The notes under the pieces: generated by a model | What the model saw: the letters and a program-made list of their open reading frames with translations, nothing else | Database searches by the model: none | What the model was told of the DNA's origin: nothing | Program-made: the position numbers and the translations under genes | Origin: Vezdaea acicularis | Taxonomy: Eukaryota | Assembly (NCBI GenBank): GCA_026025075.1 | Contig: JAPEUI010000070.1 | Coordinates: forward strand, 62,001-91,835 | Direction: 5' to 3' | DNA: 29,835 nt | In this document: in pieces, positions 1-29,835 of the stretch | Position numbering within the stretch: the stretch's first letter is position 1 | How the letters are laid out: each line of letters opens with the position of its first letter

Positions 1-1696
1 CTCATCACGAGAGTTTAGAAAAGACTCTATTGCCATCTGGCTCACAATCGTTTGGATCAGGTTGGTGCGATCTAAGCAGTCCAAACAGTTTGTGCGGAAT
101 ACTCCACCCTGTTGCAGTACCACGATAGGTCGTGTTTGCACACTCCTTTCTCCAGCATGAGAAGGAATCTGTTCTTCAATTTCTTCCGACAAATAATATG
201 CGAACCCTTCAGCAGAGCCCCTAATTAAGCGTCTTATTCCGCCTGCAGCCTCATAGCCAGCCGGTCCTCTAGTCTCCGCGTGGAAATCGTACTCTGTTTC
301 TCGCAACTGACTGTGGTCAGACATGGCGCCCTTTTCAGCTCCAATTGAAAGCGGGCTATGACGTATGTGAAATCGATACCGCCTCGTTAGTTCCGCTTCC
401 CCTGGCCTTGATTCACTCAGCAGATTCAGGACATGCGTGGACCCATAGTTGACCTCGAGCCCTTCGAAATGCTTATCGAAAGCTGGCTGGGTGGCTTCTT
501 GTGACCTGGTTATCTGGATCTTTTGCTGCCCAGGAAGGAGGTTGGTAGCCTGCTCCCAAAACACCGGGACGGAGCCTCGTATCTGCACATACGAGAAGCA
601 CAACCCGCCCGGAGTCCAGAAAACCGTCTCAGTTTCCACAAAATTAGCAACGTTTCCATCATCGTCAATGCCTCGAGCATTGAATCGAGTACCAGCACGA
701 CGACATGAGAGCCGCGATATTAGAGTCAGAGTAGAAGGCAAGCCTGACCGCAAAGTCCGAGCAGGGCTTGAGGATTGAGGAATGGTTGAAGTGAGCACGA
801 AACCTCGTATAACAGATGTCAAAATGTAAGAAGAGTCCAGAGCTTCCCGTTCTAGTCCATTCAGACGTGAACGGAACTTCACAAGAGGCTCTATCATATA
901 AGAGTTCCACAAATAGTCATCATCAAGGTTGTCAGCATCGAACGTCGACGAATCTAGTGACCTGTGAGGAAGTTAGCCTTAGTTATCAACTCAAATTGCT
1001 AAGCACGATCATACATACCTTCGCTGTAACCTGTTCGTTATGTCAAAATCGGAACTAAAATAAAAGCTGCCCCCACTAAGAAGCTTTCTTAGGGCAAGGC
1101 AGGGATGCTCAAGGGCCGGGTCACGTAAGTGACCGTCATTCCCGTAATCTGAGCCATCTTGATAGTAGTCATCAGATGAATGGGCATTCAGATCATCGTG
1201 AGCAGAATGATCAAAGTTTTTCCTATTCAAGCAATCTGTATTTTTAAGACAATCAGTATTTAATACGAGCCCCTAAAGCTATGGCAAGGGGCAGGGTTTA
1301 AAAGATGAATTCATTCATACAAAATTCGACGCCATGTATTCTCTTCACAGTTTCTCGTGGCCTGACAGTAGCCACTTGCAAGGCGCCTGTGACCACACAC
1401 AGGAAAACATCGTTTGCTGTAGTGATAAGACCCAGGGTTCCGTGTGCTGGCAACGGTGTCAAGGATCGATAGTCCGTAAGATCGATAGATGAAGATTCCA
1501 AAAACTCGACCATGCACCGGGGGGGGATGGCACCGGTAGGAGGAGGCTGGAATTGTAGCGACTGAAAAGATCCGACAGAGCTGTTTGCAGATAATTCAAT
1601 ACTAGAAGGACTGTAGCGGAAGATCAAGGCATGCGAGTCGGTCACAAGCGCTATAGCCCTATGTGGACTCTCACGAAGAAGAACTCGAACAGACAT
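1..1696 (-). CDS. Synaptojanin-like polyphosphoinositide phosphatase (Sac1 domain; Inp52/Inp53/Syj1 family), 5' part only, runs off the window start. Exons 1696-1321, 1235-1019, 961-<1
   Basis: Spliced translation gives Sac1 motifs GSFYFS, RRAGTRFNARGIDDDGNVANFVETE, QIRGSVPVFWEQ and catalytic FRTNCLDCLDRTN (~60-100). Introns 1320-1236 (GTATGA..TACTGAT..CAG) and 1018-962 (GTATGT..GCTAAC..CAG) keep the frame. Confidence 0.92.
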
Positions 1697-2303
1697 GGCC
1701 GTATATCATGCAATGATTAGATTAAAGAATGAGGAATATAACTTAGAAGGATTAAGACATGTTGGAAGTTCTCGTGTTGGAACACAGTAAGCTAGCCCCC
1801 ATTGCATAAAAATGATACCTTGCAACGCGCTAGAAAATGTCGCGTCAGCAATGAATTATGATGCCGATGCGGTAGATACTTTGATAATGAGGATCATAAG
1901 ACATATGGAGAGGGGTAAGGGCAACTATTCCCTGGTGTACTCGAGTCTTAGGTGTTTTTCGTTCTGTCAAACAAACAGCATGTTCATGGCAAAGATAGTG
2001 CAAACATAAAACTGAATCAAATCATGACAAACTAACAGCTTCACGATTGCGATTGCGAAAGTGCTCTGAATTTATGTTATGAGCAACAGCTGCAATATCT
2101 AGTCTATACACCGAGAATTGGATTCGCGTAGGCCTCTACTAGAGAGGAATCCGCGCAAAGAGTTTGTGTGATTATCAGTTTGAGTTCGTTAACTGAAAGC
2201 TTACATAACCGCTGACTTTTGAACTTTGTTAATTCCAGACGGCAAACCTTCCCCGTTCACCACGGTTGTCTAACATCCGTGTAGTGAAGTCGTTCTCTTG
2301 GGG

Positions 2304-3300
2304 ATGGGTCTTGCTGGGCCGAGAAAGTCGGTCAAACCAAACCCCGAACGGTACACGATTGCCTTGAAAGCTGACTTATCCTCAATCAGGCGTACAAAAA
2401 TCTCCCACGACCCTAATAATACCCAATGGACACGGTCCACCACCAGCTTCGGGCACAAGATCCTCACATCCCAGGGATGGACGCCAGGGGATATCCTTGG
2501 AGCAAAAAAAGCACCTCATGCGTCGATTCATACCCCCGCAAATTCCTCCCATATACGTGTTGTGCTGAAAGATGATACGCTTGGTCTTGGTGCTAAGCGT
2601 GGAAGCGGCCTAGCCCAGGGAGAGTGCACTGGACTTGACGGCCTTCAAGATCTACTAGGGAGGCTAAACGGAAAAAGTGAGGATGTGCTTCAGGAAGAGA
2701 GGAATGTTCGAACGGAGCTGAAAAGGAATGCATTCGTGCAGAATCGGGTAGGACTCATAAGATTTGTGAAGGGAGGGTTCCTTATTGGTGATAGGATACA
2801 AGAACCTGCAATAAGTGATGAGGTGGTTTCTGAATCTTCAAACCGACGTGAAGATTCCAAAGCTGCCACCCACATCTCAAGAAAAAAGAAGCCGAGAAAG
2901 GACAAACCCGTAAAAGAATCAGCCAAAGTGGAAGGAGATTCTAAGAGTATTGCCTCTAAAAGCGGCTCAGAAGCAGCGTTATCGGATGATATGAAGAAAC
3001 TAAAGAGGCTGCGGAAGCAGGAACGCCGGTTGAAACGAGAGCAAGAGCAGGCCTCACTGATGGAAACCAAAATCAAATCAGCGAAGAAAGATACTGAATC
3101 ACAAATCGAGCCGGCTATAACAATACCTCCAAGCCTCCAGCCGTCAAGCGGAAGAAATGCTGTCCGACAAAGATATATACGACATAAACGAATGGCGCTT
3201 ACAGACTCAAAAGCTATGAACGAGGTAAGTTGGTCGTTACAAGGACTCATTCAGTCACTAATGGCACATTCTCCAGATCCTTATGATCAAAAGTTCGTGA
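2304..3300 (+). CDS. PXR1: G-patch protein Pxr1/Gno1 (PinX1 homolog), ribosome biogenesis. Exons 2304-2326, 2390-3224, 3277-3300
   Basis: Spliced N-terminus MGLAGPRKRTKISHDPNNTQW, G-patch FGHKILTSQGWTPGDILGA...KDDTLGLG, LLGRLNGK, Lys-rich tail, C-terminus AMNEILMIKSS. Introns 2327-2389 (GTCGGT..GCTGAC..CAG) and 3225-3276 (GTAAGT..ACTAAT..CAG). Confidence 0.9.
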
Positions 3301-3433
3301 TCATGCGATAGACAAGATCATTAGACTTTGTTCATTCCAGCGTTTCGGGCATAAAATATACAAACAGACCTAGGAATCCAGCAAAGGCGCTCCAGTGATA
3401 CAGGTATAATATACAAAAGCCCACCCGTGCAAA

Positions 3434-6400
3434 CTATGATATCTTACCGCCAAGCCCCGCCACTTCAACAATGACGTTTCCCACTGTGCTCAACGACCAT
3501 AGCCCAATAAGACCCCATCCGATTCTTCGATCCATTTTCCAGCCATTCATTGGGACTACGACAAGAAGTCCCACAAGCGTGACCAGCAAAGTAAAAGCCG
3601 ATATCATTAGAGTGTTGCTGACTTCAATCTCGTACGGCTTATACTTCATCTTCTTATGTGGGTGTGCCTCGTGACGTCGCGTCCCTTCCTTGACCGTCAT
3701 ATAAAGACCACTAAGCCCGATACCCAGTAATATATTCAACATTGGGCCACCAAAGCAGGCGCTGAGGGCCATGACGGGGAAACCCAATCGGGCTACTGTG
3801 ATATCGGCGACCAAGTCTCCGAGGGAATTCCCAACTGCAAAAATGGTGAGGCCAAGTATAGCGTCTGAGATTCCTAGAATGACGCCAAAGGCCTTCAGTA
3901 CGCCGACAACCTCATTCGCGATGGTGCTGATCCAGGCTATACTGACGACGAAGCCGAGGAAACACATCAAGAAACGCCAGCGAGGTGGCTGGGAGGGAGT
4001 CGTGAAGATTAATAGGAGGAGCAGAAGAACGAGGGAAGTGAGTAAGGCATAGAGGGCGGGAAAGAGGAAGGTCCGGGCTTTCATTGGGTCGGGTGTGCTG
4101 TTTGCCCATAGAATGAGCGCAACAAAAAAGGGGGCTGTGACAACCTGTATGCAGACAAGCCAACGATTCCAGTCCTTCCCTGGAGATGGCGGCGATGGTG
4201 TGGATTCGTTCGGTGGGTTCTGCTGCTGGTGCTGGTGGTGTACATGATGCTGGTGATGCAGATGTTGCTGGTGATGCTCGTGCTGCGAGTGAACCGTGTC
4301 TAGAGTCTTCTGATGCTCCATACGCTGTTGGTGTTCCTCAGCTGCTGTTGCCATGGAGGCTGTAGTACCATGACCTGCGAACCCGGCAAGTGGGGACGGT
4401 GGGTCAAGTCTATGATGAAAATGAGAGCCAGGGCTAATATCAGAGAAGTCAAGAGAATGTCTCTGATCGTTCGTCAGCAAGAGCAAAGGGCTATCTGGCG
4501 GCAACAGGGCCGTTGAGGCGCGTCTTGAGCGTGGAACATCGCCTCTAGGCGTATATGTTTGTGATATGGGTGATACATCTTCTTCACTATCCTCCTCTTG
4601 TTCCGATTCAACGACAGGTAGCGTTATGGTCAGCAGGAACACGGCAGGCGCGGCAATGATTCCGAACACCTTCTCGAGTATATTCTTATCCGGTAAGGAA
4701 TATAGAGTTGGGAAGAGTATCGCGGCAAGTACTTCTGGTGCTGGAAGCATAGAATACGGCCACCAAGCTACACGCTTACCCTCAGCAAATTCGTATTCTT
4801 CACTTGCGCGGATAGAATTAGGGGATATGCTTGGAGGCGGTAATCTTATGCTAGGTACAGAAGAGGCCCCGCCCGCAGAGAACGTAGGAGGAGAGTCTAT
4901 GTATCGAGGGAATGGCGAGGCCGGCGAAGAAGCCCCGGAAGTCCTTCGGGACTGGTCGTTTGGAATCAAAAGCTGGGGCACCTGCCTAAATCTTTCTCGC
5001 TCTGCAGCCGTAGATGATTCATGCGATGTATCGACTGGGGGAAAATAGCCGTCTCGTGGAGGAGGAGCAAGAAGGTCTGCCGTTCCTCTCTTCCTTGGTG
5101 GAGCAGGGCTTGGTCTCCTGGAACTGTTGTTGGATTGTGGAGGTGTTACAGAGATATTTGGAGAAGGAAGCGCTGCATCTGGAGAAGATGTTCGCCTCAA
5201 AAACGTAGTGTTTGCCGAAGGAGTAGGAGGTAGCAGGCCGAGTGTAGGTGTTCGAGCTTGCCCAAGGGCATGCGAACTTAGCTCTAAGCCTGCAGCATCG
5301 CTAGCTGAGACTGCTCTGAGTCTATTGTTGGATCCGTTGACGTCTAGGACGGCTTGTGTAGCGTCGACCCTCAGCCCGTCGACGTCAAGCTCTCGCGCAT
5401 CATCATCGAAAGCGAGTTGGTCCTGTGAATCCGTCGCAGCCTGAGAGCCACCGTACATATTCGAGTAATTTGGATCATCTGAGTAGCGACGAACATTCAA
5501 AGGGACAGCCTGAATGTTTCTGGACTTCTGCAGAGAGGAGAGCACCGCGCGAAACTCTAATGCTCCAACCAAGCTAGGTCTGATTGGGTTGCCAGTATGA
5601 CGGCGCTCTCCAAGGCCGCGACGGCTGACTCTCATATTGCTGCTGATGTCCGCAAGCCATCTTTCACGAGCTTCGTCTTCATCGTCCTCATTCATCGGAT
5701 CGCTTTCAGGGCTTCCCGCCCCTACTCCTGTATTGTGCTCTAGCGCACCAAAGTCTTCCATATGCCTGCGTTCAAGGCCGATATGTCTTGCTCCAGCTTC
5801 CCTATCTTCATCATCGTCGTGATACTCTTCCTGTGGTTCTAGCTCTGCGCTCCCAGGCGCATGAAAGTGGCTTCGAGCCGTATTGAGTCTCTCTCGTTGG
5901 CGGCGTCGCCTTCCTAGCCACCAATGCCAGATTACCACGAACACAACGTAGAACAAGTAGAATCCAACCATGGTCGCACATTCCCAGAGATGTAGACTCC
6001 CGTCAGCTAGAAATACCATGCTGAATGATGCCGCGACGATGAAGAAACTGACATCTCGGACGAAGCTCTTCCTTGCTACCTTGAAGGGTCTCACCAAGGC
6101 CATAGAACCAGCGACAACTGCAGTAATGAATCCAGCAGCACCAATAAGCTCCCCCACTGCTAAACTTCCACTATGGGTGCTCATTGCTGCAAAGGTTGAG
6201 AAGACGTCCGGACTTCCGTTGCCGAACGCTAAGAATGTAACACCAGCCATGCTTTCGCTCATTCCGAGTATCGAGGCAATAGTGCTTAAGTTTATACAGA
6301 AGAAGTCACTCGCAGCGATGCCGATGGTAGTGAACAGCATCCCAAGCCACACTACCAATAGTATAAATGCGACGGGCCGTACATTATTTAGTCGGCAGTA

Positions 6401-6806
6401 GTAGAGGGATAGATAAGAGAGTAGGCCGGCCTCCTCATCAGGGCAGTTGGCACGGATGAAGGCGCATTTGTCGATGGCATGGTGGACGAGCCGGCACTAA
6501 TACCTCCATCAGTCTCATTGCCCCTTAGGAGATAAGGGGTCGTATGCGCATAAGCATTACCTCTTCATCTCGTTTCCTTAATCCTGCTCCTGTGCCCCGC
6601 AGATCGTAAAGCGCATCCGACGTTCGTTGCTCCAAGACACCCCGGTGCGGGCCATGCTGCTGAAGCAGGGACCTCAAGAAACTATACAAGGCAAAGAGGG
6701 AACAGATGATGATCGTAAGGTAAAAGGCCTGTGACGAGAACTTTCGTTTGCGATGGACGTTTTGCAGCGCGAGGACCCGGCGGGTACGAATTGTGTCCGC
6801 GGCCAT
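3434..6806 (-). CDS. Cation/Ca2+ exchanger of the CCX (NCLX/Ecm27-like) family. Exons 6806-6561, 6496-3434
   Basis: Alpha-1 repeat GVTFLAFGNGSPD and alpha-2 repeat GLTIFAVGNSLGD in two TM clusters, separated by a long Pro/Ser loop. Intron 6560-6497 (GTAATG..TAG) joins DEE|CRLVH...CPDEEAGLLSYLSLYYC. Confidence 0.9.
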
Positions 6807-7256
6807 TGCGACAGGCTCATATTGCGAACTTGAGGTGATAGAGGAATTGATCAAGGTCCTTGTCTCTAGACATGATCGGACGGCGGCGCAAGATAAGTCA
6901 AGTAGATTGACAAGATAACGCGTACTTCTTCATGCCAAGTTCCTGGCGGTGAACTCAAAGTATGTTTCCCACTAATCTGTTTGGCTGGCACGATGACGAA
7001 GGTCAAGGATTCGCACAGCCCGCGGGCGAGGCGTAAAGTTGTGGCGTCGGCTGTTTGCCGGGCCAACGGGTTTGTTGTTCCTCGACCAACCCACAGAAGG
7101 GGCCAGGGCGCGTTAGCGAACAAGGATCACGGGTGACTTCAATCATCTCTGGAGACTCTCCCATTGTGTTCATGCGACAGTCTTTCCGGTCGCCTCGTTA
7201 TGCATTGTCGTTGAATGGCCTGAAGTGTCGCACTACTCCTTACTTCATCAACCACC

Positions 7257-10028
7257 ATGCCTCGCGTTGCAAACCCACCGCGCGCCAATGGCCGAAGCAA
7301 ACACGGAGCCGCGGTGGCGACGCCCTTGGGCAAAACACAATTCAGGTAGGCAGATATACTCCATCTACAAGCCTCATGATCTAAGTTTCCTTTTTTGCAG
7401 TATTCCCTTGAATGATGATGCGCAAGAAAAAGCCGTGCGCCTTCAGTCACGACAAGCTTTGCACGACCTTCAATTGAACCAGCTGAAAGCCGCTGCATCA
7501 CCAATGCGCAGACTCGATAATTATAATCGCGCCGCGAGCAATAGCCCGAAGACTCCTAGAGGTACACATTCTGTGAGGCAGAAGGAAAATGAGAGCGATG
7601 GCCTCCCCGCAGTTGCTGGCAGCATGGTCTCTCCAGTCAAGCGCGTTCCGCTCCTTGCAAACTTCGAGGAGTGGATGAAGATGGCTACTGACAATGTGCG
7701 TACACTGTGTTTTGGAAAGAAGTTTTGTCATTAACCATCAAAAATAGAAAATTAATGCCACAAACTCATGGAACTTCGCATTGATCGACTACTTTCACGA
7801 CATGTCTCTTCTAAAGGAGGGGGATGGTGTGAATTTTCAAAAAGCCAGCTGCACGTTAGACGGCTGCGTCAAGATCTACACAAGTCGTGTTGACAGTGTC
7901 GCGACGGAGACAGGCAAGCTTTTGAGCGGGCTGGCGGATAGCGGGAACAAAAAGAGAAAAGGTGGTGAAGAGGAGGGCGCGGAGGAAGAAGAGGAAGAAG
8001 AGGAAGAAGAGGGCGAAGATGGCGCTAAGAAGAAGACAAGGAAACGAGTAAAACAGCAATGGCTTCTACCTAAAGACGACTACGAGCTAACAGAATTCTA
8101 GACACAAAGATCCTCGGAGGCAACGCTGGCGCCGTCATTTTCTTCTTTACAGCTGAAAAAGTTCGAGCTAGAGTTTTCGGTTGACCCGCTCTTCAAGAAA
8201 GCTTCCGCAGATTTTGATGAGGGCGGAGCAAAGGGACTTCTTTTAAATCACCTTGCAATTGATGGTCAAGGCAGAATTGTCTTCGATAGCAGCGACGATG
8301 CAGGGGATGCTACGAAACAAAACGACTCTCGGAGGCGGAAAAGTGCAGCCCTGGAGGAAATCGAAGAGACCGACGAGGATGATGAAACAAGGCGATCAGA
8401 AGAGCCTGAGGAGCAGGAGCCCGATCCAGAGCAAGATGAAGAGGTCGACGTGTTCACGCTTGGAGCCAAGTACTTTCCCAATCTTGCCCTGCTCGACGAG
8501 CAAGACATATGTCCTTCTCTCAAGAACTTCGATCTTGGCGATATGAATGGCTCCGCCGACATCCCATTCCTAAAGGCCCCGGAAGACTGGAGACAAGAAC
8601 GCCATCAGCAGGATGACCCCATGAATCGCTCTGGAATATTTTTAGACGACGAGAGTCCGGCTGGGTTTGACGATGACGATGGTGCCCTGGGTGGCTTCGA
8701 CCTCCCAGCGGATACTGGGTTTGGCGAGGGTGGTGATGCTTGGGCCCGTGATGCCGCAATAGAACCTCAAATGCGAGTTCAAGGAAGCGGATATGATGAG
8801 GAAAAGGACGGTGAGGAGATGGGTGTTGGGGAGTACGACCCAAATAGCGCTGAATACGGGATTGTCTTACGGCAAGGGCCAGACCGAGAAGGTGGCCACG
8901 AAAATATTCTCAGCTACTTCGATGAAGCTCTAAAGAAACAATGGGCCGGGCCTGAGCATTGGAGAATACGTAAAATTAAAGACAATGCACAGAATGCCAC
9001 GTCCACAACAAGGACTCGCAAAGAGAAAGAGCCGTTCGAAATCGACTTCCTGGCGCCCTTGGATTCGGCCATAGCTGAGGCCATCTGCACGCCGGCATCC
9101 TCTAATTCAGTGATCTCTTTACCAAAAGCTCAATGGAAATCGAAAACGAGGAATCTTCTGCCTGATGACAAGCACTTCAACTCTCGTCAACTACTCAGTC
9201 TCTTTCTCAAGCCCAAGGCTCGGGTAGGATCCCGACAAAGGGCTCTCGGCGAACCTCACTCGATGAAAGGATTATCAAGGGCAGACGCGGAGTTGCCGGA
9301 GGGAGAGATGGACGAGGCATTTTGGGCTCAAAAAGGAGAGCCCATTTCCAACGAGGAGGGTATGGAAGGCAACTATGATGCTAATTTCTTCCAAGATGAC
9401 GGGCTCGCTTTTCCGGGAGGTCTACCTGACGACGACAACGATGACGATTTTGCAGACGCACGAGATCACTTTTCGCCCGGTCTTGAGGGCGCTGAGGACG
9501 GCGCCGGAGGCATGCATGGACTAGCAGAGGCTCTAGCTAGCACTGGCCAAGAAGGCGCATTCGGTTCACAGCTCGTAACTCAATCCAGGAGATTGCGACC
9601 TGAGTACGTTCAGTACGCCCGTGTCGCTAAAAAGGTAGATGTTCGGCGGCTGAAGGAAGAAATGTGGAAAGGCATGGACATTGCAAATTATGAGGCTGAG
9701 GTGAGACCCTTGACATTCAAGGGCTTGGACTATGTTGGAATGATACTGACTGAACACGCAGCAACTGCCGGTCGAATCGCCCTCAGAGCATGCTTCGCCT
9801 GTACTCACGGCCAAAGCTGATCAAAAGCCGTTGAAATTCACCTCTGTGATGAACGACTTGCAAGCAGTCTACCCCAAACAAGCGATGGCGGACATTTCCA
9901 CGTCCTATTGTTTCATTTGCCTCTTACATCTTGCAAACGAAAAAGGGTTGGCCATCGAATCAGAGGAGAGCCTGGTCGAGCTGAATATTCGCAAGGACGC
10001 TTCGGCAGTCATCGAAGGAGAAGCATGA
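7257..10028 (+). CDS. BRN1: Condensin kleisin subunit (Brn1/Cnd2/CAP-H). Exons 7257-7345, 7401-7695, 7748-8047, 8102-9700, 9762-10028
   Basis: NFEEWMKMATDNKINATNSWNFALIDYFHD, NFQKASCTLDGCVKIYTSRVDSV, DPLFKKASADFDEGGAKGLLLN, WAGPEHW, YARVAKKVDVRRLK, FICLLHLANEKGL. Four GT-AG introns of 52-61 nt keep the frame. Confidence 0.95.
7982..8011 (+). repeat. (GAGGAAGAA)x3 coding microsatellite encoding poly-Glu in BRN1
   Basis: Three perfect 9-nt units plus GAG read directly from the sequence. Confidence 0.8.
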
Positions 10029-10680
10029 AATGAGCCCTTGTCGAGGCAGGAACTGGCGTCATTGGGATTAATCTAAGCATTTTCGGCTGCGTGGGCATGG
10101 GCATTGGTTTGCTAGAGTAAATAACCCTTTTTTTGGCGTTCATGTGTCAAGGGTCTTGAGGACAGACAGCTATATAACTGTGAAGGACGTAGGACCTGAT
10201 CTGATTACTGAGGTAGACTGTCTATGAACATTATCAACGTGAATTGCCTAAGGAAATGGGCCATAGAATGAGCCAACTTGAGCGACACCGCACCCAAGAA
10301 GTTATGACAAATGCGAGCTTGATGTGAATGTGCGATCCTACCCTGAAACAAACTTCATTTTTCTTATTGCTCAATGCCACGGAATTGCTGCTGTGATTAA
10401 ATAGTTGTGTTCCTCATGTTGAGCTACAGCTCATTAAACTTTCGGCAAATTTCATAGGTCAGTGCCAAGAAAATAACAGCCACAGCCCAGCTCGTACCTC
10501 TGTCACTCCTGGAAATAGCTCCATGTGCTGTGCTGTGCTTTCGTACGCTCGCCGCGTCAACCATTACTTGATTACCGGAGCTACTTCCTCCTCCTGCACC
10601 GCAGCTAGCATCACTTCGACGGAGCGTTAGACTCCATCTCCCCTCCTCACACCACACTCTGGAGCGCGGCAATCACCACA

Positions 10681-13600
10681 ATGTTTTCAAACTCGAATTC
10701 ATACTTAGGTGGTGGCAACAGCGGACGACCTGGGCCACCTCAGTATGGTCAATCTCAGTATGGAGTGCCACAACAGCCTCAGCAGCAGCAACAAACAAAT
10801 GGATTTGCTCCCCAACAGACTGGCTATGGAGCAGCTCCGCTACAGACGCAGTATACTAGGTTTCCTGTCCAACCACAGCAGACTCTTCAAGCGCCGGCGC
10901 CGCCGCAGCAGCCGCAGGTGACGGGGTTTCTTGCGCCGGGTCAGCAGCAACAGTTCCAGGGCCAGCAGCCTTTACAACAGTATCAGCAAACTGGACAGCA
11001 GGGAGCCCCTCCGCCGACTCCGCTAAAACCGCAGCAGACCTCGTCTCAAATCGCCCAGTCTTTCCAGACAAGTGCTTCCACACCCGCCAGAGAAAGAAAG
11101 GCATCTAAGTCTAGCGCGAAGATTCCCAATATAAGACTATCTTTCATTACGGCTACGGATCAAGCAAAGTTTGAACAACTCTTCAAATCAGCAGTCGGAG
11201 ATGGCTCAGCGCTCTCAGGTAGGGCCCTCGAGAAGCTCCCCTCGACCTGTTCCCTAACGTTCCTATAGGAGATAAAGCACGCGATTTACTGCTACGATCT
11301 AAGCTCCCTGGCGAGTCTCTTTCGCAAATATGGTATGCTTACAGCACTCAATTAGCTATAGTCCTACTCTAACTTGCCCAGGACGCTATCGGATACTACA
11401 AAATCTGGCCAGCTCCTCTTCCCGGAGTTTGCCCTTGCAATGTATCTGTGCAATCTAAGATTGGTTGGCAAGGAGCTGCCAAGTGCCTTACCTGAGCGCG
11501 TCGCAAATGAAGTGTCGAGCATGGTCGATATCATTTCTTTTAATGTCGAAGATCATGCACCGCCACCTCCGCCTCGAAGCAATGCTCCTTCTTTCGACGC
11601 TCCTTTACGGCAGAATACTTTATCACCACCCGCTCCTCAACAGCCTCAGCCCCAACCTCAACAGTACCCAAGTGCCCAATTGCTTTCGCAGCTCTCTGCT
11701 CAGCCTACTGGAGCTTTGAACCAAGCAACAGGCTTTCAACCCCAACCGACAGGCTTTCAACCACAGCCGACAGGCTTCCAACCTCAAGCGACCGGCTTCC
11801 AGCCACAGCAAACTGGATTTCTCCAAGCTAATCCGCAACCAACTGGATACAATGGACCACTTCCTCCAATGCCACCTATGCCGACTGGGATAGGACAAGG
11901 TCTTTCACCTGGAAGTACAGGTGTTGCGCCGCTCAATTCACAACCAACTGGTGTACCAGGGCAGTGGGGACTTGTCAATGCGCCTGCGACTGGGCTACCA
12001 AATATCGACACCTTACATCAGCGTATGATGCCGCAGCCTGGTCGTGAAGGTGCTTTCACAACCGCCGGACTCGCTGGGAATGCCACCATTCCTTGGGCTG
12101 TAACAAAGGACGAGAAGAAGATCTATGACCAACTTTTCAAGGCGTGGGACGGGTTCAACAAGGGATTCATTGGGGGTGATGTCGCTATCGAGGTATTCGG
12201 TCAGAGTGGCTTACCAAAACCGGATCTGGAAAGGATCTGGACTCTAGCCGACGCGGGGAACAAGGGCAGACTGAACATGGACGAGTTTGCTGTGGCCATG
12301 CATCTTATTTATCGCAAGCTCAATGGGTATCCAGTACCCAATCGGCTACCTCCTGAGCTTGTACCTCCTTCGACTAGAAATTTCTCGGAGTCAATCGGCA
12401 CTGTGAAGTCACTACTTCATCAAGACGCAGAGAGTAGGAAGAACTCGGGCGCGACTCTGCTTCCTCAGAGGACTGGGGTTAGCTATCTTAAGAATCACTC
12501 CTTTCGGACAGATTCAGGCGGTGCTGGTCGAAAAGATGCAACAGTTTTCAGGAATAACGATGACGAAGTTGGCTATCGTTCGAGCGCTCGGCGAAGGTTA
12601 GGAGCGGAGGGAGAAAGGCGCTCGCCTTCGCCAGCGCAGCCCGGCTCTCCATCATCTGAGAGGTCCAGTGATGAACTGTCTTTAGAGCAGTTACGGAAAA
12701 AGATTCGCGAGAAACAAGTCCTTCTGGATGCAATTGACTTTAAAGATGAGAATGCTGCAGACGAAGACGACATGCTGGACAGGAGAGACCGACGTGATGC
12801 TGAAGACCTCTACAGGCGGATCCGTCGAATCCAAGAGGACATTGACAGCCACCCAGATGCCTCGCTACGAAGCGTTGACTCTGGAGCGGAACGACGTGCT
12901 CTCCGACGCCAGTTGCAAGCACTTACAGACAAGCTTCCAGACCTTGCCTCCAGAGTCAGACGGACAGAGAGAAGCATAGCAGATGCCAGCCTTGAATTGT
13001 TCCGCTTAAAGGACGCAAAGGCTCATCCGAACAGCGCATCAGCCATAGTTGGCACTGGACCAGGTGGAGTAGTTACAGAATCAGATAGACTCAAGGCTCG
13101 GGCTAAGGCCATGATGCAACAAAGATCTGCAGCTCTGACAGGAAAGCCCATTCCGGCTGCTGATGACTCCTCGGATGCGCCGAGGCGGTTAGAAGAGGAG
13201 AGCTCACGAATCAAGACTGAGAAGGAGAACAATGAACGTATGGTGCAAGACGTCGAGGATAGTGTGCGAGACTTTAGCAGGGGCCTCGAAGATAACCTCA
13301 AAGAGGGTAACGAAGATACTACTTCAGAGCATGAAAAGCGGAGATGGGAAGATGGCCTTGGTGTTGAAGATGAGGTCAAGGACTTCATTTTCGACCTTCA
13401 AAGGAGTAGTAGAGCTACCAGAGTTAGGCGTACAGAGTAAGTTTCCAAGCATGTGATGCCTCTCAAATGTCCTGACAAGATCTACAGTAACGATCGTTCA
13501 AGAGGAGAACGAACAGGAAGGAGTGAAGGACGATATGGAAGTGATGATCGTGACCGAACTCCCACACGATATGATAGCCCGGTCTCAACGAGTGATGCGT

Positions 13601-15208
13601 CTAGCCGTGCCGCTCCAACCCCATCTACAGGCAGCACGGGTTCGTACTCTTCGTACAAAACAGCAGAAGAACGCGCGGCGTTCATCAAGCAGCAAGCAGA
13701 GCAACGCATGGCGGAGAGGCTGGCAGCACTCGGAATTCGCCCAATCAACCAGACTGGCGAAAGCGCAGCACAGCGGCAGGCGCGGGAGAAGAAGGAGCGT
13801 GAGGACAAGCTGCGACAAGCTGAAGAAGAAGACGCTAAGAGGGAACAAGAGCGTCAACGGAGAATCGCTGATGAACAAATTACTCCGCCTGTTGCCGCCA
13901 AGTCATCAGCTAAGAAGCCTCCCCCGCCTCCATCTCGGAAGGTCATAAAATCCGACGAGGACAGTAAACGGAAGCTGGAGGAAGATGCACGCAAGGCTGA
14001 ACAAGAGAGGGCATTAAGAGCGGAACAGGAGGCTCAAGAAGCTAAAAGACGCAGTATGGAGTAAGCTGGCCTATCTTCTTAAATGTTTTCTTTAGAGTAT
14101 GTATGCTAATTCTCGAAACAGAGAAGAGGAACGACGCCAAGAAGAGGAGCTAGTGAAAGAACGCGAAGCGTCCCAAGCTCGCCTTCGTGCTCTAGAAGAA
14201 CAAGTCAAGCAGGGTAAGGTGAAGAAAGAAGAGGAGAAGCGTAGGAGGCAAGCCTCTCAGCGTGAAGCAAAGGAGAAAGAGGCAAGACTTGCTGCTCAAC
14301 GCGCCGAGCTAGAGGCAGCACGAGAGCGTGAAAGGCAATTACAATTGCAACTTGAAGCGCAGGCACAGGAAGAGGACTCCTCAGATGATGAGGGGCCTCA
14401 GCAAATCACTCCTGAAGAGACTCCGACTACCAGCCAGGAGCTTCCGCGAGAACGTGTATCCCCTCCATCTGCGCCGCCCTCTATCCCCTCAATCCAAACG
14501 CCCTCTTCTCAGCCCACGAGTCCCCCACCGAGCGTCATCATCCCAGACACGGAAACCAAGAACCCCTTCCTAAAAATGGTGCAATCAAAAGACACCAAGG
14601 ACGACACCAAAGATCATACTCCCACCGCACCCACCCCTTCCGAAGTCTCCACCAACCCCTTCCACCGCGCCGCCACCAAAGCCGCTGCAGCCCCCAAGTC
14701 CCCTCCCTTAAACCCAATATCCATCAGCACGTCCGATATCCGCTCTCGCCGCACCCGTCCAGAAGAAGACGAATGGTCCGCCGTCGACTCCGACGCCGAC
14801 TCTTCCTCCGACGACGAGAGCTCCCCCCGCGGCGGCCCCAACGCCACACACCTCGCCTCCATCCTCTTCGGCACCATGGGCCCGCCCCGCCCCCTAAGCG
14901 CAATGGACAGCCCCAGGACACCTGAGCCGCACAGCAAGGACACCACCGGTATGGGCATGGCCACGCCCCCGCCCGCACCCCCAATGCCGACGTCTGGAGC
15001 GCCCCCACCAGCCCCGCCACCTCCTCCTCCGCCTTCCATGCCCGGCGCGCCTGGCGCACCGCCACCGCCCCCTCCGCCAATGCCGTCGGGTGGTGGGGCT
15101 CCGCCCGCGGTTGGAGCATTGCTGGGACAGATTGCGCAGGGGAAGAGTCTGAAGAAGGTGGAGACGAAAGATAGGAGTCAGGCTAGTACCGCCGGGAGGG
15201 TATTGTAG
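10681..15208 (+). CDS. PAN1: Endocytic scaffold Pan1 (two EH domains, coiled coil, NPF, acidic-W, poly-Pro, C-terminal WH2). Exons 10681-11218, 11269-11332, 11382-13436, 13488-14060, 14122-15208
   Basis: [27 protein letters not shown] motifs [20 protein letters not shown] and [20 protein letters not shown], QxTG repeats, two NPF, EEDEW, WH2 [21 protein letters not shown]. Four GT-AG introns of 49-61 nt. Confidence 0.95.
11722..11820 (+). repeat. Degenerate 21-nt coding tandem repeat (Q[A/P/Q]TGFQP, about 5 units) in PAN1
   Basis: caagcaacaggctttcaaccc / caaccgacaggctttcaacca / cagccgacaggcttccaacct / caagcgaccggcttccagcca / cagcaaactggattt. Confidence 0.85.
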
Positions 15209-15651
15209 ATGTATTTGCAGTCGTATCGCATAGAAGCAAAGGAGATTGAGGGGGGGAGGCTAAGAGTGATTGGGTCCCCCGTGACGTTTGAAGGGCTTTT
15301 TTGACGCGGGGCCTTGGTGGGAGAAAGTCCATGTACTCAGATTGTGTCAAATGCACATTTAGTCAGATTGCTCGGATTAGCCATTCATTTGCATTCATGA
15401 CGTCGTTTTGGATGCAGAAGAGTGTGTATTGTCTCTACATCCCTGCCAAAAGGTCCTAGACTACACTGCCTTAGACAGACAATGCAGCCAGACGGATCGG
15501 CGTGTATTTCTATTGAGGTTTACATTAAACCCAAACCCAGAGTGCCTCCAGCGCCAGCCATTGCGCCCATTTTCTAATGCTCCGAGCACGAACGCCATAA
15601 GCTCAAAGCAGTCCGCAAGGGCAGCCGCACGTAGGAGATCCTGTGACGGAT

Positions 15652-16688
15652 CTAATATCCTCCTGCCTCACCACCGTTCCCGGCATCGTTCGCCATCTCC
15701 TGCTTCTTGAGCTCCCATTCGCGCGTGAACTGGGTCCCGAGGGCGCTCAGATCCTGGACGATTTCCCTGCAGGCTTGGGTAAGTGCTTGTTTGGGGGTGA
15801 TGGAGCCGTCGGTCTGGACGCGGAGCTCGAAGGTGGCGGTGAGGGGATGGGGGACTCTGTAGCCGGCGAAAGTGACAACGTCGTTTCGGAGGAGGCGGGC
15901 ACGGAGTAGGTTGCCGAGGGTGTGGTCTTCAGCGTTGAACGTGAACAGGGTAGAATTTGGAATGCCTTTGATGAGATTTTAGTCATGAAAGCGGCAGAGT
16001 CAGGGTTGATGAGAAACATACGAGTATCCGGCTCCTCTGTCACTTTCTTTTGGCCCTCTTGAAGCAAAAAAAGCTCGAACCTATCAGGCGTATTAGTCTC
16101 CATTGAACTCCTTATTGTACCATGAACGTTATAGGCCCGCTCCCGGTACCAGATCCTATCCGGATCGAAGCGGTCCATGTCCGGTCCCAGATGGTTGTAG
16201 TTACGATCGATCATCTCGTCCTCGTTGGTAAAGAGCTCAGATTTCATGTAGGTTGTACGGTCCACATTGTCGTCAATTTTAGCAGGAGAAGGAGACATGC
16301 TGCCTGGAGCGCCTCTCTTGTCGACGGCAGAATCTGTAATAACAGATGGTGACGAGACATCATTTAACGAGACCACATTGCCAGAGGTAGATCCGCCCCA
16401 GGTTGGAGACCCAGGAGGCTCTATAACTGCGTCACCATCACCGGCACCGCCACCCCATGCATCGGAAGTAGGGGAGCCAGCAGTTGTATCTGCCTCGCCA
16501 AGTCCGCCCCAAGTAGGAGATATTGGCAACGGTACAGAGGCGGCGTCCTGCGGAGGAGAAGTTGGATTTGCAGAGTTCTGTTGACTGGGCGAGCTAGATC
16601 CGTGACGCGCCGCGGCGACTTGGCGAAGATGTAAAGGCAGTGAGCCTAGTGGACGGGCACGCTCCGGAGAGTGGGGATCCTGAGGCAT
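15652..16688 (-). CDS. RPB11: RNA polymerase II subunit Rpb11, open reading frame with long N-terminal extension. Exons 16688-16022, 15965-15652 (326 aa if the first ATG is used; canonical core from ATG 16103)
   Basis: NTPDRFELFLLQEGQKKVTEEPDT|RIPNSTLFTFNAEDHTLGNLLRARL...FAGYRVPHPL...LRVQTDGSITPKQAL...FTREWELKK. Intron 16021-15966 (GTATGT..ACTAAA..AAG). Start codon uncertain. Confidence 0.88.
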
Positions 16689-17550
16689 TCTGAATGAAGG
16701 CCACCAGAAGCTTGATTGTAGTTCGAAAATCTGTATATTCGAAAGGAAGCAATGGATGTCGGGAGGTGCAGGGTATGAGTGAAGAACCTGCTACGGTGCT
16801 CTCGTGGATTCCGGTTGATAGGGTAGAGCGCAGAATAAAGAAAGCCGGTCGGAGTTTTGAAGATTTTGCCAGGTGTTTCGAACTTGGGCGGAAAGGCAGA
16901 AAATGGACCCAAGGGCAGGAGCCCTGAAAGAGTCCCGTGCAGGTGTTTGCCCTTGAAGGCCTTGACGCCAGCGGACCAATATCGCATCAAAGAAAAATAA
17001 ACAGAAAAGGCACCAGGTTCGTTCTTAGATTAAGAACATAATTATTTGCCAGACAGGAAAACAAGTCGACCTTTTACAAAGCCATCGATTTTAACGGTTA
17101 CAGTCACCCGGCTCAGCGTTCAGCGGGTACAGGATGCACAACGCTGGCAGTCCCGTTGATGATTCGTATATGTCTGAGCCCCTCGGTCCCTGGCAGCGTC
17201 CGGCATATTACTACAAACCAAGGGAAACATACTGACCTGTCCGGAGCGTTCATACTGGCTTAGCCCAGGCTGAGCCACAAAGCTATAGCAAGGGATCTGT
17301 AGCAGCAGCCACCAAACAAAGTGCACCTGGTTCTTCTGCTTTTCACGCAAGTTCTCTTGTATTCGTGTACGGCAAGGCAGGAAGGCTGCACTGTTTCTGT
17401 AAGAGCAAGTGATACTAGAGACTGTGAAGCAAAGGGAACGTGATCTGCTAATGTACAAAGAGTGCAAAAATTGGTTGGAGTTCCTTTCTCGTTCTTAGCC
17501 GAATGGTGTTGGCTCACAAGCTGTGCGCCGACGCTCGCCAACACTCTACT

Positions 17551-18078
17551 CTAAGTACCCGCTTCACCCGGACCATCGCCACCTGGTATTAACTGTAAGG
17601 ACTATTAGAGGGGCATTCTTCGAAAGCGTTGCGCTAGTAACCGACCATGCAAATGTTGTTCCCGTTGAGGAGGATCTTGTCAAGCTTGGCACTTGATCCA
17701 GAATAGTCACTTCTACGTATTAGTAGCGAACCATACCATCTTTGTCAGGTACTCACAATTCGGTGACATCTTCAAGGACCATGTCTGGTGACTAAGTTAA
17801 GCCCGAGGACAAGGTTGAAACGGCAAGATATCACTCACTAACGTAATCGTCAAACCCCAATAACGTTCCACTGAACTCTGTATATATGGATTATTAAGTG
17901 TATCCCCTTAGCATTCATACAGTAACTTCAGTACCTTTGTCGCCCTTCATGACAACCCAGATTTTAGAGCCAACGCACTTGTCAATGAGTTCTACAAGCG
18001 CGAAATGCACGTCAGCACCGATTCTGTTGGTAAGAAAGTTGAGAGCATCAAACCTAGAGGAAGCAGTTGTGAAGCCAT
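17551..18078 (-). CDS. LSM5: Sm-like protein Lsm5 (84 aa, 6 exons: 18078-18054, 17991-17935, 17877-17839, 17784-17757, 17709-17646, 17592-17551)
   Basis: Spliced product [84 protein letters not shown]. Exons total 255 nt. Five GT-AG introns of 47-62 nt. Confidence 0.95.
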
Positions 18079-18344
18079 AGCAGATTATCTGGCGCTTCAA
18101 CGAAGCACGATTTAATAAAGTGGAGTTGGTCGGGCTTTTCAGAAAATACTCGTACGTTTATCAGCTCGGATGTCCTGATTGGTTCTCGCCTTTCATGTCT
18201 TGCTTAGCGGCGGAGTTTGACTTCGGTCGGCGAACACCATCATTCGCCCGTTCAGCGTACAGGCAGCAGGCAAAACAAAGCTACCACATGAGCGCGTAGC
18301 ACATCCCATGGCTGTATCTAGGTCCCCAGGAAGCTGCGAGATAT

Positions 18345-20134
18345 ATGGCCACGGGTGCCATGAGCTCCTCTCGAAATTTGGCTTCAAGAGTGAGCAAATC
18401 GATCAAAAGGGTTGCCCCTTCGTTAGACGGCGCCATCAGTTCAAAGCCGAGAGCAGCAAGTCGACCTAGCGACATGCAAGAAGTATCAGAACAACATGAA
18501 AGCGGACCCTCTGGGCTGTAAGCGTATCCAATTATACGGAGATTTTCTTTGAGCTTTCACCTGATTGTCTGTACAGAGATCATAAATGCAGACGCACCCG
18601 CTCGATAGTGTTGAACAATTACACGTGGGAGACCTCCAATGGCATCAATTTTGGTGGCACCAAGTCGTCTAAGGCTTCATACTCGTCATGGACGCAAGAG
18701 ATAGGCAAAAAGCTCGTTTCGTCGGAGATACATGTCACGGAAGTGCTCTCAGGTCTCAAGAGTGCTCCAAGCAAATCAAGCCAAGGAACCAGCATTAATC
18801 AGGAAGCACGAACATCCGAGATCCTTAGTCGTCCGCCAAACTTGCATACGGAAGGCAGTAATGATCAGGGCCTTCACAATGGCCAACAAAAATTTCGCAT
18901 TCCAGAGCAGACCTTACGAAATGCGATGAACACGTCGCCCAATTGTGCTGCTCACTATTGGCAATACAACATGTATGAAGGGCCAAAAGGAGAGAAAGTA
19001 AAGGTGCACTACTGTAAGAGCAAGGAGACATCTGAGCGTGTGGCCCAGTCTTTCCTCAACGAGACTCTTCTTGGCTTCGACATTGAGTGGAAGCCGCAAG
19101 TAACTGCTCAGGAGGGCATCCGAAAAAACGTTTCTCTAGTGCAGTTGGCAGCGGAAGACCGTATCGCATTATTCCACATAGGTGTGTTCGCGAAAGGGGA
19201 CACCATAGAAGAAATTCTAGCCCCATCCCTACGGCGGATCATGGAGACCTCCTCGATCATGAAGGTCGGCGTTTCTGTGAAGGCGGATTGCACCCGTCTT
19301 CGGAGAATCTTGGGAATTGACTCGAAGGGGCTTTTCGAGTTGAGTCACCTGCACAAACTTGTCAAGTACGGGGCGAAAGAGCCGAAAAAGGTCAACAAAC
19401 GCTTGATCTCGCTTGCACAACAAGTAGAAGAGCATTTGCAGCTCCCTCTGTGGAAGGGTGAAGTCCGATCAAGTGATTGGAGTCAGGCGCTGGACAGGCA
19501 GCAAATCAACTATGCAGCATCAGATTCGTATGCGGGCTGGCAGCTTTTCCACGCCCTCGAAGCAAAGCGGCTGGCTATGAACCCATGCCCGCCTCGTCCA
19601 GCACACGCTGAGCTGAACGTGCCAATCCGTTTACCAGATGGTGCACTTATCTGCGATCCTTCACCTGAAGAGCAGGATGAAGAGTTGGCGGAGGATGGCA
19701 ATAGCAGTGAAGGGCCCACGATCGAAAGCATGGCTCGAGACTTCATGCAGATTGCAGATCAAGCGCCTGTGATTCTAGAAGATGAAGCTGCCACCAGAGC
19801 TCCTCGGACTGGCAAAGCGCCCGAGGTGGTCAGAGCCGATGACTGGGTGGAAGCGTGGAAGGCAAGATTGGCGGCGTCACGCAACTGTCAAGCCTCGCCA
19901 GCGTACCTACGAGCATATTCTCTGTGGCATGTACAGGGCTGGACGGTATCGGAGTGTGCGGCTCTTTTGCGCGATCCACCCCTCCAGCATTCGACCGTGA
20001 CGAGCTATATTCTCGAGGCCATAAGGATAGAGAAGCTCGACTATGACCCTCCCCGGCTCAAGGAAGTGGTCAACCAGATACCTGGACACGTGCTGGAGAA
20101 CCGATATAAATATATTAAAAGGCGGTTATCGTGA
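18345..20134 (+). CDS. DEDDy 3'-5' exonuclease, WRN-exo/EXD2-like, with C-terminal helix-turn-helix-like region. Proposed exons 18345-18517, 18577-20134
   Basis: ExoI LGFDIEW, ExoII VKADCTRL, ExoIII YAASDSY and SDWS motif. The long ORF begins with GTG, not ATG. Intron 18518-18576 (GTAAGC..CCTGAT..CAG) joins an ATG-bearing upstream exon in frame. Exact start (18345, 18360 or 18474) uncertain. Confidence 0.82.
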
Positions 20135-20596
20135 ATTCGGAGTATGGGTCTCTCCAAACATTAGCGTTAAAGGTAGGAGTTTAGGGTAAAGGGTTATTTC
20201 AGGCTCTTTTGCAAGAGATATACTTTGCATATTCGGGCAGGATGATCCCGAGATACACGCGTATAGTTTTCGCCGTCGTTTTCAACGTCGTCTACAATGA
20301 CATAGAGAAGCACTGCTTAAGTGTGAGGGTCCTATGGACGGTCAAGTTGCCGTGCCATTGCCATTATGTGCACGCTAGGTTTCTTTCCTGACTATATGTC
20401 ATATATCATGTCGTGGCCTTATTCACCTCACTATATACGAATTGAGACCCGAGGGGCCACGATGAATGAGTCTATACAGAGCATAGCTCTCTTACTTCCA
20501 AGAAATCGGGACACCATGAAAAAGATACTATACTGCGCCGTCCTACTTGATCAAAGGCTCATTACCACGCATGCAGTCCTCAAGCAAACCAGCCCT

Positions 20597-21021
20597 TCAA
20601 GCCAACGCATTCGGGAAGCTCGCATTGACAGCAGCCATCTTCTCCTTGACCGCGGTCCCGAAATCGATCGGCTGTGTTGGGTCTCCTCCCGTCATCATCG
20701 CCGTCTTGCCTGTAGTATCCGTGATGAGGAGCTCGCTCAATTGACAGCGACCTGCAACGTCGTTGTAGGTTTCGGCCTTCTTGGCGGCGCTGGGGAGCTC
20801 GTCGAGGCTCTGCAACATGCTGTGCGAGCGCTTGATGAAGTCGTGCGTGAAGAAGAGCGTTTTGGGGGGGTTGGGTGGGGTCCATTTGGGATGCTGCTCG
20901 ATGGCGCTGTGGGGTGTTAGTTGGGGTTTGAGGGTTCGCCGCTGTGAAGGGCAAATCACTCAATGACTTCTCCGAGCTTGGAGGTGATGTTGTCGAGGGT
21001 TTCTTTGTTGGGGAGAGGCAT
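20597..21021 (-). CDS. Uncharacterised 123-aa protein. Exons 21021-20960, 20906-20597
   Basis: CCACC-ATG context, strong C-ending codon bias. Intron 20959-20907 (GTGATT..ACTAAC..CAG) joins MPLPNKETLDNITSKLGEVID to AIEQHPKWTPPNPP...FPNALA* in frame. Confidence 0.75.
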
Positions 21022-21119
21022 GGTGGGTTCTTGTTCGCTTTTGGTGTTTCTGGACAAATATAGGGTTTGATTATGGGCAATGTGAATGTCAGTCGTGGCA
21101 CAGTGGGTTGCAATTGAGG

Positions 21120-21125
21120 TTTATA
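21120..21125 (-). promoter_or_regulatory. Putative TATA box of the 123-aa gene
   Basis: TATAAA on the minus strand ~100 nt upstream of ATG 21021, followed by a C/A-rich leader. Confidence 0.4.
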
Positions 21126-21621
21126 CTTGTGCTTCGATTGATCGCAGACTAGCGGTGTAAGTAGCAGCTTGTTGGGTAAAGCTAGGAAATGACGTTTTCT
21201 TCACCACAGATTTTACACTAGATCTGTAGTTTGTAGATCGTTTACTTACCGTGATCCGCCTCAGGCTTCATTAGTCGGGCACAGAAGTCTTGCTGATGCT
21301 GTGACCCTTCCTAGCAAGCACAGCATCTTGAATTTCCTCCTAGCAATAAAGCAGTCACTTCAAACCTTCTCTTTCACCAAGAATGTCCTTATTTGAAGGA
21401 CTAGATGCAAGATCTAGCTAGAATCCAGAGCTTGCAACCCTTCTTATACCTGCAGCTTCGATAACAGGTTCTGCCGGACAGGGTCTCATAAGCGAGAGCG
21501 GTCAAGGTCTTGGCAGGCACACGCAACTGCGGAGCTCCCAAGAAAGTTTCCATGGCTCCTATAGCTTCTACCACCGTCAGTTGACTGCGACTCAATTGAC
21601 CCTCTGGTACCTTGCGAAGCC

Positions 21622-23331
21622 ATGTCGAAAGCCCAATCGACTGCCTCCGAGGAGTCTTTCGAGTTCATTGAGACTCCACCAGCACCGTCAACTCCGCAAC
21701 AGTACGAGGACTGCGGCGTACGAACGACTCGCGTGAGTGTTTTCTTTCTCCCCTTAGCGGTGCATGTTATTTTCAACTTTACAGCAACTGACGGAGATGT
21801 CATAGTATCCTGCAATTAAGAATGCTCCTCTCCCTGCCGACGCTGCCGGCAGCGATTCCTTCAATAATGCCGTCCTTATTACACTCCTTGCTCTTGTACC
21901 ACTCTGGCTCGCCTGGAAAGTAGGCGGCGGCACTAAAACATGGGTGTTCTTTGCTCTCTTCACCTCAATCCCCATTCTGATGGTCTTCTGGACTGTCGCG
22001 TCTAGTCTATCCCCGCGTAAAAATGAAAAGGTTAAATATCCTGGGAAAGGGGTTGAGCATTATTTGCACTTCAAATCAGAGGGGGACAGGCTGAAGTATA
22101 AGGGTAAAAGCAAGATCCCTATGGAGACGTTCCATGAGATGTACTTCGATGGCAAAGTGGACTTCAAAGGTGACGCTCTAGAAGTAATGGAGTATCGTCA
22201 CGATTGGGCAAGCTTTAGGTTCACCCTAAGCCTTTACTGGTTCTTCTTAACTGGCATGATGCCCGAAGTGATTATGCATACTCGTTCTCAGGGTTCGTTT
22301 GTCCTGCTGTCCAATTCAAGGCCATAATCTGACAAATTCCAGATGAGGAGCAAGTTCGTGACCATTATGACCGAGGCGACGACTTCTACAGCTGGTTCCT
22401 TGGCCCACGCATGATCTACACCAGTGGCATTATTAGCGACATCAACACTGAGGAAAGTCTTGAGCAGCTTCAGGATAATAAAGTTTCCATTGTCTGTGAA
22501 AAGATTGGGCTCAAAGCAGGCGAGAAGCTCCTCGATATTGGTTGTGGCTGGGGAACACTCGCCAAGTTTGCCTCCGTCAATTATGGCGCTCATGCTACTG
22601 GCATCACCTTGGGTCGAAATCAGACCGCATGGGGGAACAACGGTCTTCGCAAAGCAGGCATACCAGAAGAACAAAGCAAGATTTTGTGCATGGACTATCG
22701 TGATATTCCGATTCCAGAGGGCGGCTACAACAAAATCACATGCTTGGAAATGGCCGAACATGTTGGCGTACGGCACTTCTCTACCTTCCTGAAACAAGTC
22801 CACGACATGATGGATGATGACGGTGTATTTTTTCTCCAATATGCCGGCATCCGAAAGTCTTGGCAGTACGAAGACCTCATCTGGGGTCTATTCATGAACA
22901 GATACATATTCCCTGGTGCTGACGCATCAACGCCGTTAGGCTGGGTCGTGGATAAGCTAGAGGGCGCTGGTTTTGAGGTCAAACAAATCGACACCATGGG
23001 CGTGCACTACAGCGCCACACTTTGGAGATGGTATAGGAATTGGATGGGCAACAGGGACAAAGTCGAGGCCAAGTATGGGGCTCGATGGTTCCGCGTAAGC
23101 CATTTAACCCTGGATATGTGATACTTTGTTACTAACAGTTACTGACAGATCTGGGAATACTTTCTCGCCTACTCGACGATCATCGTCCGCCAGGGCTCTG
23201 CGGCTTGTTATCAACTCACCATGGTCAAGAACTTGAACTCGACTCATCGTGTCGAAGGCATCCCCACCCAGTTCAGTCTCAGCGGCGCCCTCCAAAGCGG
23301 GAAAGCTACTATTGCCAGGGGCAAGAAATGA
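21622..23331 (+). CDS. Sphingolipid (glucosylceramide) C9-methyltransferase, CFA-synthase family. Exons 21622-21732, 21806-22292, 22343-23094, 23149-23331
   Basis: YPAIKNAPLPAD, two N-terminal TM segments, HTRSQDEEQVRDHYDRGDDFYSWFLGPRMIYTSG, SAM motif LLDIGCGWGTL, YIFPGADAS, HYSATLWRW. Three GT-AG introns. Confidence 0.92.
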
Positions 23332-24140
23332 AGGAGATGTAAGATCACGCACCATGAGGTTGTGTGCCAAGCAATGGCATGTTTTGCCATGCAAAGTAGA
23401 TGGCGGCTCGATCGATTTGAACAAAAATATGGCCTTGACCTTTTACAAGGGTGGAGACCAGGACATTAGCTATTTTTCTTGAAATGTAGTTGCGTCATTT
23501 TGGTAGCTCTATGGATGTATGTCGTCGCTTGAAGACCATGTTTCGTGATAAGCTGGGTACCGTCCTAAAGCCCCTTTCTAGAGTTGCGGCGCAGTACCTG
23601 CTATGCGGAATCATGGCCTCTCAAGAAGTCCTCCCTCATGGTAGCTCCATGGTAGAAAAATCACCATCCATTAAGAGGATTGACCTCAGACCCATATTCC
23701 CCCCACACACACGCAACTTGGCAGCGGTCTTTCAGAGATAGGTTCATACCGCTAGTCCCTTCCACACTACAGCCCCATCGACTTCACATCTACAGGAGCA
23801 GATCAAGCACGAGCACGATGTAAGAAGAGAGGAGCGTACGGGGGAAAGGATTTCCATATGATGGGATTAAAGAAGCTATATCAAGAGAGCGTGAACAAAA
23901 AAACAAAAAAAGGGGGCAAGAAGCCGATGGATGCAGATAACCAACCCAGGGGAGAAGAAAAAAAGAACAAACGCGGTTCCATGCAACCCAAGTTCCAGCA
24001 CAACCCGAATGCAGATGGAAGACGAAAAGAGAGCCTGAGAAAGTTCAGGCTATGGTCTAGAACGCCCTGTAATGCGACGCAACACTTCCCCCTCCTCCGC
24101 TGCTTTTCTCTCCTTGTTTTTCTCTCCTCGGTCGGTACGG

Positions 24141-25385
24141 CTATTGAGCTGTCCCTGGCCGGTAACCATTTGTCCCGGGCCTCACGCTGTCCTCGAACAG
24201 GTCTTCGAGGTAGGTACTAGGAGCGCGTCCGGCCGGCGGTTGGTTGAGGTTGAGACTGCTCATGCTTCCATTCCGTACTCCTCCGACCACACCTCCCACT
24301 GTGCCTCTGCTAGGCGGCAAGCTCGGGCTCACGGGTGGACTTGGTGCCGCGCCTGATGTTGCGCGTGAGTAGCCGTGTGCTTGCGGTCCGCCACCCATTC
24401 TGCTCAGCGCGGCTGCAGGTGACGAGCCAATGTGTGTCATGCCGGCACCGTTGCCAGGCGCGGACGCCCCGCTGGGATAGTAGCCAGAGGGGTGATAGCC
24501 AGATCCGCGGTTACCTGGAGTCGTGAGCCCACCTGCGGCTGCGGTGGGTGAGAAGAAGAGTGAGCTGTTTGGAGTGTGCCCTTTGGGACCGACTGTGCTG
24601 TTCCGGGCACCTGATCCTAGGTGGTCGAGAGAGAGGGTTGAGCCTACTGTTGCGGAGTAGAAGCCGGGTTTGGTGCTGGCGGTACCACCGGTGAAGAGGT
24701 GCTTGCTGTCTGTCACGTTCTGGTGCAGCGCAGCGCGCTTCACGGAGCGTCGTAATGACCACATGACCAGACCACGCCAGGCGAGTACTGCGAGCCCAAG
24801 CGCACCAAGACAAGCCCCTACAGCGATGAAGACTGTACCTTCGGGAACTGAGGACTTTCGCATGTAGGGTGCATTTGCGGTTGGTGGGACTGTGGGAGGG
24901 GGGTAGGAAAAGGCGCCGCTGATCTTAGGGAGACTGCCGGTAATGCCGCCATCATCGGTAGCGGCAGCGCTGCTGGCCGAGATAGAAACTGTAGTAGGAA
25001 TTGAGGAAACCCCCGTCGCAGTACTCCCGGTTGCGGTCACGGAAAAGGTCGTCGTTCCGGTGGAAGAGGAGGCCGCTGTACTCTTGCTATCTTTGGCGGA
25101 AGAGCTGCCGGAGCTGCCGGTGGTCGTTGCAGAGTTTGTAGTAGCAGTGCTCTGTGATCCAGACTTCGAAGAGGCAGTAGTCTGTGATTCAGAGTTCGAA
25201 GAAGATGCAGAATCAGAGCCAGTAGTAGAGGTAGGCTTGTCGGTACCGGGCAAGGCATTATTCGTCGATGCCGAAGTGCCAAGCGTTGGGAGGTCATCGG
25301 CGCGGACGTATGTAGCGAAGAGGCTGATGAGACAGAACAATGCGACGAGGCTCAAGGCGCTCGGTGAGCGTATTCGTAACCGCAT
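24141..25385 (-). CDS. Single-pass membrane glycoprotein, Csi2/Prm5-like (signal peptide, Ser/Thr-rich ectodomain, TM, cytoplasmic tail)
   Basis: Intronless 414-aa ORF with hydrophobic leader, S/T-rich tract, PTVPPTANAPYM...PEGTVFIAVG before the TM segment, C-terminal RAPSTYLEDLF. Confidence 0.78.
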   Translation of the reverse strand: MRLRIRSPSALSLVALFCLISLFATYVRADDLPTLGTSASTNNALPGTDKPTSTTGSDSASSSNSESQTTASSKSGSQSTATTNSATTTGSSGSSSAKDSKSTAASSSTGTTTFSVTATGSTATGVSSIPTTVSISASSAAATDDGGITGSLPKISGAFSYPPPTVPPTANAPYMRKSSVPEGTVFIAVGACLGALGLAVLAWRGLVMWSLRRSVKRAALHQNVTDSKHLFTGGTASTKPGFYSATVGSTLSLDHLGSGARNSTVGPKGHTPNSSLFFSPTAAAGGLTTPGNRGSGYHPSGYYPSGASAPGNGAGMTHIGSSPAAALSRMGGGPQAHGYSRATSGAAPSPPVSPSLPPSRGTVGGVVGGVRNGSMSSLNLNQPPAGRAPSTYLEDLFEDSVRPGTNGYRPGTAQ

Positions 25386-25422
25386 GGTGAGTTATGATGT
25401 GCGTGATGGCTGACTGAGTACT

Positions 25423-25445
25423 GATGGAAGATGGAAGATGGAAGA
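25423..25445. repeat. (GATGGAA)x3 tandem heptamer in the pyrimidine-rich leader of the Csi2-like gene
   Basis: gatggaa gatggaa gatggaa ga read directly. Confidence 0.7.
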
Positions 25446-26267
25446 CGCGAAAACCCTTTCCGAGAGGACAAGGCTTCTAGGTATTGTCGACTAACGGATG
25501 ATTACGACGACATCACCCACGTCAGGCGGAAGAAGAGATGGAAAGCGAGTATCGCGAGGGAGAATGAACAATGGTCGTACGGTTGAAGGAAAAGTCGATA
25601 AAAAGCCCCGAACCCCGCAGGAGCAGTGATGGTTGAAAGTCGTTGATGAGAGCTGAGACGTCGAGAGTTGGTCGCCCCCCCTTGTTGGTAACCCTGCGCC
25701 TGATTTGGCTTGGTGGCGCGTCGGCTTCGTTCCTTGGCCCCTGACCTGCCGTTCCTAGCGACGGGGTAAAGTGTCCGAAAACCCTATGCAAATGATATCA
25801 AAGAGACCGCAGACGTAAAAGCAACGGCAATTTACAGCACTAATAATCTTGACGTGATGCTAAATGGTGATTCTGCGGGAGCACGGAGGCTTTCGCCGAT
25901 CGTGCGCAAGTCTTGTCGCGATCTTTAAGGGAGCCCGCCACTTCCGCAGAATACCAAGCAAACCCAGGAATGGGAGGTATTTAGGCCGATATTCCGATGA
26001 TGCTTGGACGAAAGCTTGATAAATCTGGAATTGCAGACGATGATAACAGAGGATGCTTCGACTTTGGTGAAATGTTCAGCGGGGAGGTGGGCTGAACGCG
26101 TCCGTGCTGTCTAAGAATAGTTGACCGAGCGACATCGCGAAATTTTTGTGGAATCTTGCAAACCGAGGTCCCCAACAGCACCGGACTCTTTACAGCTTCG
26201 CCCAACCCATAATTATAAAAAGGTGACTCGGCGAGGAAGCGCATTGCTCCCATCTCTCTGGATTTAA

Positions 26268-27022
26268 ATGGGGGTGCAAAAGCGTACCCGGAAATTTGCC
26301 CAGGTCAGAATAGTTTATATCACAAAATGGCGATATTGAAAATGGAATGCTTAAAATCATGATCAGGTCAAAAGAATCATCGGTCAACGCGATGCACGAC
26401 TGTAAGCAAAGACCTCAGCGCTAGGTTTCAAGCACTAGACTGACTCTCCCTAGCAAGAAAAACCAGGAGAAGGGAGAGATTGTAGGCAAGAAGAAGGCTA
26501 AAGGCGATGAGATCGTGCGCGAAATGTGGGTGGTCACCCCATATCCTTCCAAGTTCTCTATGCTGACACAATTCTAGTCCTCAGGTCTCATCTGCCCTCT
26601 TTTTCCAATACAACACGGCCCTTGTCCCACCGTACTCCGTTCTAGTCGATACCAATTTCCTTTCTCACACCGTCCAGAACAAGCTCGAGATGCTCTCGTC
26701 CATGATGGACTGCTTATACGCGAGCTGCACGCCAATAATCACCTCCTGCGTCATGGCGGAACTTGAAAAATTGGGGCAGAAATACAGGATAGCATTAAGG
26801 ATAGCCCGGGATGAGCGATGGGAACGACTAGAGTGCTTTCACAAGGGTGTCTACGCGGATGACTGTATAGTCGATCGGGTCATGAAGCATAAGATCTACA
26901 TCGTGGCCACCAACGACAGGGATCTGAAGCGTAGGATACGGAAGATACCAGGTGTACCGATCATGAGCGTTGCGAGAGGGAAGTATGTCATCGAGAGACT
27001 ACCAGATGCACCGGAAAAGTAG
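26268..27022 (+). CDS. FCF1: rRNA-processing PIN-domain endonuclease Fcf1/Utp24 (195 aa). Exons 26268-26303, 26367-26401, 26454-26525, 26578-27022
   Basis: MGVQKRTRKFAQVKRII, PQVSSALFFQYNTALVPPYSVLVDTNF, CVMAELEKLG, HKGVYADDC, VATNDRDLKRRIRKIPGVPIM. Exons total 588 nt. Confidence 0.95.
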
Positions 27023-27605
27023 GATGTGGTGTAAGGGAGTGATGCCATGCATCCATCCCCAATTTGTACATATTTAGATTGAATGTGCAACGATGAGAGA
27101 GGAGGCGAGGGTTCCCTATCTCTTCCAATATCGGGGGTCAATAAGAAATCATATCCCATATCAGTGTAGATTGTGATGGGCAGTAGTCAGCCCACGTTTA
27201 CCGCGTACGCAATACTGATTTCCGGAGGCCCCCCACGGCGTGCTAAGCGTTCTTTCTTTCCGCTATGTGATATCCCAATTCATAGCATGGGAGGAAACAC
27301 TCCGGACTTTCAAAGATGATGGGTGGGAATACTTCGCGATTGAGGTAGGTGGGCTATTCAAATCCCGCCGCTTGGGACGCGACGCGTTAATATGTGATCT
27401 GCAATACGCCATGTGCATGGACATGCAAACTGCAAAGCCTTGATGGCCATCGATCGTCTCTGTTAGATCTCATGAAGCTGGGTGCTTGCGTGTTTGATTT
27501 GATAGGACAAGGTTATCCTACTTCTGCGAGGATTGCTGTTGGATAATGTGCAAGCAAGGCAACCTCATGTGAACGAGAAAATCAAGACAGGTTTGCTCCC
27601 AATGC

Positions 27606-27631
27606 TTATTAGTTTATAGTTTATTATAATT
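27606..27631 (+). promoter_or_regulatory. AT-rich TATA-like region upstream of U6
   Basis: ttattagtttatagtttattataatt lies ~10-35 nt upstream of the U6 5' hairpin, as expected for a TFIIIB site. Confidence 0.55.
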
Positions 27632-27665
27632 GCGTATGTGTTGCCTTCGGGCATTTTGGTCAATT

Positions 27666-27718
27666 GTGAGTTCCTCGAGCTTTCCCATACCTAAAGTACT
27701 CGCTAATATTTCTGGCAG
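27666..27718 (+). other. 53-nt spliceosomal (GT-AG) intron within U6 snRNA
   Basis: Donor GTGAGT, branch GCTAAT (27702-27707), acceptor CAG. Removal restores contiguous U6 sequence. Confidence 0.92.
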
Positions 27719-27791
27719 TGAAACGATACAGAGAAGATTAGCATGGCCCCTGCACTAAGGATGACACGCTCAATCAAAGAGAAGCTACCAA

Positions 27792-27798
27792 TTTTTTT
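27792..27798 (+). terminator. Pol III oligo(dT) terminator of U6
   Basis: Run of 7 T directly after the U6 3' sequence. Confidence 0.85.
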
Positions 27799-27884
27799 GG
27801 CATTTATTTTGGCTAGTAAACTCGAGGGCTTCACTGGAGGTTCAAGAACTAGAGCATCCGAGCATTAATGTTTTGGGACCAGCC

Positions 27885-27894
27885 GGGTTCGAAC
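27885..27894. promoter_or_regulatory. Putative downstream (extragenic) B box for U6
   Basis: GGGTTCGAAC (minus strand GTTCGAACCC) matches the TFIIIC B-box core GTTCRANNC, ~90 nt after the terminator. Confidence 0.6.
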
Positions 27895-28097
27895 AGACCA
27901 AGCTCAGTATCCTGGTGCTGACCCGCTTGCCTCGTCAGCGCCCCAAGGCACAACGCATGCTAGAGCTTTCCTACAGACCCACAAACGGGGCTATGATCAA
28001 CTGTAAATGCTACCGCATGAATCTTGATTCATCCATGCCTCCGCAAAGCTCCTTCTCATGAGCCGATCTGGGGCTACCTGCAGCTGTGTGCTCGAAA

Positions 28098-29835
28098 ATG
28101 TCGAAAAGTGCATTCAAACGCGCCAGTGTGACTGGAGGGCGGCAGCGAACAGACGTATTGGCTTCCCTGCACAATGCTCAATTAGTTGAGTCGAAGCCAG
28201 TATTACCAGCAGGTGGGAGCGTTGTTCATGTACCCTAGTACTGGTTCTAACGGCTATAGAGATCATCTCGACAATTCTCGATTATCTTGCAGTACCAGAC
28301 CTCATCCACTTTGCTCGAGTCTCCAAGCGCATGCAGGAGATGGTATATGATGATACGAGATGGGTCCAAAGATTGAAGGCTATGGGTTGCTGGGACGAGA
28401 GGGAGGCGAAGCAGAGATTCGAGGATGCGATGCGGAAGCAGTGGGAAGGTCGGAAAGGCAAAGAGCAGGACCCGACTAAAAAGGGGGGAGGAAGTGCTGT
28501 CAAGAGATCTGTTCCAGGAGGTGAGAAAGCGGATGGCACGATCTTTGATTCCGATTTGGAGGCAACAAAGCAGCAAGTGCCAATAGAAGAGGCCCCGCGA
28601 CTACGTCCAGGAAGCTTAGTTGACGGCTTCGATACTCTGGCTGTCTCTGCTCATATAAACACACTGGGCGCAAACGTCTCTGGCCGTGTAGAGACTGGAG
28701 ACGCGGCACTGCTGCATATACTGACTGCTGTTCGATCTATACGCGGTGCGGCGCGACAGGAGTACGGAAAGGTCTATAGTGGTTTGTCGCCTTACTACTT
28801 TAATATCTCTATGAGGGGAACAAGGACAGATGCCAAGGTGTTTCGAGATTTTAAAGACCCAGAACAACAGTCTCAAATGCTTTCTCAGCTAAAACATTTT
28901 GCAAAAAGTGACTTTGCGCATGGAAATAGTGCCCGAGAGGAGTCACTTGACACCCTGATTACTACCTTCGAAGTTGCAGTACTAAGAGAATTTGAACAGT
29001 GAGAATCAGTCTCCTCAGATCCGTGAAAAAGCTGACCAGAGAAAGGGCTTTGTACGCTGCTGATGTTTCGGGTAACATGAAAAAGTATGCCTGCGTCCTA
29101 GTCACGCTCAACGGGGGACAAGCTGGTGTGGATCACTTCATACGGCAAAACCCCCTTTTCTCAGAGAAGCAAAAGTTTGGTAATCCTATGGACTGCCTGG
29201 AGTAAGTGGAAAGCCTACATTTCTAGATTCTAGACTTCGGATCTAAAGTGAGTTTAGGTACGCATTCTCGGGCAGCATAACACTAGGCCCATCCAGTGAT
29301 TTCTTCAAGAGACTATCCATCGAAACGAATCAACAGGCGGCTATCATTGATCAGGTATTCCCGAGCTCGGTGGACGTTCTGTATCACCTCTTAGAACGAG
29401 TCAGTGAAATCATCGTCTCAGCTTACATTACACCGCTCCTGGACGAAACGCACGGGAGGAGTATAGATGCATACCTTAAAGCTGTTGCCGGCCTATATGA
29501 CCAGAGCATGCAATTCTCTCAGTCTCTGAAGCCGACAATAGGTTCGGCCGAGACTTTTCGGCAAGATGTTGACGAACTCTTCGCAAAAGTATTCGAGCCA
29601 CATGTGGATCTCTACCTTCAAGAGGAACTACGCAATTTTACTCGTCTGTCTGGTGATGAAGTCAACAATTGGGAGAAGAAGCTTACAGACGAATACGCTT
29701 CCACAGAGTCATACTTCATGGCCAATGTCAACAGAGTTGCTGATAAGCGAGACTTCCTCTCTTCATTCAAGAAGGTAGTCATGATGCCAGTTAACGTCGT
29801 AGCTATGCCTTTTACCGCGAGCAAGCCCGTCGCAC
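28098..29835 (+). CDS. RCY1: Recyclin Rcy1/Pof6-like F-box protein with Sec10-like domain, 3' truncated. Exons 28098-28212, 28260-28998, 29046-29201, 29258->29835
   Basis: F-box LPAEIISTILDYLAVPDLIHFARVSKRMQEMVYDD, VRSIRGAARQEYGKVY, FKDPEQQSQML, FEPHVDLYLQEE, ADKRDFLSSFKKVVMMPVNV. Introns 28213-28259, 28999-29045, 29202-29257. Confidence 0.9.

Follow-up and report, generated by a model that had tools for sequence, protein, structure and literature searches.

The window, a stretch of 29,835 nucleotides, contains a U6 snRNA gene that is divided into two exons by a 53-nt intron with the signals of mRNA (spliceosomal) introns, and removal of this intron in silico restores U6 exactly. The initial annotation had claimed that an intron of mRNA type interrupts the gene 9 nt upstream of the ACAGAGA box, and both the reading of the sequence and a profile test bear this out; the coordinates given for it, its length and its distance from the box were all correct (Table 1). 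The locus is very probably a working RNA polymerase III (Pol III) gene of a member of the Pezizomycotina, with a precursor of ~158 nt that would be spliced to a U6 RNA of ~105 nt.

Table 1. Positions in the window of the split U6 gene, its signals and flanking elements, and of the intron candidates that join open reading frames (ORFs)
Feature	Position	Strand	Basis or remark
TATA-like AT-rich stretch, TTTATAG then TATTATAA	27613..27629	+	Found by eye; putative function
U6 exon 1, 26 nt	27640..27665	+	Profile positions 5-28 of intronless relatives; predicted 5' end, approximate
Intron, mRNA-type (spliceosomal), 53 nt	27666..27718	+	Sequence; colinear U6 once removed
5' splice site GTGAGT	27666-27671	+	Sequence
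Branch site GCTAAT	27702-27707	+	Branch A at 27706, 12 nt from intron end
3' splice site CAG	27716-27718	+	Sequence
U6 exon 2, 80 nt	27719..27798	+	Rfam RF00026, 75.7 bits; nhmmer, 89.6 bits, profile positions 28-106
ACAGAGA box	27728-27734	+	9 nt past 3' splice site; aligns to Rfam consensus
AGC triad	27740-27742	+	Aligns to Rfam consensus
Seven-T run, candidate Pol III terminator/U6 3' U-tract	27792..27798	+	Sequence
B-block-like motif (putative TFIIIC-binding) GGTTCGAA	27886..27893	+	87 nt past terminator
ORF-bridging intron candidate	962-1018	-	57 nt
ORF-bridging intron candidate	13437-13487	+	51 nt
ORF-bridging intron candidate	14061-14121	+	61 nt; also has GCTAAT
ORF-bridging intron candidate	18518-18576	+	59 nt
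ORF-bridging intron candidate	22598-22663	-	66 nt
ORF-bridging intron candidate	23095-23148	+	54 nt

The Rfam family U6 (RF00026) matches the genomic sequence at 27687-27796 with a score of 75.7 bits (E value of 1e-17, gathering score of 44) and is the sole Rfam family above threshold in the window. Most of this score derives from exon 2. The alignment spans all 105 model positions, with the 5' stem placed on intron sequence, and four of the pairs in this 5-bp stem are flagged as non-standard. The match is convincing only from TGAAAC on, the conserved stretch that precedes TGAAAC is unmatched, and exon 1 is missed. The initial annotation had warned that the split might mislead annotation pipelines, and this is what happens: the "full-length" cmscan match begins inside the intron, which sets the 5' end of the gene 47 nt too far downstream and hides the intron. 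Exon 1 searched alone (27620-27680) has no Rfam match at E values of up to 10, because its 26 nt are too short.

Spliced and unspliced sequences, whose comparison had been proposed as a check, were searched with a DNA profile built from 25 uninterrupted ascomycete-type metagenome loci representing 21 distinct intronless U6 sequences. With the intron removed, there is one colinear match to positions 4-105 of the 106 in the profile, scoring 113.1 bits, and only without the 53 nt does the match run from end to end. Genomic DNA gives two matches, one of 89.6 bits to profile positions 28-106 and one of 3.7 bits to positions 5-28, which meet at profile position 28, exactly the proposed junction, and joining exon 1 adds 23.5 bits. 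Exon 1 is the next-best profile match after exon 2 on both strands of the whole window, and it is colinear with exon 2, on the same strand and 53 nt upstream. Its support comes from this position and colinearity, since the exon 1 match is not significant by itself (E value of 0.9). On this sequence evidence, the division of the U6 gene by an intron is judged to be real.

As read from the sequence, exon 1 contains the 5' stem-loop and, behind it, the beginning of the conserved GGTCAATT stretch. The stem-loop (UGCC/UUCG/GGCA, 27642-27653) has a 4-bp stem and a UUCG loop in the minimum-energy fold. Exon 2 opens with TGAAACGAT and also contains the internal stem-loop region and the 3' tail, and a T-run matching the one at its end is found 3' of the gene in related metagenome loci. 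The longest T-run within the intron is three, in agreement with the earlier claim that runs of four or more are absent from it. In exon 1, four consecutive T occur at 27654-27657, a run that the initial annotation does not mention; none of the 21 relatives used for the profile exceeds three at this place. Pol III might pause weakly there, or the longer run might be a length variant without effect.

The intron had also been described as similar to the protein-gene introns of the window. A loose splice-signal motif shows no enrichment, with 23 matches in the window versus 24.4 +/- 5.2 in shuffled sequences, and the motif alone is therefore no evidence. Intron candidates were kept only if they join long open frames, which holds for six sites predicted from gene models. 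Five of these have their branch A at a distance of 11-13 nt from the 3' end, and two of the six have alternative 3' ends. With its length of 53 nt and branch A at 12 nt, the U6 insert resembles these candidates of 51-66 nt, as had been claimed. The search for a donor intron, also suggested in the initial annotation, was unsuccessful: BLAST of the 53 nt against the window and 121 metagenome loci found no donor-like sequence, only chance matches of ≤14 nt.

The TATA-like stretch is located 27 to 11 nt upstream of the predicted start, and related metagenome U6 loci have TATATA-type motifs at a similar upstream distance. On the 3' side, the B-block-like motif GGTTCGAA occurs once in the 29,835-base window, where 0.85 occurrences are expected (whole window, both strands). 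The full B-box consensus, GGTTCGAANNC, has no match in the window, and it was the 8-nt core that gave the site. A tRNA scan of the window found no genes, and the motif is thus outside any tRNA gene. The downstream motif is conserved: among the matches listed, G[TA]TCGA is present within 200 nt downstream of 15 of 32 distinct ascomycete-type loci (the window included), versus 3 of 57 loci of the other type. The 53-nt intron itself contains neither G[TA]TCGA nor a B-block-like motif. A B-block motif past the terminator, and perhaps the TATA-like element upstream, are shared with SNR6 of Saccharomyces cerevisiae, which has a TATA box, an A block within the gene and a B block downstream and, unlike the present gene, is intronless according to the passages on it. 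The intron of the window is inserted where we take the A block of SNR6 to lie.

Other features of the locus indicate that the gene is intact. Almost all aligned positions of exon 2 agree with the profile consensus of the intronless relatives, and the portion of exon 2 that lies 3' of the core used for the metagenome search is identical in two metagenome loci (L032 and L045), which argues that the gene is not decaying. The locus is intergenic: on one side, a multi-exon gene has its last long open frame up to 27022, and on the other, a Sec10-like gene begins near 28190-28331. Judged by these features, the gene looks functional. Just upstream of the Sec10-like ORF, a 223-amino-acid (aa) ORF (28331-29002, + strand) may be the first exon of the Sec10-like gene. 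This ORF has no Pfam family at an E value of ≤0.001, and the same is true of those at 24141-25385 (- strand, 414 aa) and 15747-16688 (- strand, 313 aa).

For two neighboring protein genes, the named relatives that match best are lichen-associated and related Pezizomycotina. For the sodium/calcium exchanger, these are Candelina (class Candelariomycetes), Candelaria, Pycnora, Pleopsidium, and Lasallia (56-59% identity), and for condensin subunit 2 they are Pleopsidium, Trizodia, Candelina, Thelocarpon, Piccolia, Pycnora, and Candelaria (63-68% identity). The two genes are adjacent in the window (3434-6358, - strand, and 8450-9820, + strand, respectively). The best matches of the pair have consecutive locus tags in the Pleopsidium, Pycnora, Candelaria, and Sarea assemblies, and the pair is therefore syntenic across distant Pezizomycotina. 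All seven sequencing runs listed for the window are of DNA, and the best four are moss metagenomes from a single study; the host lineage is a moss-associated ascomycete without a close relative among sequenced genomes.

Public metagenomes were searched with a 31-nt core copied from exon 2, giving at least 121 loci with at least 123 core matches. An uninterrupted core was required, and introns within the ACAGAGA-ISL region are excluded from this sample by design. The 123 core matches listed comprise 73 of a TTGGAAC type, 37 of the ascomycete GAAAC type, 11 that are cut off 5' and two others. Among the 37 GAAAC-type loci listed, 29 are uninterrupted in the region (including L001, whose intron is 11 nt further upstream), one is aberrant (L038_1), and seven carry a canonical intron of 49-58 nt within the same 4 nt as the intron of the window. 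Relative to the latter, the insertion site is 1 nt upstream in L025 and L111, 1 nt downstream in L045, L059, and L117, and 2 nt downstream in L071 and L085. The exact site of the window is occupied in none of the 37 ascomycete-type loci among the matches listed, and the sequence of its intron is not significantly similar to those of the seven neighboring-site introns (z scores of -1.39 to 2.45). The four adjacent insertion positions across loci mark a narrow hot spot just 5' of the ACAGAGA box, and such a hot spot fits the reverse-splicing model of intron gain.

Several of the metagenome loci have features of their own. The U6 intron of L111 holds a B-block-like GAGTTCGAAT, as described for Schizosaccharomyces pombe, and a second motif, GCGTTCGAACCC, is found 71 nt past the terminator of the same locus. 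L059 has two U6 introns, one at CAATTT|GAAAC and one flanked by GGAT and GACAC in the 3' half. In L027, the 5' part of a second U6 core copy (L027_1) is replaced by GC-rich sequence, and in L038 one copy (L038_1) is divergent before TGAAAC and stands in tandem with another copy; these aberrant copies are possibly pseudogenes or variant copies. In TTGGAAC-type loci, a conserved ACCCGC...CAAAAT-like block ~55-85 nt upstream takes the place of the TATA box, and the downstream B-block motif is as rare as the above count among the matches listed indicates (3 of 57), which suggests a different Pol III promoter layout for this type.

Introns are a known feature of fungal U6 genes. According to the passages of PMC5855946 (Didychuk et al. 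2018), they are frequent, with clusters close to the catalytic core and directly 5' of the ACAGA box; Canzler et al. 2016, as reported there, found many unrelated U6 introns with canonical signals in 145 fungal genomes, with up to four per gene, and experimental validation is described as still lacking. Passages of further papers also state that introns are often present in fungal U6 genes. The introns of Canzler, Stadler & Hertel 2016 (RNA Biol 13:119), a catalogue known here through passages that cite it, share with the present one the canonical signals, an otherwise unconserved sequence and a fungal host, and the hot spot "upstream of the ACAGA box" named there includes the present site.

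A close parallel is provided by S. pombe (Tani & Ohshima 1989; Potashkin & Frendewey 1989), which has a single U6 gene with an intron beside the AGC triad that the spliceosome excises, as summarized in the passages of PMC5855946. In the passages describing it, the S. pombe gene is, like the present one, a Pol III gene with one intron of ~50 nt and canonical signals, and its precursor needs the spliceosome. Covariance-model searches mishandle both genes; the intron is reported to have caused Infernal to miss U6 in S. pombe. The two differ in the position of the intron, which adjoins the AGC triad in S. pombe and lies 5' of the ACAGAGA box here, and in that of the B block, which is inside the intron in S. 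pombe, as far as it is described in those passages, and 3' of the gene here. An S. pombe-type U6 intron is ruled out for the window by the insertion 9 nt 5' of ACAGAGA, by the lack of G[TA]TCGA in the intron and by the location of the B block at 27886-27893.

The seven metagenome loci combine an ascomycete-type U6 with a canonical intron of 49-58 nt in the same 4-nt stretch, but at sites displaced by -1, +1, or +2 nt, and their intron sequences are not significantly similar to that of the window. A literature search found no listing of U6 intron positions in Pezizomycotina, with Canzler 2016 represented by citing passages, and the passages of PMC2396436, PMC8283771, and PMC10170752 give no U6 intron positions. 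The novelty that the initial annotation had claimed for insertion site and lineage is weak, given that fungal U6 introns are widespread, that a hot spot at this place is named in the passages on the catalogue and that seven loci have introns 1-2 nt away. The exact site (CAATT|TGAAAC), at about U37/U38 in S. cerevisiae numbering, and the lineage may be unrecorded, which would be a small increment.

For the preferred reading, a mechanism can be proposed from known U6 genes. Pol III would act on a promoter of the yeast SNR6 type, with the upstream TATA-like element, the downstream B block and a presumed intragenic A block, and would produce a precursor of ~158 nt that extends from ~27640 to the seven-T run. 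This precursor would contain the 53-nt intron with the pre-mRNA signals GUGAGU, GCUAAU, and CAG, 9 nt 5' of the ACAGAGA box. The spliceosome would then excise the intron to give a mature U6 of ~105 nt, as shown experimentally in Schizosaccharomyces pombe. Gain of the intron by reverse splicing is the standard model for introns of this class and may apply here.

A gene without an intron would provide another account of the Rfam result. The RNA would start inside the 53-nt stretch and extend over 27687-27796 with a divergent 5' stem-loop, and exon 1 would be a chance resemblance, as might be argued from a cmscan match that reaches model positions 1-105 without exon 1, from the window-wide E value of 0.9 for exon 1 alone and from its lack of an Rfam match. 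However, this account has to accept the four flagged non-standard pairs in the 5-bp stem and the unmatched stretch before TGAAAC, whereas exon 1, on the same strand, fills in precisely those profile positions that are missing (5-28), is separated from exon 2 by a GT..AG-bounded insert and contributes the additional 23.5 bits. The same split layout also recurs 1-2 nt away in the seven other loci, and an intronless gene is most improbable. It is unlikely, to a lesser degree, that the split gene is a silent or redundant copy, a pseudogene or minor paralogue in a genome that obtains its functional U6 from an intronless gene at another locus. Fungal genomes average 2.3 U6 copies, with a maximum of 20, and species may mix intron-bearing and intronless copies, as stated in the passages of PMC5855946; the aberrant second copies in the metagenome loci (L027_1 and L038_1) point in the same direction. 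Nevertheless, the mature sequence of the present gene is intact and near the profile consensus of its relatives, and it is accompanied by canonical splice signals, an intact terminator and a B block at a conserved distance downstream, all of which would hardly persist in a dead copy.

A working gene could also owe its intron to regulation, if splicing of pre-U6 were rate-limiting and provided feedback on spliceosome activity (autoregulation), rather than the intron being a neutral insertion that is constitutively removed. The case for this is one of logic, in that the U6 product builds the machine that matures it, and splicing has been raised as a possible control of U6 levels in the passages of PMC5855946. 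The sequence contains no pointer to regulation, however: the splice signals are near consensus, no donor-like or conserved intron sequence is present, and the neighboring-site introns of other loci are unrelated to that of the window (z scores of 2.45 or less). Near-consensus signals, unrelated neighboring introns and the lack of conserved intron sequence fit neutral insertions, and a regulatory role for the intron appears improbable.

With the split gene, fungal U6 introns, a phenomenon already known, gain one further member and possibly a new insertion site. A stronger version, in which this is the sole U6 gene and the site CAATT|TGAAAC is uncatalogued, is conceivable but rather doubtful. 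Every U6 molecule would then be spliced by the spliceosome that it builds, as in fission yeast. If this is true, the gene of the window and the seven other loci would testify to no fewer than four independent insertions in a 4-nt stretch of U6, and such a cluster would be a footprint left by reverse splicing on the part of U6 beside the 5'-splice-site helix.
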